From Armatimonadota bacterium (GTDB lineage Bacteria; Armatimonadota; SYMT01): a stretch of DNA of 64,000 bases. A model generated the notes under the pieces. The model searched no databases, was not told the origin of the DNA, and saw only the letters and a program-made list of their open reading frames with translations. Below are positions 1 through 64,000 of this stretch, piece by piece. The first letter of the stretch is position 1; every line of letters starts with the position of its first letter. Both the position numbers and the translations under genes were made by a program. Location of the stretch: contig JAWLHY010000009.1 of assembly GCA_041690135.1 (NCBI GenBank), positions 32,001-96,000 on the forward strand. The letters run 5' to 3'.

Positions 1-716
1 ATGAAGACCCGCGCCGGATGGGCGTTGTACCAGAGGTAACCCAGGGTCGCACCGGCGAACGCCGCGCAGAAGATCACCAGTCCATGGTTGCTCACGCCTC
101 CCACGAGCCAAAGCGGCAGTCCGCTAGCGAACGCCCCCAGCGCGGTGACGGCTCCCATCGTGATCCAGACCGGCAGCGTCACGCCTGCGGCCAGGCCGTC
201 GAGGCCGTCGGTCAGGTTTACCGCGTTCGACATGCCGACCAGGATGAGCAGGTGGTAAGCCCCGAGCGCTATCTTCCCGCCGTCGATGCCCCGGCTTTCG
301 GGGAAGAGCCCGGCGGGATCGGTGAGCGCGTACCAGACGGTGAAGCCAAGCCCCACCACGATCTGCGCCGCCATCTTCTCCCGCGCCCGCAGTCCCAGGT
401 TCCGGCCGCGCTTGATGATGAGGTAGTCGTCGAGGAAACCGATGAGCCCAAAAGCGACGGTCGCCACGGCGACGGCCAGCAGAGGACCGCGTTCCGTGCT
501 GGGGGCAGGGTAGAGGAGTAACGTGACGAACACGCCCATCAGGATGATGAACCCGCCCATCGTCGGCGTGCCCTGTTTTGCCTGGTGCTCGTCCTTCAGC
601 CATTCGCTGATGTGTTGGCCGACCTTGAGGCGCTGCAACAGCGGGACCAGCAGCCAGCCGGCGGCGAGCGCTACCAGGGCCGAGATCAGGAACGGCGTGA
701 AGAGGTGACGGAGCAT
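1..716 (-). CDS. mraY: Phospho-N-acetylmuramoyl-pentapeptide transferase (partial, runs off the window start)
   Basis: Manual translation from ATG at 716 (TGATG overlap with the murF stop) gives MLRHLFTPFLISALV...KQGTPTMGG...GFLDDYL...SNAVNLTDGLDGLAAG...YNAHPARVFM. These are the MraY motifs, in the expected position after murF. Confidence 0.96.
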   Translation of the reverse strand, partial: MLRHLFTPFLISALVALAAGWLLVPLLQRLKVGQHISEWLKDEHQAKQGTPTMGGFIILMGVFVTLLLYPAPSTERGPLLAVAVATVAFGLIGFLDDYLIIKRGRNLGLRAREKMAAQIVVGLGFTVWYALTDPAGLFPESRGIDGGKIALGAYHLLILVGMSNAVNLTDGLDGLAAGVTLPVWITMGAVTALGAFASGLPLWLVGGVSNHGLVIFCAAFAGATLGYLWYNAHPARVF

Positions 717-2164
717 CAGGGGTTCGCCCCTTCGTTTTGCAGCAGCTCCCGGACGATGCTTTCCATCGCCACGCCACGGCTGCCCTTGATCAAGATGACG
801 TCGCCGGGCTTGCGATGGGGCGCCAGCCGGCGCAGGACCTCGTCGTTGGTGGCACACACTTCGATCCGGTCGGCCGGGAAACCGGCGTCCCGCGCGGCGG
901 CGGCGATCCCCTCCGCCCGGTCTCCCACGGTCACGAGGCCGGCAAGGTCATGGCCGGCGACGGCCTCACCGACACAACGATGGGCCGCTTCACTGGCCGG
1001 ACCGAGTTCCAGCATGCTGCCGAGCACGGCGATCTTCCGCAGTCCCGAAACCTCCTTCAGCACTTCCAGCGCGGCCAGTACTGCCTCGGGACTGCTGGCG
1101 TTGTAGGCATCGTCCAGGATCATGGTGCTGTCGTTCAGCCGGTGGGTCGCCATGCGCATCCCACTGATCTCGGCCTCAGCGAGGCCCCGGTTGATCCGTA
1201 GGGGCGAGACATCAAGCGCCTGGCCGACCGCCGCCGCTGCCAGCGCATTGCGCACGTTGTGCCGCCCGAGAAGGGGAATCCAGGACCAGCGGACGGACAG
1301 TCCCTTGGCGACCCGGATCGCAAACCGGCTGCCGATCTGCCCTTTGCGGTCGTCGGAGCGGGTGCCGGGACCCATATAACTGCCGCTGACCCCTTGCCGC
1401 TCACCCCGGTCGATGCCGTAGGAAAGGAGCTTGGCCCCCGCCGGAATGCGCGACTTCAAGAAATCGTAGTAGCCGTCGTCGGCGTTCAGCACCGCGGTGC
1501 CGCCTACGGGCAGGAAGTCCAACAATTCGGCTTTCGCCTCGGCGATGGCGTCCTGGGAGCCGAGCAGCTCCATGTGGGAGAGGCCGATGTTGGTAATAAC
1601 CCCGATCTCGGGCCGCGCAATACGCGCGAGATATCGGATCTGCCCTGGTCCCCGCATCGCCAGTTCGACGACGGCGACTTCATGCTGGGCATTCAACTCG
1701 AAGAGAGTGAGGGGCAGGCCGATCTCGGCATTCAGGTTTCCGGGGCTCTTGAGCGTACGGTACTGTTGGGCCAGCACGCCGGCGATCAGGTCCTTGGTGG
1801 TGGTCTTGCCGACGCTGCCCGTTACCGCGATGATCCGCACCGGAAACCGGTTGCGGTGCCAGGTGGCCAGTTGGCCGAGGGCGAGGAGGGGGTCCGGCAC
1901 CTCGATGAGGGCCCCGCCGGTCTCGCTGCCGGCCGGCAACCGCTCGCCGCGGACCACCGCGGCGACGGCGCCGCGCGCAAAGGCATCTCCCACGAACTGG
2001 TGGGCGTCGAAGCGCTCGCCGCTGAGCGCAAAGAACAGGTCTCCGGGCTGGACCTGGCGCGTATCGGTGCAGATCCGCCGGACTACCTGGTCGGAGCTGC
2101 CGCCGGGCCGACGGAGCCGGGCGTCCAGCACCCGGGCGATCAGCTCAACGGGATAGTCGATCAT
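716..2164 (-). CDS. murF: UDP-MurNAc-tripeptide--D-Ala-D-Ala ligase
   Basis: Motifs TDTR, AVTGSVGKTTTK, NLNAEIGLP, DDAYNA and KGSRG; dcw position. Confidence 0.96.
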   Translation of the reverse strand: MIDYPVELIARVLDARLRRPGGSSDQVVRRICTDTRQVQPGDLFFALSGERFDAHQFVGDAFARGAVAAVVRGERLPAGSETGGALIEVPDPLLALGQLATWHRNRFPVRIIAVTGSVGKTTTKDLIAGVLAQQYRTLKSPGNLNAEIGLPLTLFELNAQHEVAVVELAMRGPGQIRYLARIARPEIGVITNIGLSHMELLGSQDAIAEAKAELLDFLPVGGTAVLNADDGYYDFLKSRIPAGAKLLSYGIDRGERQGVSGSYMGPGTRSDDRKGQIGSRFAIRVAKGLSVRWSWIPLLGRHNVRNALAAAAVGQALDVSPLRINRGLAEAEISGMRMATHRLNDSTMILDDAYNASSPEAVLAALEVLKEVSGLRKIAVLGSMLELGPASEAAHRCVGEAVAGHDLAGLVTVGDRAEGIAAAARDAGFPADRIEVCATNDEVLRRLAPHRKPGDVILIKGSRGVAMESIVRELLQNEGANP

Positions 2165-3668
2165 TCAAGGCCTTTCGAGCTTCTTCTCGGTCGTCAAAAT
2201 GCACGGTCCGGTCCGCAAAGATCTGGTAGTCTTCGTGGCCCTTGCCGGCGATTACCACCAGATCTCCCGCCTCGGCCAGAGCCACCGCGCGAGCGATGGC
2301 TGCGCGCCGGTCGACGAGTTGTTCCCAGCGCGCGCCACCGACCTCGACCACTCCCGCCGCCACCTGCGCCAGGATCGCCTGCGGGTCTTCGCTCCGGGGA
2401 TTGTCCGAAGTCAGGATGACCTGATCCGCCAGTTGGGCGGCGATCCGCCCCATGATGGGGCGCTTGCCCCGGTCGCGGTCGCCGCCGCAACCGAATACGA
2501 CGAGGAGGCGCCGCGGCTCCAGGGCGCGGGCCGCCCGCAGGACATTCTCCAGGCCGTCGGGGCTGTGCGCGTAATCGACGATCACCCCGAAATCCTGGCC
2601 TGCGTCCACGCTTTCGAACCGGCCGGGCACGCCCGTCGCACCCCGCAGGGCGGCCAGGATCACTTCCCAGGAGATACCCAGGGCGCGCGCAGCGCCCATC
2701 GCCGCCAGTGAATTGTAGACGTTGAACAGGCCTCCCAGCGGAAGTTCCACGGGAAACTCGCCTTCGGGGGACACGACATCAAAGCGCAGCCGGGTGGCGC
2801 TGCCCTCGACGTTGCGGGCCCGCAGGGTCGGCGCCTCGCCAAGGTGCGTGTCGGTATGCTCCACGCCGTAGGTGACGACGTGACCCTCGGACATCTCCGC
2901 GAGACGGCGGCCGTAAGGATCGTCGCCGTTGATGATCGCGGTAAAGGGCTTCGTCCCCGCCTTCGGGTACTCCGTGAACAGCAGGGCCTTCGCGCCGAAG
3001 TAGTCCTCCATGTCCCGGTGATAGTCGAGGTGGTCCTGGGTGAGGTTGGTGAACACGCCGACCTCGTATTCCGCTCCCGCCGTGCGACCCTGGGCCAACG
3101 CGTGCGACGAGACTTCCATGGCGACGACCATGCCCCGACCGTCATCCGCCTGTGCCATCCGCGCGAATAGAGCCTGCAGTTCCGGGGCCTCGGGCGTAGT
3201 CCGGTCGCCGGGTAGTGCCTCGTCGTTAATGCGCGCGCCAATCGTGCCGATGACGCCGGTATTCCTACCCGCGGCCCGCGCGATCGCCTCGATCAGGAAC
3301 GTTGTAGTGGTCTTACCGTTCGTGCCGGTAACCCCGACAAGCGAGATGCGGCCCGACGGGTGGTCGTAGAACGCCCGCGACAGCGGCCCCATCGCCCGGC
3401 GGACGTCCGGCACCAGGATCGCCGGCACCGGCAGATCGTTCCGTTCCTCGTCCACTACGGCCGCCACCGCGCCCGCGGCCACGGCGGCGGGGAGGAACTG
3501 CAGACCATCGGCCTTCTGTCCACGCACGCAGAAGAAGAGGTCGCCCGGACGGACCTTGCGCGAGTCGTAGGCCAGGCCGGTCACCTGCGGGAGAGTGGGC
3601 TCCGCATCCTGTAATGGAAGGATGCGAGCTCCCTCGACTGCGGAGGCAAGCCGATGCAGCTCAGTCAT
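2145..3668 (-). CDS. murE: UDP-MurNAc-dipeptide--meso-DAP ligase
   Basis: Motifs GVTGTNGKTTT, MEVSSH, TNLTQDHLDYH, DYAHSPD, SDNPRSE (DNPR is the DAP-type motif) and AGKGHE. Confidence 0.97.
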   Translation of the reverse strand: MTELHRLASAVEGARILPLQDAEPTLPQVTGLAYDSRKVRPGDLFFCVRGQKADGLQFLPAAVAAGAVAAVVDEERNDLPVPAILVPDVRRAMGPLSRAFYDHPSGRISLVGVTGTNGKTTTTFLIEAIARAAGRNTGVIGTIGARINDEALPGDRTTPEAPELQALFARMAQADDGRGMVVAMEVSSHALAQGRTAGAEYEVGVFTNLTQDHLDYHRDMEDYFGAKALLFTEYPKAGTKPFTAIINGDDPYGRRLAEMSEGHVVTYGVEHTDTHLGEAPTLRARNVEGSATRLRFDVVSPEGEFPVELPLGGLFNVYNSLAAMGAARALGISWEVILAALRGATGVPGRFESVDAGQDFGVIVDYAHSPDGLENVLRAARALEPRRLLVVFGCGGDRDRGKRPIMGRIAAQLADQVILTSDNPRSEDPQAILAQVAAGVVEVGGARWEQLVDRRAAIARAVALAEAGDLVVIAGKGHEDYQIFADRTVHFDDREEARKALNDRLSR

Positions 3669-5448
3669 GATTATCGCCTCCGGTGTTCTTCGCCGTGCGG
3701 TAGAAACTGGCGGGGTTAGCGCCGTCTCGCAGGTCGCCGGGAGCGTCGGGGGGGATGCCGAGGAAGGTCACGCTCTGGCGGGCGATCTCCCGGAACACGG
3801 GGGCGGAAACGACGCCACCATACTGTGCCTTCCGCGGGTGCCACACGGAAACCAGGATGGCAAGCTTGGGCTGCTTCGCGGGTATAAACCCGGCGAAGGA
3901 AGCCACATAGGCGCCCGGCAGATAGCGGCCGTTCCTGGCGATCTGCGCCGTCCCGGTCTTGCCGGCAACACTGTACCCGGCGATCTTGGCACCTGTGCCG
4001 GTGCCGCCGCTTTCGCAAACCGACCGCATCAGGCCGACTAACTTGCGCGCGTTCTCCGCACTCATGACGCGCCGGGGTTTCCGCTCGGGCATCTCCATGC
4101 CGGGTGCATCCAGGACTAACCGGGGAGGCATATACATTCCGTCGTTCGCGATAGCCGCATAACCTGCCGCGATCTGGATCGGGGTGGTGACGATCCCCTG
4201 ACCGAAGCCGATGTTGACCGTGCGCATGGTGCGCCACTTCTCGGGCTTCTGCATCCAGCCGTGGACTTCTCCGGGAAACTCAATACCTGTTTTGGACTGG
4301 AACCCAAACAGGTCGAGGCGACGGTACATCTCCTGGGGGCCGACCCGCTCCGCCAGGGTGCCCGCGGCGATGTTGCAGCTCTTCTGGATCATCTTCTCCA
4401 GATCGCAGGCCCCATGGCTGCTGCCGTGGGCGCAGCGCACGCTGCGACTGCCGATCGCCCGACTTCCACCGCAGTAGACATTCGGATTGACCCCGGCCTC
4501 GAGGGCGGCGGCCGCCGTGAAGACCTTGAAGATGCTTCCCGGCTCAAACCAGTCCGTGACGGCCCGGTTGCGGCGCTGATCCGGCGTCACTTTCTTATCG
4601 TTGGGATGGAACGATGGCCAGTTCGCCATCCCGAGGACGTCCCCCGTGGCGACCTCTATCACGACGGCAGTTGCAGCTTCCGGCGACTGCTCGGCGGCTA
4701 CCTTGGCCAGTTCCGTTTCGACAAAGTGCTGGATATCCCGGTCGATCGTCAGGCGGACGTCCTTTCCGTCCTCCGGTTCCAGGAGGCGTTCCTCGGTTTG
4801 CGGGATCGCCTCCCCTGTGGCCGCCACCCGCACGCGGCGCTTGCCGTCCTTGCCGTCCAGCACCTTGTCGAACCGGAGCTCGATGGCCTCGATCCCCTTG
4901 CCGTCGATCGAAACCGAGCCGATGAGCTGGGCCGCGTCTCGCCCGGCGGGGTAGACCCGGACCGGCGACTCCTCCAACCATAGCCCCTTGAGGGCCGGCT
5001 CCTTGCGGGACTTCTCGAGGATGCCGAGGGCCAGCTTGCGATTCACCCCCCGGCGCAGGAGACTGTAGTAGCTGCCCCGCGCATCCGCGCGGGCGATGCG
5101 TTCCCGTAGCGTCTCCCGCTGCTTCTGGTCCAGCCCGAGCAACTCGCCCAGGCGGTTGGCCGTGAGGGCCGGGTCCTTGACCACCTGCGGGTTGATGGCA
5201 ATCGCTTTGGCCGGCTGGTCGATCGCGAGCTCCGCTCCACTGCGATCCCGGATCCGTCCCCGCAAGGCGTCGAGTTCGAGCGTGCGACTCTGCATTCGGG
5301 TGGCGAGGCGGGCGAAGTCGCGGGTGAGAAACCACTGGAGGTAAACCAGGCGGAAGGCGAGCAAGAGGACGCCCACCAGGAAGAGCAGGAAAATCACTTC
5401 CATGCGCCGCTTGATGATGGAGTGATCCGGATGTCGATCGGCGATCAT
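3661..5448 (-). CDS. ftsI: Class B penicillin-binding protein (FtsI/SpoVD-like transpeptidase)
   Basis: N-terminal TM helix, RGRIRDR, SxxK (EPGSIFK), SxN (SCN) and KTG. Start placed at ATG 5448 after a GGAGG RBS. Confidence 0.9.
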   Translation of the reverse strand: MIADRHPDHSIIKRRMEVIFLLFLVGVLLLAFRLVYLQWFLTRDFARLATRMQSRTLELDALRGRIRDRSGAELAIDQPAKAIAINPQVVKDPALTANRLGELLGLDQKQRETLRERIARADARGSYYSLLRRGVNRKLALGILEKSRKEPALKGLWLEESPVRVYPAGRDAAQLIGSVSIDGKGIEAIELRFDKVLDGKDGKRRVRVAATGEAIPQTEERLLEPEDGKDVRLTIDRDIQHFVETELAKVAAEQSPEAATAVVIEVATGDVLGMANWPSFHPNDKKVTPDQRRNRAVTDWFEPGSIFKVFTAAAALEAGVNPNVYCGGSRAIGSRSVRCAHGSSHGACDLEKMIQKSCNIAAGTLAERVGPQEMYRRLDLFGFQSKTGIEFPGEVHGWMQKPEKWRTMRTVNIGFGQGIVTTPIQIAAGYAAIANDGMYMPPRLVLDAPGMEMPERKPRRVMSAENARKLVGLMRSVCESGGTGTGAKIAGYSVAGKTGTAQIARNGRYLPGAYVASFAGFIPAKQPKLAILVSVWHPRKAQYGGVVSAPVFREIARQSVTFLGIPPDAPGDLRDGANPASFYRTAKNTGGDNHD

Positions 5449-5643
5449 CGGTCTATTCCTCCAGGTCCTTCCAGAAGGACCCTCGCTCGGGTCCTTGACT
5501 ACACACCGTGCCGGTGGGGCATCAGGGGCTAAAACAGGCACGCGCCCCGCTGCAGAATGTGCGGGACGCGTGGTGAAACTGATAATCGCGCCGCCGGTTC
5601 CCTGGTCTGGTCCCGGTCGGAGCGCTCTCGCAGGGAAGCGAGT

Positions 5644-6084
5644 CTACCGGACGGGATCCGAGTCCTTGGGCGTAGGAACGCGCGCAAACTCCCGCTCCCG
5701 GGCGGGCTCCATTCCGAGGGTTTTGGCCTTCTGAAGAATCCTTCCCGGGGCCTGCTGGCGGCGGATCTCCGCTTCTAGTTCCTGGCGCTCGATCATGATC
5801 TGCTTCAACTCGGCCTTCAACTGGGCTCGCTCGTAGGCGCCGCGCATATTGAGTGTGGAGAAGAACACATACCCCACCAGGAACATTACGGGGATCAGCG
5901 TCAGCACGATCGCTCGTTGCACCGGTCCAAAGCCCGTGCGCTTGCGCGCGCCGGCCTGGGGCTTCCGGGCCACCACCCGGAAACGGGGCTGGTACTGGGC
6001 CTGTTCCGACGGGGGGGCGGACATCTCCTCGCCCTCGTCTTCCCAGTAGTCTTCGATTCTGGCTGCTGCGCTGGCCGGGGGCAC
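5644..6084 (-). CDS. ftsL: FtsL-like cell division protein
   Basis: Single TM helix, then a coiled coil ending in RILQKAKTLGM; lies between rsmH and ftsI. GTG start after GGAGG. Confidence 0.65.
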   Translation of the reverse strand: MPPASAAARIEDYWEDEGEEMSAPPSEQAQYQPRFRVVARKPQAGARKRTGFGPVQRAIVLTLIPVMFLVGYVFFSTLNMRGAYERAQLKAELKQIMIERQELEAEIRRQQAPGRILQKAKTLGMEPAREREFARVPTPKDSDPVR

Positions 6085-6216
6085 GTTCCTATCCTCCAAG
6101 CAAATATTCGGCGCGCGCCGAATCGGGCCACAGGAAAACTGCAGGTCCAATCGGGGCGGAAGCTGCCGGTCGGAGAGCCGCGAAACAACGCCCTTCTCCC
6201 CGATCGGACAGGCCAG

Positions 6217-6225
6217 ATTATAGCA
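6217..6225 (-). promoter_or_regulatory. Extended -10 promoter (TGcTATAAT) for ftsL-ftsI-murE-murF-mraY
   Basis: Perfect TGnTATAAT on the minus strand, ~130 bp upstream of the ftsL-like start, in an otherwise GC-rich region. Confidence 0.6.
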
Positions 6226-6318
6226 TCAAGAATGCCTTTTCCGTCACCCCCTTTTATCGCCGTTTGGTAGCACTCCTGGTGGGCCGGAAGTAGGATACGC
6301 ACTACATCTCGCCCCGTG

Positions 6319-6362
6319 AGGATAAAGACAAGGATAACGATTGCGAAGGATAAGGATAAGGG
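6319..6362. repeat. Degenerate hexamer tandem repeat (GATAAG-like)
   Basis: Units gataaa gacaag gataac gattgc ... gataag gataag. Confidence 0.6.
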
Positions 6363-6389
6363 ATCCTGGATTTCAGGAATGGAAATGAG

Positions 6390-6519
6390 GGTCGCTGCGA
6401 GGCGGGATAGAGCCCAGCCGACTCCACTGACCACAAGCCGCCCCAGAGCACGAGGGCAGCCTCTTTCCAATCCGCAGCCGCACGTGAGCTTCGAAAGGGC
6501 GCTGACCGCAGCAGCGACC
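6390..6519 (-). ncRNA. Candidate rod-like structured RNA in the rsmH-ftsL spacer
   Basis: Perfect 9-bp closing stem GGTCGCTGC/GCAGCGACC with nested stems; mismatches read mostly as G-U pairs on the minus strand. No family recognised. Confidence 0.3.
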
Positions 6520-6706
6520 AGGACGGGGGTTGTCCGTGGTCGAGCACTGTCTCCACTCACCAGGGGGACTGCCACGACCGGCATTGCGGCGGAGCACGTC
6601 AAGTTAGCGGCTAACAGCACGTACGCACTTCTCGGATCGGTGCCGGTCTGGCCGGTCTCGCAATGACGCCGTTGTCCTTGTTATCGACGTAGCGTCGGCA
6701 TCGGAA

Positions 6707-6737
6707 GTAACTGACCTAGCCTGGCCGGGTCAGTTAC
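6707..6737 (-). terminator. Hairpin at the rsmH stop
   Basis: 10-bp inverted repeat GTAACTGACC/GGTCAGTTAC overlapping the stop codon; weak U-tract. Confidence 0.4.
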
Positions 6738-7717
6738 GGCACCTTCTCGACCGCCCGCAGCTTGGCACTCCGGGCACGGGGGTTGCTTTCGGTTTCCGCA
6801 TCGGTGGGGAGGACCGGCTTCCGGGTCAGGATGCGCACCGTCTCCCGCGCATCGCAGGTACAGAACGGGATTTCCGGGGGACACTGACACCTGCCGGCCA
6901 GATGTTCGAAGGTCCGCTTCACGATGCGGTCTTCCAGGCTGTGATAGGAGAGCACCACCACCCGGCCGCCCGGGGAGAGATGGTCGGTGGCGGCGCGAAG
7001 GGCCGGCTCGAGGGCATTGAGCTCGTCGTTTACGGCAATGCGTAGTGCCTGGAAGGTGCGGGTGGCCGGGTGGATCCGGCCGTGGCGCTCCTTCTCCGGG
7101 TAGGCTCCCCAGATAGCGTCCACTAGGTCCTGCGTGGTCTCCAGCGGCCGTTGTACGCGGCGCTCCGCGATCCGGCGGGCGATGCGCCGGGAGTGGCGCT
7201 CTTCTCCGTACTCCCACAGGATACGCGCCAGCTCGGCCTCCGGCAGCTCATTGATCAGGTGGGCGGCGCTGGTCGGCTCCTCCGGGTCCATCCGCATGTC
7301 GAGCGGTCCGCTGACGCGGAAGCTGAATCCCCGCTCGCGCAGGTCGAGTTGCATCGATGAAACGCCGAAGTCGAACAGGAAGCCGTCCGCGGTGGAGATG
7401 CCCTCCTGCTCCAGGGCGTCTCCCACGTGGCGAAAGTCCGTGCGGATCGGTAGAAAGGGGCACGCATTCCAGCTCCACTCCCGGCAAGCGGCCTGGATCC
7501 GCTCGCCGGCTCGGCGCAGCGCTTCCGGGTCTCGATCGAGTCCGATCACGCGCCCTTCCGGGCCCACTTTGCGCAGCAGCTCCAGGCTGTGCCCGCCCAG
7601 GCCGAGGGTACCGTCGACCATGGTCTCGCCGGGCGTGGGCGCGAGATACTCCAGGCATTCCGAAAGCATGACCGGGAGATGGGTCGCCGGGGGCGGGGTG
7701 GGGTTGGGTGTGTCCAT
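6734..7717 (-). CDS. rsmH: 16S rRNA m4C1402 methyltransferase
   Basis: Motifs HLPVM, DGTLGLGGHS, DFGVSSMQLD, RGFSF, PLDMRM, HPATRTFQALRIAVN, SYHSLEDR and NPRARSAKLR. Confidence 0.97.
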   Translation of the reverse strand: MDTPNPTPPPATHLPVMLSECLEYLAPTPGETMVDGTLGLGGHSLELLRKVGPEGRVIGLDRDPEALRRAGERIQAACREWSWNACPFLPIRTDFRHVGDALEQEGISTADGFLFDFGVSSMQLDLRERGFSFRVSGPLDMRMDPEEPTSAAHLINELPEAELARILWEYGEERHSRRIARRIAERRVQRPLETTQDLVDAIWGAYPEKERHGRIHPATRTFQALRIAVNDELNALEPALRAATDHLSPGGRVVVLSYHSLEDRIVKRTFEHLAGRCQCPPEIPFCTCDARETVRILTRKPVLPTDAETESNPRARSAKLRAVEKVP

Positions 7718-7740
7718 CTGGAAAAGCTCATTCAAATGCG

Positions 7741-7775
7741 AAAACCGCTGGACCGGCGCGGCCGGTCCAGCGGTT
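7741..7775 (-). terminator. Intrinsic terminator downstream of the ferredoxin gene
   Basis: Perfect 15-bp stem AACCGCTGGACCGGC/GCCGGTCCAGCGGTT ending in TTTT on the minus strand. Confidence 0.55.
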
Positions 7776-7913
7776 CGATTTTCCCACCTGCGCGCGGTTA
7801 ACACACGGAGGTGGTCGCACTGCTCCTCGCTTCGTTCCGGTGCACTCTCGCCGGATCACTCTGGCCGGTGCTCACCGGAGAAGCGGATTCTATGTGAAGC
7901 CCGGTGCTGCCGA

Positions 7914-8165
7914 TCAGGAGGCGAAGAACTCCTTGTTCAGGCTGATGTAGTTGGTCCACTCCTCCGGTACGTCATCTTCCGGGTAGATGGCGCTCACCGG
8001 GCACTCCGGCTGGCACACCCCGCAGTCGATGCATTCATCCGGGTGGATGAAGAGCATTTCCGGGAAGCCTTCCTTCGAGCCCTCATAGATGCAGTCTACC
8101 GGGCAGATTTCGACGCACGCCTTGTCCTTGACGCCGACACACGGCTCGCAGATCACGTAAGCCAT
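7914..8165 (-). CDS. Ferredoxin (FdxA-type, 7Fe/8Fe dicluster)
   Basis: MAYVICEPCVGVKDKACVEICPVDCIY...CIDCGVCQPECPVSAI. Confidence 0.93.
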   Translation of the reverse strand: MAYVICEPCVGVKDKACVEICPVDCIYEGSKEGFPEMLFIHPDECIDCGVCQPECPVSAIYPEDDVPEEWTNYISLNKEFFAS

Positions 8166-8467
8166 GACTCGTAACCCTTTCCTCAAGTCGCAGAACGTCC
8201 CAGGCCTTCACCCGCCCCGAGAGGCGCGATCGGTCCAGAACGACGCGCTGGGCAACAGAATGTCGCACTTGCCGGCAGACGGTACACAGAATGTCTGCCG
8301 GACGCCTATAAGAGAGACGGCCGTGTTCACCCGAGTGGGTGGACCAGGCAACCGGGTTCTCCCAGTCCATTATCCGGCTCCGCGCCCGGCCCCGTCACAC
8401 TTTTCCTCGTGGCCTCGCACTCGGGTCCCATCTCGATCGCGATCGTAAACGGTCGTGGTTTTCCGCT

Positions 8468-8962
8468 TCAGCTTGCCGACTGCGGGTTGTGCCGTGGATC
8501 TTCTTCAAGCAACCGCCGCAGCCCCTCGCCTACCGGCACGTTGATGAAGAGCGCTCCCAGAAACTCCTGCGAATCGTTGCGGAGCTCGTGCTCCGCGTCC
8601 GGAGGGATGTACGCGACGTCGCCCGCCTTAACCGCCGCTTCTTCCTCGCCAATCCGGAACCGCCCCGTCCCACTGGTGATCACCACCAACTCCTCGGCGT
8701 CCGGGTGTACGTGCAGTTCCTGGACGTGCCGGCCTCCCGGCGGGATCCAGGCGTGGTGGACAAATTGGATGGTCCGCAGACAGTTTCGCGGCGGCGGGAC
8801 CGGCGTGTGTGCCAGTCGCCGGACCGGCGCGGGAAGCTCGCTGCGGTCGCGGAGGTTTCCCTCCTCGTCCCGGACCATGAAATGCACCGTGCGGACCGGG
8901 TTGTCGTAAAGCACGCTGCCGATGACGTTGTAGACCTGCTCTCGCCAGTCAGTTATGGGCAC
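8468..8962 (-). CDS. Cupin domain protein
   Basis: Cupin metal motifs HVHPDAEE and GDVAYIPPDAEHELRN; GTG start after AAGGAG. Confidence 0.85.
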   Translation of the reverse strand: MPITDWREQVYNVIGSVLYDNPVRTVHFMVRDEEGNLRDRSELPAPVRRLAHTPVPPPRNCLRTIQFVHHAWIPPGGRHVQELHVHPDAEELVVITSGTGRFRIGEEEAAVKAGDVAYIPPDAEHELRNDSQEFLGALFINVPVGEGLRRLLEEDPRHNPQSAS

Positions 8963-8998
8963 GCTCAGACTCCTTTGAGGCCGTTTGCGGGTGTTGAA

Positions 8999-9025
8999 CC
9001 ACGAAGGCACGAAGGACACGAAGGA
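8999..9025. repeat. Short CACGAAGG-type tandem repeat
   Basis: cacgaagg cacgaagga cacgaagg; related units on the opposite strand at ~52787-52820. Confidence 0.55.
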
Positions 9026-9155
9026 TGGAAGGGAAGAGTGAGGAGCGGACCCCGAACGGCGCCTATCGAGGCGGGATTGCCACTGCTGCGACCCAGTAGG
9101 AGTTCAGTTCCCGGAACGTCCTTCCGAAGTGAGCCTGGTTCAATGTCGCCGAAAC

Positions 9156-9312
9156 GGGGCTTCAACCCTTGGCGCCCGAGGGGCTTCAACCCCTGGCCCC
9201 CAAGGGGGGCCTAACCTTCCACCTTCCACCTTCCACTTTCAACTTCCAGCCTTCAACTTCCAACCTTCCAACCTTCCAACCTTCCAACCTTCCAACCCCT
9301 GGCCCCAACCCT
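9156..9312. repeat. REP-like doublet plus hepta/octamer tandem array
   Basis: Two copies of GGGGCTTCAACCC(T/C)TGGC (24-bp period), followed by roughly a dozen ACCTTCC/AACCTTCC-type units. Confidence 0.8.
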
Positions 9313-9467
9313 GGATTAACGTGGAACCTCACCGCGAAAAGTGGGTCTGAGGTTAGGACCGCCCGTGATATTGAGCACAACGGAAGCGGGGCACTTGCAC
9401 GTGAACGTGCCGTGATTAGGTGGGCCGCCGTGAGGCTGCCGGTACGTGGATGCAGGGGAAGAACTGA

Positions 9468-10310
9468 ATGGGACGATTTGACTTTCTCAAAAAGCTTTCG
9501 ATAGTCACCGGCCTGAGCGTGGCCCTGGTGGGCGCTCCGGCTTCGGTCCAGGCCCAGAGCCAGGACGTGGGCCGCCAGATGGAGCAGGAGTACGGCGTCC
9601 TGGGTCGCGACACCGCCGAGGGCCGGCGGTACAACGACCAGATGGACGAAGTGGTCGAGCGGATCGTGGCCGGAGTCAACCGGACGCGCCGACGCGAATC
9701 CGGCGGCAAGACGTTCCAGCTCAAGAGCGCCAAAATCCTCGGCGGACGCTCGGACAAGCACGACCAGGTGATCAATGCCTTTGCGCTGCCTGATGGGCGG
9801 ATCTACGTGACCCTTGGTCTGCTGCGGGCAATCCGCGACAGCGCGCGTAGCGATGATGAGCTCGCCTTTGTAGTCGGTCATGAAGTAACGCACGTAACGG
9901 AGCGCCACAGCGCGCACCAGTCGAAGAAGGCGACGGAGGCCGGCCTGCTCGCCCTGTTGCTGGGCGCGGTGACCAAAAACCGGGCGGTAGAGACCCTGGG
10001 GCAATACGGTGCCGCGGCTTACGTCTCTAGCTTCGGGCGCAAGGACGAGTACCGCGCGGACCGCGGAGGGCTCCTGGCGATGCATGAGGCCGGGTACGAC
10101 CTGAATTCCGCCGCCACCATGCTCAACCGTCTGAAGTCGAAGGGCGAAGGGCAGAATAAGCTGGTTAACGGTTGGTTTGGCTCCCACCCGCTGACCTCGA
10201 ACCGGGTGGACCGGGTGCAGAACATGATTCAGGAGCTGCGCCGGGGCGGCGAGATCCGCGACCGCTCTGAAAAGGAGCTGGAGCGCGAGGACCGCAAGCG
10301 CCGCCGCTAG
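9468..10310 (+). CDS. M48 family zinc metallopeptidase (secreted)
   Basis: Signal peptide, INAFALPDG, ELAFVVGHEVTH (HExxH), EYRAD and SHP. Confidence 0.92.
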   Translation: MGRFDFLKKLSIVTGLSVALVGAPASVQAQSQDVGRQMEQEYGVLGRDTAEGRRYNDQMDEVVERIVAGVNRTRRRESGGKTFQLKSAKILGGRSDKHDQVINAFALPDGRIYVTLGLLRAIRDSARSDDELAFVVGHEVTHVTERHSAHQSKKATEAGLLALLLGAVTKNRAVETLGQYGAAAYVSSFGRKDEYRADRGGLLAMHEAGYDLNSAATMLNRLKSKGEGQNKLVNGWFGSHPLTSNRVDRVQNMIQELRRGGEIRDRSEKELEREDRKRRR

Positions 10311-10440
10311 AGAGTTTGCGCCCCCAGCGGCCAGAGGCGAATCTCTGGCCGCTGGTCCGGCAGACGCTAAAAGTTGCGCGCACTCTCATGCCGGATGTCC
10401 GGGAGTTGCACTGCGCTCCTTTTAATGGTGAGAGAATAGA

Positions 10441-10470
10441 GGGGTGGCCCGGCCGGGCCACCCCCTTTTT
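10441..10470 (+). terminator. Intrinsic terminator
   Basis: GGGGTGGCCC-ggcc-GGGCCACCCC followed by CTTTTT. Confidence 0.7.
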
Positions 10471-10517
10471 GTGTGCTGGGCAGAACCAGCGCGGCGTCGC
10501 CAGAGGAGATGTGTGAA

Positions 10518-11312
10518 GTGCGAACCCCGATCATTGCCGGCAACTGGAAAATGAACAAGAAGGCCTCCGAGGCCGAGGAACTGATCCGCGGGCTCGCCGC
10601 GGCCGCCGGGGACACGACTGCCGAGGTGGTGGTCTGCCCTCCGTTCACCACGCTCACCGCGGCCCTGACCGCGGTGGAGGGAACTGCCATCCGGGTGGGC
10701 GCGCAGGACCTCTTCTGGAAGGAGAGCGGTGCCTACACGGGACAGGTGGCCCCCGGAATGCTGACCGACCTGGGAGTGACGCACGTGATCATCGGCCACT
10801 CCGAACGGCGGGGCCGCTTTGGGGTGCCGGAGCCGGAGTTCACTCCGGAGATCCTGGCGCTGTTCGGGGAGTCGGATGCCACGGTGAACCTCAAGCTCCA
10901 CGCCGCGCTGAAGCACGACCTGGTGCCGATCGTCTGCTGCGGCGAAGTGCTGGCGGAGCGCAAAGAGGGCCGCACGGACGAAGTGGTGGCCGGGCAGATC
11001 GAGCGCGGCCTGGCGGGGCTAACTCCGGAGCAGGCGGCGGGGGTGGTCATCGCCTATGAGCCTGTGTGGGCGATCGGGACTGGCGAGACCTGTGCCGCGG
11101 ACGAGGCAGACCGCGTCTGCGGAGTGATCCGCGCCACCGTTGGCCGGATCTATGGTGAAGAAGCCGCGTCCCGGGTAAGAATCCAGTACGGAGGCAGCGT
11201 CAAGCCGGACAACGCCGCCGACCTGCTCGGGCGACCGAACATCGACGGCGCCCTCGTGGGCGGCGCCAGCCTCAAGGCGTCCGACTTCAACGCCATTATT
11301 GCCGCCGCTTGA
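10518..11312 (+). CDS. tpiA: Triosephosphate isomerase
   Basis: Motifs IAGNWKMN, GHSERR, AYEPVWAIGTG, YGGSVK and LVGGASL; GAGGAG RBS. Confidence 0.98.
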   Translation: MRTPIIAGNWKMNKKASEAEELIRGLAAAAGDTTAEVVVCPPFTTLTAALTAVEGTAIRVGAQDLFWKESGAYTGQVAPGMLTDLGVTHVIIGHSERRGRFGVPEPEFTPEILALFGESDATVNLKLHAALKHDLVPIVCCGEVLAERKEGRTDEVVAGQIERGLAGLTPEQAAGVVIAYEPVWAIGTGETCAADEADRVCGVIRATVGRIYGEEAASRVRIQYGGSVKPDNAADLLGRPNIDGALVGGASLKASDFNAIIAAA

Positions 11313-11313
11313 T

Positions 11314-11390
11314 AGGGGTCAAGGGTTGGGGGTTGGGGGTTGGGGGGCCGTAGGTCGGACCTTCAGCCTTCACCCCCTCGCCCTCGTAGG
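11314..11390. repeat. Intergenic heptamer repeats (GGGGTTG and CCTTCA(G/C) types) between convergent genes
   Basis: Tandem G-rich units followed by loosely complementary C-rich units. Confidence 0.55.
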
Positions 11391-11472
11391 AAGCCTCGCC
11401 CCATCAGCATCCAAGCAGTGCCAGCCGAGGGGATACGTATCCCGACCCGCAGGGCGTCCTCTGCCAGGTGGC

Positions 11473-12084
11473 TTACTCCAGATCCGCTTCCCGCAGCTTG
11501 TCCGAATACTTGCGGGCCGCTGCCAATACCGGAGCCAGGTCCGCAGTGATGATTTTCCCCGAAGCCGTGCGCACGCGAGCAATATACGCAATCGATGCGT
11601 AGTGACTAGCGGCAGCACTCTCCGTGCGGATGACCCACGCACTTTCAGCCTCTGTAGTCCCCGTCGGGATATCCTCAACACAGGTGCTGGAGAGTGTCAT
11701 CGTTTGATTCCACCATAGATCGAAGACGATGAAGCGCACTTCTACCGCAACGATGTGTTCCTTGGCAATTAACCCATACCGGGTGGTATACCGGTAGGGG
11801 TGCGGGTCGTCCGGCGGATAGTGGGAGTAGTCGATGGAAATCCCAGGCGTTTTCACGAAATCAATCGGGAGATTTGCCTGATGGATGGCGATCCACTCCC
11901 TTCGTAGCGACGACTTTTTATTGAGAATGTGGTCGTTTGAGATCTTGGTTTGCATCGGCCCACCATCGGCTCGAGTGACCGTTATTCCTGGGGTCTCCTG
12001 CGCGGAAGCCGTTGGTAGGGCGAGAGAGGTGCAAAGGAAGCCGCCAATCACACTTAGGCAGCCGAGGATGGCGCGAATTTGCAT
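11473..12084 (-). CDS. Hypothetical secreted protein in a lower-GC segment
   Basis: Signal peptide ending ASA-QE; visibly more AT-rich codons than neighbouring genes. Confidence 0.7.
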   Translation of the reverse strand: MQIRAILGCLSVIGGFLCTSLALPTASAQETPGITVTRADGGPMQTKISNDHILNKKSSLRREWIAIHQANLPIDFVKTPGISIDYSHYPPDDPHPYRYTTRYGLIAKEHIVAVEVRFIVFDLWWNQTMTLSSTCVEDIPTGTTEAESAWVIRTESAAASHYASIAYIARVRTASGKIITADLAPVLAAARKYSDKLREADLE

Positions 12085-12381
12085 CTTTGGTCTTCTCCCT
12101 GCTTGTATTTTTGGCCGATTTAAATGCGGGTTGTATAACGTTTGGTCTGTTGGCAAGTGAGGTGGCCCGTATCAGCCGCAAGTTGCAAGCTCCGCGTGCG
12201 CCACGAGCCAGAGTTCCGACAGAGCCTCATCTCCCGGCCGCAAGGCTGCACTCTTCCGGCCCAGTCAACGCACTGTGTCCCGGGATCGTTCTCTCCCGCC
12301 CGCCCGCACTCCTGCCAACGCCGGGAGGGTTAGCCGTGCCAGGTGGCAGAGTAGGGCGAAGCTGGTTGTCAGCGTGATCGC

Positions 12382-13665
12382 TCAATCTCTCCGGAAGTAC
12401 GCACAGCACCGGGCGCACACCGGATATGGCCCCTCGGTTGCCAGCCGACGCCGGTGGTCCCGGAATGGCGCGGTGTTCCAGATTTCTCGGAATGGCCGTT
12501 CGAGCACGTTCCCGGCGACCAACTCGAAGCAGGGAGAGACGTCCCCGTTCGGCAGGATATCCGTGCTGGTCCAGGCGCAACTCGGCACCTGCCGGTGGGT
12601 GAACCGTTCCGGCTCGCCGTAATAAACCCGCATCTGCTCGCGATCCAACTCCGGGTACACCAGCACGGGCAGACCGGAGTCCTCCCGCTTCAACCGCTCC
12701 ACCATCTCGAAGAGCGCCTCCGTGTCCACCCCCTCCGTGGCGGTGCCACCCACCCGGTCGAAGTCGAGGGGAAAGCAGTCTCCCCACCGCGCGTTGTGCG
12801 TCTCCACCATACTCCGTGTCAGGAACCAGAAGTGCTGAAAGTTGATCGCCAGCGCCCCCAGGTCTCGCGCAATCGCCGTCATTTCCCGGGCGCTCTCCCA
12901 GGTGCGGCCCGTGATCGCCGTATTGACCACGAGATACGGCCCCCGCCGAGCGGACGCTTCCTCCAGCTTGCCGGTCTTCGCTTCCTTACCGCCTTCTGCC
13001 ATCTGCCCGCTGCCTTCTGCCCACTGCCCGCTGCCTTCTGCCCACTGCCCACTGCCTTCTGCCCACTGCCCACTGCCTTCTGCCTTCTGCCTTCTGCCTT
13101 CTGGAGCGTGGAGCGCTCGCACGCCGCGGAGGGCGCGATCGAAGGTGCCGGTGACCTTCCGAGCGGCATCGTGCACGTCGCGGGGGCCGTCGAGCGAGAG
13201 GACCACGACATCAGGCGGGGCCTGGAGGAGCGCCTCCGCCCGGTGCTCGAGCATGGTGCCGTTGGTGGTAAGGACGCAGATCAGCCCGTGCTGCTTGATG
13301 TGGGCGATCAGTTGGGGGAGGTGCGGGTAGAGGGTTGGCTCCCCTCCCGTGATGCAGATGTACGGCCGGTAAGGCGCAACCTCATCCACGATGCGGCGCC
13401 AGTCGTCGATGCCCAGCCAGTCCCGCTTTCCGAACACGTCCCCATTCGCCACGAACCGGCAGAACTCGCACCGGAGGTTGCAGCGGAGCGTCGGCTTCAG
13501 TGTCAGGTACCGTGGCGGCAGGCTTTGTCCATCCCCCGCCCATCGCTCCAGGGGCAGCATGGCGTTCCGCAGGCGGTTCTGCACATACCAGTGGATCAAC
13601 GCCGGGTGCTGTCCTGCAATTCGAGCGCCGCACCGCAGGATGTGGCGAGTATTACCAGTGAGCAT
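12382..13665 (-). CDS. Radical SAM protein with SPASM/twitch domain
   Basis: CNLRCEFC (CxxxCxxC), TGGEPT, TTNG, SLDG; C-terminal C...GDVSPC...CARCC. Confidence 0.92.
12990..13101. repeat. 16 tandem TGCC(TT/CA/CG/AT)C heptamers inside the radical SAM CDS
   Basis: Higher-order 21-bp period, translated as repeated QWAEGSG. Confidence 0.92.
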
Positions 13666-13775
13666 TCAAACCGACTCTTATACCCACCGTTACTCCTACT
13701 CCTACTCTCACTCTCGCACCTGTGCCTCTTGGCCCCATGCTCGCTGGCGGAGATGCAGGCGTTCCGGACAAATTG

Positions 13776-14210
13776 CTACCCGCCTCGGCCGGGGATGTGT
13801 GCCTCCAGCCATGCCCGGTCCTGGGTGAAGATCGGCGGATCCACCGCTACCCATTCCCGCCGCTTCACTCCCCGGGCGACGGAGGTCTCCCCGGTCCGGC
13901 CGTCCACGTACTCGACGTCTTTCTCGATCTCCCGCACCACCACCGCGCGTCCCCGCTTGGCGCCGGGCGGATAGTTGTTCCAGTTTACGCCCTGCTCGCC
14001 GAAGAGCATCTCCTGGAGTTGGTCGCTACTCTTGCCCTGCAGCCGGTCCTGCGGAAAACAGGCTTGCGCCGCCATCTGGATCGAATTGCGAGTGGCATCC
14101 TTCTGCCGCCAGACCAGGTAGTTGAACACCTCGATGCGACGGGGTAGGGCAAAACGGGTCCGGTTTTCGTAGTCCGCCTTCATCCGGTCGCCGAGGGAGT
14201 CGGATTTCAT
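13776..14210 (-). pseudogene. tRNA(His) guanylyltransferase Thg1-like, internally deleted
   Basis: Thg1-like N-terminus (LGDRMK..YE...LPRR) joined directly to the Thg1 C-terminal part (EVFNYLVWRQKDATRNSI...NWNNYP...KRG); the catalytic RxDG and SDE segments are absent. Confidence 0.75.
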
Positions 14211-15619
14211 TGCCTGGGTGCCCGCTGGTCACGACCGTTCTGGTGCAGGACCACCGCCGTTACCTTTCCGCTCTTATCCTTTTCGAAGGTGAGTTGGGCA
14301 TCCACCACCCGGAGGTAGAACCGGCTCTCGGACTCCGGATAGATCCGGAAGGCGGGCTGTCCGGTCAACTGCACGCGGAGATGGTCATCGTTGCGCGTCA
14401 CGTTAAGCAGTACCCCCGGTGCAAACGCGTATTTGCCGGTGTAGGCATCCAGCGCCTTGCGGTCGAGTGCGATGGTCCGCGGCAATTCGATCGGCCGGGG
14501 CGAGACGCCGCGCTGCATCGCGAGAAGGCCTGAACCGACCTCATCAATCAGGCTCGTGGCGGAGTTGGCGAGTACAACTACCCCGCTCTGGCGCTCTGGA
14601 AGAAAGGCTGCGAAGGAATGGAAGCCACCGGTTTGCCCGTTGTGCCACACGGTGCCGCCCCCGGCGTTCAGGTGCCACCCGAGGCCCATGGAAGTGGTTT
14701 CATCGACCCGGAAGTGCGGCTGTCGGCTCATGCGCAGGGCCTCCGTCAGGGGCGTCTTCGCGGGTTTGAGGTTCGCCGTCAAGAACCGGGTCATATCGGC
14801 GGCGGTGGAGCGGATAGCCCCGGCTCCGGCCAGGGTGGGGAGGTCCCAGGCGGGAACAGGTTCCCCATCGGCATCGTGTCCTACGGCAAAATGCTTCCGC
14901 ATTTCGGGAGTCAGGGTGATGCGGGTCTCGGAGAGGGACAGCGGCGTGCAGAGGCGGTCGATGAGCAGGTCCTCGTAGCTCTTGCCGGCGTGACGGGCAA
15001 GAAGATGGCCCAATAGCCCCATGCCCAGGTTGGAGTAGTCGCTCTTCTCTCCCGGTTTGCGCGCCAGTTTCGTGCGAGAGAGAAAGTCGTAGAGTTGCTG
15101 CACGGTGTAGTCGGCGTAAGGGTTCTCCGGATTCTGGGGCCGGAGATTTTCCGGCAGGCGCGGCAAGGCGGAGGTGTGGGTCGCCAGGTGGAGAAGTGTA
15201 ACGGGTGTCCCCTGGAAAGTGGAGGTTTTCACCTCCTCCGGCAGGTACTTGCCCATGGGGTCGTCCAGCGCAACTTCCTTCCGGACCACGGCGTCCGCGA
15301 GCAGGATCCCGGTGAAGGCCTTGGTGATTGAGCCGATCTCGAACACCGTTCGTTCGTCGGGCGGCTGCTTTCCGGCGCCCGACGATCCGTAGGCGAAGTA
15401 GCGGGTGCCGCGTGGATCCACCAGGCCCACGACCATCCCCCGGCACCACCCGTCGCGGATCAGCGGCTCCACAAAGGCGTCGACCTGTTCCCGCTTCACC
15501 TCCGCCGCTTCTTTCAACGGTTTCTCCTCGGCCCGCGTGCAGGCGCCGACTGACCCCAGCGCTATTGCCAGACCCACGATGGTGGGGACCAATATGTTCC
15601 GGCACTTCTCGGTATCCAC
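14207..15619 (-). CDS. Serine hydrolase (beta-lactamase/AmpC-like) with C-terminal DUF3471-like domain
   Basis: FEIGSITK (SxxK), LATHTSAL, YSN, HNGQTGG; possible lipobox VGAC; GTG start after AAGGAG. Confidence 0.9.
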   Translation of the reverse strand: MDTEKCRNILVPTIVGLAIALGSVGACTRAEEKPLKEAAEVKREQVDAFVEPLIRDGWCRGMVVGLVDPRGTRYFAYGSSGAGKQPPDERTVFEIGSITKAFTGILLADAVVRKEVALDDPMGKYLPEEVKTSTFQGTPVTLLHLATHTSALPRLPENLRPQNPENPYADYTVQQLYDFLSRTKLARKPGEKSDYSNLGMGLLGHLLARHAGKSYEDLLIDRLCTPLSLSETRITLTPEMRKHFAVGHDADGEPVPAWDLPTLAGAGAIRSTAADMTRFLTANLKPAKTPLTEALRMSRQPHFRVDETTSMGLGWHLNAGGGTVWHNGQTGGFHSFAAFLPERQSGVVVLANSATSLIDEVGSGLLAMQRGVSPRPIELPRTIALDRKALDAYTGKYAFAPGVLLNVTRNDDHLRVQLTGQPAFRIYPESESRFYLRVVDAQLTFEKDKSGKVTAVVLHQNGRDQRAPRQ

Positions 15620-15752
15620 GGCAGGCTCCTTCCGCTGGTTTACTCCCCATACTACCGCACCTGACGTCTCCCGTCTCCAAACGGTTCTAACGCCAAAAAG
15701 GACACGGCGGATTTGCCGTGTCCTTACACCCCTTGAATCGGTTTCACGACTG

Positions 15753-15769
15753 GCGGGCGAGACGCCCGC
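15753..15769. repeat. REP-like palindrome GCGGGCGAGACGCCCGC
   Basis: Near-identical copy at 63799-63815; followed by CCCCTC(A/C) heptamers. Confidence 0.6.
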
Positions 15770-15805
15770 GCTCCTCCCCCTCACCCCTCCACCCCTCACC
15801 ACGCG

Positions 15806-17587
15806 TCACGGGGTCCGGGGCGCCTTTTGCCCCCGCATTGGCGCCGGGAGGACGGCCACGGCGGTCGTCGGGTCGGTGCTCTCTACCGGGGCGATGGTGG
15901 TGAAACCCTGGAGGGCGACCAGCAGCGGATGGTCTTTCCCTTGTACCCGGAGCGATGCGGGGACCGGTTTCTTCGTCTGCCGTGCCACGACGCACATGTC
16001 GTTCCAGCGGCGGAATACGTCGTAGATGGAGCGCCACTCGCCGGAGAGACCGCGGGAGCGTTCGGTCAGCATCATCCAGCGGAGTCCCTTAAAGCGCTTG
16101 CGTAGCTCGATCAGCTCGGCATCCGAGCGGGGTACCCACATGCTGGGACGGTTGCCATACCAGGCCACCAGCCACGGCTCGTCGGAAAGGGCCACCTCGT
16201 CCTTGCGCATCCCGTTCTCCAGGGCGCGCGCGGTCGCCGCTTCCCGGACGGGCCGCGTCTTGTCGCCGAGGACGAGCCGGTAGACGCCCGGATAGCCCAA
16301 CAGGAAGGCGACAAAGCCGTAGAGCGCCAGCCGGGGGACCAGGGCCTGCTGGTTCTGCTGCAGGAGGAAGGCTACGAACGCCAGGCCAAACACCAGCATC
16401 GCCGGGGCGAAGGCGGCGAAGTGGAGCATCGGCAGGTAGAAGAAGATCGTTCCGCAGAGCAGGCCCGCCACCAGCCACACCAGCACGACGCGCACGCGGT
16501 TGGTGGGCTCGTCGTCGGACCGGAAGAACATGCCCGTGAGAAAGAACCCGAACACCCAGGCCGAGGTGGTTTCCGGGAAGGCGAGCACCAGCCGGTTGAG
16601 GCCTTCCAGCACCTTGCGGGCGATGTCATCGGCCAGGCCAACATTGCGCTGAAGGAAGCCCGGCGGCATCCGGTACATCTCGAACCCGGGGCTGGCTTCG
16701 GTATGCATCCACAGTTCCTGGCCCCGCAGTCCCCAGATCGGGTTGCCCGTATACTTCAGGTTCCGGAACATCCACGGGGCGGCGACGAGCAACACAGGCA
16801 ACAGGAACATCAGCAGGGCCGGCACCCGCTGGCGGCGGAAGAACCACAACACGGTTCCCGCCATCACCAGAATAACGGGGAAGAAGGCCGGGTCCGTCAT
16901 GTAGAGCCCCACGGAAAGGAGCCCGCCCAGGATCAACTGCAGTCGGGGCAGGGGCGCCCACACGCCGGCCTGGGCCGCGGCCTCCATGTTCTGCGCCGCC
17001 ATGGCCAGGTTATAGGTGATTAGCAGCAGGGCGCTGGTCAAGAAGATGTACAGCGTGATGTGCAGCCCGGAGATGGCGTACTCCAGGGCCGGGGCACTAA
17101 AGGCGAACGCCAGTGCCGCCAGGAAGCCGACCGGCCGGCTGAACACGCGCGCGCCCAGCAAAAAGAGCACCGGGCACGTAAGCACGTAGAACAGGCCGGA
17201 CATTGCGGCGACCATATTGTCCTTGGGGCCCGCGGCGCCAAATGCCAGCGCAAGGAAGAAAGGATAGAGCGGACCGTGGGTTACGTCCGGCTGCTGGAGC
17301 GGGTTATCTCCCCGGGTCAACGCCAGCGGTCGCAGGATGTAGGTGACGAACCCCTGTCCGCCACTGAGATTACGTCCCAACTGGGCGAAGTCCATCGCAT
17401 CCGGATTCACCAGGCCCTGGAAATGAGCGCGGTAGTACAGGAACAGAAGCCCCGCCGGCACCAGGAGTGTGGCGAGGAAAAGCACCACCGCCAGCGGTCC
17501 CGACTCCCAGCGACGCTCAGCCGGGTCCATCCCCGGCGCGGTGGAGAGTGGGTCAAGTAGGGATCCGGAGTTCATCTGGCTCTGCAT
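15806..17587 (-). CDS. GT-C fold membrane glycosyltransferase (ArnT/PMT, family 39-like)
   Basis: PDAMDFAQLGRNL..G.G, HGPLYP, PWMFRN...TGNP and about 12 TM segments. Confidence 0.8.
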   Translation of the reverse strand: MQSQMNSGSLLDPLSTAPGMDPAERRWESGPLAVVLFLATLLVPAGLLFLYYRAHFQGLVNPDAMDFAQLGRNLSGGQGFVTYILRPLALTRGDNPLQQPDVTHGPLYPFFLALAFGAAGPKDNMVAAMSGLFYVLTCPVLFLLGARVFSRPVGFLAALAFAFSAPALEYAISGLHITLYIFLTSALLLITYNLAMAAQNMEAAAQAGVWAPLPRLQLILGGLLSVGLYMTDPAFFPVILVMAGTVLWFFRRQRVPALLMFLLPVLLVAAPWMFRNLKYTGNPIWGLRGQELWMHTEASPGFEMYRMPPGFLQRNVGLADDIARKVLEGLNRLVLAFPETTSAWVFGFFLTGMFFRSDDEPTNRVRVVLVWLVAGLLCGTIFFYLPMLHFAAFAPAMLVFGLAFVAFLLQQNQQALVPRLALYGFVAFLLGYPGVYRLVLGDKTRPVREAATARALENGMRKDEVALSDEPWLVAWYGNRPSMWVPRSDAELIELRKRFKGLRWMMLTERSRGLSGEWRSIYDVFRRWNDMCVVARQTKKPVPASLRVQGKDHPLLVALQGFTTIAPVESTDPTTAVAVLPAPMRGQKAPRTP

Positions 17588-17826
17588 GGTCGTTGGGGAC
17601 TGGGGGTAAGTGTAGGTTGGAGAGAAGTGGGAGACGCTCGTATATATGCCTGGGAACCCGGCGTGTGCATTCCGGTCCACCGGCAAGCGGATGCCTGCTC
17701 GGGTAAACACCGGCCGCCGCTGTTGCCTTACCCGGAATGCGAGCGGAAACGTCCCCCTCCTTACGTCGGTCGCTTCATCCTGCCGGAGTAGGAACCTACC
17801 TGACGTTGTGTACGGGAGGGCATACG

Positions 17827-17872
17827 CAAGCGGTCCCGCCCTACCGTCTTCAAGGTAGGGCGGGACCGCTTG
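17827..17872. repeat. Perfect 19-bp inverted repeat (REP-like or terminator)
   Basis: CAAGCGGTCCCGCCCTACC-gtcttcaa-GGTAGGGCGGGACCGCTTG just downstream of the lipoprotein gene. Confidence 0.75.
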
Positions 17873-17900
17873 GAGTAGCACCGGGCAGATCCTGGAGTGC

Positions 17901-18128
17901 TTACCGCCGGGTAGCCTGGGTGCGGGCCTTCGCGGCGGCCTCCTGCTGAGCCCGCTGCATGGCCTGGACCGCCTCCGCCGGCATGGGGGTCTGACCAGCA
18001 GGCTTCCGCATCATCTCTTCCTGCTGCTTGGTGATCCCGCCGCCGGAACTACCACCGCAGCCGGTGAGCACCAGTGCCAGGAAGCCGGCGAGGGCGATGG
18101 TGGGCAACGCGCAGAGCGTCCGTATCAT
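17901..18128 (-). CDS. Small lipoprotein
   Basis: Hydrophobic signal with lipobox LTG-C; directly after the DUF1559 gene. Confidence 0.75.
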   Translation of the reverse strand: MIRTLCALPTIALAGFLALVLTGCGGSSGGGITKQQEEMMRKPAGQTPMPAEAVQAMQRAQQEAAAKARTQATRR

Positions 18129-18139
18129 GGGAATGCCTT

Positions 18140-18964
18140 TCAGTTCCGTTCCGCGTCCCACATGTTGTCCTGTGGCCGGTTTGTTCCGTCCGGGTTCGTT
18201 TGCGACGGCACCATGGCTTTCACATGACCGTCGGCAAAGAGGAAATTGGCCTTCTCGGCGTGCATGGGAATGATGCCGCCGTTTGGGCCGGTGGGGTCGT
18301 ACTTGCTAGCGGTGGGGGCCCGGCTCCCATCCGGTAGCAGGCTCGGCCCGCCGGAACTATCCCACCAGTTGACGCCGGAAACGAAGCAGCCGGGCCCCCA
18401 CATCAGCACGTTTCCCGGATCGGAGGCGGCGGTCGGCCACACGTGCAGGCGTTCGGTGAGCATCACCGTGTCGGCGGGCCGGTTCACTGCCGACATCGGC
18501 TGGCTGAGGGTGCCCATCCACGATTGCGCCATGCCCATCACCCCCACCACGCGCCAGGCATTATTACGCCAGACCATGTAGCCGTTGGACACGTAGGACA
18601 GCCGGGGTGCCGCCCAACTGTAGGCGGCGGGTGGGTTCGGGTCGCGGTCGCTGGGGCAGCGGAACACCTGGATGTTCTTCACGTAGGGCGCCACGGTGCG
18701 GTACCAGGTGTTGTCCCACCATGATTCCTGCAGACCGGTGGGAAACACCTCGTCGTAGTCCTGCGCGTACATCAGTACGGCGGTGCCGAGCTGTTTGAGG
18801 TTGCTTTTGCAGCTTGCCGCCCGGGCCGTCTCCCGGGCCTGGGCAAATACCGGAAAGAGAATAGCCGCAAGAATGGCTATAATCGCAATAACTACAAGAA
18901 GCTCGATCAGGGTGAACCCGCGGGGGCGCCGCAGTGCGCCGGGGAGTTGCGAAGCTCGATGCAT
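18140..18964 (-). CDS. Prepilin-type N-terminal cleavage/methylation protein (DUF1559, H-X9-DG)
   Basis: [44 protein letters not shown] and [15 protein letters not shown]. Confidence 0.93.
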
Positions 18965-19095
18965 CTCCTTTTCCTTTCTTCTGCTTTCTTCCGGACCTCT
19001 GATTCCTTTCGATCCTCCGAAGCTAACTCACCAACCGTCGGAGAACGAGTAGCCCGAGCCCGCACGGGGCAAGCCCGAACATGTAGGTGGAAACC

Positions 19096-20112
19096 CTACG
19101 GCGGCGGCGCCGTAGTGGCCCGTATCACCAGCTCCGGGCTGGCGCGATGAGCTTGCTGTGCCACCGGTACACCATCGATCCGGTCGCCCAACAGGCGTGT
19201 TGCCCAGGCGCCGATCCGGGCCATGGGTTGCCGAATCGTCGTCAGGGGAGGGGTCACCAGCGCGGCCGCGGGTGTGTCGTCGAAGCCCACGATGGAAAGC
19301 TGTTCGGGAACGGAGATCCCCCGGTCACGGGCCGCGTCCAGGGCAGACAGGGCGAGCGCATCGTTCCCGGCGACAAGGGCGGTGGGGGGTTGGGGGAGTT
19401 GAAGCAGCCGGAGGGTGGGCTCGTAACCGGCCCCTAGATTGTAGCGAGCGGTTACCAGGAACTCGGCGGGCACCGGGAGCCCGGCCTCGGCCATGCCCCG
19501 TAGAAAGCCCTCCCGGCGCTCCCCCGCACTGGGCTGGGACTCTTCTCCCGTCAGATGGGCGATGCGCCGGTGTCCCAACTCTACCAGGTGCCGGACCGCA
19601 AGGCGCGTCCCCTCCGCGTTGTCGACGTCGACGAAGGGTAGGCCCGTTTCGGCTGCGATGGCTGCGGATACCACGATCACCGGCAGATCGAGGCCGGCGA
19701 GACCCTCGATCATGTCGTTATCGGTTGGGGGAGCGATGGCCAGGACACCGTCACACCGACCATCGCGAAGGGGTGCCGCGGAGGTGGCGGCGTCCTTCCA
19801 GCGCTGGGTGAAGAGCGTGACGTTGAAGCCGCGCTCGGCGGCGGCCGACATCACGCCTTCCAGGATGCCGGTTACATACTGGTTGGTAACGATGGCGGGC
19901 TCCACCCGCCCAAAGAGGACCCCCAGGGTGTTGACCCGGCGGTTCACCAGCGCGCGGGCCATCGCATTGGGGTGATAGTCGAGCTCTTCCATCGCCGCCA
20001 GCACGAGCCGGCGGGTCTCCTCCCGCACGGAGCGAGGCCCGTTGTTGATGACGTAGGAGACGGTGGCTACCGAAACTCCACTGGCTCGAGCAACGTCGCG
20101 AATGGTCGCCAT
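19096..20112 (-). CDS. LacI family transcriptional regulator
   Basis: MATIRDVARASGVSVATVSYVIN HTH, YHPNAMARAL hinge, GHRRIA, SIVGFDD and LTTIRQP. Confidence 0.96.
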   Translation of the reverse strand: MATIRDVARASGVSVATVSYVINNGPRSVREETRRLVLAAMEELDYHPNAMARALVNRRVNTLGVLFGRVEPAIVTNQYVTGILEGVMSAAAERGFNVTLFTQRWKDAATSAAPLRDGRCDGVLAIAPPTDNDMIEGLAGLDLPVIVVSAAIAAETGLPFVDVDNAEGTRLAVRHLVELGHRRIAHLTGEESQPSAGERREGFLRGMAEAGLPVPAEFLVTARYNLGAGYEPTLRLLQLPQPPTALVAGNDALALSALDAARDRGISVPEQLSIVGFDDTPAAALVTPPLTTIRQPMARIGAWATRLLGDRIDGVPVAQQAHRASPELVIRATTAPPP

Positions 20113-20154
20113 GGCAGGAAATCCGTAACCCGCTCAAAGTTCGCGCGACTCAGG

Positions 20155-20166
20155 TGAAACGGTTAG
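20155..20166. promoter_or_regulatory. Secondary LacI-type operator (TGAAACGGTTAG)
   Basis: Shares the GGTTAGAT half-site with the main operator 66 bp away. Confidence 0.55.
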
Positions 20167-20211
20167 ATTGGCGGAAAACTCCATGCCGAGGGGATGGGCA
20201 TGGTTGGGATC

Positions 20212-20240
20212 ATTGTAGCGCTAACCGGTTAGATCGTCAA
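20212..20240 (-). promoter_or_regulatory. Sigma70 promoter TTGACG-N17-TACAAT with LacI operator CTAACCGGTTAG in the spacer
   Basis: -35 at 20240-20235, -10 at 20217-20212, and a perfect 12-bp palindrome at 20221-20232 with a central CG. Confidence 0.8.
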
Positions 20241-20297
20241 CGTGCCCCGGAACTGCGAAACGCACTTTCCTCTTGCGTCCGCACCCGGTCCTCGGTC

Positions 20298-21356
20298 CTA
20301 TTCCTTATCCTTATCGGCCGCAGGCCGGTCCTTATCCGCGGCGGGCTCCCGGAAGGACCGCTCCACCATATCGTTGGGGTCGGTGGAGACCGGGCCATCG
20401 CGCCACAACCAGCGCATCATTTCCGGCATCATCGCGCCGCCCATTTTCTGGCCGTGCAGGGCCAGGCCCCACGAATAGTTCACGTCGTAGCCCTTGGTGG
20501 TGAGCGCCTTCTGCATGCGGACGTTCTGGAGGAACCAGTCCCACTTCTCGTCGTACACGCCGTTGCGGATACCCCGGTTGTCATTGCGGCCGTCGCAGAG
20601 GTAGATGCGGATCGGCTTCTTTGGGCTGGCCAGGATCTTATCGGGGTACATGTGTCCGCCGCGGATATTGGTGAAGCTGCCGACGTTACTCAGCACCTTC
20701 CGGAAGTGGTCCGGTCGCTCCCAGGCCACGGTGAACGCGGCGATGGCGCCGGAGCTCGAGCCGCCGATGCCATGGTGTTCGGGGTCTTTGGAGAGGTTGT
20801 ACTCCTTATACAGTACCGGCATCAGCTCTTCCGTGATCACCCGGGCGTAACGATCGTCCAGCGAGTTATATTCCGTGGGGCGGTTCGTGGTGCGGTCGCC
20901 CCACTCGCGCGCGTTCGGCTCCGGCTGTTCCGGTGTACGGCCGGGGTTGATGAACACGCCAATCATCACGGGGATCTCGCGCCGGTAGATCAGGTTGTCC
21001 ATCACGTTCTGCGCCCGGACGTCGCCGTTCTCTTCTTTGAACGCATGCCCGTCCTGAAACACCATCAGGGCTGCCGGCACTTTCGGATCATACTGCGCCG
21101 GCACATAGACCCAATAGGTGTGCTGCGTGCCGGGATACACTTTCGAGGGGAGGGTGTAAGGCCCGCGGATCTCGCCCTTGGGCACCCCCTCCTGCGGCAG
21201 CGAGTCCGGCCCCAGCCGGTACTGAGAGTTCGGGTTCGGCCCCGGCGGGAACTGCTGCCGGTTGCCGCTTCTCCGCGGCGCCTGCACCTGGGCGACGGCC
21301 ATCCCCGCGGTCGCCGCAAGCAACAAGCTGATGATTTGGGTCGTGGTGGTTCGCAC
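20298..21356 (-). CDS. Alpha/beta hydrolase, enterochelin esterase-like (secreted)
   Basis: Signal peptide, [20 protein letters not shown] nucleophile elbow. Confidence 0.85.
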
Positions 21357-21498
21357 TGAAAACTCCTGATTTCAAATTCCTCATCCATGTTCGCCGCAGT
21401 CAGCTGCTGTTCCTGAACGCACAGGGGCGCGGGGTGCCGATACAATAAGGGGGCGACCTCCACCAGGTCCGCGCGTAATGCCCCGTTTGGAGTTCCCG

Positions 21499-23418
21499 AT
21501 GAACCGTGCCGTCCTTCTGCTCCCGCTCCTCGCCAGTACCGCCGTCCTCCCGGCGACAGCCCAGACCTGGCCGGCGCCGCCCCCCAGTCAGACGCTGACC
21601 GCCGAGCAATTGGCGCAGATCCAGCAGCGCCGCGAGACCCTGCTGGCCCGGGTACGGCTGCTGGCGGAACAGCGGAACGTGCACACGGCCGATGCGGCGG
21701 TGTTTCTCCACACGGCCACGATCGCGGAGAAACTGGGACTCTACACCAAGAAGGACCACGCCGCACAGGTCGCGGCGGTGGTGCGGGGCCTGGAGTTGGG
21801 CATCGAGCGGGCCGATCTGCTGGTGCGCAACGAACGCCCATGGGCGCAGAAGCCGGGCCGGAGCCTGCGCGGCTACCTGAGCAGAGTGGATGGATCGGTG
21901 CAGCCCTACGGCGTGGTGCTGCCGGCCAACTATGATCCCACCTCGAAGACGAAGCTGCGCCTGGATGTGGTGTTGCACGGCCGCGGCACGCAAGAAATCC
22001 GTTTCCTACAGGAGAACGAGCGGCCGCCCTCCGCCAACGCCCCGAAGCCCGCGGACGGCCTGGCGCCGAATTATATCGAGCTCCACTGCTTCGGACGGGG
22101 AAACAACGGCTGGCGCTGGGCGGGAGAGACCGACGTGTTCGAGGCGCTGGAGGCCGTGAAGCGGGAGTACCCGATCGACCCGGACCGCATCCTCCTCCGC
22201 GGCTTCTCGATGGGAGGTCACGGCGCCTGGCACATCGGGGTCCACCATCCGGACCTGTGGGCGGGGGTGAACCCGGGGGCGGGGTTTTCGGAGACCCGGA
22301 AGTACACACAGGTGAAGCAGGACCCGCCGGATTACCAGCTCAAAGGCTGGCACATCTACGACGCGGTCGACTACGCGCTCAACCTTTTCAACACGCCCTT
22401 TTACGGTTACGGGGGGGAACTGGATCCGCAGCTCGCCGCGGCGATGAACATGAAGGAGGCGGCCGCGAAGGAGGGGATCGAGCTCAAGGTCTTCGTCGGA
22501 CCGAAGACGGAGCACCGCGAGCATCCGGACAGCAAGCGGGAGATCATGCGTCTCCTGGCCCGGCACGAGCGACCGGAGCGACCGGAACTGGTTAAGTTCT
22601 CTACCTGGACCCTCCGGTACAACCGCTGCCACTGGGTGACCCTCGAAGGGCTGGAAGAACACTACCGGCGCGCGAATGTCGTGGCCGACGCGACCTCCCA
22701 GACGCTGAAAGTGAAGACCGATAACGTCACCGGGCTGACGCTGGATCCCCTCCCGCGCGCCGTGACCCAGGTGGAGATCGATGGCCAGGTGCTGCCGGTC
22801 AGGCCGGCCCATCCGATCCATCTGAAGCGCCAGAAGGGGAAGTGGCAGGCCGGGCAACTCGAGAAGGGTCTGCGGAAGCGTCACCGGCTCCAGGGCCCTA
22901 TCGACGATGCCTTTACGGACACCTTCTTCGTCGTGCGCGGCACCGGCTCGCCGTGGAACCCGGCGACGCAGATCTATGCGGAAAAGGCGCTCCAGCAGTT
23001 CGTGTCCGACTGGCGCTACGGGTTCCGCGGAGAACTGGCGGTATTCCCGGATACCGAGGTGAACCAGGCCCATTGGATGCGCGGCAATCTGGTGTTGTTT
23101 GGGGATCCCGGCTCGAATAAGATTCTGGCGAAGATCGCCGGAAAACTGCCGATCCGCTGGACGCGGGACGGAGTCCAGGTGGGCAAGCAGCGCTATGGTG
23201 CGGATGCGGTGCCCGCGCTGATCTTCCCGAACCCGCTCAACCGCGACCGGTACGTGGTGATCAATACCGGCCACACCTTTACCCGGAAGGATCTGGAAGG
23301 GACCAACGCCCTCCTCACGCCGAAGTGGGGCGACTGGGCGGTTCTCAAGCCCGGCAAGGAGGGTCCCGAGATAGCCGCCGCGGGCTTCTTCGACGAAGAG
23401 TGGAAGCTCAAGGACTGA
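21499..23418 (+). CDS. Secreted alpha/beta hydrolase (prolyl oligopeptidase-like)
   Basis: Signal peptide, DGSVQPY, VVLHGRG and RGFSMGG (GxSxG). Confidence 0.8.
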   Translation: MNRAVLLLPLLASTAVLPATAQTWPAPPPSQTLTAEQLAQIQQRRETLLARVRLLAEQRNVHTADAAVFLHTATIAEKLGLYTKKDHAAQVAAVVRGLELGIERADLLVRNERPWAQKPGRSLRGYLSRVDGSVQPYGVVLPANYDPTSKTKLRLDVVLHGRGTQEIRFLQENERPPSANAPKPADGLAPNYIELHCFGRGNNGWRWAGETDVFEALEAVKREYPIDPDRILLRGFSMGGHGAWHIGVHHPDLWAGVNPGAGFSETRKYTQVKQDPPDYQLKGWHIYDAVDYALNLFNTPFYGYGGELDPQLAAAMNMKEAAAKEGIELKVFVGPKTEHREHPDSKREIMRLLARHERPERPELVKFSTWTLRYNRCHWVTLEGLEEHYRRANVVADATSQTLKVKTDNVTGLTLDPLPRAVTQVEIDGQVLPVRPAHPIHLKRQKGKWQAGQLEKGLRKRHRLQGPIDDAFTDTFFVVRGTGSPWNPATQIYAEKALQQFVSDWRYGFRGELAVFPDTEVNQAHWMRGNLVLFGDPGSNKILAKIAGKLPIRWTRDGVQVGKQRYGADAVPALIFPNPLNRDRYVVINTGHTFTRKDLEGTNALLTPKWGDWAVLKPGKEGPEIAAAGFFDEEWKLKD

Positions 23419-23427
23419 TCTTACGGC

Positions 23428-23877
23428 ATGGGTCGCGCAATTCTGGTCGTTTCCATCATCGTTCTGTGCAGCTTCATCTTTGTGCTGCTCCAACTCTGGC
23501 AGCGGGCGCCCGCGGGGGTGGTGCCCGCGCCCGCCGGCGGCGCTCCCGTGCTGGAGATGCGGGACGATGGCTCCGTGTATGCGGTGAGCCTCCGGTTGAA
23601 GCGCCTGGAAGAGCGGCTGATGGAGGCGGAGAAGCGGGCGGTGGACCTGGAGCAATCGCTGACCTCTGCCCGCACCGAACGAGATGAGTTGAAGGGACAG
23701 GTCAACCGCCTCGAAGGAGAGGTGTCGCGTCTCCAGCGGCGGCTGGAAGAAGCGAGCCCGCAGTCGGTGTTGCCGCCCGCGAATGCGCCCACCGAAGTTA
23801 CGCCTCCCACGGAGCCGCCAGTTACCCCCACGCTTCCCGGCCCCATGCCTCCCACCACGCCCACCCCCGGCCAATAG
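23428..23877 (+). CDS. Hypothetical membrane-anchored coiled-coil protein
   Basis: N-terminal TM helix, heptad coiled coil and Pro/Thr-rich tail. Confidence 0.7.
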   Translation: MGRAILVVSIIVLCSFIFVLLQLWQRAPAGVVPAPAGGAPVLEMRDDGSVYAVSLRLKRLEERLMEAEKRAVDLEQSLTSARTERDELKGQVNRLEGEVSRLQRRLEEASPQSVLPPANAPTEVTPPTEPPVTPTLPGPMPPTTPTPGQ

Positions 23878-23880
23878 AAG

Positions 23881-23988
23881 CTTCCCCATCCCCCCTTCTC
23901 CCCTCCACCCTTGCCCCCTTCTCCCCTCCACCCTTGCCCCCTTACCCCCTTGCCCCCTGGCCCCCAGTCCCCAATCCCCGGCCCCACT
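23881..23988. repeat. C-rich octamer/heptamer tandem array
   Basis: CCCCCTT(G/C/A)-type units followed by CCCCAGT/CCCCAAT units. Confidence 0.75.
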
Positions 23989-24090
23989 CATGGGGAGGAT
24001 TCCCTCGCCCAAAGCGTGAACGCCAACGCGGTAGAATGCCTGCGCGGCAGTAGAGCAGGCGTTCGGCGAACCCCGAAAGGTGCAGTCCCC

Positions 24091-26433
24091 ATGCAGCGAA
24101 AGCTTCCCGTTATCGTGCTCGGCGCGAGCCTGACCCTCCTGGCCGGTTCCCTCGTTTCGGCCCAGCGCCTGCCCGTTCGCCGGCATACGGACGATCTCCG
24201 TAGCCCGGCCGTGCGGCTATTGCCGGGCCTCCGCCCCAGCGAGCACCTGCTGTTCAATGGATGGGGCCTCGCACCGGCCGGCCGCCACGAACCGGTGAGC
24301 GATATGCCGCTCAAGCTGGTGCTTTCGCCGGATGGGCAGTATCTCGCCGCCGTACACGGCGGGCACAACGGCACGGGCCTCACACTGCTGCACGCGGCCG
24401 AGAAGCGGGTGACGCAGTTCGTACCGTTGAAGCAGGCCTGGAATGGGGTGGTTTTTGCGAACGACGGGAAGCGCCTTTTCGTCGGCGGTGGCGCCTCCGG
24501 ACAAATCCATGTGTTCTCCCACCAGAACGGCCGGGTTGTGGAAGAAAAGAGCCTCGCTCCGGCGGGTTCCGGCGGGGAGGCGTTCGTGTCCGGATTGGCC
24601 GTGCACCCGAGTACCGGGAAGCTGTACGCCTGCAACGAGGCGGGGCACGAGGTGTGGGTGATCGACCCCCGCACGCTGGAGCGGGAGGCGGTGATCCCGG
24701 TCGGCGCGCATCCGCACTCCTGCGCATTCGGGGCGGATGGGCGGCATCTCTACGTCTCGAACTGGGGGAACCGCTCCGTGAGCGTGGTCGACACGGAGCG
24801 CGGGCGGCGCGTGAACGAAATCCCCGTGGGCATCCGGCCGAACGACCTGGCCGTGGCCCCGGATGGTCGCCTGTTCGTCGCCTGCGCGGGAGACAACACC
24901 GTCCACATCATCCAGACCCGAAGCAATGTGAGCGTGAAGGGGGGCCTCCCCGTCCTGCTGCGGCCGGATCACCTTGAGGAGATCCTTTCCACCTCCCTCT
25001 ATCCGGCTTCGCCCGAGGGGAGCACGCCGGTTGGGGTGGCGGTCTCCCCGGACGGGGGCGCGCTCTACGTCGCCAACGCGGATAACAACAACGTCCTGGT
25101 GGCCGACATCTCGGATCGGAGAAGGGCGCGGACGCTGGGTTTCATTCCGGTCGGGTGGTATCCCACTGCCGTGGCGGTAAGCCCCACCGGGACGCTGATC
25201 GTGGCCAACGGCAAGGGGCTGGCCTCCCGGGAGAACTACCCGGCGCGCACTCCGGACCCGGTGCGGCTGCATCGTCCGCCGGTCTTCGACGCGCCCGGAA
25301 AGCAGTTCCAGGGCAGCCTCTCGTTTATCGCACCCCCATCGACGTCCCAGTTGGCGGAATACACGGAGCAGGTCCGGCGCAACACTCCCTATACGCCCGA
25401 AACGCTCGCGAAAGCCCCGGTGAAGAGCGACAGCGTCATCCCGGATGCGGCACCGGCCGCGGGGACGACTCCCTGCCCGATCCGATACGTGCTCTATATC
25501 GTTAAGGAGAACCGCTCCTACGACCAGGTGTTCGGCGATTTCCGCAACGCGCGCGGCAAGAAGGTCGGCAATGGGGCCGCGGAGCTGGTGATGTTCGGGG
25601 AAGAGGTAACGCCCAACCATCATGCCCTCGCGCGGGACTACGTCCTCCTGGACAACCTCTACAGCAACGCCGAGGTCAGCCACGACGGCCACAGTTGGGC
25701 GTCCGGTGCCCTGGCGACGGACTACACGCAGCGCGCGTGGATGATGGCCCAGTCCGGGCGCGGCTCGCTGCCGGGGAACCCGGAGATGGCGACCCCCGCG
25801 GCCGGTTACCTCTGGGAGCAGTGCCGGCGCAGCGGCATTCCGTACCGCTTCTACGGTGAACTGGGAGCGGCGGCCCCGAGCAGCCAGCGCGGGACCTGGA
25901 TTGAAGGCCGGGACATGGACCGCGTCCAGGGCTGGATCCAGGACCTGGAAACCGCGGAGAAGACCGGCGAACTGCCGCGTCTGATGGTGATGTCGCTGCC
26001 GGAAGACCGTACCTTCGGCGCCACCCAGGGAGTGGCGACGCCGGACGCGTGTGTGGCCAGCAACGATATCGCTCTGGGCCGAATCGTGGCCGCCGCGAGC
26101 CGGAGCCGCTTCTGGAAGGAGATGGCCATCTTCGTCGTCGAGGACGACGCCCAGGGCGGTCCCGACCACGTCGACTCGCACCGCATCCCCGGCCTGGTAA
26201 TCAGCCCGTGGGCGAAGCGCGGCGTGGTGGACAGCACCCACTACACCACCGCCGGCGTCCTCCGCACCATGGAGTTGATCCTCGGCCTGCCGCCGATGAC
26301 CCAGTACGACGCTGCGGCGACCCCGCTCTTCCGCTCCTTCCGTGAGGCGAGCGCCGGCCCGAAGGTGACCCAATACGTGCCCCTTGTCCCCAAGGTGGAC
26401 GTTCATGCGGTGAACCCGGCGAATTCCCCGTAA
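24091..26433 (+). CDS. Bifunctional YncE (YVTN beta-propeller) / phosphoesterase-alkaline phosphatase family protein
   Basis: YVTN repeats (IPVGAHP, LYVSNWG, IPVGWYP), then KENRSYDQVFG, TPNHHALA and EDDAQGGPDHVDSHR. Confidence 0.85.
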   Translation: MQRKLPVIVLGASLTLLAGSLVSAQRLPVRRHTDDLRSPAVRLLPGLRPSEHLLFNGWGLAPAGRHEPVSDMPLKLVLSPDGQYLAAVHGGHNGTGLTLLHAAEKRVTQFVPLKQAWNGVVFANDGKRLFVGGGASGQIHVFSHQNGRVVEEKSLAPAGSGGEAFVSGLAVHPSTGKLYACNEAGHEVWVIDPRTLEREAVIPVGAHPHSCAFGADGRHLYVSNWGNRSVSVVDTERGRRVNEIPVGIRPNDLAVAPDGRLFVACAGDNTVHIIQTRSNVSVKGGLPVLLRPDHLEEILSTSLYPASPEGSTPVGVAVSPDGGALYVANADNNNVLVADISDRRRARTLGFIPVGWYPTAVAVSPTGTLIVANGKGLASRENYPARTPDPVRLHRPPVFDAPGKQFQGSLSFIAPPSTSQLAEYTEQVRRNTPYTPETLAKAPVKSDSVIPDAAPAAGTTPCPIRYVLYIVKENRSYDQVFGDFRNARGKKVGNGAAELVMFGEEVTPNHHALARDYVLLDNLYSNAEVSHDGHSWASGALATDYTQRAWMMAQSGRGSLPGNPEMATPAAGYLWEQCRRSGIPYRFYGELGAAAPSSQRGTWIEGRDMDRVQGWIQDLETAEKTGELPRLMVMSLPEDRTFGATQGVATPDACVASNDIALGRIVAAASRSRFWKEMAIFVVEDDAQGGPDHVDSHRIPGLVISPWAKRGVVDSTHYTTAGVLRTMELILGLPPMTQYDAAATPLFRSFREASAGPKVTQYVPLVPKVDVHAVNPANSP

Positions 26434-26581
26434 GTCCTGGGCCGGGGCTTCCCGGTAGGATGAAGGTGAGAATGGGGGAATTGAAGGATGTGCGATGGCC
26501 GATTTGTAACGGCAGCCGTTGCCCCAAACCCCCAGTTGCCCGTACCCGCGATGCTGCAGCGGGTGCAAGGAGGGCGGACGC

Positions 26582-27790
26582 ATGAACAGACGACAGTTCT
26601 GTGGTAAGTCCGGGTGGATGCTTTCCGCGGCGGCACTGCCTTCCGCAATAGCGGTCCCCGGGGCGAGTGCTGCCGAAGCGCCAGTCACGCTGGAAGCGGA
26701 CGGTCTTTCGCTCGTCGATCTGGCCCGGGAGTTGACGCGCCAGTCCGGAGTCACGCACCGCGCTACAGGGAAGGAAGCGAGCCAGCAGCGAGTTGTCATC
26801 TTCTGCCGGGATCAGTCCGCTGCAAGTGTGCGGCAGGCGGTCGAGTCACTACTGGGGTGGACCTGGAGTGAGTCGGCGGGTGCGGGAGCCAAGACTCTTA
26901 CGCTCGTGAAGGGCCTGAACCAACGCAAGCGCGAGGCGGCCTTGCGCGCGCAGTTCCATGCGGACTACCAGGGTCTGTTTCGCGAACTTATCGAGCGCGC
27001 GAACGAAGGGGATCAAGAGAGGCCGAGGGATATTCTGTCGAACATGCTGGTGGCCCCGAGTTCCAAGGCGTTGATAGGCGGCCTGAGCTCCTTCGCCGCG
27101 CCGCACTTGCAGGTCCTTTTCCACGGTCGGGGGTTTGCCGGGCCTCTCCGAAGCAACGCGCCCGAAATGCGAGGGTTACTGGACGGAGTTCTAGCCGCTT
27201 ACGAGCAGGGGAAACCTGAACGCACCGTCGTGGACGCAGCAGATCACGTGCGTCTTGAACTGGCTCGCGACGCGACCGGCCGGCCGGACAGCCTGCAGCT
27301 CTCCACCTATCGAAACGGGCAGTTGCAACTCCAGTTCAATGCCGGGCACGTGGTGCAGGCGCAGGTCCTGGGTCGCAAACCTGGCGTGGAGCCGCGCCCT
27401 TTGCGATCTCCTCAACTCCTGCGCGACCGCCGGTTCCAGGTGCCGTTACCGGCGCAACCGCCTCTCGAGTGGCCGAAGCCGCCCGCGAAGGAGCCCACGC
27501 AGATCGGCTGGCAAGTGCGGGCACTCAGCCGGCACACCCCGCTTCCGTTGATCGCCGACTGCTACCCAGAGATGGAGGTGGTGACCATTCCTTTCAACCA
27601 GATTCGCCCCCCGTCTCCCGCTCCGCGCCTGAGTGGCGTAAGCTTGAGGAAGGCCCTGGATCGGATCGAGGAAGACTACTTCTACGATTGGGAGTTTCGC
27701 GGCGATTGGGTGATGCTCCGGTACCGCCAGTGGTACTGGGAACCGCTGCGCCAGGCGAACGGCAAGCCCGCGTCCGGTGCCAAGAGGTAA
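26582..27790 (+). CDS. Hypothetical Tat-exported protein with STN-like domains
   Basis: MNRRQF twin-arginine signal; N- and C-terminal segments resemble secretin/TonB N-terminal (STN) domains. Confidence 0.6.
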   Translation: MNRRQFCGKSGWMLSAAALPSAIAVPGASAAEAPVTLEADGLSLVDLARELTRQSGVTHRATGKEASQQRVVIFCRDQSAASVRQAVESLLGWTWSESAGAGAKTLTLVKGLNQRKREAALRAQFHADYQGLFRELIERANEGDQERPRDILSNMLVAPSSKALIGGLSSFAAPHLQVLFHGRGFAGPLRSNAPEMRGLLDGVLAAYEQGKPERTVVDAADHVRLELARDATGRPDSLQLSTYRNGQLQLQFNAGHVVQAQVLGRKPGVEPRPLRSPQLLRDRRFQVPLPAQPPLEWPKPPAKEPTQIGWQVRALSRHTPLPLIADCYPEMEVVTIPFNQIRPPSPAPRLSGVSLRKALDRIEEDYFYDWEFRGDWVMLRYRQWYWEPLRQANGKPASGAKR

Positions 27791-27796
27791 AGGACG

Positions 27797-28453
27797 TCAG
27801 TCCTCGATCCAGCCCGCGTAGTACGGCCGGAGCGCCTCCGGAAGCGGGCGGCGGCCGAAATGGTACCGCTCCAGGATCCGCACGTGGCACTCGTCCGGCG
27901 AGCGGCGGTCTTTGTAGCCGGCGAGGCAGGCGTCGAGCCAGGCGGTGAGGTCCGAAGAAGCGCGCTCCAGGTCGCGCAGCACTTCCGGAAAGGCGTCCCG
28001 CAGCTTGCGAGGCAGCTTGGGCCAGAAAACGTGCGCGAACTCGTGGGCCAACACCGGCGGGGTGAGGGCACCGGCCACCCCGGCGATGAGCGGGAGCGGC
28101 CGCAGGCAAACCGCGCCAATCCAGGGGGTGCTCGGCAGAGCGCCCCCGCCGGGGATCCAGCGCGGCACCAGGTACACGCCGGCCACGGCTCCTGCCCACG
28201 CCACGCCGGTGGGCACCCGCACCACCGCTATCCGGTCCAGCATGCGCCGGGCGGTGGGGGTGAACCGGCCGTAGGTATAGGCCTCTTCGCGAAGCTCGCG
28301 ACCGGCACCGGCCCACGCCAGCCAGAACCGGGCCGCCCCCTCTTGCCGGAGATCGGCGCGTGCCTGGGTTAGCCAGGTGGGACCTGTAGGGTGCGGCTTT
28401 TTTGCGGTGGACGGGTCATCAGGCCCCCCTGTGGGGGGTAAACATTCAGGCAT
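27797..28453 (-). CDS. Hypothetical protein with HExxH zinc-metalloprotease motif
   Basis: VLAHEFAH with a downstream DECH; start uncertain because it overlaps repeats. Confidence 0.5.
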   Translation of the reverse strand: MPECLPPTGGPDDPSTAKKPHPTGPTWLTQARADLRQEGAARFWLAWAGAGRELREEAYTYGRFTPTARRMLDRIAVVRVPTGVAWAGAVAGVYLVPRWIPGGGALPSTPWIGAVCLRPLPLIAGVAGALTPPVLAHEFAHVFWPKLPRKLRDAFPEVLRDLERASSDLTAWLDACLAGYKDRRSPDECHVRILERYHFGRRPLPEALRPYYAGWIED

Positions 28454-28496
28454 TCACGCGTTCGGCATTCAGGCCCCCCTGTGGGGGTAAACGTTC
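28419..28496. repeat. Two ~28-bp direct repeats with an internal hairpin
   Basis: TCAGGCCCCCCTGTGGGGG(G)TAAAC(A/G)TTC at 28419 and 28469 (50-bp period). Confidence 0.75.
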
Positions 28497-28553
28497 GGAT
28501 GGTGAGTGGTCAGGAGTTGGGGTGGGCGGTACACGTTTTGAATTCAACGTCTC

Positions 28554-29912
28554 TCAACGGGGAAGACGGGCCGGTTCGTTCCCTATGATGAGGCGGAAGG
28601 TTTCTTCCGCCATATCGCGGAGGCGTACCCGGTGGTAGCCGGTGACCCCGGTCTGTAATGTGTCGTTGAACGGGGCGGTCCATTCCCCGGGAATCTCCCG
28701 GGCGCCGTGGAGAATGCCGACCACCGAGCCGACGGTCGCGCCGTTGCAGTCCGTATCGAAGCACGCCTGCACGGCGCGGCACAGCGTTTCGCCGAACCGC
28801 TTCTCGCCCCACAGTAGACCCAGGGTCACCACCATCGCATTGCTGATGGTGTGGCACCAGTCGTGGACGCGCCGCTCATCCCAGATACGGTGAATCCGGT
28901 CCGTGGCGTCGTCGTAGTCCACGCCCTCCCGGTACCAGCCCAGAACGGAGCGGACCGCCTCGGCCAGCCGGCAGTGCGCGGGAATTTCGCCCAGCCCGGT
29001 CTCGACGATCGTGGGAAGGTCTTCCGTCGCGAAGGCCGCCGCGATCATGGCCGCGGCCCACATCTCGCCGTAGATGCCGTTTTTTACATGGGAGATGCTG
29101 GCGTCCCGCCACGCCAGCTCCGCGGCCAGTTGTGGGTTTCCGGGGGCGGCGTAGCCCCAGAAGTCGGCCCGGATCTGCGCGCCGATCCACTCCCGGTACA
29201 CATTGCGGAAGACAGCCGATTGCGGTGGGGGAATGAGCAGGCAGAGATTACGGTAGGCGACCCGCTCCGCCGTGCAGCAGTGGAGAATGGGGATCTCCCG
29301 CAGCCAGAACTCCGCCACGTCCGCGGGAGAGAAGCCCGGACCGTACTGCTTCAGGATGGCCAGCCCCGTGGTGGTATAGTTCGTGTCGTCATCTTCCGGC
29401 ATCGAGTCGACCGTCTCGATGAAACAGCGGTCCGGTCGCACCTCGTACTTCTCCCGCACCGGGGCAGGGGCATCAAGGCTGAAGTACGACGAGAGGGGAA
29501 AGCGGTCCGTTTCGCGCAGGTAGCCCCACATCCGGGGGCGTCGCCAGCCTTCCACTGGTTTCCCCAGAAGACACCCGCAGACCCGTCCCAGCCAGGCGCC
29601 GTAGATCCGGTCGCGCAGTTCCGCGTCGCCCAGGCGCGGCGTAGGCAGACGAGGTCGATCCGGCGGCCGGGTGGCGCGGATCCCCTCCAGGTCCGAGGGT
29701 TCCATGTAGGGGAAGTCGCTTCGGATCGGAAGGGCGGCCGTCCGGTCGAGCAGGTCCTGGGCGGCGGGTTGGTTCGCCGGATTCTCCAGGTCGAGGGCCT
29801 CCACCCGGGCGAACGCCTCTTCCACCGGCGCAAGGGCCTTGCCTTCCTGCTCGCACTGCAAACGCTCGGTCTGCAGGTCGGTGTTGCTGATGTAAAGCCA
29901 GATGGGGTTCAT
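28554..29912 (-). CDS. ADP-ribosylglycohydrolase family protein
   Basis: GAWLGRVCGCLLGKPVEG, EDDDTNY, EWIGAQIRAD, SHVKNGIYG and DTDCNGATVGS. Confidence 0.9.
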   Translation of the reverse strand: MNPIWLYISNTDLQTERLQCEQEGKALAPVEEAFARVEALDLENPANQPAAQDLLDRTAALPIRSDFPYMEPSDLEGIRATRPPDRPRLPTPRLGDAELRDRIYGAWLGRVCGCLLGKPVEGWRRPRMWGYLRETDRFPLSSYFSLDAPAPVREKYEVRPDRCFIETVDSMPEDDDTNYTTTGLAILKQYGPGFSPADVAEFWLREIPILHCCTAERVAYRNLCLLIPPPQSAVFRNVYREWIGAQIRADFWGYAAPGNPQLAAELAWRDASISHVKNGIYGEMWAAAMIAAAFATEDLPTIVETGLGEIPAHCRLAEAVRSVLGWYREGVDYDDATDRIHRIWDERRVHDWCHTISNAMVVTLGLLWGEKRFGETLCRAVQACFDTDCNGATVGSVVGILHGAREIPGEWTAPFNDTLQTGVTGYHRVRLRDMAEETFRLIIGNEPARLPR

Positions 29913-30103
29913 ACCGAGCGGTTAGAGGATCCAGGGCCAAAACCCTCTTGCCCGTCGCTCCCAGCCATCGATTTAGCCCCTCCTAAATCTTGCAACAAAG
30001 GTTGCTGGGCAGCCGGGATTTGGATGGGGCTATAATGATGCCGGTGCCCCCGGAAATGTCGGATGCAGGCATCCGCTGCGCGTGGTTTTGTCGAGGTGTA
30101 TCG

Positions 30104-30433
30104 ATGCTGGCTCCCCGCGATGAGAATGGTTTCACCCTGCTCGGAGAACTGCCCGCCGCCGACGGTCTGGAAAAGGTAGAAGTCCAGTCCCGCACCGACG
30201 CGGAAGGCAACTCTGTACTCGAGTTGGTGGAGTACCGCTGGGGGTCGGGCCTGGGCTGGTACGTGCAGAAGCGGATCTCCCTGGACTGCGGCCAGGCCGA
30301 AGCACTTCGTGCCATTCTCGGGGCTCACGCCGCCACATCGACTGCTGCCGCACCGCCGGCTCCCCGGCTGAAGCGCCCCGCTCCTGCTCGCACGCAGGAA
30401 GGGAACGTCATCCGGCTCGACTTCGCCTCCTGA
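30104..30433 (+). CDS. Hypothetical protein
   Basis: GAGGTG RBS and ATG at 30104, TATAAT at 30031-30036; typical codon usage. Confidence 0.65.
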   Translation: MLAPRDENGFTLLGELPAADGLEKVEVQSRTDAEGNSVLELVEYRWGSGLGWYVQKRISLDCGQAEALRAILGAHAATSTAAAPPAPRLKRPAPARTQEGNVIRLDFAS

Positions 30434-30552
30434 GGTTCGAGATTAGTCGTGGCTAAAAAAGGTTTTCCCAACGCATTGACTCTCGCCTGCTTCTGAGCTA
30501 CACCATGAAGCGAAGCAGGCAGTCGTGCCATCGTTTAGGAAGGGCTTCTTCT

Positions 30553-31296
30553 ATGCGCTCCCCCCGCCGTCGAGGCTTTACTCTGATTGAACTGCTCGTG
30601 GTGATTGCGATCATTGCAATCCTCGCCGCGATCCTGTTCCCGGTGTTCGCCCAGGCGCGAGAGAAGGCGCGCGCCATCTCTTGCCTCTCGAACCTGAAGC
30701 AGATGTCGCTGGGTATTTCGATGTACGTGACGGACAACGAGTATTATCCCGTCTACTCGTATGCCAGCCCAAGCAACGAGCGCTGGCACACGATTCTGCA
30801 GCCCTACGTGAAGAACACTCAGGTTTTCGTCTGCCCTTCCTCGGCCTTCCAGCGCTATCACTTCCGGAACATGGGCTACGGGTACAATCACCAGTATCTC
30901 GCCCGCTCGGTGAGCCGCGGGGGGACGGGAACCACCCACGAAGTGCAGATCGAGTATCCGGCCGACACCATTGCGGTAGCGGATGCTTTCGGTACGGGGG
31001 GGTGGGCGCAGACCCCGCTTCCCTGGAGCGACGCCGACAACACTTGTGAGCGGTACGGCAACCACGGCTACACCATCGATCCGCCGCTGCTGCCGGCCGG
31101 GAGCAGTTGGGGGACGAGCTGCAGCGTGAGCAGCCCGATTGCCGGGTATCCGGGAGCCGGCCATACCCGCATCGGCACCCGGCATAACGGTGGCGCGAAC
31201 GTCGCCTTCTGCGATGGACACGCCAAGTGGATGCGCCGCGAAATCCTGGAGGTGGACAACACCTACTGGAACGGGCGTAAGGTAGCTGCCCCCTAA
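30553..31296 (+). CDS. Prepilin-type N-terminal cleavage/methylation protein (DUF1559, H-X9-DG)
   Basis: [15 protein letters not shown]...AREKAR...CLSNLKQ and [15 protein letters not shown]. Confidence 0.93.
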
Positions 31297-31337
31297 CCAC
31301 AAGTTGGGTGAGGCTTCAGACCAATTACCGCAAGCAA

Positions 31338-31425
31338 TTGGAATGGGAAAGTGGGGGAATGGGAGCAGTCTGGTGCCAGACGCTTCCGTTCCCCCATCCT
31401 CATTCTCCCATTCCCATTCTCTCGT
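31338..31425. repeat. Inverted pair of octamer arrays (GGGAATGG-type / CCCATTCT-type)
   Basis: Purine-rich units followed by complementary pyrimidine-rich units, between convergent genes. Confidence 0.55.
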
Positions 31426-31458
31426 TCCGCACGGTTCCACAGTCCGCCCCAGGATCCC

Positions 31459-32883
31459 TCATGAGGCGCTCGCCAGAACCGTCTGCGGGTGCGCGCGGCC
31501 GATCACGTAGGCTAGCTGGGCGCGCGCCCGGGCGACCGCGTAACGGGCGGTCACGGCATCGGTGCGGGCGCGGGTGACTACGGTTTCCGCCTCAGTGACC
31601 CGCAGCGCCGGCGCGATGCCCGCAGCCACCTGCTTGCGCGCGACTTCCAGTGCCTCTTCGGCGGCCTTCACGCGGGCCGCCTCGGCGCTTTGGCGCTGTT
31701 CGGCGGCTTCCAGGGCGACTCGTGTCTGCTCGATCTGCTCCTCCGCCAGGCGCTCGGCTTCCTTGAGGTTCGCTCCCGCGCGCTGGCGAGTGGCGCGAGC
31801 CGCCTCTACCTGCGCGCGCGACCGGCCGCCATCGAACAACGTTTGCACGATGGCGCTGCCCAGAGACCAGGCGAAACCGCCCAGCAGCGTTTCCGGCAGG
31901 CGCTGGAGTAGATTGCCTCGCAGTGCGACGAACGGCCGCCGGGCCGCCCGGGCCTGGTCGACTCCCGCTTCTGCCGCTTCGACGTCCTCGCGCATTGCCC
32001 GCAGGTCGGGTCGCTCCTTCCCAAGGTTCCGGGCTTCCTCGGCGGTGAGCCGTGCGGTGTCACCGCTGGCACGCCCGTCGCTGAACGCCACCGTTTGCGC
32101 GGAAGCCGGTACCGGCACCAGTGCCACGACGGTTTCGGCCGGACGACCGATGAGGGTGTTCAGCGTAGCCGCCCGCTGTTTGAGCTGGGCCTGCGCCTCG
32201 ATTTCCCGCTGCGTCGCTCCGGCCAGGTCCGCTTCGGCCTCCGTCACCTCCAGGGGAGCGCCGACGCCGGCTTCCACCCGGACACGTCCGATCCGCAAGC
32301 GTTCCGCTTCCAGCGCGCGCAACTCCGCCAGCACCCGGGTCTGCTCCTGCGCTTCCAGCGTACCCAGATAGGCCTCAGTCACGTCCAGGACCAGGCGTTG
32401 GGCCTCCTGTTCTTCGCGCGCGAGGGCAGCCCGCTCGGCCCGGCTCGCGGCCTTCTTGCCGGCTTTAACGCGTCCCCCCGTGTAGATCGGGATGGAGAGA
32501 TCGACGTTCCCCTCGAACGAGCGGTTGGGGGTGATACTGGGGCCGCCGCCGATGGAGCGCTCCGGGCCCTGGAACAGGCCGGAAGAGTTGAGGCCCACTT
32601 CCGGCCTCCCTTCCGCGGCGGCGCCTCGTTTCTGGGCGCGTGCGCCCGCGGTGGAGCCGCGGGCCGCCTCCAGGCGGGGGCTCACTGCCAGGGCCATGGC
32701 GAGGACGTCGCCCAATGTCAGCGAGTCCGCGGGAGAGGTGGTCGCCGCAGGCGGTGGCGGGATCGCCTGACCGGCGGAAACGGGCGCCACCACGAAGGGA
32801 GTCGTGGCGAAGAGGAGGAGTCCGGCGATCAGGGGCCGCTTGCGCAGACGGGATCCGGGTTCAGTGGGAGAGAAATGTGACAT
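31459..32883 (-). CDS. TolC family outer membrane efflux protein
   Basis: Signal peptide, LTLGDVLAMALAVSP, SIPIYTGGR, VTEAY, QTLFDGGR and two OEP repeats. Start at ATG 32883, not the longer ORF start. Confidence 0.9.
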   Translation of the reverse strand: MSHFSPTEPGSRLRKRPLIAGLLLFATTPFVVAPVSAGQAIPPPPAATTSPADSLTLGDVLAMALAVSPRLEAARGSTAGARAQKRGAAAEGRPEVGLNSSGLFQGPERSIGGGPSITPNRSFEGNVDLSIPIYTGGRVKAGKKAASRAERAALAREEQEAQRLVLDVTEAYLGTLEAQEQTRVLAELRALEAERLRIGRVRVEAGVGAPLEVTEAEADLAGATQREIEAQAQLKQRAATLNTLIGRPAETVVALVPVPASAQTVAFSDGRASGDTARLTAEEARNLGKERPDLRAMREDVEAAEAGVDQARAARRPFVALRGNLLQRLPETLLGGFAWSLGSAIVQTLFDGGRSRAQVEAARATRQRAGANLKEAERLAEEQIEQTRVALEAAEQRQSAEAARVKAAEEALEVARKQVAAGIAPALRVTEAETVVTRARTDAVTARYAVARARAQLAYVIGRAHPQTVLASAS

Positions 32884-32902
32884 CGATGCGGGTCCAGCAG
32901 GT

Positions 32903-32928
32903 GAATTAATTAAACGTTCAGTTAATTC
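32903..32928. promoter_or_regulatory. AT-rich 26-bp palindromic operator (TetR-like)
   Basis: GAATTAATTAAAC|GTTCAGTTAATTC, 11 of 13 pairs, 20 bp upstream of the tolC start. Confidence 0.65.
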
Positions 32929-33142
32929 TAGCGGGCCGCCGGAATCCGCGACAACGGTTCCGCGGTCGATGCCGTTAAGCTCTCGCGGACCGGTCGCTGC
33001 CGGCCCCGGAGCTGCGTCAGAACGCCGCCGGGTGGAGCGCATGGTACGAGGATTAAGGCCGGTGAAAGGCCAACCTACAGCGAGGCGGGCCGGGAGGGCT
33101 TCGCAGGGGCGGCGGCGAGAGGCCGCGGAGGGTGGGGCCAGC

Positions 33143-33967
33143 TTGTCGGACAACGTGCAGTCGCTTGGAGAGGAACGGCCGGAGATCACCCATGCGCCGG
33201 CCACGGCCCTGGCCATCGGGTTGATCGCCGGGGTGGGCAGCGCGCTCCTCGGGATCGGAGGCGGGCTCGTGATGGTGCCCGCCATGGTCTTCATGCTGCG
33301 CATCCGGCAGCACCGGGCCACAGGTACTTCGCTCGCGGTGATTCTTCCGACCGCAGCGGCCGCGGTGGCCCAGTATGGGCTGGAGCAGCGGGACCTCCCG
33401 GTAATCCTCACCCTGGGAGTGGGGGGTGTGGTCGGCGCCACGGTGGGCGCCATTCTCGCGGCGCTGTTGGGGGCCAAGCAACTGCGCAGTCTCTTTGGGA
33501 TCTTCGTGATGCTGACCGGCATCGTGATGCTCCTGCCCAAGGTACAGTCCGTGGCGCAGGTAGCGGGCTCCCTCGATTTCGGGCAGGGGCTGCTCCTGGT
33601 GGGTACCGGCGTGCTGGTGGGAATCGTCAGCGGTCTGCTGGGAGTCGGCGGCGGCCTGGTGATGGTGCCGGTGCTGGTGCTGCTGTTGGGTTTCACCCAG
33701 AAGGAAGCCCAGGGCCTATCCCTGGCCGTGATCATCCCCGTCAGCCTCTCCGGGGTGATCGCCCACTACCGCCGCGGCAACGTGGTGATGGGTCTTGCCG
33801 TATGGCTCTCCATTGGCGCGGTGGTCGGCGCCACCGTGATGGGACATTACGTTCAGCGCATCGAGAATGCCACGCTGCGGGCCGTTTTTGGTGTCTTTCT
33901 TATCCTCGTCGGGCTGAGCATGGCGCGAAGCCGGCCAGCCCGGCCGCAACCGCAGAGATCGGAATGA
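33143..33967 (+). CDS. Sulfite exporter TauE/SafE (TSUP) family permease
   Basis: Two repeats of G(I/V)GGGLVMVP...A.G.SLAVI; about 8 TM helices. Confidence 0.9.
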   Translation: MSDNVQSLGEERPEITHAPATALAIGLIAGVGSALLGIGGGLVMVPAMVFMLRIRQHRATGTSLAVILPTAAAAVAQYGLEQRDLPVILTLGVGGVVGATVGAILAALLGAKQLRSLFGIFVMLTGIVMLLPKVQSVAQVAGSLDFGQGLLLVGTGVLVGIVSGLLGVGGGLVMVPVLVLLLGFTQKEAQGLSLAVIIPVSLSGVIAHYRRGNVVMGLAVWLSIGAVVGATVMGHYVQRIENATLRAVFGVFLILVGLSMARSRPARPQPQRSE

Positions 33968-34596
33968 GCAGACAGGACGAATGGAAGCCGGAAGACCGGT
34001 ACCTTTATCTCAACGGCGAGATCAGCGACGAACAGACGCGCGAGATCGTCGCCCGCATCCTCCAGCACTGGGACAAGGAGTTCCTGCTGGTGATCAACTC
34101 GGACGGGGGCTCCAGTTTCAACGCCCTCTGCCTGGTGAACCTGATGCGGCAGCACGGGCGGATCGACACCCTCTGCATAGGGGTGGCCCTTTCCGGTGCC
34201 GCCGATTGCCTGGGTGCCGGCCGGAAGCGTTACATCGTGCCGGGCTCGATTGCGATGCTTCACCAGGTCTCCTGGGAGTTGGGGCGGGAGTTTGCCGCCA
34301 ACCTGCTGAAGAACGCGCATTTTCTCGACCGGCTCAACTCTCTGATGGCGGACCAGCTCGTCCAATTCACCGGCCAGAGCCGCGAAAGGCTGGACCGGGA
34401 TATGCAGAACGACTTCTACCTGGTGGACCAGGAGATCATCGACTACGGGCTGGCAGACGGGTACTGGGACCCGGCGCAACTCCTGCCTTCGGCCTCGTCG
34501 ACCCGGCGGGCCCGCCTGCGCTCCGAGATCGTGGAGCGCAGGGCGCGCCGGAGGGGAGAAGCGCCGGCAGAGAGTGCGGAAGGAGACGTCGAATGA
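33964..34596 (+). CDS. ClpP-like serine protease subunit
   Basis: YLNGEI, INSDGG, CIGVALSGAA (Ser), AMLHQ (His), MQNDFYL (Asp), DYGLAD; ATGA overlaps at both ends. Confidence 0.85.
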   Translation: MSRQDEWKPEDRYLYLNGEISDEQTREIVARILQHWDKEFLLVINSDGGSSFNALCLVNLMRQHGRIDTLCIGVALSGAADCLGAGRKRYIVPGSIAMLHQVSWELGREFAANLLKNAHFLDRLNSLMADQLVQFTGQSRERLDRDMQNDFYLVDQEIIDYGLADGYWDPAQLLPSASSTRRARLRSEIVERRARRRGEAPAESAEGDVE

Positions 34597-35537
34597 GCTA
34601 CCCGGTCCTGGGGAGTGTCGTCCGTGAGGACCCGCGGATTGACGATTTGATTCCGGCAGGCGCCTGCATCGAAGTGCTTGCCTCCGGCTTTCGCTGGACG
34701 GAAGGTCCCGTGTGGTTGCCGGATGAGCAGTGCCTGCTGTTCTCGGACATCCCGCAGAACGCGATCTTTCGGTGGAAAGAAACGGAGGGTCTTAGCCTCT
34801 TCATGAAGCCTTCCGGTTACACCGGCGTGGTGCCCTACGGTCCGGAGCCGGGCAGCAACGGCCTCACCCTTGACTCGCAGGGGCGCCTGGTGTTGATGGA
34901 GCACGGCGACCGGCGCGTGTCCCGTCTTGAGAAAGACGGCGGTAAGATGACGCTGGTGGACCGCTTCCGGGGGCGGCGGCTCAATAGCCCCAATGACGGC
35001 GTCCACCACTCGCGCGGCGACCTCTACTTCACCGATCCGCCCTACGGTCTCCCGAACCGGTGGGACGATCCCCGGCGCGAGTTAGACTTCTGCGGGGTAT
35101 TCCGGCTTTCGCCGGACGGGGAGATGACCCTCCTGACAGGTGAAATGACCCGGCCAAACGGGTTGGCCTTCTCCCCGGATGAACGGACTCTCTACGTGGC
35201 GCAGTCCGACCCGGAAGCCGCGCTCTGGATGGCATTCCCGGTACGGCCGGACGGGACCTTGGAGGCAGGTCGCGTATTCGCCGACGTCACCGCCATGGTG
35301 GACGCCGGGTACCCCGGTCTTCCGGATGGACTGAAGGTCGACGCGCACGGGAACCTTTGGGCCACGGGACCGGGCGGCGTCCACGTCTACGCGCCGGACG
35401 GCACCCGGCTGGGCCGCGTGGACACGGGCGGTCGCACGGCGAACTGTGCCTGGGGCGAGGACGGAAGCACCCTCTTCATCGCCGCGGATAGTTACCTTTG
35501 CCGGTTACGGACAAGCACGCGGGGCAACGGCTGGTGA
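34593..35537 (+). CDS. SMP-30/gluconolactonase family protein
   Basis: WTEGPVW, LFSDIP, GSNGL, LNSPND, YFTDPPYG, PNGLAFSPD and PDGLKVD. Confidence 0.93.
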   Translation: MSYPVLGSVVREDPRIDDLIPAGACIEVLASGFRWTEGPVWLPDEQCLLFSDIPQNAIFRWKETEGLSLFMKPSGYTGVVPYGPEPGSNGLTLDSQGRLVLMEHGDRRVSRLEKDGGKMTLVDRFRGRRLNSPNDGVHHSRGDLYFTDPPYGLPNRWDDPRRELDFCGVFRLSPDGEMTLLTGEMTRPNGLAFSPDERTLYVAQSDPEAALWMAFPVRPDGTLEAGRVFADVTAMVDAGYPGLPDGLKVDAHGNLWATGPGGVHVYAPDGTRLGRVDTGGRTANCAWGEDGSTLFIAADSYLCRLRTSTRGNGW

Positions 35538-35717
35538 CGCATTCCCCCAAGGAGATAGCACCAAATACTCAATCGTAAATGCGGTTGCACAGCATAGACG
35601 ACTTCAAGAAGGTAATGCTTTAATGGGCTACCTGTCTCCCGCCGAGCGCGGGACGGCAGGCTAGCCCTTATCGTGAAGTCATTGCCGCGCGTTGTTGCGC
35701 GTCAACGGGAGACACAC

Positions 35718-36419
35718 GTGCTAAACCGCTCGAAGTCCCGAGGGTTTACCCTCATTGAGCTCCTCGTGGTGATAGCCATTATCGCCATCCTCGCCGCCAT
35801 CCTTTTCCCCGTCTTTGCCCGCGCTCGCGAGGCCGCTCGTGCCACGAGCTGCAAGAGCAATCTGAAGCAGCTCACCACCGGTATCCTGATGTACGTTCAG
35901 GACTACGATGAGGTGCTGCCGCACGGTGGGCGCTCCGGGGCGTCGCCCAACCGTTGGTATCAACTGGTCGATCCCTACATCAAGAACGCGCAGGTTTTCC
36001 GCTGTCCCAGCTATAATGTGGGGACCAACCGGGGTTACGGCACCAACGTGAACCTGATGGAGTGGGGCAATGCTTCCAGCATGGCCGAGGTCCAGGCTCC
36101 GGCCGACACGGTCATCATTGGGGACACGGCCCTCTGCACCACCGCCGTAGCGACGGACCACAACCCGTTGAACTGGGTGCAGTACCAGAGCGGCCAGACG
36201 GACTGGCAGTTCACGCCGCCGCGGGACCGGAACGGCAACGCCACCGGCCGGTTTACGGCTACCGGTGACAACGAGCGCCGCCGCCTGATCCCGCGCCATT
36301 CCGAGATGTGCAACGTCGGCTACCTCGACGGGCACGTGAAGGCGGAGAAGCTGGAGCGCCTCCTGGGTCCGCTGCCGGCTGGCGGCGTGGGGCAGTTCGA
36401 CTACTTCGATCGCAATTAA
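35718..36419 (+). CDS. Prepilin-type N-terminal cleavage/methylation protein (DUF1559, H-X9-DG)
   Basis: RGFTLIELL..., YVQDYDE and [15 protein letters not shown]. Confidence 0.93.
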
Positions 36420-36477
36420 GACGCGCTCTCGGCGCAGTTGCCCCTGATAGAATGAGCCTCCCCGGTAATGGGGAGGC

Positions 36478-37695
36478 TCATTTCGCTGTGGAGAGTCGCC
36501 GGAGCCGGAGCATGGAGGCGATGCCCGCGGCCGGGCCCAGCGCCAGGGAAGCCAGGGCCCACTGCCAGCCGAACTGCTCTCTAAGGATCGGCACCAGCCA
36601 GATGGTGAGCACGGTGAGGGTGAAGCCGACGGCCAGTTGGAGGGTCAGTGCGGTGCCGACGTAGGTCTGCTCGGCCACCTCCGTGACGATGGTGGAAAAC
36701 TGGGCGCTGTCCGCAACCACCCAGAACCCCCACACCAGGCCCAGCACCAGCACGGCGGCGAAAGGGAGCGCCTCCCAGCCGATCGCGAGCGCGCAGGCGC
36801 CGGAGCAGAGCATGGCCAGCGAGGTGGTTTGCACTCGGCCCCACCGGTCGCCCATCCGTCCCGCCACGCAGCATCCCAGGGCGCCCGCTCCAATGATGGC
36901 AAAGGCGCACAGGGCCGCCCCGCGCGCGGGGTCGCTATCGCCTTCCCGGCGCAGCACGTCGGCCATAAAGGGGGCGATCCAGGCCCACATGGCATAGAGC
37001 TCCCACATGTGCCCGAAGTAGCCCAGGCTGGCGAGTCGTACGCCGGGATTGCGGAAGGCGAGGTAGGCCTGCCGCGGATCAAACACGGCCCGGGGGAAGG
37101 GAAAGGGACCATCCTTCGCGACGAACTCCGCCACCAGGCCGCCCAGCAGGGTCAGCACGGAGGTGCCCAGGATGACGGCCCGCCACTGCACCCCACCCAG
37201 GGCATTCAGGAGGTGCGGGAGCGCGGAACCGAGCGCGATGGCGCCCACCATGACCCCCAGCGCAGTGCCGCGGTCCCGGCGGAACCAGGTGGCGATCGCC
37301 TTGAGGCTCGGCGGGTAGACGTAGGCCAATGCGGCGCCGGTGAGGAAGCGAAGAGGCAGCGCCGCCTCCGGGCCCGTGGTGAAGACCAGCCCGCCGTTGG
37401 CCAGGGCGCTGCCCAGGGCTCCGCAAAGGACCAGTCGCCGCGGGGGCGCCAGGTCGGGGATGTTGAAGATCGCAGAGACCAACGATCCGGCGACGAAGCC
37501 GAGCTGTACGGAAATTGTCAGCAGCGCGCTGGTGGTAGCGTCCAGCACCCACTCCCGCCGCAGTTGCGGCAGGACCGCGGAAGCGGAGAACCAGCAGGTC
37601 ATTCCAAGGAAACAGGCGGTGGAGAGCATGGCCAGAGCCTGCCACCGCCCGGCGGGGGCCTCTTCCGTTGGGGTCTTCGAGGAAGCCTGTGCCAC
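36478..37695 (-). CDS. MFS transporter
   Basis: WFSASAV, VQLGFVAG, RFLTGAALAYVYPP, GHMWELYAMW, GDRWGR and ADSAQFS; about 12 TM helices. Confidence 0.9.
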   Translation of the reverse strand: MAQASSKTPTEEAPAGRWQALAMLSTACFLGMTCWFSASAVLPQLRREWVLDATTSALLTISVQLGFVAGSLVSAIFNIPDLAPPRRLVLCGALGSALANGGLVFTTGPEAALPLRFLTGAALAYVYPPSLKAIATWFRRDRGTALGVMVGAIALGSALPHLLNALGGVQWRAVILGTSVLTLLGGLVAEFVAKDGPFPFPRAVFDPRQAYLAFRNPGVRLASLGYFGHMWELYAMWAWIAPFMADVLRREGDSDPARGAALCAFAIIGAGALGCCVAGRMGDRWGRVQTTSLAMLCSGACALAIGWEALPFAAVLVLGLVWGFWVVADSAQFSTIVTEVAEQTYVGTALTLQLAVGFTLTVLTIWLVPILREQFGWQWALASLALGPAAGIASMLRLRRLSTAK

Positions 37696-37699
37696 GAGC

Positions 37700-39805
37700 C
37701 TAGCGTCCTTCGCCACGGATGACTTCAACCAGCCGCGCAAGGACTCTCCGGCGACCTGCTTCGTAAGTGATGATCTCCACCGTGCTGCGCCGGCTCCCTG
37801 CTTCGGACTGCAGGAGTCGGCGAGCCTCGGCCTGGGAGAGGGGGGCCTGGGCTGCGTCGCGGGGGTACGCCAGGAGCACGCTCCGCGGAGCGGCAAAGCG
37901 CAATAAGTCGGGAAGATCCCAGGTGCGAGCGAGGTTCGGCAGGATCGTCCAGTGGGCCGGAGGCGCCAGCAGTTCAGGGGTGGTGAAATCGAGCTCCGCA
38001 CCCTGCCGGTAAGTGATGGGGGTGCCGTCGAGAACCAGTTGCGCGCTCTCCGGCAGTAGAGGAGCTGCTGTGAGGAGCAGTACCCCGTCGAAACCATGAC
38101 CGTAGAACACGGTGGGCGTGTGGGCCGTCATCAGCCGCTCTTTCTCCAGCACCTTCAGCAGCACCAGGAGGTCGCGGGCTCGCTCCGCCAGTAGGGAACT
38201 GCCGGAAGCGACCAGCGCCGATCCGACCTGGCCTTCTTGCCTGGGGGACAGCGTCCGTCCGGTGTAGGAGAATTCCACCACCGTGGCGGAGGTGCGTGCC
38301 TGGTCATCCCAGTGGAGACGCTCGAACTGCGGGAGTTGGCGGTCGCGGTCGAGCCGGATCACGAGCCGGCCGCGGCCGGTGGGAGGCGTCCCAGCTGGGC
38401 GGCTGATCAGCGCGGAGACGGTGCCTCCGAGACCGGATGGCCAGGATAGCCGGAGGCGCTCCGCCAGCTTCTGGGCGTCCGGTCCGAGGTCCTGGCGTTG
38501 AACCTCCGTCGGGAGCGAAGGTTCTCCGGTCCAGCGCGCGCGGATAAAGTCGCCCGCGTGTTTCGGCGCGGCCGGTGCGCCGGTCTCTTCCCGGTCAGCG
38601 GCTGCTTTCCGGCGGGCGGGCCGGCCCATCCGTTTCCGGTTCCATTCGGAGAGGGTGAGGGTTTCCGCCGGGATCCTGCCATCCGGGAAGCACTGCAAGG
38701 CGGCATAGGGGCGGAAACCGTCGGCGGTGGGAAGTTCCTTCATGGCGGGGAGCCCGAACCGGGCGCGGAACCAGTGGATCTGACGGTCGATCATCGGATC
38801 GCTCCAGGTGTGGCCATCAGGGAACTCGGCGAACGCCAGCCCCTCCTCGCGACCGGCGGCCGCATAGAGCGCGCGTGCCTGGCGAGTCGCGGCGCGAGCC
38901 CCGGCGATGGGAAAGATGGGGTCCTCAATCCCGTTGACCACCAGCAGCGGACGCGGGTAGGCCATGGCCAGGAACAACCCGTGATCGCCCACCGTGAGAA
39001 CGTCCGTCAGCATCTCGCAGACGCACATCGTGGTATCGGCCAGGTCGGACCGGAAGGTGGTTACCGCGCAGGTGGGGGAACCGGCCTTCAGGCGGGGTTC
39101 GATGGCCATGGTATAGAGCGTCTGGCTTCCCCCGCCCGAAATCCCCGCCATACCGACCTGATCCGCGTGCACGTCCGGCCGGCTCAGCAGGTAATCCACG
39201 CAGCGGATATTGTCCCAGAGTTCGAGAGCCATCAGCGAGCTGCCCGTGAGGAAGAGCTGGCCGCCTTCCGCCCCGTGCCCGGTGCCGCGTCGTTCCTGCT
39301 TGCCCCAGCCGTCTTTGGCGAGGACGATGAACCCGGCCTTGGCGAAGCGCTGGTAGGCGTTCTGGTAGACGGGCCGGTCCCGGCCGCTGTGGCCATGAGG
39401 CATCAGGAGCGCCGGTTTGCGCGTGGGGCCGCCTTTGGGCACGTAGAGGTTGCAGGGAACCGGCACCCCGGGCTCCGTCTCCAGGACGATCTTCTCGATG
39501 AGATACTGGCCGCCATCGATAACGCCCACGTGCGTGACACGCGGTGCCTGGCGCGGGGACTCCAGGTCCAGGTCCAGCAGGTCGAGGAACCGCCGGCGGG
39601 ACTTCTGCAACTCGCTCTCCAGAGACGGCCGGTCGCGGACCGCCCCCAGGCGCTGGTGATGGCGTTCGCACCAGCGATTGAGGTGTGCCTGTACCCCCTG
39701 TACCACCGGATCGGAATGGACCGGCACTTCCGGGTGAGCGGACTGGGCGACCACCGTAGCGGCCGTCAATAGGAGCAGCAAAACGGAACTTCCGAGAAAA
39801 CGCAT
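37700..39805 (-). CDS. Acetylxylan esterase-like alpha/beta hydrolase (secreted, two-domain)
   Basis: Signal peptide, VPCNLYVP, PHGH, DYLLSRPDV and GISGGG; the second hydrolase domain is degenerate. Confidence 0.8.
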   Translation of the reverse strand: MRFLGSSVLLLLLTAATVVAQSAHPEVPVHSDPVVQGVQAHLNRWCERHHQRLGAVRDRPSLESELQKSRRRFLDLLDLDLESPRQAPRVTHVGVIDGGQYLIEKIVLETEPGVPVPCNLYVPKGGPTRKPALLMPHGHSGRDRPVYQNAYQRFAKAGFIVLAKDGWGKQERRGTGHGAEGGQLFLTGSSLMALELWDNIRCVDYLLSRPDVHADQVGMAGISGGGSQTLYTMAIEPRLKAGSPTCAVTTFRSDLADTTMCVCEMLTDVLTVGDHGLFLAMAYPRPLLVVNGIEDPIFPIAGARAATRQARALYAAAGREEGLAFAEFPDGHTWSDPMIDRQIHWFRARFGLPAMKELPTADGFRPYAALQCFPDGRIPAETLTLSEWNRKRMGRPARRKAAADREETGAPAAPKHAGDFIRARWTGEPSLPTEVQRQDLGPDAQKLAERLRLSWPSGLGGTVSALISRPAGTPPTGRGRLVIRLDRDRQLPQFERLHWDDQARTSATVVEFSYTGRTLSPRQEGQVGSALVASGSSLLAERARDLLVLLKVLEKERLMTAHTPTVFYGHGFDGVLLLTAAPLLPESAQLVLDGTPITYRQGAELDFTTPELLAPPAHWTILPNLARTWDLPDLLRFAAPRSVLLAYPRDAAQAPLSQAEARRLLQSEAGSRRSTVEIITYEAGRRRVLARLVEVIRGEGR

Positions 39806-39923
39806 ACACCTTCACCTCTGGCCCGGCGTTTGCCTCATCCCGAGTGCCGCCGGCGGACCACGCGCATCAGAGTTCAACCTCTCCCGTGCCGACCTCCTAC
39901 TCCATCTGGGTCCCGCCGGAGGG

Positions 39924-41519
39924 GTGCGGTCGTCCGGAAGCGAAATTGATCCGGTGCCACCCTTTCCCACAACTCATTCCGTCTCCTCCGCCGGCGAGGG
40001 GGATCGACCTGCTGCCGGGGTCTCCCAGGCACGGTCGCCCCGGTGGCTGGCCGGGCTGCAGACCGTGGGCGTGGTGGGCGCTCTCCTGGCGTCGGTCGTG
40101 GCGGTGGCGTGGGTCATGGGCGGCGCTGCGTTGTTTTCGGGGCCACCGGATTGGACGGCTTACCGCGACCTCCGGCGCGTGCTGCCGGCCTGGAAGGAAC
40201 GCCGCGGGCCTGTACGGCGAGTGGTGGACGTGGTTTGCCTGGTGCCCGACCGGCGGACCTTTCTGGCGGCGCTTTCCACCTGGGACCGCGAGCACTTCTT
40301 CCCGATACTAATCGAGGACGATCGGTACACTCCGAAGTTCCTGCGCGCCTTTCGGCCCGGACGCGTGTTGCGTTATCCCCGGGTGGCGCCACCACGGGAC
40401 CCCTCCGCCACATGGGAAGAAGTGGTGCTGGCGGTGGGCCGCACCTGGCAGGAAGGCGGTCGTACCTCCCGCATTCGCGGCGATGCTCCACCTCCGCGAC
40501 GGCTGGGTGCCTGTCCGCCGGGAGTCGTTGTGGGTTCTCCCGGCCCATTACTGGCCGGAGCGGCCGCGCTGGCCGCCGGTCGCTTCCAGCCGCTGGTCCG
40601 TTGGGAGCCGTCCCTGGGCTATCTCGACCGTCCCGGTTACGATGCGGCCCGCAAGCTGGCGACCGAGTTGGAAGGATGCATCTCCAGAGTCGTGCCGCGC
40701 TACCGGGAAATGGGAGACGACTGCGATTTTCTCACGATGGCGACGGACTATCCGTACCGGTATCAGCACCGGGGCGACCAGGCCTTCGACGATCTGCTGG
40801 CGCGGGTCGAAGGGGAGCGGCGCTGGGGTTATGCCGGCCGCCTGGTGGGTACCGAAGCCGCTGTCGTGTACCAGGCCATGTGCAGCCTGTTCCTCCAGCC
40901 GCCGTCGACGCTGCTCTTCAATGGCTACACCGACTTCGATCAGCCGGGAGAGGTGGAGCCCGCCTCCTGGGGCAGTTACTCGCAACGGACCGCCGCCCGG
41001 GTGCTCTCGAACCGGATGACAACGACCTTGCGAGACGGCTTGCAGGCGGACCTTACCGGTTGGAAGGCGGCGTTCGGCCGGGAGAACCCGCATGGCCTGG
41101 TCTTCATCAACAGCAGCGGTGGCCCGGACTGGTTCAATCTGCGGGGTGCGCGAGGAAAGACGGATGACGTCCCGGAGAGCGTGCCTGCCGTGATCTACAA
41201 GATCCACAGCTTCTCCGCCGCTTCCCCCCACGATCCGGCAACCCTCGCCGGCCGCTGGCTCCGGAACGGAGCCTACATCTACTTCGGTTCCATGAATGAG
41301 CCGTACCTTCCGGCCTTCCGTACGCCGACCCTCGTCGCCTCCATGATCGGGGAGGGAGTGCCCTTCGCCGCCGCAATGCGCCGCGCGGACGCCCTGGAGC
41401 GCGATACGCCGTGGAGGCTGGTCTACCTGGGAGATCCCCTCTACCGGTTGGAGACGCGGACGGGGGAACGTCTTCGCACCTGGAACCCGATTGCGGAATG
41501 GTCCGCCGGCGATTACTGA
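39924..41519 (+). CDS. Hypothetical membrane-anchored protein
   Basis: N-terminal TM helix; C-terminal GAYIYFGSMNEPYLPAF...W..YLGDPLY resembles TIGR03790/C25-like tails. Start uncertain. Confidence 0.65.
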   Translation: MRSSGSEIDPVPPFPTTHSVSSAGEGDRPAAGVSQARSPRWLAGLQTVGVVGALLASVVAVAWVMGGAALFSGPPDWTAYRDLRRVLPAWKERRGPVRRVVDVVCLVPDRRTFLAALSTWDREHFFPILIEDDRYTPKFLRAFRPGRVLRYPRVAPPRDPSATWEEVVLAVGRTWQEGGRTSRIRGDAPPPRRLGACPPGVVVGSPGPLLAGAAALAAGRFQPLVRWEPSLGYLDRPGYDAARKLATELEGCISRVVPRYREMGDDCDFLTMATDYPYRYQHRGDQAFDDLLARVEGERRWGYAGRLVGTEAAVVYQAMCSLFLQPPSTLLFNGYTDFDQPGEVEPASWGSYSQRTAARVLSNRMTTTLRDGLQADLTGWKAAFGRENPHGLVFINSSGGPDWFNLRGARGKTDDVPESVPAVIYKIHSFSAASPHDPATLAGRWLRNGAYIYFGSMNEPYLPAFRTPTLVASMIGEGVPFAAAMRRADALERDTPWRLVYLGDPLYRLETRTGERLRTWNPIAEWSAGDY

Positions 41520-41703
41520 ACGGCTTCTTGTTTGCAGGACGCTGCCGGTGTCGAAAGCAGCACTTTGATTGATTCGCCGCGGAAGAGTCTCCGCCGGAAG
41601 GTTTTCACGATACTCTATTCTGATCTCGCGGCGCCCGACCTCCCGTAGGCCATCTTCCGTCGTCAATCGCGGATCGATCGTCCGGCGAACCAGTGTTCCT
41701 CTT

Positions 41704-42930
41704 ATGACGCAGCCTGCTTCCGACCCGATCCACGAACGGTATCACGGCCTGGATGCCCTCCGCGCCGCCATGATGTTCCTGGGTCTCGTGCTCCACGGGG
41801 CGGCATCGTACATCACCCTGGCGACGCCGGCCTGGGGCTTCAAAGACCGGAGCACCAGTATTGTCTGCGACCTGCTTGTCTTCTGCATCCACCTGTTCCG
41901 GATGCCGGCCTTCTTCGTGATGGCGGGCTTCTTCGGGGCGCTTCTGTATGAGCGGCGGGGCGCGCGGCAACTGGCGGCGAACCGGGCGGGGCGGATTCTG
42001 TTGCCGCTGGTGGTGGGCTGGCCCCTGCTCTATCCGGCCACGGTGCTGGGGTTCAGTTTCGCCGCTTCCCAGGGACAGGCATCGGTCCAGGCGTCGCTCG
42101 GCCAGAACGGGAGCGGGGGGATCCAGATGGATTGGGTGTTGATCCATCTCTGGTTCCTTTACTACCTGCTCCTCTTCTACGCCGCGGCCCTCGTGTTTGT
42201 AGCTGTGGGGCGACGGGTGCCGGAGAAAACGCGCGCCGCGCTTGCGGGGCTCTTCCGTCGTGCGGTCGAGTCGCGCCGGCGGGCCTTCTACTTCGCGCTG
42301 CCGACGGCGCTCACACTCCTGCCGATGCACATGGGATTGCTGGAGACGATCCCCTCCCTGACCCCCGCGCCGCGCATCATTCTGGCCTACGGGGTCTTCT
42401 TCGCATCCGGCTGGTTGCTCTATGGACAGCGAGACCTGCTGCCACGACTGGAGGCCGGTGCGGGGAGGTGCCTGTGGGGGAGCCTCGGCCTGTTGCCGTT
42501 CATCCTGGGCGGGGTGGCGGTCACGGTTCGCGGGTATCCGGGGGATCCCACGCTCGCTCACGGCGTGGTGGTGGTCATGGGGGCGCTGATCACCTGGTTG
42601 ATGATCTTCGGGTTGACTGGCTGGTTCCTGCGCCGTTTCCGCGCGGAGCACCCACTGGCGCGCTACCTGGCCGACGCGTCCTATTGGGTGTACCTGGTCC
42701 ACCTGCCGCTGATCATCTGGAGCGCCGGCCTGCTGGCTCCGGTGGTCCTACCGGCGCTCGTGAAGTTCCTCGTCGTCATTTCCGTCGCGTGCGCGCTGTC
42801 GCTGTTGACTTACGACCTCTGGGTGCGTCCGGGATTCGTGGGCGCCGCGCTGAATGGCAAACGATACCCCGGCTGGATTGGTCGGAAGGGTGTCCGGAAG
42901 CGTGGGAGCGATCCGGTCCCGAGCGGGTGA
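41704..42930 (+). CDS. Acyltransferase family 3 (OpgC/MdoC-like)
   Basis: YHGLDALRA, HLFRMPAFFVMAGFF, HLWFLYYL and ASYWVYLVH. Confidence 0.92.
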   Translation: MTQPASDPIHERYHGLDALRAAMMFLGLVLHGAASYITLATPAWGFKDRSTSIVCDLLVFCIHLFRMPAFFVMAGFFGALLYERRGARQLAANRAGRILLPLVVGWPLLYPATVLGFSFAASQGQASVQASLGQNGSGGIQMDWVLIHLWFLYYLLLFYAAALVFVAVGRRVPEKTRAALAGLFRRAVESRRRAFYFALPTALTLLPMHMGLLETIPSLTPAPRIILAYGVFFASGWLLYGQRDLLPRLEAGAGRCLWGSLGLLPFILGGVAVTVRGYPGDPTLAHGVVVVMGALITWLMIFGLTGWFLRRFRAEHPLARYLADASYWVYLVHLPLIIWSAGLLAPVVLPALVKFLVVISVACALSLLTYDLWVRPGFVGAALNGKRYPGWIGRKGVRKRGSDPVPSG

Positions 42931-43224
42931 GACTTCCAAGGTCGCGGTGGCCCCATCCGCTTTCCATCGGTTGTGCTGAGAAAACAGCCGGCGCACAGGC
43001 GTGGGTCGCCCGGTCGACGCCCACTCCGGCCACCTTCGCCAGGCAGAATCGGACTTCCACTCTCCCTCCCACCGCTGTTCCAAACCGTTCACTCCCGCCA
43101 GCCAGCATACCCGCTTTGGATCCCACCGCGAAGAATTCGCCGGGGAGGAGTCTGTTCTTCCCCCAGCGAAAGCTCGTGCGGCTTCCAACCATGCAGCCTT
43201 CTTCTGTCGGATCTGGAGACTACC

Positions 43225-44313
43225 ATGAGCCCTGCCGGTGAGATCCTGCTACTGGGGACGCGCAAAGGCCTGCTGTTGCTGCGCCGGGTAAACGGCGGCT
43301 GGACGACTTACCGCCGGGCGCACCTGGGCAACCCGGTCGCGTACGCGATGCACGATCGGAGGACCGGCGTGCTCTGGGCCAGCCTGGATCATGGCCATTG
43401 GGGGCAGAAGCTCACGCGGTCGGATGACCTGGGGGAGACCTGGCGCGAAGTCCCGGCCCCCAAGTATCCGCAAGGAGCCGAAATCAAGGACGGCAAGCCG
43501 GCCACCCTGCGCTACCTCTGGGTGCTCGCCCCGGGTGGCCGGGATCAGCCCGGGCGGTTCTACCTGGGTACCGAGCCGGGAGGTCTGTTCCGGTCCGACG
43601 ATGGCGGCGAGACCTTCCAACTGGTTGAGGGTCTCTGGAACCATCCCACCCGCAAGGAACGCTGGTTCGGTGGCGGGCGGGACGAACCGGGGATTCACTC
43701 CATCCTGGTCGATCCGCGCGACCACCGGCGCGTGCTGGTGGGGATCAGCTGCGCGGGAGTGTTCGAAACGGTGGATGACGGCGAGACGTGGGTTCCCAGA
43801 AACTGTGGGCTCCGGGCCGACTTCCTTCCCGAGCCGGATGCGGAGGTGGGCCAGGACCCACACTTCGTCCACGCGTGCGGCGGCCACCCCGATGTTCTCT
43901 GGCAGCAGAATCACTGCGGCATCTTCCGGAGCACGGATGGAGCGCGCGCCTGGCAAGCGATCTCCCAGCCGGGGGACACCGCTCACTTCGGTTTTGCGGT
44001 GGCGGCGGATGAGCGGGATCCGCAGACGGCCTGGGTCGTGCCCGCGGTTGCCGACGAGCAGCGGAGAGCGGTAGAGGATGCGCTCTGCGTCTGCCGGACC
44101 GAGGACGGAGGTCAATCCTGGACGCCGCTGCGGAACGGCCTGCCCCAGCAGGATTGCTACGACATCACCTATCGCCACGCCCTGGATATCCATGGGGATA
44201 CGCTGGCGTTCGGCACGACGACCGGCAATGTCTTCGTCTCGGAGGACCGCGGAGACACCTGGACCTGTCTCGGCAACCATTTCCCGCCGGTGTACTCCGT
44301 CCGGTTTGCTTAA
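43225..44313 (+). CDS. BNR/Asp-box repeat beta-propeller (sialidase-like) protein
   Basis: LGTRKG, repeated SDDGGETW-type Asp boxes and WQQNHCG. Confidence 0.88.
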   Translation: MSPAGEILLLGTRKGLLLLRRVNGGWTTYRRAHLGNPVAYAMHDRRTGVLWASLDHGHWGQKLTRSDDLGETWREVPAPKYPQGAEIKDGKPATLRYLWVLAPGGRDQPGRFYLGTEPGGLFRSDDGGETFQLVEGLWNHPTRKERWFGGGRDEPGIHSILVDPRDHRRVLVGISCAGVFETVDDGETWVPRNCGLRADFLPEPDAEVGQDPHFVHACGGHPDVLWQQNHCGIFRSTDGARAWQAISQPGDTAHFGFAVAADERDPQTAWVVPAVADEQRRAVEDALCVCRTEDGGQSWTPLRNGLPQQDCYDITYRHALDIHGDTLAFGTTTGNVFVSEDRGDTWTCLGNHFPPVYSVRFA

Positions 44314-44419
44314 ACTGGCTCTTAGCCTGCTTGCCGTCAGTGCGGTTCACATCAGGCGCATGCCTCGACCGGCCGGCGCCAGGCCATACCCACCTCGTGC
44401 CCACGGTAGGGGATGGTTT

Positions 44420-45658
44420 TCACTCCTTTGCGGACGGTTTCCCTGGCGCATCGCCGGAAAAACCGCGGACGGGCAACGGCAACTTCTCTCCACCAGGCTC
44501 CCCACTCTGCGCCGCCACGGGGAGGTCGTGCGGCGAGAGGGGCGGAGCGGATGAGGGAAGTGGCAGGTGCTTGAGACGCTCCGTGGCCTTCTCGATGTGA
44601 GAGATAGCGGCGCGGTAGGCGGCGATCGACTCCGGTCCTTCGAGGCCCCAGGGAGAACAGAGTTTCCGGAGCCTGGGGAGAGCCCGCTGCAACTCGGGGC
44701 TCGGGTCGTGCCGGGCGATATGGGCCAGGGCCTGGGCCGCGGCCCGGCGCGTGTGTGGCTGCGCTTGCTCCAGGGCGTTGCAGAGCGTGGGTACTGCTGG
44801 CGCGCCGATCCCAGCCAGTATGATCCAGGCCCGGCTGCGCAGGTCGCCATCCTCGACGGAAAGTAGCTCTCCCAGCGGGGCCGCCGCCAGGGCTCCCACC
44901 CGCACCAGCGCGACACCCGCCTTCTGCGACAGCAGGGCATCCGTGGAGCGCATGGAGGCCATCAGGGCGGCAACCGACTCCCGGCAGGGTATGCGGCCGA
45001 GGCCCTCCACGGCAGTCCAACGTACCTGTGACACATGGTCCGACAGGAGCTTTGTTAACTGGGGGAGCGCGCGCGGGTCGCGGAGCCCTCCCAGTGCGGC
45101 GGCGACTTCAACGCGCACCCCTGGGCTGCGGTCTTCCACCGCCTCACGTAAAACGTCCAAAGACCGGATGTCCGGATGGGCGCGGAGGACGCCGGCGGCG
45201 GACTGCCGGACGCCGTTATCGGCGTCCCGCATCGCTCGTTCTGCGAGGAGACGCGCGCGTTCCTCGACCGTCGTGGACATGCGCTCTCCAAGCGCCTCCA
45301 CTACCTGGCGACGCACGGGGGGCTGGGGATCCATTAGGAGTTGCTCCAGGAGATCGAGGGCCTCCGTTTCCGGCCTCCGCCCGAGAAGCCAGGCGAGTCG
45401 CACGCGCAAGAGGGTGTCGGGACAACGGAGCAACTCCCGCAACGTCGGAACCACGGCACTGCCGGAGGCCGCCAGGTTCTCAGCCGTCCGCTGCCAGTCT
45501 CCTTCGCGCGCGAGGAGGCCGGCAGCAAGCCGGTCCGGATCGAGACGATGCCCTTCCCACGGGCTATCGATGCCGGTTGGCTCCGCGGCGTGCCGCTGAG
45601 GAGTTGGCTCGCTATCGGGTTGGTTGTGAGGCGGGGTCCTGGAGTTGATCGTCGTCAC
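44420..45658 (-). CDS. HEAT (PBS-lyase type) repeat protein, paralog 5
   Basis: Repeats of the form VRxxAxxALGxL; GTG start overlapping the upstream stop (GTGA); triple LPxP tail. Confidence 0.85.
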   Translation of the reverse strand: MTTINSRTPPHNQPDSEPTPQRHAAEPTGIDSPWEGHRLDPDRLAAGLLAREGDWQRTAENLAASGSAVVPTLRELLRCPDTLLRVRLAWLLGRRPETEALDLLEQLLMDPQPPVRRQVVEALGERMSTTVEERARLLAERAMRDADNGVRQSAAGVLRAHPDIRSLDVLREAVEDRSPGVRVEVAAALGGLRDPRALPQLTKLLSDHVSQVRWTAVEGLGRIPCRESVAALMASMRSTDALLSQKAGVALVRVGALAAAPLGELLSVEDGDLRSRAWIILAGIGAPAVPTLCNALEQAQPHTRRAAAQALAHIARHDPSPELQRALPRLRKLCSPWGLEGPESIAAYRAAISHIEKATERLKHLPLPSSAPPLSPHDLPVAAQSGEPGGEKLPLPVRGFSGDAPGKPSAKE

Positions 45659-46740
45659 TCCTTTCCCCTGAATCGGTTGAAGTGGCACCGGACCGCCGTG
45701 ATGACAGCAGTCAGCAGCGCCTGTACCCCTTCGAGAGGAACTCGGCGTGCACTGGAAGACGCAGGAGGGTTGTCCGGAGGAGGCGAGCCGACAGGGCGGG
45801 GGAGACGGCAGTCTCTTTCCAGGGGGCCTTTACCCACGAGCGGAAGCTGGTGGACCGTATTCGGAGCCGAATCCGCCGGTAAGGGCAATCCGCGCACGTG
45901 CGCCGTCGCCCGTTCGATCTTGCGGATAGCCTCCTGATACACGTCGCCAGCGCCGTTGAGCTCTCCAAGGTGCGCCGCCGACCCGACCAGCCGCCGGAGT
46001 CGCGGCAGCGCGCCCTCGAGGCCGGGCGTGGGGTCTCGCTCGGCGATGCCGCAGAGGGCCTCCGCCGCCCGGAACCGGATGAGTTCCTGGTCCTGAAGGG
46101 CGGCGATCAGGCCCAGCACGGCCCGGGCGTCTCCCACCTTCCCGAGCGCTTCCGCGGCCGCGGCACGGACCTCCGTATCCCGGTCGCGGAGCGCTTCGAC
46201 CAACGCCGGCACGGCACTCCCGCTGCCGAGCAGTCCCAGGGCTCGCGCCGCTTGCCGCCGGACACTCCGGTCATTATCTTCCAGGACCGCCTCCAGCGTG
46301 GAAATGATCTCCCGGCGCGGTGCTTTCTCGACCGCTTCGGGAGCCCGTTCGATGAGGAGCGCCAGTGCTTCCACGCAGCGGTGGCGCACGCGCCAATGCT
46401 CGTCGCGGGCTCCCTGCGTAAGAGGGAGCAGGGCCCGCCCGTCCGCCACTCGCCGGAGCGCCTCGGCCGCCTCACACCGGACCTCCCAATCGAGGTCCTC
46501 GAGGGCCGCGCAAAGGGGTTCGATGGCTACCGGATCGGCCAGTTCGCCCAGGGTCATCGCTGCCTGGCGGCGCAGTTCCCAATCATCATCCTTCAGGGCG
46601 CGACACAGAGCGGGAAGTGTGGGCGGCCCGAATTGGAGGAGAGACACACGCGCGAGCCGCTGCGTGTTCGGGTTGCGCTCCTTCAACTGGACGATGAGTG
46701 CGGCGATCTCGCCCGGGTCGCGGTCGTTCGTTTTCAGCAC
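45655..46740 (-). CDS. HEAT repeat protein, paralog 4
   Basis: About 7 repeats (ALKDDDWELRRQAAMTLG etc.); triple LPxP tail; start at GTG 46740 inferred. Confidence 0.85.
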   Translation of the reverse strand: MLKTNDRDPGEIAALIVQLKERNPNTQRLARVSLLQFGPPTLPALCRALKDDDWELRRQAAMTLGELADPVAIEPLCAALEDLDWEVRCEAAEALRRVADGRALLPLTQGARDEHWRVRHRCVEALALLIERAPEAVEKAPRREIISTLEAVLEDNDRSVRRQAARALGLLGSGSAVPALVEALRDRDTEVRAAAAEALGKVGDARAVLGLIAALQDQELIRFRAAEALCGIAERDPTPGLEGALPRLRRLVGSAAHLGELNGAGDVYQEAIRKIERATAHVRGLPLPADSAPNTVHQLPLVGKGPLERDCRLPRPVGSPPPDNPPASSSARRVPLEGVQALLTAVITAVRCHFNRFRGKE

Positions 46741-46768
46741 CTTCGGCCCCGTTCCGGTGAGTGCTGGC

Positions 46769-47395
46769 TCATCCCAGCATTCCCGGCCAAATGTATGCGA
46801 GGAACCGCATAGCCCAGTAGATCGTGGGACGAGTTCCCGGTGTCTCGTAATCTGCGTTGGGTAGGGCCGCAAGGGGGAGGCGGGACTCGGACCCAACGGT
46901 AGGAAAGGCCGGCCGGGGCAGCGTTTCGTTGGATTGAGCGCCGGCCAGGGCGGGGAGGGGAAGGTCCTTAAAGCCGGCCGTGACTATCTCGATCTTCTCC
47001 AGCGTCAGGCGGCACTCCCGCTGCACCACCGGAAGCTCGGAACGGCGGTGCGCAATCCGCCTTCGGAGCAACGGGACAGCCGTCCGGAGCTCCGGGCCCG
47101 GGCAGTGGTCCGCCAGGTCCCGGAGCGCCTTCGCCGCGGCCTGCCGGACTGGAAAACTCAGGTCTCCGAGGGCCTGGCAGAGAGGCCCCACGGCGTCCGG
47201 ATGGCCGGTGGCTCCCAGGGCGCGCACGGCAGCCAGGCGCTGATCGCGCGTCCGCATCTCCCAGAAGGGATCATCCGCGCCTACAACTCCTGTTTTTGGC
47301 ACCCGGAGCACCTCTGCGAGCCGCGGCACCGTCTCGGTGGGAAGGAGAGGTCCGTCTTCGGGGTTTAGAGGCGCCCACATCCTGTTCGGCTCCAT
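46769..47395 (-). CDS. HEAT repeat protein, paralog 3
   Basis: RLAAVRALG and ALGDLSFPVRQAAAKAL; triple LPxP tail. Confidence 0.8.
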   Translation of the reverse strand: MEPNRMWAPLNPEDGPLLPTETVPRLAEVLRVPKTGVVGADDPFWEMRTRDQRLAAVRALGATGHPDAVGPLCQALGDLSFPVRQAAAKALRDLADHCPGPELRTAVPLLRRRIAHRRSELPVVQRECRLTLEKIEIVTAGFKDLPLPALAGAQSNETLPRPAFPTVGSESRLPLAALPNADYETPGTRPTIYWAMRFLAYIWPGMLG

Positions 47396-47420
47396 CGGCT
47401 TGAGTCCACCTGTTCCAGGA

Positions 47421-48518
47421 TTACTTTAAACGACTCCGTAGCCAGCCCATCCACCGCTGGAGCCAGTGCCCATGGGCCACGGCCGGTAGCCCGAGGTCCG
47501 TACCGGAGGATGACGGCAGCGGCAACTCGCCGGCCACGGGATTGGGGGCTCCCGCGGGCCGGGGGAGAGCGTGGGCCTCCATCGCTCCGGACTCGGCCGG
47601 GAGCGGCAGGTCATACAGTTCCGCCGTCGCCGTTTCGACGGCATCGAGTGCGGCCTGATACTTTTCCCGGGCTACCGCCCCTTCGCGATTCCAGCCGGAG
47701 GCGAGACGCTGCAGTGAACTCACTGCCCCGCGCAGAGCCAGCACGTGGTGCTCGCGGGCCACGTCTCGCAGCGCCATCGCGGCCTCCTGGCGCACCTCGG
47801 CACGGCGGTCTTCAAGCGCCTCGATGAGCAGGGGAATCGTTTCCGGGTTCTTCAGCTTACCCAGGACGCGCACGGCCAACATCCGGGCATCCGCGTTTGC
47901 TTCCCGGACGACTTCCGCTAGCGGTTGAATCGTCGGGTCTCCGATCTGGACCAGGGCCAGCCAGGCACGCTCCTGGACCGTTTCGAACTTGTCCCAAAGC
48001 GCCGCGGTGAGCACGGGAATCGCGGAAGGATCCCCGATCCGGCCGAGGGCTTCGGCGGCCTCCATACGGAGCAGGGCTCGCTGCTCCTTCGTGGGCGCCG
48101 GAACCGGAGCGCCGTTCTCCAGCCGGTCGTCTCGCTCGAGAGCGTTGTGGGCGGGCTGCCACATGTAGCCGAACTTGTCCTTTAGCGCCGCACAGAGAGC
48201 GGGCACGGCGGATACGTCCCGGATCCGTCCCAGTACCCAGGCCGCGCGCCAGCGGACCGCCCAGTCCTCGTGGCGGAGTGCCTCGCACAGCGCATCCACA
48301 GGTCGAGAACCCATGCCGACCAGGCGCGTTTGGGCCGCCGTGCTCACGGTCCAATCCGCGCTGCCCAGGTCGCGGATCAACTCCGCGAGGGGATCCAGGT
48401 CCTCTCCGGGAGGCTCGTTCCGCGGAGGGGTGCCGGGCGAGCCGGAAGGAGGCAGCCCCTCCATCGGGGGCGGCCGCAGCGAAAGCCGGGTCAGGGGCGT
48501 GGGGATGAACTCGTGCAT
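47421..48518 (-). CDS. HEAT repeat protein, paralog 2
   Basis: ALRHEDWAVRWRAAWVLG and ALEDRRAEVRQEAAMAL; triple LPxP tail. Confidence 0.87.
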   Translation of the reverse strand: MHEFIPTPLTRLSLRPPPMEGLPPSGSPGTPPRNEPPGEDLDPLAELIRDLGSADWTVSTAAQTRLVGMGSRPVDALCEALRHEDWAVRWRAAWVLGRIRDVSAVPALCAALKDKFGYMWQPAHNALERDDRLENGAPVPAPTKEQRALLRMEAAEALGRIGDPSAIPVLTAALWDKFETVQERAWLALVQIGDPTIQPLAEVVREANADARMLAVRVLGKLKNPETIPLLIEALEDRRAEVRQEAAMALRDVAREHHVLALRGAVSSLQRLASGWNREGAVAREKYQAALDAVETATAELYDLPLPAESGAMEAHALPRPAGAPNPVAGELPLPSSSGTDLGLPAVAHGHWLQRWMGWLRSRLK

Positions 48519-48563
48519 GATGCGGGCACGGACGACGATGTGTTAGGGATTATACCCGCTCTC

Positions 48564-49157
48564 CTAATCTTCTTCAGACGGAAGTGGGAGGCCGCGCGCT
48601 TTGAGTTCGGAGCTTGCCGGGAGTGGGAGGCTCGCAAGCTCGGCCCCGGGAGCCTCGGCAGGTAAGGGAAGGGTGTCGCTCGCGTCTGTCAGCGTCTGGA
48701 TCCGCTCTGCTAGTGCACGGAAGACCACCTTATGATCCCGGTGGACCCTGCCGGAAGCACACAGCTTCTCCAGATCCGGCAACAGTGCACGAAGTGCCGT
48801 GGGTTGTGGACCGTCGAGCAGGGTCAGTAGCGCTTGGGCGATCTCCAGACGAAAGGACAGGTCCGCGCTGAATAGCGGGATATTCGTTATGCGTTCAATC
48901 AGGTTCGGACCCGCTTTGCTTCCCACCATCTTCGATCGCCGCAGGAACTCCTGGCAGAGCACCGGGACAGAGGCCGGGCCGATCCTTGCGAGCGCTTCGA
49001 TCGTGCGACCTTCGAGATCGGGGATTTCTCCGCGAAGGACTCTCTCCAGAACGGGAATAGCAGCCGGATCGCGCAGCTTTCCCAGGGCGACGACCGCATT
49101 GGATCGATCGCTGTGATGTTTAGAGCGAAGGCGCTTCGCAAACGCGGCGACGGACAT
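48564..49157 (-). CDS. HEAT repeat protein, paralog 1
   Basis: RSNAVVALGKLRDPAAIPVL and EALARIGPASVPVL; triple LPLP tail. Confidence 0.8.
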   Translation of the reverse strand: MSVAAFAKRLRSKHHSDRSNAVVALGKLRDPAAIPVLERVLRGEIPDLEGRTIEALARIGPASVPVLCQEFLRRSKMVGSKAGPNLIERITNIPLFSADLSFRLEIAQALLTLLDGPQPTALRALLPDLEKLCASGRVHRDHKVVFRALAERIQTLTDASDTLPLPAEAPGAELASLPLPASSELKARGLPLPSEED

Positions 49158-49187
49158 AGTTCTGCCAGCTACCAGGACGGCTAGTGA

Positions 49188-50756
49188 TCATCGCAGCCGG
49201 ACCACCGGTTCGTTGATACGGAGCGGCTGCTTGCGGACCAGGTCCTCCACCGTCGTGCAGAGCCAGCGGTCGCTGTTGATGTGATAGGTCACGCGCAAGC
49301 GGGGCGAGGTGCCGCGACCGATTGGCCGCAACGGGAGCGGGGCATCCGCCGGGTTCAGCTCCACGACCTGGGCCTTTTCCATTGCGTTGTCCGGGCGCGG
49401 CGCCCAGTACCGGTTGCCGTTGGGCCTCGGCTCCCACGCCACGGGCGCCTGCCCAAGCCGGCCGACCTCGCATACGGAGATGCGGACCTCCTCCATGGAA
49501 GGGTAGTCCGCGTAGTAGCGGACCGCAAAGTTGGGAGCGGTGGGGTAGCGGGTACGGCGCGGCACCAGGAGCTCATATTCCGGAGTGTGGGTCCGCTCGT
49601 TCTGCACCGCAACCGCATAGTCGTGGTAGATGAAGTCGTCCACGGCCACCCCGCCCGCGTAGCGCGCCGCTCCCAACGCGACGGACGTGAACACATAAGC
49701 CGGGTCGTGCCGCACGACCGCCTTGGGGAAGGCGTCGTCCACCACGGCCGGGATCTCGGGTAACTGGGTGGAGCCTCCGGTCAGGAGCACCTCGTCGACC
49801 CCGCCGGCCAGGGGGTCCTCCTCGAGCTGGCGTTTGATATCCTGGAGGGCGATGCGAAGTTGCTCGTAGAGCCCTCGCTCCGACAGCACTTTCACCAGGT
49901 CGGCCCGCGTCAACTCCGCGCGGAACCCTCCCCAGCGGAACTCCGCCTTACCTTCCCGGCTGGCGCGCTCCTTGGCGAACATCGCCTCCCAGCGGAGGTC
50001 GCGCTGCCACTCGGGGATGTCACGGACTTCGCCGGGGACGAAATACTCCATCAGCCACCGGTCGACCTGGTCTCCCCCGATATTGACCATGTGCTTGGCC
50101 AGTACGGGCGCGCCGCCGGTGTGCGCCGCCTGGGGACCCAACCGAACGGCGGCCAGGTTCAGCGTGCCACCGCCGAAATCCACGACCAGGAGGGTTTCTT
50201 CCCGCGCGATGTTGACCCCGTATCCCAGTCCGGCCGCGACCGGCTCATCGAGCGATCGGAACCGTTTGATGCCCACGTCCCGGGCCAGGGACTGGAGCTC
50301 CGCCCGGTAATGCTCGAAATAGCCGACCGGCGCGGGGATGGTGAGGTCGGTGATCTTCGTTTGGAACTGCTTTCCCGCCGCGCGCACCAATTCCCGCAGG
50401 AAAAGGTGCGTTACCTCCCGGACGGAAAGCTCCTGGGATCCGACCTTGAGGATTGGCCGGTGTGGCTCGTCGGCGAGGCGGGGCTTGAAGCTCTGGGCGA
50501 AAGCGGGTGAGCGGCCGTCGAAGTTTCGGCTGAGAGCCTGCTGACCAATCAACACCTTGCGCACCCGTCGCCGGAAAAAGTACAGGAACCGCTGCCACTC
50601 CTCGGTAATGTGAACGGCCGAGGGCACAAGTGGCGATTGGTCGGTGGGCAGCGTCCGCCCCAGGTTCGGGAGATGAACCACGCGCACGCTGCCGTCTTCC
50701 GCCAGGGCGACGACGCTGTTCGTGGTCCCGAGATCAACAGCCCACTGTTCAGGCAT
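49188..50756 (-). CDS. Atypical Hsp70-family ATPase
   Basis: AVDLGTTNS, LDEPVAA, VVDFGGGT, IGGDQVD, LLTGGSTQLP and SVALGAA; short non-canonical C-terminal domain. Confidence 0.9.
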   Translation of the reverse strand: MPEQWAVDLGTTNSVVALAEDGSVRVVHLPNLGRTLPTDQSPLVPSAVHITEEWQRFLYFFRRRVRKVLIGQQALSRNFDGRSPAFAQSFKPRLADEPHRPILKVGSQELSVREVTHLFLRELVRAAGKQFQTKITDLTIPAPVGYFEHYRAELQSLARDVGIKRFRSLDEPVAAGLGYGVNIAREETLLVVDFGGGTLNLAAVRLGPQAAHTGGAPVLAKHMVNIGGDQVDRWLMEYFVPGEVRDIPEWQRDLRWEAMFAKERASREGKAEFRWGGFRAELTRADLVKVLSERGLYEQLRIALQDIKRQLEEDPLAGGVDEVLLTGGSTQLPEIPAVVDDAFPKAVVRHDPAYVFTSVALGAARYAGGVAVDDFIYHDYAVAVQNERTHTPEYELLVPRRTRYPTAPNFAVRYYADYPSMEEVRISVCEVGRLGQAPVAWEPRPNGNRYWAPRPDNAMEKAQVVELNPADAPLPLRPIGRGTSPRLRVTYHINSDRWLCTTVEDLVRKQPLRINEPVVRLR

Positions 50757-50761
50757 GAATC

Positions 50762-51412
50762 CTACTTCCGGTCAAACGTAACGGTTAGAGCGTAAACGTC
50801 CGCGGCGCCCGCCATCCGCAGCACGGCCGCGCACTCCGAGAGCGTGGTGCCGGTCGTCCGCACGTCGTCAACGAGCACGAGACGTGCGCCGTGCACCTTG
50901 TGCCGCGGAGTAAGTTCGAACGCACCCCGCAGATTCTCCTCGCGCTCGGCCGCGGAAAGCCCGACCTGGTGCGGCGTGGCGCGGGTGCGACGCAGGGCCT
51001 TCCACACCGGTAGGTCGGCATGTCGACCCGTGGCGTGGGCAAGAAACTCGGACTGGTTGAAGCCCCGCTCGAGAAGACGCCTCCAGTGGATAGGAACGGG
51101 CACCAGCGCGTTTGGTTGCCATTCGGAAAGCAGCGCACGCAGTTCTTCTGAGAGCAACCGGGCCAGCGGTTCCACCAGGGCCACCTGCTGACCGAACTTC
51201 AGCCGCAGCACCGCCCGGCGCAGGCTTTCCTCATGGTAACCCACGCTCCTCACCGCCGTGATTCCCAGCGGTAGCACGCCCGCTTCTTCCACCGGCCGGA
51301 TCTCTGCCCTGCACGCCGCGCAGTACGTCTCCGCCAGCGCCCCACACGTCAGGCACTTCGGCGGAAAGAGCATATCAAGGGTGCCGTTACCGAGCTTGCG
51401 TAGGAGGTCCAT
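50762..51412 (-). CDS. comF: ComF family protein (double zinc ribbon plus phosphoribosyltransferase)
   Basis: LFPPKCLTC...CAAC, VPVPIH, RGFNQS and LVDDVRTTGTT. Confidence 0.92.
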   Translation of the reverse strand: MDLLRKLGNGTLDMLFPPKCLTCGALAETYCAACRAEIRPVEEAGVLPLGITAVRSVGYHEESLRRAVLRLKFGQQVALVEPLARLLSEELRALLSEWQPNALVPVPIHWRRLLERGFNQSEFLAHATGRHADLPVWKALRRTRATPHQVGLSAAEREENLRGAFELTPRHKVHGARLVLVDDVRTTGTTLSECAAVLRMAGAADVYALTVTFDRK

Positions 51413-51772
51413 CGTCGGGATAGCTCACGCCAAGAAGGTCGGAGAAGGGCAGGAAATCTCTCGCAAAGGTTTACGCCCCGTGGGGGTGCGCAAAGCCGCC
51501 AAGAGGGGACCGAAGGGGAGAGAAAGCTTCTTTGCAACGAATTGCAGAACGCTAGTGCATAGGCGCTGGAGCTGAATTTCAAGTTCCGACATGCAACTGG
51601 AAATCGCGAGATGAGGCACGGTAAAAGCATGTCTTCGGGGCCCCGAATTCAATAGGCGCCGCTTTTCCAGGCGACTAGGGAACAGGGTAACCTCGCGTAC
51701 ACCGGGTCCTATTACCTTCCTTCCCTTCTTCTTTGCGGCTCTGCGGCTTTGCGCGAGATTCGGTCCCTCCCT

Positions 51773-52741
51773 TCAGGCAAGCGGCTTGCCGGCTCCGTCT
51801 TGCACCGCCCGCTCGTAGACCAGCGCGGCCAGGGCGATGTCTTCCAGGGCGATGCCGTGCGACTTGAACAGCGTGATCTGTTCGTTATCGGTGCGGCCGG
51901 GGTGCTTCCCGGCGGCGATCTGGCCTAACTCCACAAGCCCCTCGGGGTACAGGACTCCCTTCTGGAGTGGGGCGAGCAGATCGCCGCCTTCCAGGGGCAC
52001 GGCGGCCAGGCTGTCGACGGTGACCAGGGACGCGCGGGAAACGGTGACGTCGTCGATTTCTCGTTTCAGCAGTGAGTTCGATCCCGCGGCGTTCACGTGC
52101 GTTCCCGGAACCAGCAGGTTGCCGTCGAACACGGGGCGAGTGGAACTGGTGATGGTGGTGACGATGGTGGCCCCATCCAGCGCTGCTTCCGGGCTCTCCA
52201 CCGGAAGCACCCACAACCCCAGGCAGGCAGCCAGTTCTTCACAGAACAGCCGGCGCCGCTCCGGGTCGCGCCCGTAGACCCGCACCTCTTGCAGGTCACA
52301 AGACCGTCCCAGGGCTTCCACCTGCGTCCGCGCCTGGTAGCCGGTGCCGAACACCGCCGCTACCGAGGCATCCTTTCGGGCCAGGAGGCGCGTGGCGACC
52401 CCGGAGGCCGCGCCGGTGCGGAGTTGGCCCAGCCGGTCCGCCTCCAGCATCGCCAGCAGCGACCCGTCTTCCGCGCTGTAGAGGAGCACGTGGAAGCGCG
52501 CTTTGCCCTTGAACGTGGTGTAGCTCTTCAATCCCACCACGCCGGGATGACCGTCCCCGCCGCCCTGCGGGTCCGCCGCGAACATCACGTGCAGCATCCC
52601 ATTCGGCGCCCGCACGCGCCGCCGCGGCTCCGTGGTGGCCGCACCCTCGCCCAGGCGCCGGAACGCTGCCTCCACCACGCGCAGCGCATCCGTCATCCGC
52701 ACCAGCCGGTCCACTTCCTCTTCCGTAATATACAGCGGCAC
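51773..52741 (-). CDS. Ornithine cyclodeaminase / mu-crystallin family protein
   Basis: LRTGAASGVAT, GTGYQARTQ, HVNAAGSN and LFKSHGIALED. Confidence 0.92.
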   Translation of the reverse strand: MPLYITEEEVDRLVRMTDALRVVEAAFRRLGEGAATTEPRRRVRAPNGMLHVMFAADPQGGGDGHPGVVGLKSYTTFKGKARFHVLLYSAEDGSLLAMLEADRLGQLRTGAASGVATRLLARKDASVAAVFGTGYQARTQVEALGRSCDLQEVRVYGRDPERRRLFCEELAACLGLWVLPVESPEAALDGATIVTTITSSTRPVFDGNLLVPGTHVNAAGSNSLLKREIDDVTVSRASLVTVDSLAAVPLEGGDLLAPLQKGVLYPEGLVELGQIAAGKHPGRTDNEQITLFKSHGIALEDIALAALVYERAVQDGAGKPLA

Positions 52742-52928
52742 CAAAGACCCTCCTGATTCTCGCGACACCCTGGCGGGTGCCTATTCTTTCGTGTCCTTCG
52801 CCCTTTCGCGATTTCGCGTTGGCCTCGCTTCACTCCTGCGAAGGGAAGGGCTGGATGGTAGAAAACAAACCTCGTCCGTGCCATACTCATGGCCAGATGG
52901 CAGGGAGACAAGGTAGAGAGGCAAGCCC

Positions 52929-53831
52929 ATGTTGAACACCCGGATTCTCGCGGAGCGCGGCTACCACAAGCCCCCGAAATGGCTGCCCGAAGTGATCCAG
53001 TACGAAACCCAGATGGGCTCCGTCGCCTACGGGGTCTCCAGCGACAGCAGCGACGTCGACCTGTACGGTTTCGCCATTCCGCCCAAGGACCTGATTTTTC
53101 CGCACCTGGCGGGCGAAATTCCCGGGTTCGGGCGACAGGTCAAGCGGTTCGAGCAGTACCAGCAGCATCATATCCAGTCGCCGGACGAGCTGGGCGGCAA
53201 GGGGCGCGTCTACGACGTCACGATCTTCTCCATCGTCAAGTTCTTCCAACTGGCCATGGAAAACAACCCGAACATGGTGGATGCCATGTTCACCCCGCAG
53301 ACCTGCGTCCTCACCTGCACGAAGGTCGGCACCATGGTCCGCGAGAACCGGCGAATGTTCCTGCACAAGGGGAGCTGGCACAAGTTCAAGGGCTATGCCT
53401 ACGGCCAGAAGAACAAGATGTTCACCAAGACCCCGACCGAAGGCTCCAACCGCCGCGACGACTACGAAAAGTACGGCTTCGACCTGAAAGCCGGGTACCA
53501 CTGCGTGCGGCTGATGCTGCAGGTGGAGCAGATCCTGGTGGAAGGGGATCTCGACCTGATGCGGCACAGGGAGCAGCTTAAAGCGATCCGCGCCGGCGAC
53601 TGGACCGCGGAGCAGATCGCCCAGTTCTTTCAGGAGAAGGAGAAGTCCCTCGAAGCGCTCTACGTGAACAGTCCCCTCCGCCACAGCCCGGACGAGGCGC
53701 AGATCAAGGAACTGTTGCTCCAGTGCCTGGAGGAGCACTACGGCTCCCTGCGCGGCATGGTGGAAACCCCCGACCGTGCCGTCGAGACTCTCCGCCGGAT
53801 CAAGGAACTCTGCGAGGAAGCTGGAGTCTGA
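52929..53831 (+). CDS. Pol-beta superfamily nucleotidyltransferase (PF10127 / RlaP-like)
   Basis: GSVAYGVSSDSSDVD (GS...DxD), NNPN, GYAYGQ and K.GYHCVRL. Confidence 0.85.
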   Translation: MLNTRILAERGYHKPPKWLPEVIQYETQMGSVAYGVSSDSSDVDLYGFAIPPKDLIFPHLAGEIPGFGRQVKRFEQYQQHHIQSPDELGGKGRVYDVTIFSIVKFFQLAMENNPNMVDAMFTPQTCVLTCTKVGTMVRENRRMFLHKGSWHKFKGYAYGQKNKMFTKTPTEGSNRRDDYEKYGFDLKAGYHCVRLMLQVEQILVEGDLDLMRHREQLKAIRAGDWTAEQIAQFFQEKEKSLEALYVNSPLRHSPDEAQIKELLLQCLEEHYGSLRGMVETPDRAVETLRRIKELCEEAGV

Positions 53832-53894
53832 ATGGTGCATCCGGTAAGTGGCGATCAGATTCGCACGTTACCGGAACAAGCCTGGTGGAGTGGG

Positions 53895-54113
53895 TCGGGT
53901 CCAGACCGACGAGCCTCAGAAGGCGGCACCCGTAGGGAACGTCTCGCCGCAGCGTTCCGCCGTCCTGGGGCTGATCCCGTCCTGACTACTCGTAACTGTC
54001 CTGGTTTAGGATTGGACCGGTTTGGCGCAACGGGATCAAACTCGGTGCCTGCGGAATGGAACGGCGTCACATTCCCTACCGCCCCCGTCTCGCAGGGCAC
54101 GTCGTTGGACCGA
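53895..54113 (+). ncRNA. Candidate ~220-nt rod-like structured RNA or degenerate palindromic element
   Basis: Nested collinear stems: TCCA/TGGA, CGACG/CGTCG, GTAGGGAA/TTCCCTAC, CGCCG/CGGCG, CGTTCCGC/GCGGAATG and TGATCCCGT/ACGGGATCA. Confidence 0.4.
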
Positions 54114-54277
54114 AACACTTTCACGGTGGCAGCGATATCGCACACGAAAATCCGCACTCCACTTGCACTCACCCCTTAGCTCGTCGGTCGAGAGTAAGAC
54201 CGTTCTGCCAGGAGGGGACGCAATATCGTCTGCGGAACGTAACGCGGGGTACGTAGTGTGTCCGCGGGAGGCAGACA

Positions 54278-56080
54278 ATGCGTTTTCACCGTGGGGGTGG
54301 AAGGTGGCTTGCCGGTCCGGTACTGGCATTGCTGGTTGTTGTGCAACCACACGTGGAGGCACAGTCCGGTAAGAACGCGGCGGCACGCGCTCGGACCGTC
54401 GCTGCCGCGCTGGCGAAGTTGCAGGTGGCCGAGGGGCTTCGCGAGGCGGAGCAGGCTGTTGCGGCCCATCCGGAAAGCGGTCTCCTCCAGTTGCGCCTGG
54501 CCCAGGCGCAAGTTTGCGCGGCCCTGGACGCCGATGAACGACTGGGGCAGGTCGTGGACAACCTGGGCCTCCACCAGGGTCTCCAGCGCGGCCTCTCCAT
54601 GCTGCGGCAGGGCGGGCAGGGACCCCTCGACGGAAAGCCGGATGCAGTGGAAGCGGCACGGAAGGCCATCGAGGCAAATGCGCGCGAGATCCTGACGGAA
54701 GTGACCCTGAACGCCGTGGACCGGTTTCAGACGCAGGTTCGCCGGCAGGTTGCGGAGAGTGGTCCCCTGGTGGAGCGCCGGAACGGTCTGCTGGCGGATG
54801 CACTGGAGACTCTGAAAAGTGCTCGGAGACTGGGTGAGGACTCGACAGAACTCGCGCTCACCGATCTCTGGGTCCGGGTGGTCTGGCTGCTCTGGCGTGC
54901 GGAGCGGCCGGTTGTCACTGCGCATCTGGAGAAACTGGCCGCCGAGCGTCCCGTGGAAGGGCTGAATGCCTTTGCCGCCGGGCTTTCCCTGGCGAGCCTG
55001 GAAGGCGCACTGGGCGGAAAGTCGCAAAACTCCGCGGAAGTGGTGTTGAAGGCGGCTCTCCATCTCGCGGACCACCGGAAGGATGACCCGGCCGCGCTGG
55101 CCGGCGCCGCGGATATCCTTTCGGTCGTGGCCGGCATTCGGGGCGACCGGGATCCCCTCCAGCAGTACATCCTGTCCCGGCTTAACGGGCGCTACCTCGA
55201 CCGGCAGACGCAGTTGCGGGTCGGCCAGGAGAACGGGGCGGAGGCGGCGCGGCGGCTGTATGAGCAGGCAACCGGCGAGGGCGACGTGGAGGGCACGAAG
55301 GCGCCCACGGTGGCTGCCTTCCGGCTGTACGAACGAGCCCTCAAATCGGACCGCGACGGGAAGCTGCCGTATCTCCGGGTTCGCCTCTTCCTGCTCCGCG
55401 CGGCGTTCGACCCGAACCGCGCGGAAGAATTGCTCCAAGGGCTGGCCCGACGGGAGCCGCGTAACGCGGAAGTTCCCCTGGAACGCGCCCGGGTCGCCCT
55501 GCGGCTGGAGAACAACCTCCCGCAGGCCGTAGCCTACTGCCGGGAAGCGGGACGTCTGGCCGACTTTCGGCGCTCTTACCTGGTGAGTGTGCCCGAATCG
55601 CTGCGCCCGGCGCTCAAATTCCATCGCGGCGTCCGGGACCTGGTGAAGCGGGGTTGGCCGGATTACTCCGGCCTGTTCACCTCACTGCGAGAGGTGCAAA
55701 CGGCAGCGCCGAATCCCGAGGCGCGCCTCGAACTCCGAATGCTGCGCCTGCATCTCGCCGAACGGTTGTGCGGCGCCGACGACTACCCGGACCAGGCCTT
55801 CGGCATCCATGAAAAGGCGGGAGTGCTGGATGAGCTCGGCAACGGGCGAGAGCCGCTCTCGCCGGAGCAGCGGCTCCGGGTGGAAGTCCTGAAGCGGGAG
55901 CACGAGCGGGCGTACGCCACATTTCCGCGCCAGCATACCCGAATCGAACTCAGTGGCGAAGGCGTCGAGTACCGGAGCGTGCCGGCCCTGACGACCTCGA
56001 GCGGTCGGAAGAGCGGCGCGCGGATGTCTATTTCCGCGAACGGAATGCTGTCCATGGGGCTCAAGTTTTCCGGCCAGTAA
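54278..56080 (+). CDS. Hypothetical secreted alpha-helical (TPR-like) protein
   Basis: GGAGG RBS, signal peptide, Ala/Leu/Arg-rich helical repeats. Confidence 0.7.
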   Translation: MRFHRGGGRWLAGPVLALLVVVQPHVEAQSGKNAAARARTVAAALAKLQVAEGLREAEQAVAAHPESGLLQLRLAQAQVCAALDADERLGQVVDNLGLHQGLQRGLSMLRQGGQGPLDGKPDAVEAARKAIEANAREILTEVTLNAVDRFQTQVRRQVAESGPLVERRNGLLADALETLKSARRLGEDSTELALTDLWVRVVWLLWRAERPVVTAHLEKLAAERPVEGLNAFAAGLSLASLEGALGGKSQNSAEVVLKAALHLADHRKDDPAALAGAADILSVVAGIRGDRDPLQQYILSRLNGRYLDRQTQLRVGQENGAEAARRLYEQATGEGDVEGTKAPTVAAFRLYERALKSDRDGKLPYLRVRLFLLRAAFDPNRAEELLQGLARREPRNAEVPLERARVALRLENNLPQAVAYCREAGRLADFRRSYLVSVPESLRPALKFHRGVRDLVKRGWPDYSGLFTSLREVQTAAPNPEARLELRMLRLHLAERLCGADDYPDQAFGIHEKAGVLDELGNGREPLSPEQRLRVEVLKREHERAYATFPRQHTRIELSGEGVEYRSVPALTTSSGRKSGARMSISANGMLSMGLKFSGQ

Positions 56081-56311
56081 GGTAGGCGCGAGCCCGTCGA
56101 TCGAGCGGGATTCGGACGACGCAGTCCGACCTGGACATCGATGGGCCGTTCATGGACCTCGAGAAACCTGGCGCCTTCAGTTTCGTTCCCCCGCGGATCA
56201 AACGACGGTCCCAATAGCGGCCATGGCTCTCCCAACCCAACCATTGGTCGAGAAGGGGAAGCGTTCGGCTTCCCGAACGGAGTAACTGAAAGTGAAATTG
56301 GGAGAGTGAAG

Positions 56312-59300
56312 ATGTGCCGACCTCCGTTCTGGGCTGTATTCCTGATCCTGCTGGGCTCCGTATTGACACACGCCACGGCCGCGCCCCGGCCCCAGGGGCA
56401 GCGGGTCATTACGGTGCAGAACGCCCAGGACGACTTCCAGCGGCCCCCCAGCGGCTCGCTGCGGGACGTCATCGAGCGGCGCGCCCTGGCGGGAGACGTC
56501 ATCCGCTTTGCCGGTCCGTTCGTGGTGCAGCTCAAGGACACACTGATCATTCCGGAGCGGCTGGCCGGGATCCGGATCGAGGGGCCCGCCGGTCTAGCGG
56601 GGCCCAACCGCCGCGGGACCGTCCTGGAGGTCCGGGCGCCGAACGTCACCCTCACCGAGCTCACTTTCCAGCGGGTTCTGCTGGTGGTGGGCACGCGCCA
56701 GGCGGGTGCGGACGGGGTTCGCATCCAGAACAACCGCTTTCAGGACGACAGCCCCCTCGATTTGCAGGGGAACGGCATTCGGGTGGAAGGGAATGAGATC
56801 TCCAACATCCGCCGCCGCGCCACGCCCGCCATCCGTCTGGATCAGACTCGCGATGCCGTCGTGCGAGGAAACACAGTTTCCGGCCAGGTGGCCACTGCTC
56901 TCAGCGATCTCAACGGCGTCAACGTTACCGTCGAAAACAACACCTTTAACGGGGCCATTACGGGCGACTTTCGGACCGGGCTGATCCGGAAGAACCAGCT
57001 TGCCGAACACCCCCTCACCCTTTTCAAGCTGGATGTGGACGGCGGCATTCCCCACGGTCGTGTGTTCGTGGACCAGAACACCGTGCAGCGGATTACCGCG
57101 CAGCGGGGGAACGCGGAGATTACGGGTAATATGGTCAGTTTGCCTGCGGGCGGGCGAGGGACCGCGGGCATCCGGCTCATCACCGAACAGCGACCCCTGG
57201 GGGCGGGGCCGTGCCTCATCTCTGGGAACACGGTGCAGGGCGGTTTCACCGGGATCAGCGTGGCCCAGCAGCCGGGTGCGGACCCGGTGGTCGTCCGCGA
57301 GAACCGGGTCGAGAACTCCAGCGTCACAGGGCTCTCCGTGACCGGCGCCGCGGTCCAGGTGGTGGACAATACCGTCGAGAATGCCGGCGGCGGGGCCCGG
57401 ACCGGCAGCGGGATCAAGATCAGCGCGTCGGGCAGTGAATTGCACGTCCAGGCGAATACCGTCCGGAACTCCCGGCGGGGCATCCTGGTGCAAGTGAGAA
57501 CGGCCAAGCACCGGGTGGCCTTGCAGGGGAACGAGATCACGGATAGCCCTCTGCGCGGGATCGAGATCCAGAAGGGGGCCGGGAAGGTCAACCTGGAGGC
57601 GAACGCCGTCCGCGGTTGCTACTTCGGGATCAGCTTTTTCGGGGGGCGTGGCGAGGTGGTCGGCGGCGAGGTGACCGGAAGCCAGGGCGCGGGGATCTTC
57701 GTCGGTCCCGGGTGCCGGGTCCGGATCTCCCGCGTGGTGCTGGGCGGCAACGGCGGCGCGGGGATCGACCTGGCGCCGGATGGCGTGACGCCCAACGAGC
57801 GGCGCAAGGCCGGCAACGACGACCTGGACTGGCCCGAGGACCTGGAGTTTGATGGGAGCCTCGGGCAGCTCACGGGCCGAACGATCCCCGGAGGCCTGGT
57901 GGAGGTGTACGGCGTGGAGACCGGCGACCGGACCGGCAACCCGGCCAACGGGGAGGGCGTGCAGTACCTCGGGTCCGTGACTGCCGACGCGCAGGGCCGC
58001 TTCGCGTGGCCGGAAGCGGGCGGTGCCCCATGCCCGCCCTCGGAGAAGTTCACGCTCACGGTGACCCGTCCCGGCGGCGATCCCGTCACTTCCGAGTTCT
58101 CGCCAGACGTGGAGTGCGAGCGGACCGGGACCACGGAACGGGTCAGCGTCAGCTCCGGCGGCTCCCAGACGGTGACCGGTTCCAGCAGCCTGGGCCTGGT
58201 GGGCGCGCCGCACCGGATGGTGACCCCGGACGGCCGGTTCGTCGTCTTTGCCTCCGACTCGCCCGATCTGGTGCCGGGAGATACCAACGAGGCCGCCGAC
58301 ATCTTCGTGCGGGACCGCCTCAACGGCACGACGGAGCGAGTCAGCGTTTCCAGTTCGGGAGAGGAGGCGCGACTCGTGGGGGAGGTGGGCAACCTGGGCT
58401 CGTACGAGGCCGCCATCAGCGCGGACGGGCGGTGGGTCGTATTCGCCTCCACGGCGAACAACCTGGTCGCGGGCGACATCAACCGCAGCGGCGACGTTTT
58501 CCTGCGGGACCGGGAAAACGGGGTCACCATCGCCGTAACGGACCCCACGGAGCAGGTGCCGCCGCTTCCCAACGGCTCCGACAATCACCTGGGCGGATAC
58601 TACTGCACCCTCAGCGGCGATGGGCGCTTCGTGGCGTTCGTTTCGCAAGACCCGTACTGGGTTCCCAACGACACCAACAACGCGGACGACGTCTTCGTCT
58701 ACAGCGTGGAGACCGGCGCCATCGAGCGGGTCTCCATCGCCACGGGCGGCGGCCAGGGCTCCGGTGGGGTGGCGGGCGGCGGTTTCTGGCCCCGGTTGAG
58801 CCACGATGGCCGGTTCGTAGTGTTCGGCTCCGCGCTTGGCGATCTCACGCCGGATGTCCTTACCCGTCGCGGTCAGGTCTACCTGCGGGACCGCCTGAAC
58901 GGTACGACCGAGCTGATCAGCAAGTCCGACGCGGGCACGGCGGCCAACCGGCTCGCCACTGTGGCCACGCTCAGCGATGATGGCCGCTACGTCGCCTTCT
59001 CCAGCGAGGCCGGCAATCTGGTCCCGGGAGATACCGACAGCGTTTCGGACATCTTCGTGCGGGATCGGATGCTGGGGACCACCAGCCTCGTCTCCGTCGC
59101 CTCGGACGGTGGAAACTTCGCCGGGGGATGCTTCAGCCCCAGCCTCAGCGCCGATGGACTTTCCGTCGCGTTCCTGGGTCCGGGTGGCCACGTTTTCCCA
59201 GATGGGCCGACCATCCTCTTTCCGGATCTCTACCTCCGGGACCGGGTGACCGGCCGGACGGAGGAGATCTCCGTCGGCGCGTTCGGAGATGCGGACAATT

Positions 59301-59500
59301 CCTCCGGTTTCCCCTGCCTGACGGGGGACGGTCGCTACGTGGTATTCCAGTCGCTGGCCACTAACCTCGTGGAAGGCGACACCAACGGCGCCGCCGATGT
59401 CTTCTTCCGCGATCGCGGCGCAGCCGGCATCGACCGCAGCCAGCCTTCTCGCTTCAGGTCCAGGCGCTTCCGGCTACGATCGTCATCGGCATTCCCGTAG
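56312..59500 (+). CDS. Secreted right-handed beta-helix plus TolB-like beta-propeller protein
   Basis: Signal peptide, GSLRDVI, many xxGNxI beta-helix turns, GIDL..DGVTPN, then about 6 DGRFVVF.S...LVPGDTN..DIFVRDR repeats. Confidence 0.82.
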   Translation: MCRPPFWAVFLILLGSVLTHATAAPRPQGQRVITVQNAQDDFQRPPSGSLRDVIERRALAGDVIRFAGPFVVQLKDTLIIPERLAGIRIEGPAGLAGPNRRGTVLEVRAPNVTLTELTFQRVLLVVGTRQAGADGVRIQNNRFQDDSPLDLQGNGIRVEGNEISNIRRRATPAIRLDQTRDAVVRGNTVSGQVATALSDLNGVNVTVENNTFNGAITGDFRTGLIRKNQLAEHPLTLFKLDVDGGIPHGRVFVDQNTVQRITAQRGNAEITGNMVSLPAGGRGTAGIRLITEQRPLGAGPCLISGNTVQGGFTGISVAQQPGADPVVVRENRVENSSVTGLSVTGAAVQVVDNTVENAGGGARTGSGIKISASGSELHVQANTVRNSRRGILVQVRTAKHRVALQGNEITDSPLRGIEIQKGAGKVNLEANAVRGCYFGISFFGGRGEVVGGEVTGSQGAGIFVGPGCRVRISRVVLGGNGGAGIDLAPDGVTPNERRKAGNDDLDWPEDLEFDGSLGQLTGRTIPGGLVEVYGVETGDRTGNPANGEGVQYLGSVTADAQGRFAWPEAGGAPCPPSEKFTLTVTRPGGDPVTSEFSPDVECERTGTTERVSVSSGGSQTVTGSSSLGLVGAPHRMVTPDGRFVVFASDSPDLVPGDTNEAADIFVRDRLNGTTERVSVSSSGEEARLVGEVGNLGSYEAAISADGRWVVFASTANNLVAGDINRSGDVFLRDRENGVTIAVTDPTEQVPPLPNGSDNHLGGYYCTLSGDGRFVAFVSQDPYWVPNDTNNADDVFVYSVETGAIERVSIATGGGQGSGGVAGGGFWPRLSHDGRFVVFGSALGDLTPDVLTRRGQVYLRDRLNGTTELISKSDAGTAANRLATVATLSDDGRYVAFSSEAGNLVPGDTDSVSDIFVRDRMLGTTSLVSVASDGGNFAGGCFSPSLSADGLSVAFLGPGGHVFPDGPTILFPDLYLRDRVTGRTEEISVGAFGDADNSSGFPCLTGDGRYVVFQSLATNLVEGDTNGAADVFFRDRGAAGIDRSQPSRFRSRRFRLRSSSAFP

Positions 59501-59672
59501 ACACCGCGCGACCGTTTGAGGAGGAGAATCCAGGGGAATGCCGGAAGTTGTCCGCGCGCGATTTTCCTTCGTGGGTCCGTTCTGCGCGCCCGACTCCGGA
59601 AGGTTTGAGAATGGTGGAGTTGCTCCGGGAAGAAGATCATTGCTGTAGACGGGTCTCCGGGGATGGGCGCCG

Positions 59673-61718
59673 ATGAGGGGTAAATCCCCGCAGAACCCGC
59701 GGAGAGCCTCCCCGCATGGCTCCGCCGGGAGTCAAGGCGGGCCGGTTTCTCCGGAAACGCCCGGCGCCCGGCACCCGCTCCTCTCCGACACGCGGCGGCA
59801 GCTGGAGGCGGTGTGCAACAACGCCACGGTGGCGTTGTTCATCATGGACGAGCGGCAGCAGTGCGTCTATATGAACCCGGCCGCGGAGAAGCTCACCGGC
59901 TACTCCCTGGCCGAGGTCCAGGGCCGGGCGCTGCACGACGTGGTCCACCACACCCATCCGGACGGCACCCCTTACCCGCTCTCCGAGTGCCCCATCGACC
60001 AGGCGTTCCCCCAGAACAACCAGGAGCAGGGCGAGGAGATCTTTGTCCACCGGGACGGTCACTTCTACCCGGTCGCCTTCACCGCCAGCCCCATCCGCGA
60101 CGAGACCGATCGCCCGATCGGCACCGTCATCGAAGTCCAGGACCTCACCGAGCGGAAGCGCGCCGAGAAGGAGCTGCGGGAGAGCGAGCGGCGGTTCCGC
60201 GCCCTGGCGGACAACATCCCGCAGTTGGCGTGGATGACGGACGAAACGGGCTGGATCTTCTGGTACAACCGCCGCTGGTTCGAGTACACCGGCACCACGC
60301 TGGAGCAGATGCAGGGCTGGGGCTGGCAAAAGGTCCACCACCCGGACCACGTGGAGCGGGTCACCGAGAAATTCCGGAGGCACATCGCTTCCGGCGAGGG
60401 CTGGGAAGACACCTTTCCGCTGCGGAGATACGACGGCGAGTACTGCTGGTTTCTCTCCCGGGCCGTCCCCATCCGGGACGAGAGCGGCCGGATCAGCCGC
60501 TGGTTCGGCACCAACACGGATATCACGGAGCAGCGGGAGACGGAGGAAGCGCTGCGGGACGCGGACCGCCGCAAGGATGAGTTCCTGGCGATGCTGGCCC
60601 ACGAGTTGCGGAACCCGCTCGTGCCGATCACGAACGCAGTAGCCATCCTGCGCGCCCGGGGGGGCCAGGACCCCTTCCTGGAGCGCCAGCGGGAGATCAT
60701 CCGGCGCCAGGCGGAGCATATGGCCCGGTTGGTCGCGGACCTGCTGGAAGTGTCCCGGATCAGCCGCGGCAAGTTCACGCTGCAGCGTCAGCCCGTGAAC
60801 CTGGTGGAAGCTCTGCGCGGCTGTGCCGGCGATTATCTGCCGAGTGCGGAGAGCGCCGGAGTCCGGCTGGAGGCGGACCTGCCCCAGGAGCCGCTGTGGG
60901 TTCACGGGGACGCGGTCCGGCTCTGCCAGGCCGTGACCAACCTTCTGAGCAACGCCTTGAAATTCACGCCGGCCGGGGGCCGCATCGAGATGACGCTGCA
61001 CCGCGCGCCGGCGAACGGACCGGATCGGCGGGATCGGGCGGTCATCACGGTCCGCGACTCCGGGCCGGGCATTCCGCCGGAGCTGCTCCCGGATATTTGG
61101 GAGCCCTTCACCCAGGGAGAACAGGGCCTGGACCGCAGCCGCGGCGGCCTCGGGCTCGGGCTCGCGCTCGTCAGGCGGATCGTGGAGGGGCACGGCGGCT
61201 CGGTGCGGGCCGCGAACGCCGGGACCGGAGGGGCGGAGTTGACCCTCACGCTGCCGTTGGTGGAGGCGGAAGAACCGACCTGGCCGCCCGACCCGGCGCC
61301 GCGCCGGGAGTCGTCCGGGGTGCGCGGCCGCATCCTGGTGATTGAGGACAGCTCTGATGCTGCGGAGACCCTCCGGGACCTTCTCAATCTGGAAGGCTAC
61401 GAAGTCCGCGTGGCTTTCGACGGCCTCTCCGGCGTGGAGGCGGCACAAAGCTGGAAGCCGGCGCTGGTGCTCTGCGACATCGGCCTGCCCGGGTTGAACG
61501 GCTACGAGGTGGCGGAGCGTCTGCGCCGGGATCCAGCCACCCGTGGCCTGGGTCTGGTCGCGGTCTCTGGCTATGCCCAGCCGGATCAGGTGGCGCGGGG
61601 CCGAGACGCCGGCTTCGATGACTACCTACCCAAGCCGGTCGATCCCGAGCACTTGCTGCGGCTGGCGGCAGCCTACATGGACAGACTGCACCCCGCACCC
61701 TTCCACTCCGGAAGTTGA
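59673..61718 (+). CDS. Hybrid sensor histidine kinase (2 PAS, HisKA, HATPase, REC)
   Basis: PAS/PAC twice, LAHELRNPL, NLLSNALKFT, DSGPGI, GLGLGL, LCDIGLP and KPVD. Confidence 0.95.
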   Translation: MRGKSPQNPRRASPHGSAGSQGGPVSPETPGARHPLLSDTRRQLEAVCNNATVALFIMDERQQCVYMNPAAEKLTGYSLAEVQGRALHDVVHHTHPDGTPYPLSECPIDQAFPQNNQEQGEEIFVHRDGHFYPVAFTASPIRDETDRPIGTVIEVQDLTERKRAEKELRESERRFRALADNIPQLAWMTDETGWIFWYNRRWFEYTGTTLEQMQGWGWQKVHHPDHVERVTEKFRRHIASGEGWEDTFPLRRYDGEYCWFLSRAVPIRDESGRISRWFGTNTDITEQRETEEALRDADRRKDEFLAMLAHELRNPLVPITNAVAILRARGGQDPFLERQREIIRRQAEHMARLVADLLEVSRISRGKFTLQRQPVNLVEALRGCAGDYLPSAESAGVRLEADLPQEPLWVHGDAVRLCQAVTNLLSNALKFTPAGGRIEMTLHRAPANGPDRRDRAVITVRDSGPGIPPELLPDIWEPFTQGEQGLDRSRGGLGLGLALVRRIVEGHGGSVRAANAGTGGAELTLTLPLVEAEEPTWPPDPAPRRESSGVRGRILVIEDSSDAAETLRDLLNLEGYEVRVAFDGLSGVEAAQSWKPALVLCDIGLPGLNGYEVAERLRRDPATRGLGLVAVSGYAQPDQVARGRDAGFDDYLPKPVDPEHLLRLAAAYMDRLHPAPFHSGS

Positions 61719-62025
61719 GGTCTGTGGGCCAAGTGATCCCGGCAGTAGAAACAGTACCCCGCGGGTGGTTGTCACGGGAAGCGCGCGGGCCTGCTTCTTT
61801 CACCGCCACGCCACTCTATCCGGCAACGGCGACGTGCGGTTGACTTTTTCACGTGTCCGGCCCGGAATTCGCCGCCATCGCGCCTCCGGAGGACCCGCGA
61901 CCTCCCGCCCATGCCGCATGTCTACCCGCAGGAGGCTCCCGAGTGGACCGTCCGGTGCTGCGAGGAGCACCGACGCCCACCGAAGCGCTGATTTCCCGGC
62001 TAATCCGACGCCATCTTCCAACATA

Positions 62026-62064
62026 AAGCGGGCGAGCCCGGAGGGTTTCCGAGCCCGCCCGCTT
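62026..62064 (-). terminator. Hairpin downstream of glf
   Basis: AAGCGGGCG...CGCCCGCTT stem followed by T-rich sequence on the minus strand. Confidence 0.55.
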
Positions 62065-62108
62065 CAATGCCGCCTTATCGGTGTCGTTCCGCATCGCGCA
62101 GGACGCGA

Positions 62109-63443
62109 CTAATCCTCTTCATCCTGCATGACCGCCGTCGAGCTCTGGCTGCGGCCATTGCTGCCGGCGGTCGCCGTGCGGCCGTTGGCGGAGAGGGATC
62201 CGGCCACACCATTGGCCACACCATTGCCGGATTTGCCGTTCGATCCCGAACTTGCCGCAACTGCGGCCCGCGTCGCCACGGCAGCCGCCGCCACGGCAGG
62301 CTGGACCGCTGCCTCTTTCGAGGCTGCCGGCAAGACGATCCGTTCCGGCTTCGCGCTCAGGCCCTTGTCGAACATCGCCAGCGCCTGGGCTACCACCTGG
62401 TCCATGTTGTAGTACTTGTAGGTCGCCAGGCGTCCCACAAAGTGGACGTTGGGGGTGGCGTCCGCCAGTTCCTTGTACTTCTGGTAAAGGGCGGTGCACT
62501 CCGGCTTGGGAATGGGATAATACGGGTCTCCCTCGGCGCGCGGGAACTCGTACACAACGCCCGTTTTCGGATGCTGCTGTCCGGTGAGCTGCTTGAACTC
62601 GGTCACCCGGGTGTAGTCGTGCTCGTTCGGGTAGTTGACCACCGCCACCGGCAGGGCCTGTTCCTGGTCCAGCGTTTCATGCTTGAACTCCAGGGAGCGG
62701 TAGGGCAGTTTGCCGAAGCAGTAATTGAAGTACTGGTCCACGGGCCCGGTGAAGATCATTTCCCGGTAGGGGATCATGCCCAGGATGTCCCGGTAGTCCG
62801 TGTTCAGCATGATCTTGATGTTCGGGTGCGAGAGCATCCGTTCGAACATCCGCGTGTAACCGTGCAGCGGCATCGCCTGGAACTGGTCCGCAAAGTACCG
62901 GTCGTCCGTGTTGGTGCGGGTGGGGATGCGGGCCGTCACCTGCGCATCCAGTTCGGAGGGGTCCAGGCTCCACTGCTTGCGAGTGTAACCGCGGAAGAAC
63001 TTCTCGTATAGCTCTCGTCCCACCTTGCTGACGACCACGTCCTCACTGGTGCGGCACACTTCGCGCGGCTCGGCTACCTGGTCGAAAAACGCCTGGCACT
63101 CTGCCTCGGTCTGCAGGTTCAGGTCGTAAAGCACGTTGACGGTGGTACGGTTGATGGGGATCGGCAGCAGCTTGCCGTCCACGGAAGCCAGCACGCGGTG
63201 CTCGTAGGGACGCCACTGGGTGAACTGCGACAGGTACTCGAACACCCGCTCGGAATTCGTGTGGAAGATGTGGGGTCCGTACTTGTGGATGAGGATCCCG
63301 TCGTCGTTGTAGCAGTCGTAGGCGTTGCCGCCGATGTGGTTGCGCTTATCGATGATCAGGACTCGCTTGCCGGCCTGACTGGCCAGTCGTTCCGCGAGAA
63401 CACTGCCAGCGAAGCCTGCTCCAACGATCAGGTAGTCAAACAT
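62109..63443 (-). CDS. glf: UDP-galactopyranose mutase
   Basis: IVGAGFAG, HIGGNAYD, HKYGPHIFHT, YTRKQW, DPYYP and GRLATYKYYNMDQ. Confidence 0.97.
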   Translation of the reverse strand: MFDYLIVGAGFAGSVLAERLASQAGKRVLIIDKRNHIGGNAYDCYNDDGILIHKYGPHIFHTNSERVFEYLSQFTQWRPYEHRVLASVDGKLLPIPINRTTVNVLYDLNLQTEAECQAFFDQVAEPREVCRTSEDVVVSKVGRELYEKFFRGYTRKQWSLDPSELDAQVTARIPTRTNTDDRYFADQFQAMPLHGYTRMFERMLSHPNIKIMLNTDYRDILGMIPYREMIFTGPVDQYFNYCFGKLPYRSLEFKHETLDQEQALPVAVVNYPNEHDYTRVTEFKQLTGQQHPKTGVVYEFPRAEGDPYYPIPKPECTALYQKYKELADATPNVHFVGRLATYKYYNMDQVVAQALAMFDKGLSAKPERIVLPAASKEAAVQPAVAAAAVATRAAVAASSGSNGKSGNGVANGVAGSLSANGRTATAGSNGRSQSSTAVMQDEED

Positions 63444-63769
63444 GGTACTTCAAAATGCCTTTCATTCGATCAGCGGCCGGACGGCGATCCAGGCGCTCGG
63501 CTGCTTGGCTCTGCCCAGGGCCATCACTGTCGGTTGCTGCCATTCGGCGAGACACTCTTCGGACTTGAAGGCGTCAAAAGGGGCGTCCGTGCCCGCACTC
63601 GCTCCCCCGGGGCACGGCTGAAGGAGGGCCGCAAGTAAGCTACCCGCGAAGGAACCTGTGTCAAACCCTCCACGTATGCCCATTAACGAATTAGCCCTCT
63701 CTTACCAATAAAGCCGCACCTCTCTCCCTGACCCCCCAAAGAAGCGATCTTGGGATCTTGGCTCCCCCT

Positions 63770-63896
63770 CTCGTGCTCGTGATCGTGATCGGACTCGAGC
63801 GGGCGAGATGCCCGCCCCACAGCACCAGCCTTCGCTTGCAATCGTAATCGCAATCAAGTGGGCGCTTCATCCTTCATCCTTCATCCCTCATCCTTC
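63770..63896. repeat. Cluster of hexamer/heptamer repeats and a REP-like palindrome
   Basis: (C/A)TCGTG x4, GCGGGCGAGATGCCCGC, AATCG(T/C) x3 and (T/C)TCATCC x4. Confidence 0.7.
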
Positions 63897-64000
63897 CGGA
63901 GGTGCTTGATTCACGCCCCGCCTGGGGACAAAAGGGATGCCGGAGATTCCGGTCGCCCACGAGCGAATGAAACGGAGGGAGTAGTGAATACCAACGAACC

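Follow-up and report, generated by a model that had tools for sequence, protein, structure and literature searches.

A proline-rich C-terminal tail of HEAT-repeat proteins is encoded beside a lid-less Hsp70 paralog and predicted to dock on it

Introduction

The Hsp70 chaperone DnaK is bound by proline-rich peptides such as pyrrhocoricin, oncocin and ARV-1502. These are secreted antimicrobials that act on foreign DnaK. The preliminary description of the locus examined here cited LPRP binding to DnaK as a precedent. This is borne out by an excerpt of PMC8864165, in which YLPRP occupies the DnaK cleft in forward mode with its Leu in the central pocket. According to an excerpt of PMC9346034, HspBP1 and Bag cofactors have pseudo-substrate segments that bind the beta substrate-binding domain (SBD-beta). 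Fes1 and HspBP1 are nucleotide exchange factors of Hsp70, built of armadillo repeats and equipped with a release domain that mimics substrate. In the eukaryotic ribosome-associated complex (RAC), the SBD-beta of the atypical Hsp70 Ssz1 holds a peptide of its one J-domain partner, Zuo1, which has no repeated motif. In the literature searched, CnuD of type III CoCoNuTs is the one published case from bacteria in which an Hsp70-like NBD/SBD is paired with HEAT-like repeats. In the excerpted text of PMC11090510, CoCoNuTs are built on McrB-like GTPases, DUF2357 and HEPN nucleases, with Hsp70 motifs that the authors call degenerate.

We analysed 64,000 nucleotides of an Armatimonadota contig (hereafter, the window). 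Five HEAT-repeat proteins encoded there, P0001 to P0005, end in a tail with three LP motifs. A dedicated lid-less Hsp70 paralog, P0006, is encoded beside them. The tail shares a Leu-Pro-x-Pro core with the DnaK-binding peptides but, unlike YLPRP, has no aromatic residue before the Leu. It also differs in being endogenous, three-fold, held in a fixed 14-residue register and C-terminal on folded proteins. By analogy, the Fes1/HspBP1 and Bag segments are the nearest mechanistic counterpart of a HEAT body with such a tail. They join an alpha-solenoid body to a flexible pseudo-substrate that binds SBD-beta (PMC9346034, in part); for the tail, this binding is predicted. However, no sequence relationship was detected, Pfam giving only generic HEAT/Arm matches for the window proteins. 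Furthermore, the window tail is C-terminal, trivalent and one of a family of 29 copies on varied bodies. The counterpart of the Ssz1-bound peptide is likewise predicted for P0006, and PDB entry 6sr6 (RAC core, pseudo substrate on the Ssz1 SBD) ranks among the top structural matches of both whole P0006 and its C-terminal domain. Unlike Ssz1–Zuo1, the cassette showed no J-domain protein. In contrast to CoCoNuTs, P0006 has only HEAT-tail genes as neighbours, PADLOC returns no match for it, and all 10 of 10 homologs keep the phosphate-binding and catalytic motifs unchanged. No Hsp70–tail system was found in the literature searched; docking of the tail on the lid-less Hsp70, if true, would be a chaperone–adaptor system absent from that literature.

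Results

The tri-motif belongs to a conserved C-terminal module

The pattern LPxP-x10-LPxx-x10-LPxx ends all five minus-strand HEAT proteins in window region 44420-49157. Translation of the open reading frames exactly reproduced the strings quoted in the preliminary description, and the spacings given there, 14/14 for four of them and 14/13 for the remaining one, agree with ours (Table 1). The genes form one same-strand row with P0006, with gaps of 25-45 nt; P0005, the first gene after the Hsp70, is separated from it by 30 nt. Pfam HEAT_2 scores above its gathering score in all five proteins (E 1.1e-36 to 1.9e-6). The repeat type is also that of the PBS-lyase HEAT-like proteins CpcE/CpcF and NblB (HEAT_PBS E 5.9e-22 to 4e-7 in 5/5). 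NCBIfam scores fall far below the family cut-offs (NblB 47.1-60.5 bits against 300; CpcE 72.2 against 330), and no phycobilisome context was seen for the window HEAT proteins of this Armatimonadota organism. Judged by these sequence scores, the proteins share repeats only with those families and are not members.

Table 1. Positions of the Hsp70 gene, HEAT genes and tail features in the window
Feature	Position (nt)	Strand	Details
P0006, lid-less Hsp70 paralog, 522 aa	49188..50756	-	directly upstream of HEAT genes
P0006 C-terminal beta domain, residues 373-522	49191..49640	-	predicted tail docking site
P0005, HEAT protein, 197 aa	48564..49157	-	tail module 48570-48818
P0005 tri-motif, residues 163-193	48579-48671	-	14/13
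P0004, HEAT protein, 365 aa	47421..48518	-	tail module 47505-47759
P0004 tri-motif, residues 304-335	47514-47609	-	14/14
P0004 Trp/Arg-rich amphipathic C-terminal helix	47424-47468	-	
P0003, HEAT protein, 208 aa	46769..47395	-	tail module 46859-47113
P0003 tri-motif, residues 145-176	46868-46963	-	14/14
P0003 aromatic C-terminal helix	46772-46825	-	
P0002, HEAT protein, longest ORF 413 aa	45655..46896	-	tail module 45784-46044
P0002 tri-motif, residues 337-368	45793-45888	-	14/14
P0001, HEAT protein, 422 aa	44420..45688	-	last gene of row; tail module 44462-44716
P0001 tri-motif, residues 375-406	44471-44566	-	14/14

In a five-way alignment, the sole invariant residues past the last helix are L375 P376 L377 P378, L389 P390 and L403 P404 (P0001 numbering). 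LPRP occurs literally in three of the five tails. The arrangement LP-x12-LP-x11/12-LP arose in 0.08-0.2% of 20,000 shuffles per protein. The five proteins are paralogs; hence, the shared tri-motif reflects conservation by descent and not five independent events. Tandem Repeats Finder (TRF) detected no 42-nt DNA repeat beneath the motif period between 44300 and 49300, where the only arrays it listed were three short ones of period 11-13 nt. The spacers had been called unrelated. This holds in part: family-wide, a degenerate 14-residue repeat unit, approximately LP[LVR]PA-x-AP-x-PD-x-x-T, can be recognised.

The preliminary description treated the motif as a feature of five proteins and overlooked a larger unit. 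The tri-motif is part of a conserved 85-residue C-terminal module, in which two helices (consensus ..LP.LR.L....A...IE..T) precede the tail. An HMM of the tails of 27 paralogs identified 29 copies in the source genome, most of them not adjoining the Hsp70 paralog. Searched against 1.84 billion cluster representatives, the HMM matched 740 clusters at E<=1e-3 and 257 at E<=1e-10. The preliminary description named non-conserved spacing in homologs as a refutation; the spacing proved to be conserved. Among the best 150 of the 740 clusters, 109 representatives have three motifs; the spacing is exactly 14/14 in 82 of these 109, and the second and third LP are 14 residues apart in 101. The module match is almost always C-terminal, and a median of 8 residues separates the third LP from the protein end. 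All 27/27 source-genome paralogs keep the three prolines, and the leucines before them are near-invariant.

P0006 has the predicted architecture of a lid-less Hsp70

In P0006, a nucleotide-binding domain (NBD; residues 1-~372) is joined by the conserved linker VDDFIYHDY to a beta substrate-binding domain that extends to the C-terminus, with no helical lid. The Pfam HSP70 match covers residues 7-381 only (E 9.6e-23). The AF2 model has a pLDDT of 85.9, and its best Foldseek match is a lid-deleted DnaK (5obu, E 9.6e-31). Structural alignment of the NBD gave a VIA Z of 37.5 with an rmsd of 2.4 A over 336 residues. Modelled alone, the C-terminal domain (CTD) is all-beta with a pLDDT of 92.1. VIA-align placed it on Hsp70 SBD-beta structures with Z 11.5-9.2 and rmsd 2.3-3.0 A over 105-113 residues. 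By title, 49 of the 50 matches listed are Hsp70-family chaperones, substrate-binding domains or complexes that include these. Structural matches of the CTD also include DnaK SBD entries with pyrrhocoricin or oncocin. On E. coli DnaK chains, the aligned range runs from 392 to 499-505. The modelled CTD has an SBD-beta fold. On the opposite side, the CTD had no sequence-level match among PDB chains, and Foldseek with the CTD alone found nothing at E<=1e-3 (best 3.9e-3).

Tail genes are linked to the Hsp70 paralog in two phyla

We examined 11 P0006 homolog loci from Armatimonadota and Gemmatimonadota records. Tail genes lie directly downstream of the Hsp70 at L027, L029, L031, L032, L034, L035 and L036, and upstream at L028; the remaining three loci end at a contig edge. 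In one genome (G005) the Hsp70 is followed by seven tail genes at E<=1e-3, with an eighth, weaker match; another (G031) has 12 around its Hsp70. In four Gemmatimonadota genomes, 5/5 module matches are directly downstream of the Hsp70 paralog. Hence, the linkage between Hsp70 and tail genes spans two phyla. A quick maximum-likelihood tree groups the tail-linked Hsp70s into two clades (SH-aLRT 100); an adjacent tail gene is present in 15/23 rows of these clades and in 0/21 of their sister clades. The module occurs in 23 of 201 Armatimonadota genomes. All 17 genomes with the best CTD matches carry it and the other 24 genomes with CTD matches do not, a cut between close and distant matches that was chosen after the data were seen and that counts related, non-independent genomes.

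Several observations run against docking on the paralog. In the source genome, 24 of the 29 module genes adjoin neither Hsp70 paralog. Six of the 23 module-bearing genomes (G006, G018, G071, G134, G159 and G195) have no CTD match. These include G018, which is 98% complete with 3-4 modules, and G071, 96% complete with 6. At L046, L047 and L050-L052, all in module-bearing genomes, no tail gene lies within ~3 kb of the Hsp70.

The tail is predicted to dock in the Hsp70 cleft

Prediction of the peptide complex, a check suggested in the preliminary description, placed the middle LPRP motif of P0004 in the beta-domain cleft of P0006. Three runs gave ipSAE values of 0.69, 0.64 and 0.69, and the best control 0.01. 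For comparison, this mark is reached by 58/80 solved complexes and by 2/110 mismatched pairs. The runs share >=57% of contacts. The pLDDT of the tail partner was 47-51, and <50 in at least one run. The predicted interface pairs tail residues MEAHALPRPAGAP with beta-domain strands 382-385, 413-418, 423-427 and 484-489; all predicted P0006 contacts are 382-385, 390-392, 395, 413-418, 423-427, 446, 448, 473, 484-489 and 506. In the predicted pose, a Leu is central among the contacts in the SBD-beta cleft. The score may partly reflect recall of solved DnaK–peptide structures, a caution that the prediction tool also gives. Also against docking, only the middle motif is placed in the cleft, and one-to-one binding leaves the retention of three sites in a 14-residue register unaccounted for. 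Predicted contact residues including E395, R413, Y414, Y415, R486, L487 and R488 are equally conserved in the two Hsp70 clades without tail proteins; therefore, no cleft signature co-varies with the tail. Only P485 is common to the tail-linked Hsp70 clades and rare in others.

The neighbouring Hsp70 had been proposed as a dock. The modelled SBD-beta fold, the two-phylum linkage and the ipSAE of 0.69 against 0.01 argue for this, although the binding itself is at the level of a prediction. On balance, the tail probably serves as a multivalent pseudo-substrate or docking tag for the dedicated lid-less Hsp70. The portable module, comprising two capping helices and a disordered proline-rich tail whose three LP-x-[PA] sites keep a 14-residue register, would mark mostly HEAT-repeat proteins as partners of this Hsp70. 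Each LPxP site would act as a pseudo-substrate: like the Leu of YLPRP in DnaK, its Leu would insert into the hydrophobic pocket in the beta-domain cleft, and this would tether the HEAT body, or another body, to the Hsp70 ATPase. Three sites 14 residues apart could allow rapid rebinding or capture of more than one Hsp70 simultaneously. About two-thirds of the source-genome paralogs have either hydrophobic segments or a C-terminal amphipathic helix, from which we infer that the docking tag may additionally have a membrane role.

Alternatively, the tail could be a client or regulatory tag for housekeeping DnaK or Hsp70s generally, with adjacency reflecting a shared pathway and not direct docking. 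This would suit the binding of LPRP-type peptides by canonical DnaK (PMC8864165, in part), the further Hsp70 homologs in the source genome (C3:725048 and C1:1527599), the lack of linkage to the paralog for most tail genes and the six module-bearing genomes lacking its CTD match. We consider it unlikely, since the module tracks two paralog clades and, in Gemmatimonadota, was found only beside the paralog (5/5 matches). Furthermore, DnaK is to our knowledge near-universal, yet so few genomes of the phylum carry the module.

The composition of the tail bears on a further possibility, that it is a passive polyproline-II spacer joining the HEAT body to a C-terminal membrane anchor or the protein end, its LP residues retained for stiffness and length. 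The tail is rich in Pro and Ala, and its model has low confidence. A Trp/Arg-rich amphipathic helix is flagged after it in 8/28 source-genome paralogs (two more are similar by eye), and hydrophobic segments are flagged in 13 of 28, as fits a membrane-side linker. However, about half of the paralogs end <=13 residues past the third LP, so the tail spaces nothing there. Invariant prolines and near-invariant leucines between freely varying spacers are what recognition sites, and not a stiff rod, would show, and the Hsp70 linkage is left without explanation. A pure spacer is thus quite improbable.

Alpha-solenoid grooves commonly bind extended peptides. The tail might therefore dock in a concave HEAT groove, as the preliminary description also raised, either its own (autoinhibition) or that of a paralog (head-to-tail polymers); the tandem arrays of 3-12 paralogs in which the family occurs could co-assemble. 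This is hard to reconcile with tails on very short HEAT proteins and on two proteins without a HEAT match, one with pentapeptide repeats and one with a Spo0M domain, and we regard it as very unlikely. Least credible is a C-terminal signal (protease degron, secretion or sorting signal, or site for a proline-directed modifying enzyme): many sorting tags and degrons do sit at or near the extreme C-terminus, as the third LP does, but across the loci compared the cassette has no protease, transporter or modifying enzyme as a conserved companion, its flanks vary (ComF-family in the window; amino-acid permease, beta-lactamase-family or alpha/beta hydrolase in Gemmatimonadota) and the Hsp70 paralog is the sole conserved neighbour.

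The regular expression put forward in the preliminary description was run on 85,981 six-frame ORFs and gave 26 matches. It recovered 11 family members; 10 further matches are a translated Cys-rich 7/21-nt DNA repeat, and unrelated sequences make up the other 5. P0005 was missed because of its 13-residue spacer. A shorter form of P0002 (361 aa, start 46740) is the version present in the protein collection (P0032), where the tail string is identical.

Five HEAT-repeat proteins encoded beside an Hsp70-like gene share a triple Leu-Pro tail

The genes listed in the table lie in a genome of 9.1 Mb, assembled in 25 contigs. An Hsp70-like gene, P0006, precedes five HEAT-repeat genes, P0005 to P0001. 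Gaps of 25–45 nt separate P0006 and the first four HEAT genes. All five HEAT proteins exceed the Pfam cut-offs for HEAT_2 (125.4, 132.5, 38.5, 111.4 and 28.5 bits against 27.7) and HEAT_PBS (20.9). Identity with the phycobilin lyases CpcE/F, or with NblB, was rejected. The NCBIfam scores (CpcE 72.2, NblB 60.5 and CpcF 58.2 bits) are far under the respective cut-offs of 330, 300 and 220. Hence, only the repeat type is shared. The upstream ComF-family gene ends 5 nt before the start of P0006. Homologs of this gene were found in none of 14 related loci, so we discounted it as a conserved partner; its juxtaposition with the Hsp70-like gene is probably local.

Coordinates of the ComF-family, Hsp70-like and HEAT-repeat genes in the window
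Gene	Position	Strand	Remark
ComF-family, phosphoribosyltransferase-like	51412-50762	minus	TIGR00201 E 5.9e-33, under its cut-off
P0006, Hsp70-like, 522 aa	50756-49188	minus	
P0005, HEAT-repeat	49157-48564	minus	
P0004, HEAT-repeat	48518-47421	minus	
P0003, HEAT-repeat	47395-46769	minus	
P0002, HEAT-repeat	46896-45655	minus	361-aa form in the protein collection, start 46740
P0001, HEAT-repeat	45688-44420	minus	

A preliminary description of the locus had proposed that the five HEAT proteins carry three Leu-Pro sites with a 14-residue period. The motif is real. Each protein ends with LPLP-x10-LPxx-x10-LPxx, and start-to-start distances are 14/14 in four cases and 14/13 in P0005. Past the last helix, a five-way alignment shows no invariant residues other than the Leu-Pro pairs. 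An LPRP core occupies the third site of P0002 and the second site of P0003 and P0004; all remaining sites are LPLP, LPLV, LPVA or LPLA. Such a triple arises in ~0.1% of shuffled proteins (20,000 trials each). Since the five proteins are paralogs, the shared pattern represents conservation rather than coincidence. Tandem duplication of DNA was rejected as the source of the period; no 42-nt repeat is present.

The regular expression suggested for finding the motif was run on a six-frame translation of the whole genome. Of 26 matches, 11 were family members, 10 were translations of Cys-rich 7/21-nt DNA repeats and 5 were unrelated. One such repeat lies in the window (12991-13103; unit GCCTTCT, 16 copies; TRF score 170 at period 21). 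These repeats translate to LP(S/T)A(H/F)C heptads. Similar arrays occur on other contigs of this genome, at C2:153431, C2:516001, C4:498180, C5:245375, C14:114923 and C15:124878.

The tail belongs to a widespread C-terminal module

Conservation begins ~50 residues ahead of the first LP. This region contains two helices (consensus ..LP.LR.L ... A...IE..T) and, with the tail, forms a module of 85 residues. A tail HMM identified 28 ORFs in this genome at E<1e-6, and a module profile search of the contigs gave 29 matches at E<=1e-3. Tandem arrays are frequent: six copies lie at C9:346725-352008 and three on C13, and C2 and C3 have pairs. In a 27-row alignment of paralogs the three prolines are invariant, and spacing, counted from alignment gaps, is 14/14 in 21 rows. 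Mostly the bodies consist of HEAT repeats. The module also terminates one protein with pentapeptide repeats, one with a Spo0M domain and one that is DUF3137-like/HEAT, and is portable across bodies.

The spacing is conserved in more distant homologs, contrary to the refuting condition set in the preliminary description. Searching 1.84 billion representatives with the profile returned 740 clusters at E<=1e-3, of which 257 reached E<=1e-10. Among the best 150 of the 740, three sites were found in 109 clusters and at most two in register in 41. Spacing was exactly 14/14 in 82 of the 109 triples, and the second and third sites were 14 residues apart in 101. In the same 150 clusters a median of 8 residues follows the third LP. 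The spacers, previously described as unrelated, are non-random at the depth of the whole family; the unit approximates LP[LVR]PA-x-AP-x-PD-x-x-T, a degenerate 14-residue repeat. The P0008 tail, used as query in a word-indexed search for homologs, gave 11 matches, and the four with a named organism were all Armatimonadota/Armatimonadetes, so this search added no taxonomic range. Database names of family members are limited to 'HEAT repeat domain-containing protein' or 'hypothetical protein'.

Many paralogs in this genome have features that could associate with membranes. A hydropathy scan identified hydrophobic, transmembrane-like segments in 13 of 28. In eight of 28, a motif scan detected a Trp/Arg-rich amphipathic helix after the tail, and two more appeared similar by eye. 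The rest end 0–13 residues past the tail. Proteins with the amphipathic helix extend 15–45 residues beyond the third LP, as in HWLQRWMGWLRSRLK, and the helix looks like a membrane-targeting sequence. Instances are at window positions 47424-47468 and 46772-46825, and elsewhere in the genome at C2:29346, C2:30473, C3:12388, C3:13597, C3:183433, C6:153905 and C17:43465. Tail proteins of a ~250-aa class (C9:346725-352008 and C13:51490-54082) instead have hydrophobic segments mid-protein. Separately, several module matches in related genomes (G005:C3:113369-120612 and contigs of G002) have a single in-frame TGA inside the open frame, for example the 962-aa frame at G005:C3:115412. Such frames might join neighbouring genes, or might be damaged copies in the tandem arrays.

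P0006 is an atypical Hsp70 with no lid

Pfam HSP70 matches only residues 7–381 of P0006 (E 9.6e-23). This region has the actin-like fold of a nucleotide-binding domain (NBD); VIA aligned 336 residues to the DnaK NBD (Z 37.5, rmsd 2.4 A). Ten of ten homologs have D8, G10, K91, D170-E171-P172, D193/G195/G197 and G327-G328-S329, as well as the linker VDDFIYHDY. We take the phosphate-binding and catalytic residues among these to be equivalent to D8/K70/E171/D194 of DnaK. In an AF2 model of the whole protein (pLDDT 85.9), an all-beta C-terminal domain follows, after which the chain ends. Modelled alone, this domain (CTD; the C-terminal 150 residues) reached pLDDT 92.1. It resembles the beta subdomain of Hsp70 substrate-binding domains (SBD-beta), with VIA Z of 11.5-9.2, rmsd 2.3-3.0 A and 105–113 residues aligned. 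Among the VIA matches listed, 49 of 50 are titled as Hsp70-family chaperones, substrate-binding domains or complexes with them. With Foldseek, the CTD alone gave nothing at E<=1e-3 (best 3.9e-3), and most of the chains listed had titles of the Hsp70 family or of a substrate-binding domain. By sequence, the CTD matched no PDB chain at E<=10.

The alpha-helical lid (SBD-alpha) is absent from the models, in which a final beta strand closes the chain of P0006 at residue 522. Over the whole chain, P0006 best matches two DnaK constructs without SBD-alpha, 5obu (Foldseek E 9.6e-31) and 5obv. Hence, P0006 is an atypical lid-less Hsp70 and not a canonical DnaK. NCBIfam scores are 81.2 bits for DnaK (cut-off 822.55) and 101.2 for HscA (cut-off 708.55). 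Scans of cassette proteins reported neither a J-domain nor a GrpE family.

Lid-less Hsp70 genes of two phyla are linked to tail genes

We located 11 loci with homologs of P0006, in Armatimonadota (57-74% identity) and Gemmatimonadota (42-45% identity). Tail genes are directly downstream in seven and upstream, on the same strand, in one; the remaining three are interrupted by a contig edge. Numbers vary between related Armatimonadota genomes. In G005, seven tail genes at E<=1e-3 follow the Hsp70 gene with an eighth, weaker match; G031 has 12 around it and G001 has three that are convergent. All five module matches in four Gemmatimonadota genomes are genes directly downstream of the Hsp70 paralog. 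Their tails read LPRPA-x9-LPRPA-x9-LPR-, mostly spaced 14/14. One Gemmatimonadota partner, of 439 aa, has a full-length homolog in the genome of the window at C1:309534-310835 (34% identity, E 2e-44), unlinked to Hsp70. This paralog (L013:6534-7835) has a DUF3137-like N-terminal half, HEAT repeats and a terminal LPRPA tail, and might represent the family's ancestral state. Its surroundings are uninformative; it stands alone among DUF1501, DUF1552 and PSD-domain genes.

In 201 sampled Armatimonadota genomes, the module was detected in 23 at E<=1e-5 and a CTD match in 41. The module was present in all 17 genomes with the best CTD matches and in none of the other 24, the cut between these groups having been set after the data were seen. 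A less arbitrary grouping is provided by the clades of an Hsp70 tree (47 rows, quick maximum likelihood, SH-aLRT supports only). The tree omits L045 (identical to L026 in score and length), L034 (a fragment) and L055 and L062 (each a gene over two ORFs). The tail-linked Hsp70s group in two clades, both supported by SH-aLRT 100. The first is from Armatimonadota (12 rows); the second comprises Gemmatimonadota and one Armatimonadota family (11 rows). A tail gene is adjacent in 15 of the 23 rows; three rows meet a contig edge and five have no tail gene within ~3 kb. Conversely, none of the other 21 ingroup rows has an adjacent tail gene or derives from a module-bearing genome. Because related genomes are not independent, the linkage reflects one or two origins and long retention thereafter. 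Among loci L031-L036 and L049-L054, the Gemmatimonadota copies join the one Armatimonadota family and do not fall outside all Armatimonadota (SH-aLRT 100, unrooted). This suggests transfer of the Hsp70 and tail cassette between the two phyla.

The tail is predicted to contact the Hsp70 substrate cleft

The preliminary description had raised docking of the motif on the neighbouring Hsp70. We predicted the complex of full-length P0006 (alignment A3) with residues 40–85 of the P0004 module (alignment A2). Three runs gave ipSAE values of 0.69, 0.64 and 0.69; three controls gave 0.00-0.01. Of 80 solved complexes, 58 attained that mark, as did 2 of 110 mismatched pairs. The runs had no less than 57% of contacts in common, and the partner had pLDDT 47–51. 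The tail contributes its middle site, MEAHALPRPAGAP, to the predicted interface, and the Leu of this site is central. On the beta domain the interface involves residues 382-385, 390-392, 395, 413-418, 423-427, 446, 448, 473, 484-489 and 506. From the ranges aligned by VIA (CTD 1-150 with DnaK 392-505), we infer that the modelled contact site is the canonical Hsp70 cleft. Solved complexes of DnaK with peptides, including pyrrhocoricin and oncocin, are numerous, so the ipSAE result may reflect likeness to these and not how this pair behaves. The prediction supports binding of the tail to Hsp70, short of demonstration.

In DnaK, YLPRP occupies the cleft and its Leu fills the central pocket (PMC8864165). 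LPRP is present in three of the five window tails; the Tyr before it is missing. The predicted pose places L65-P-R-P-A of the P0004 module in the cleft. We found no cleft signature covarying with the tail, since two clades without tails conserve most of the predicted contact residues equally well.

On balance, we consider it more likely than not that the tail docks its carrier on a dedicated lid-less Hsp70. The tail would be a multivalent pseudo-substrate, and docked carriers could be adaptors bringing targets, regulators resembling exchange factors or membrane tethers. Further observations weaken this reading. Most tail genes of this genome are unlinked to Hsp70, and a CTD match is absent from 6 of 23 module-bearing genomes. 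Moreover, one-to-one docking leaves three sites at a 14-residue register unexplained. They might serve avidity or rebinding, or might let one tail capture several Hsp70 molecules.

An extension of the last idea, which we consider unlikely, is that the tail is a molecular ruler. Multivalent adaptor tails, not J-proteins, would then organise a bacterial Hsp70 system. Each of three pseudo-substrate sites would capture one lid-less Hsp70, with sites an estimated ~43-48 A apart if extended. Up to ~29 interchangeable solenoid adaptors per cell, many membrane-anchored, would assemble or template oligomers of the dedicated Hsp70 ATPase at the membrane. The cassette appears to have moved between Armatimonadota and Gemmatimonadota.

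Relation to known Hsp70 systems

Bacterial Hsp70 biology rests on DnaK, HscA and HscC with J-proteins and GrpE. Lid-less paralogs of ~520 residues may be common; a look-alike cluster in the Atlas, as a lead only, has 9,707 members. We know of no assigned partners for such proteins, and found none in the literature searched. The locus supplies one lid-less paralog with a concrete set of candidate partners, and the docking element is short and defined, being three LPxP sites in fixed register.

Pseudo-substrates are known among Hsp70 cofactors. According to PMC9346034, 'release domains' of this type, from the armadillo-type exchange factor HspBP1 and Bag proteins, bind SBD-beta. Similarly, by the title of PDB entry 6sr6, a Zuo1 pseudo-substrate sits in Ssz1. 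If docking is correct, the cassette would be a prokaryotic counterpart of the logic of Fes1/HspBP1, Bag and Zuo1-Ssz1, with an adaptor family that has expanded around a single chaperone into dozens of copies. If docking fails, the module is still a well-defined, previously unnamed C-terminal domain, with 740 clusters and a nearly always terminal position.

No defence system could be assigned. With PADLOC, P0006 matched no family, although PADLOC-DB 2023 may lack CoCoNuT models, and the tail proteins matched nothing beyond generic HEAT models. The sole published pairing of Hsp70-like and HEAT-like domains that we found is CnuD of CoCoNuT systems (PMC11090510). Its gene context differs; the cassette flanks scanned contain unrelated genes, whereas CoCoNuT has genes for a McrB-like GTPase, DUF2357 (CnuC) and HEPN. 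The literature searched contained no description of the Hsp70-tail pairing or of the motif; CoCoNuT supplements could hold related loci. The Hsp70 NBD and SBD-beta, HEAT repeats, a Leu-Pro peptide ligand and a solenoid cofactor with a pseudo-substrate segment are of known kinds. New to this literature are the C-terminal module, its three-fold register, the pairing with a lid-less Hsp70 in two phyla and the ~29 carriers per genome.

Other Hsp70-like loci

The genome of the window encodes a second lid-less Hsp70 paralog (L005:7107-8759, equivalent to C19:104107-105759), with 41% identity and a long tree branch. The HEAT protein that follows (L005:8741-9892, C19:105741-106892; module E 4.4e-4) retains the ..IRRIESAT helix, and its tail is degenerate with one LP. 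At the distant Hsp70-like loci L037-L041, no module was found at E<1. In two of these loci, belonging to a sister Hsp70 clade without LPxP tails, the gene following Hsp70 (L039:9270-11081 and L038:7726-8550) encodes a different kind of protein. Read by eye, the sequences have a TPR-like N-terminus, a long Pro/Ser-rich stretch of low complexity and then C-terminal hydrophobic segments. These neighbours may be analogous partners of solenoid, disordered and membrane parts.

Follow-up and report, generated by a model that had tools for sequence, protein, structure and literature searches.

A predicted lidless Hsp70-type ATPase forms a conserved gene module with HEAT-repeat proteins that carry a Leu-Pro tail

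To understand which genes belong together in an unusual run of seven on an Armatimonadota contig, and what they might do, we analysed positions 44420 to 51412 of a 64000-nt stretch of DNA (the window; contig JAWLHY010000009.1). A preliminary description, made from the sequence alone, had proposed that a comF gene, an atypical Hsp70 gene and five tandem HEAT-repeat paralogues form one undescribed system. As it had stated, all seven ORFs are co-directional (minus strand), with gaps of 5, 30, 45, 25, 28 and −4 nt when the fourth and fifth HEAT genes (H4 and H5) are taken to start at GTG 46740 and GTG 45658 respectively. For H4, a TTG further upstream (46896) is open too, which leaves its start uncertain; a library representative with the C-terminus of H4 has 361 residues, in agreement with a start at 46740. 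The start of H5 overlaps the stop of H4 by 4 nt, and GGAAAGGA stands upstream of it. No terminator-like site was found in the minus-strand gaps, and the four sites detected over both strands compare with 4.9 expected by chance. The third-position GC of the family genes (0.66–0.74) lies below that of their neighbours (0.8–0.9).

The first gene of the run (50762..51412, minus strand) encodes a comF-like protein of 216 residues with a double zinc ribbon and a phosphoribosyltransferase domain, which scored 29.9 bits with DZR_2 (cut-off 27), 23.2 bits with Pribosyltran (just under the cut-off of 26.3) and 114 bits with the comF model TIGR00201 (cut-off 233). It ends 5 nt before the start codon of the Hsp70-like gene, as would be expected if ComF worked with a competence-linked assembly module. 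However, no comF homologue was found within 10 kb of the Hsp70 gene in any of 80 related loci, relatives from the same family included, nor in any of the 19 loci scanned with Pfam, and comF is single-copy in this genome. The adjacency is thus incidental, and the sole comF of the genome appears to be an ordinary housekeeping copy. The proposal that comF is part of the system did not survive this comparison, and the competence-linked role suggested with it, to which we give almost no credence, was ruled out by the lack of a conserved comF beside this Hsp70.

The second ORF (49188..50756, minus strand) matched PF00012 with 80.7 bits (cut-off 20.6) over residues 7–381 only, the match ending at position 390 of the 599 in the profile. 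Its actin-fold nucleotide-binding domain (approximately residues 1–370; 49647..50756, minus strand), located by PF00012, the motifs and an AlphaFold model, carries phosphate-binding and adenosine motifs; DLGTTN, DEPVAA, DFGGGT and GGST.LP were invariant or nearly so among 15 relatives, and D8, G10, N13, E171, D193-F-G-G-G and G327-G-S were invariant. The ATPase motifs appear largely intact; as the position equivalent to DnaK D201 is an asparagine here and varies among the relatives, ATPase activity may be low. The AlphaFold model (pLDDT 83.6) had DnaK, BiP and Hsc70 as its top fold matches (E 1e-30 to 1e-25), and the best PDB match of the whole protein was a DnaK deletion mutant without SBDα (the helical lid of the substrate-binding domain, SBD).

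The remainder of the protein (approximately residues 371–522; 49188..49646, minus strand) was assigned from a domain model and fold comparison to a linker, DFIYHDY, and a β-sandwich SBD followed by the stop codon. The linker aligned with FLLLDV in the DnaK encoded by this genome, at a low hhalign probability (5%). The domain model (pLDDT 90.6) has nine strands, and the Foldseek matches listed from the best 50 were all Hsp70-family SBDs, or a ciliary chain aligned in the same way. VIA comparison gave Z scores of 10.0, 9.5, 8.9, 8.2 and 7.2 to the SBDs of Hsp70, mortalin, BiP and DnaK over 101–112 aligned residues, with the next unrelated match at 5.7, and the conserved strand P.G.G..PRLRVTY aligned to PPAPRGVPQIEVTF. 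A profile of the domain searched against PDB sequences returned weak matches (E 0.08–1.3), nearly all to Hsp70 SBDs, which give a direction rather than proof, and the identity of the domain was settled by the fold comparison instead. On these models, the C-terminal 150 residues are predicted to be an Hsp70 SBDβ. The chain stops at residue 522 with the last β-strand, and the helical lid and the C-terminal tail are absent, giving a modelled architecture of nucleotide-binding domain, hydrophobic linker and lidless β-sandwich.

The usual division of bacterial Hsp70s is into DnaK, HscA and HscC, according to an excerpt of PMC8215388. The protein did not reach the NCBIfam equivalog cut-offs for HscA (TIGR01991, its best-scoring model, 101 against 708 bits), DnaK (TIGR02350, 81 against 822 bits) or the YegD-type PRK11678 (60 against 331 bits). 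No match to DUF3731 or DUF2760 was obtained in a Pfam scan of the seven proteins, and a genome search with PF12531 (DUF3731) was also blank, a weak negative since the same search matched nothing in control genomes either.

All five HEAT proteins, encoded on the minus strand, matched HEAT_2 (28.5–132 bits, cut-off 27.7) and HEAT_PBS (30–76 bits, cut-off 20.9), and alignments confirmed that they share a C-terminal module with a triple LPxP tail. H1 (48564..49157, 197 residues; module 48567–48875) has LPLP three times and no terminal helix. H2 (47421..48518, 365 residues, HEAT_2 111 bits; module 47499–47813) has a Trp/Arg-rich amphipathic end, with a hydrophobic moment of 0.57 for the stretch HWLQRWMGWLR, and H3 (46769..47395, 208 residues, HEAT_2 38.5 bits; module 46853–47167) a hydrophobic or amphipathic C-terminus. 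H4 (45655..46740, 361 residues if it starts at GTG 46740, HEAT_2 132 bits; module 45778–46092) carries a C-terminal extension of 45 residues, and H5 is the longest (44420..45658, 412 residues, HEAT_2 125 bits; module 44456–44770). The five are at most ~40% identical to one another or to any relative examined, in keeping with the view that they are too divergent to have been duplicated recently. Recent tandem duplication was rejected on this identity, and also because their best matches fall outside the array, in the rest of the genome or in other genomes, no less often than within it.

The module runs from the last HEAT repeat, with ALPxLRRL, through a helix A..IE.AT to three LPxP motifs. The preliminary description had counted two helices before the tail; the A..IE.AT helix and the tail stand, but the first helix is the HEAT repeat itself, because long HEAT-only proteins match positions 1–32 of the module profile many times over. 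The motifs lie at residues 163/177/190 in H1, 304/318/332 in H2 and 145/159/173 in H3, and at 337/351/365 and 375/389/403 in the long ORFs of H4 and H5 respectively. Of 78 spacings between motifs, 57 were exactly 14 residues, as were 202 of 241 among library representatives. Across 43 aligned modules the three prolines alone were invariant, the leucines were at least 90% conserved and the spacers varied freely, a pattern like that of a short linear motif. A transmembrane-like segment was present in 58 of 142 representatives, and in many others the third motif is followed by an amphipathic helix rich in Trp and Arg; H1 and H5, among others, carry the tail and no anchor. An exhaustive profile search with the tail found 604 library clusters at E≤1e-10; it replaced a word-indexed homologue search, which returned three matches, to longer proteins, and says little about a module so short and low in complexity.

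The tail is portable. The 9.1 Mb genome holds ~25 tail-bearing proteins and two copies of this Hsp70, and pentapeptide-repeat and Spo0M proteins are among those that bear it. Approximately 20 of the ~25 sit away from either Hsp70 copy, and no neighbour shared by the scattered genes, or by the other tail arrays of this genome, was found. A family scattered with no conserved linkage to this Hsp70 had been named beforehand as the outcome that would count against a common system. The scatter is real here; the linkage is nonetheless conserved. An HMM search of 80 loci from Armatimonadota, Gemmatimonadota and Acidobacteriota placed a tail ORF directly next to the Hsp70 gene, and in the same direction, in 60 of them; without the nine loci from which the profiles were built, the count was 51 of 71. 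In six further loci a same-strand tail ORF lay within 10 kb, and no opposite-strand match occurred around the Hsp70 gene across the 80 loci. Fourteen loci were blank, six of which end less than 1 kb from the Hsp70 gene; the other eight had enough flank (L029, L041, L074, L084, L085, L091, L092 and L094), and in L085 the HEAT partner lacks the motif. A regular-expression count (64 of 80 loci) was dropped for its background of 8.4% (63 of 746 ORFs) and spurious ‘upstream partners’. The proposed link between this Hsp70 subfamily and constant-tag HEAT proteins thus holds across three phyla. The layout with five tandem paralogues is not conserved, a single partner being present in Gemmatimonadota and most Acidobacteriota loci, and the conserved unit is the Hsp70 with its HEAT-tail gene or genes rather than the seven-gene operon.

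Among Armatimonadota, this Hsp70 occurred in 8 of 11 genomes with the tail against 25 of 140 without it, related genomes that are not independent samples. It was not found at E≤1e-10 in three of the 11 tail-positive genomes (G035, G012 and G129, the last in two contigs and 94% complete). The motif is LP[LRIV]P three times in Armatimonadota, LPRA or LPRG three times in Gemmatimonadota, and one LP motif followed by four to five GQLSL repeats at a period of 11 in Thermoanaerobaculia. Motif type thus follows the Hsp70 clade, a co-variation that is not independent evidence because both track phylogeny. A protein atlas returned for a Gemmatimonadota partner ‘HEAT repeat’ clusters alone, from Gemmatimonadota and Acidobacteriota, with nothing on function, and we found no description of a pairing of a lidless Hsp70 with tail-tagged HEAT proteins in the literature.

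We then considered whether the unit serves defence or conflict, with diversified HEAT sensors detecting invaders and signalling through the Hsp70-like ATPase. The tandem, strongly diverged paralogues, their low third-position GC relative to the neighbours, and PIN, TIR-pentapeptide, PD-(D/E)XK or integrase genes near a few loci would fit such a role. It also has a precedent in CnuD/CnuCD of type III CoCoNuT systems, in which an Hsp70-like nucleotide-binding domain and SBD are joined to HEAT-like repeats, by fusion or in McrBC-type operons with HEPN RNases (PMC11090510, excerpt). However, the ATPase motifs of CnuD are described there as degenerate, whereas those of the present protein appear largely intact and its HEAT partners are separate genes. 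Neither a McrB-like GTPase nor McrC/DUF2357 was found in the seven genes or six flanking genes, and the operon and its flanks also have no TRAFAC GTPase or tubulin homologue of the kind reported for GTPase-centred conflict systems with HSP70 (Kaur et al. 2020; PMC7159879, excerpt). A Pfam scan of the seven proteins and six flanking genes detected no nuclease or other effector. In PADLOC-DB, no family matched the Hsp70, the HEAT proteins gave generic HEAT-ARM matches alone and comF PRTase-type ones, and the locus matched no defence system model. In other genomes the surrounding genes vary between loci and have mostly housekeeping functions. The defence role raised in the preliminary description was not borne out, and we consider it quite improbable.

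What, then, would the tail do beside this Hsp70? A close parallel is the HscA/IscU pair, likewise a specialized bacterial Hsp70 with few dedicated partners, adjoining genes and a short Leu-Pro motif. In IscU, the LPPVK segment alone is bound by HscA, its proline sitting in the pocket, and proline-rich peptides occupy the SBD of DnaK in the way that substrates do (both from an excerpt of PMC8215388). By this parallel, the tail may be a built-in ligand for the SBD of its dedicated Hsp70, a reading on which we are evenly divided. Each HEAT protein would present, after its last repeat and capping helix, a disordered tail whose three Leu-Pro motifs, ~14 residues apart, enter the peptide cleft and recruit the Hsp70 under the control of ATP. 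The Hsp70 would then assemble, hold or dismantle what is built or bound by the variable solenoids, probably on the inner side of the membrane, and its two copies would serve the five paralogues here as well as ~20 others in the rest of the genome. The parallel has its limits: unlike HscA, the present protein scores far under the 708-bit cut-off and comes without a lid, an HscB-type J protein or Fe–S genes, and unlike IscU, the putative partner is a HEAT solenoid whose C-terminal tail repeats the motif three times and which has expanded to ~25 paralogues. HscC, which works with the membrane-anchored J proteins DjlB and DjlC, is another specialized, low-abundance bacterial Hsp70 thought to act at membranes (PMC8215388, excerpt), but HscC keeps its lid and no such J protein is present here.

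The Leu-Pro motifs could also bind something else, the HEAT groove itself included. The genes may be functionally linked with the Hsp70 acting generically on the solenoid, in which case the motifs would serve some other partner, contact the HEAT groove of their own or an adjacent molecule, or form a spacer to a membrane anchor. Because so many representatives have a transmembrane-like segment or, after the third motif, an amphipathic helix, the tail may simply be a linker, and both the position of most tail proteins away from Hsp70 genes and the tail-bearing genomes in which this Hsp70 was not found agree with such a role. However, in a plain linker three Leu-Pro pairs would not be maintained at a constant interval of 14 residues, nor would the motif type change along with the Hsp70 clade, and H1, H5 and others carry the tail with no anchor to be linked. 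We regard this explanation as unlikely.

The idea of the preliminary description that variable solenoids with a constant tag feed one ATPase is still live, given the conserved Hsp70–HEAT link and the portable tag. The HEAT-tail proteins would here be co-chaperones or adaptors rather than clients, with the solenoid binding the nucleotide-binding domain or outside targets and the tail filling the cleft as a substrate mimic, so that the paralogues aim one ATPase at different targets. Such a role would suit the 1:1 pairing in Gemmatimonadota and most Acidobacteriota loci, the constant module on variable solenoids, and the absence of any J-domain protein or nucleotide exchange factor conserved nearby (19 loci, Pfam; one weak GrpE-like match, in L085). 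Fes1, like HspBP1 an armadillo-repeat nucleotide exchange factor, likewise combines an Hsp70-binding armadillo domain with a flexible release domain that enters the substrate pocket (PMC6615629, excerpt). The likeness to Fes1/HspBP1 is nevertheless one of description; those proteins are eukaryotic, and in Fes1 the release domain lies at the N-terminus and is not made of repeated Leu-Pro motifs. In addition, the tail is also found on non-solenoid proteins (Spo0M), no outside client is evident, and adaptors would rely on the same putative tail–cleft contact as the built-in ligand does. We judge an adaptor role to have a small, though real, chance of being correct.

If the tail is a ligand of the cleft, a more specific possibility follows from clathrin, whose heavy chain is an α-solenoid with a QLMLT motif for Hsc70 in its flexible C-terminal tail, where it serves to take the assembly apart (PMC2830701, excerpt); the GQLSL repeats of the Acidobacteriota partners resemble it. 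By this analogy alone, the HEAT-tail proteins might form membrane-associated α-solenoid scaffolds or coats, different paralogues making different scaffolds, which the lidless Hsp70 as their one motor assembles and disassembles by gripping the Leu-Pro motifs, a bacterial counterpart of the uncoating of clathrin by Hsc70. The clathrin system belongs to eukaryotes, depends on the J protein auxilin and uses one motif only, whereas no lattice or coat is known here, and we think a scaffold of this kind improbable.

Taken together, the module would add a class of lidless Hsp70 that apparently comes with its own family of partners. As these are marked by a short repeated motif readable from sequence, they would offer a recognition code that can be tested with defined peptides, mutations and a single ATPase, and a handle on the function of the bacterial HEAT_PBS proteins, which are very common but unexplained. 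If the partners are indeed membrane scaffolds or adaptors, the module would bear on a pre-eukaryote origin of chaperone-driven assembly cycles.

The seven ORFs are arranged in tandem on the minus strand of the window: comF (50762–51412), the Hsp70-like gene (49188–50756) and five genes for HEAT-repeat proteins, H1 (48564–49157), H2 (47421–48518), H3 (46769–47395), H4 (45655–46740) and H5 (44420–45658). Taking the GTG codons at 46740 (uncertain) and 45658 (preceded by GGAAAGGA) as the starts of H4 and H5 respectively, we obtained the same spacing as the preliminary description, with gaps of 5, 30, 45, 25, 28 and −4 nt. Upstream, a 360-nt gap separates the operon from an ornithine cyclodeaminase gene, and on its downstream side the operon borders a converging BNR-repeat gene. 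No terminator-like site was detected in its minus-strand gaps (both strands, four found versus 4.9 expected), and co-transcription of the seven genes is plausible from the sequence. An RlaP-family nucleotidyltransferase gene is located upstream of the operon (52929–53831, plus strand), and two large plus-strand ORFs of the window, of 531 and 600 aa (39924–41519 and 54278–56080), had no Pfam match.

The flanks of the Hsp70-like gene were compared across 80 fetched loci of its subfamily. A comF homologue within 10 kb of this gene was absent from all 80, and none was found by Pfam scan among 112 neighbouring proteins from 19 loci, at which the genes upstream of the Hsp70-like gene were all different. 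The window comF is the sole copy in the genome. Thus comF, which had been counted as a member of the system, is a bystander.

The Pfam match of the Hsp70-like protein covered the nucleotide-binding part only (residues 7–381), and its scores with the HscA, DnaK and YegD-type NCBIfam models were far under the cut-offs. Comparison with 15 relatives revealed little or no variation in the ATP-binding motifs, except at the position of DnaK D201, which is Asn in the window protein and variable across the relatives; conservation is highest over the last 150 residues of the protein. The AlphaFold model (pLDDT 83.6) consisted of an actin-fold domain and nine strands, after which the chain ended, and its best PDB match as a whole was a DnaK deletion mutant without the lid. 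Modelled alone, the C-terminal domain (pLDDT 90.6) had a fold resembling Hsp70 substrate-binding domains, with VIA Z values of 10.0, 9.5, 8.9, 8.2 and 7.2 over 101–112 residues compared with 5.7 for the next unrelated chain, and the Foldseek list was filled with the substrate-binding domains of DnaK, BiP and Hsc70. A profile search of PDB sequences gave weak matches, nearly all of them to Hsp70 substrate-binding domains, in which the strand P.G.G..PRLRVTY was aligned to PPAPRGVPQIEVTF; the invariant DFIYHDY was paired, at low probability, with FLLLDV, the linker of the DnaK encoded in the same genome. Taken together, the Pfam extent, structure prediction, fold comparison and linker alignment show that this protein is an Hsp70 with a nucleotide-binding domain, a linker and the β-sandwich substrate-binding domain, and with no helical lid. 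The Armatimonadota proteins also have an extra β-hairpin at residues ~47–70, aromatic and basic in character (..WQRFLYFFRRRVR..), which is missing from the Gemmatimonadota-type relatives.

All five HEAT proteins matched HEAT_2 and HEAT_PBS in Pfam, and their alignment revealed a common C-terminal module of ~100 residues, comprising the last HEAT repeat with ALPxLRRL, a helix A..IE.AT and three LPxP motifs spaced 14, 14 or 13 residues start to start. The module described earlier is therefore present in all five, except that the first of its listed helices is an ordinary HEAT repeat, since long HEAT-only proteins matched profile positions 1–32 up to 19 times. Across 43 modules taken from the own genome and from relatives, invariance is limited to the three prolines of the tail, with the leucines at least 90% conserved and the spacers free. 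At least three chained motifs were found in 39 of 44 family members, with a spacing of exactly 14 in 57 of 78 cases; for the library representatives of up to 900 aa (n=142), the corresponding figures were 105 of 142 and 202 of 241. Such a pattern is characteristic of a short linear motif repeated along a disordered tail. None of H1–H5 is more than ~40% identical with any other family member examined, in agreement with the earlier view that they are too divergent for a recent duplication, and the paralogues are old.

An uncharged hydrophobic stretch precedes the module in 58 of the 142 representatives, and the tail there stops directly past the third motif. Many other members, including H2 and several paralogues (hydrophobic moments 0.55–0.85), have a Trp/Arg-rich amphipathic helix after the third motif; H1 and H5 have neither element. 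We infer that many tail-family members are likely to carry a membrane device. The third-position GC of tail-family genes was ~0.66–0.74, compared with 0.8–0.9 for their neighbours (own-genome loci L106–L119 and window 44420–49157), which could reflect repeat composition, fast evolution or foreign origin.

The Hsp70-like subfamily is common in Armatimonadota (57–98% identity with the window protein), and occurs in Gemmatimonadota (Longimicrobiales and Palauibacter; 41–45%) and Acidobacteriota (Thermoanaerobaculia and Holophagales; 35–37%). The ORF directly downstream varies by phylum. In Armatimonadota it opens a tandem HEAT-tail array (seven genes at L026, three at L027, two at L030 and several at L032), with the array on the upstream side of the Hsp70-like gene at L031 and L055. 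Gemmatimonadota have a single HEAT protein of ~440–460 aa ending ALPRLREVLR...AI.KLEARASLPRAA...TLPRAA...TLPRGS, and Thermoanaerobaculia one of ~450 aa with AIAEIQSRLPGASPGQLSLA and then three to four further GQLSL motifs, with a period of 11, at its end. Using three tail profiles (from the window, six Gemmatimonadota loci and three Acidobacteriota loci), we found a co-directional tail ORF immediately adjoining the Hsp70-like gene in 60 of 80 loci (51 of 71 after exclusion of the nine training loci), and a same-strand one within 10 kb in six more; opposite-strand tail matches were found in none of the 80. The linkage between this Hsp70 subfamily and the HEAT family sharing the C-terminus was thus confirmed across three phyla. 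No tail ORF was detected in 14 loci, six of which were cut off <1 kb from the gene; the other eight had sufficient flanking sequence and include L085, whose HEAT partner lacks the motif. This partner shows L.L.EP-like repeats instead of the Leu-Pro tail, and a weak GrpE-like ORF (L085:1478–2173, plus strand; 26.4 bits versus a cut-off of 25.8) lies just upstream of the L085 Hsp70-like gene. Three contigs labelled Actinomycetota or Gammaproteobacteria (L029, L074 and L087) may be mis-binned; their Hsp70-like genes are 64–68% or 44% identical with that of the window, like Armatimonadota and Gemmatimonadota members.

The 9.1-Mb assembly encodes ~25 module-bearing proteins: five in the window, seven and three in arrays on contigs C9 and C13, pairs on C2 and C3, and several singles. 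The C9 array, on the window's contig and outside the window (C9:346725–352008; L106:6726–12009), consists of seven tandem genes for proteins of 240–350 aa, each combining a single HEAT_2 unit with an uncharged hydrophobic segment and a C-terminal tri-motif tail (...LPRxxx); the C13 array (C13:51490–54082) is of the same type. A second Hsp70 of the subfamily (C19:104191–105759), 42% identical with that of the window, belongs to a second module copy (C19:104191–106892; L116:6108–8893), in which it overlaps the start of a downstream 384-aa HEAT gene whose tail is degenerate (RPRA...LPID...RPRS). Upstream of this pair is a secretin gene. The other tail arrays of the genome had neither a neighbour nor another ATPase in common. 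The tail also terminates two non-HEAT proteins, a pentapeptide-repeat protein and a Spo0M-domain protein (L115:6006–7076 and L117:5701–6546, both minus strand), and is therefore a portable module.

Among 151 Armatimonadota genomes, the own genome included, the Hsp70-like subfamily was found in 33 (substrate-binding-domain profile) and the tail in 11 (narrow window-derived profile), counts that are descriptive as related genomes are not independent. Both were present in eight of the 11 tail genomes, the tail only in three (G035, G012 and G129) and the Hsp70 only in 25, in which the tail may have diverged beyond the reach of the window-derived profile. Within the window's family, three genomes had 22–25 tail matches each. 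The scattered paralogues, tail-only genomes and partnerless loci count against a strict one-to-one dependence between Hsp70 and tail.

A role in conflict or defence, suggested in the preliminary description, gained little support, as PADLOC gave no match for the Hsp70-like protein, no effector gene was found in the operon or its flanks, and the neighbours at other loci are mostly housekeeping genes. A TIR-pentapeptide gene, PIN genes or two integrase genes were seen near the pair at some Acidobacteriota and Gemmatimonadota loci (L101:7570–8781, plus; L044:12907–13347, minus; L104:7519–7953, plus; L073:6859–8991, minus), too few for a pattern. Hsp70 and HEAT combinations are described for type III CoCoNuT systems (PMC11090510), and Hsp70 is included in GTPase-centred conflict systems (PMC7159879); the defining partners of both are absent from the window operon. 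The HEAT-like DUF3731 domain was not found in the seven proteins or, by a search of limited power, in the genome. In agreement with the earlier remark that no described system of this layout was known, we found no description of the pairing of a lidless Hsp70 with a HEAT tail in open-access papers and preprints.

The peptides bound by Hsp70 clefts are short and extended, and have a hydrophobic core. According to a 2021 review, HscA, a dedicated bacterial Hsp70, recognises only LPPVK of IscU, with proline in the pocket (PMC8215388), and the DnaK substrate-binding domain binds proline-rich antimicrobial peptides like substrates (PMC8215388; PDB titles). In uncoating, the clathrin heavy chain, an α-solenoid, presents Hsc70 with the QLMLT of its C-terminal tail (PMC2830701), and Fes1 combines an armadillo domain with a flexible segment seated in the Hsp70 pocket (PMC6615629). 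By analogy, the Leu-Pro tail would most likely be an intrinsic ligand that occupies the cleft of the dedicated lidless Hsp70, because this Hsp70 is lidless but otherwise intact, the adjacency is kept across three phyla, the fixed-spacing Leu-rich motif switches type with the Hsp70 clade, and the tail is portable. Judged by sequence, the HEAT proteins could then be either clients, as IscU and clathrin are, or adaptors, as is Fes1. Of two reviews, one lists DnaK, HscA and HscC as the prokaryotic Hsp70 types (2021; PMC8215388) and the other calls the remaining Hsp70 derivatives unexplored (2026; PMC13580251). We file the present module as a specialised Hsp70 together with a dedicated family of motif-tagged partners.
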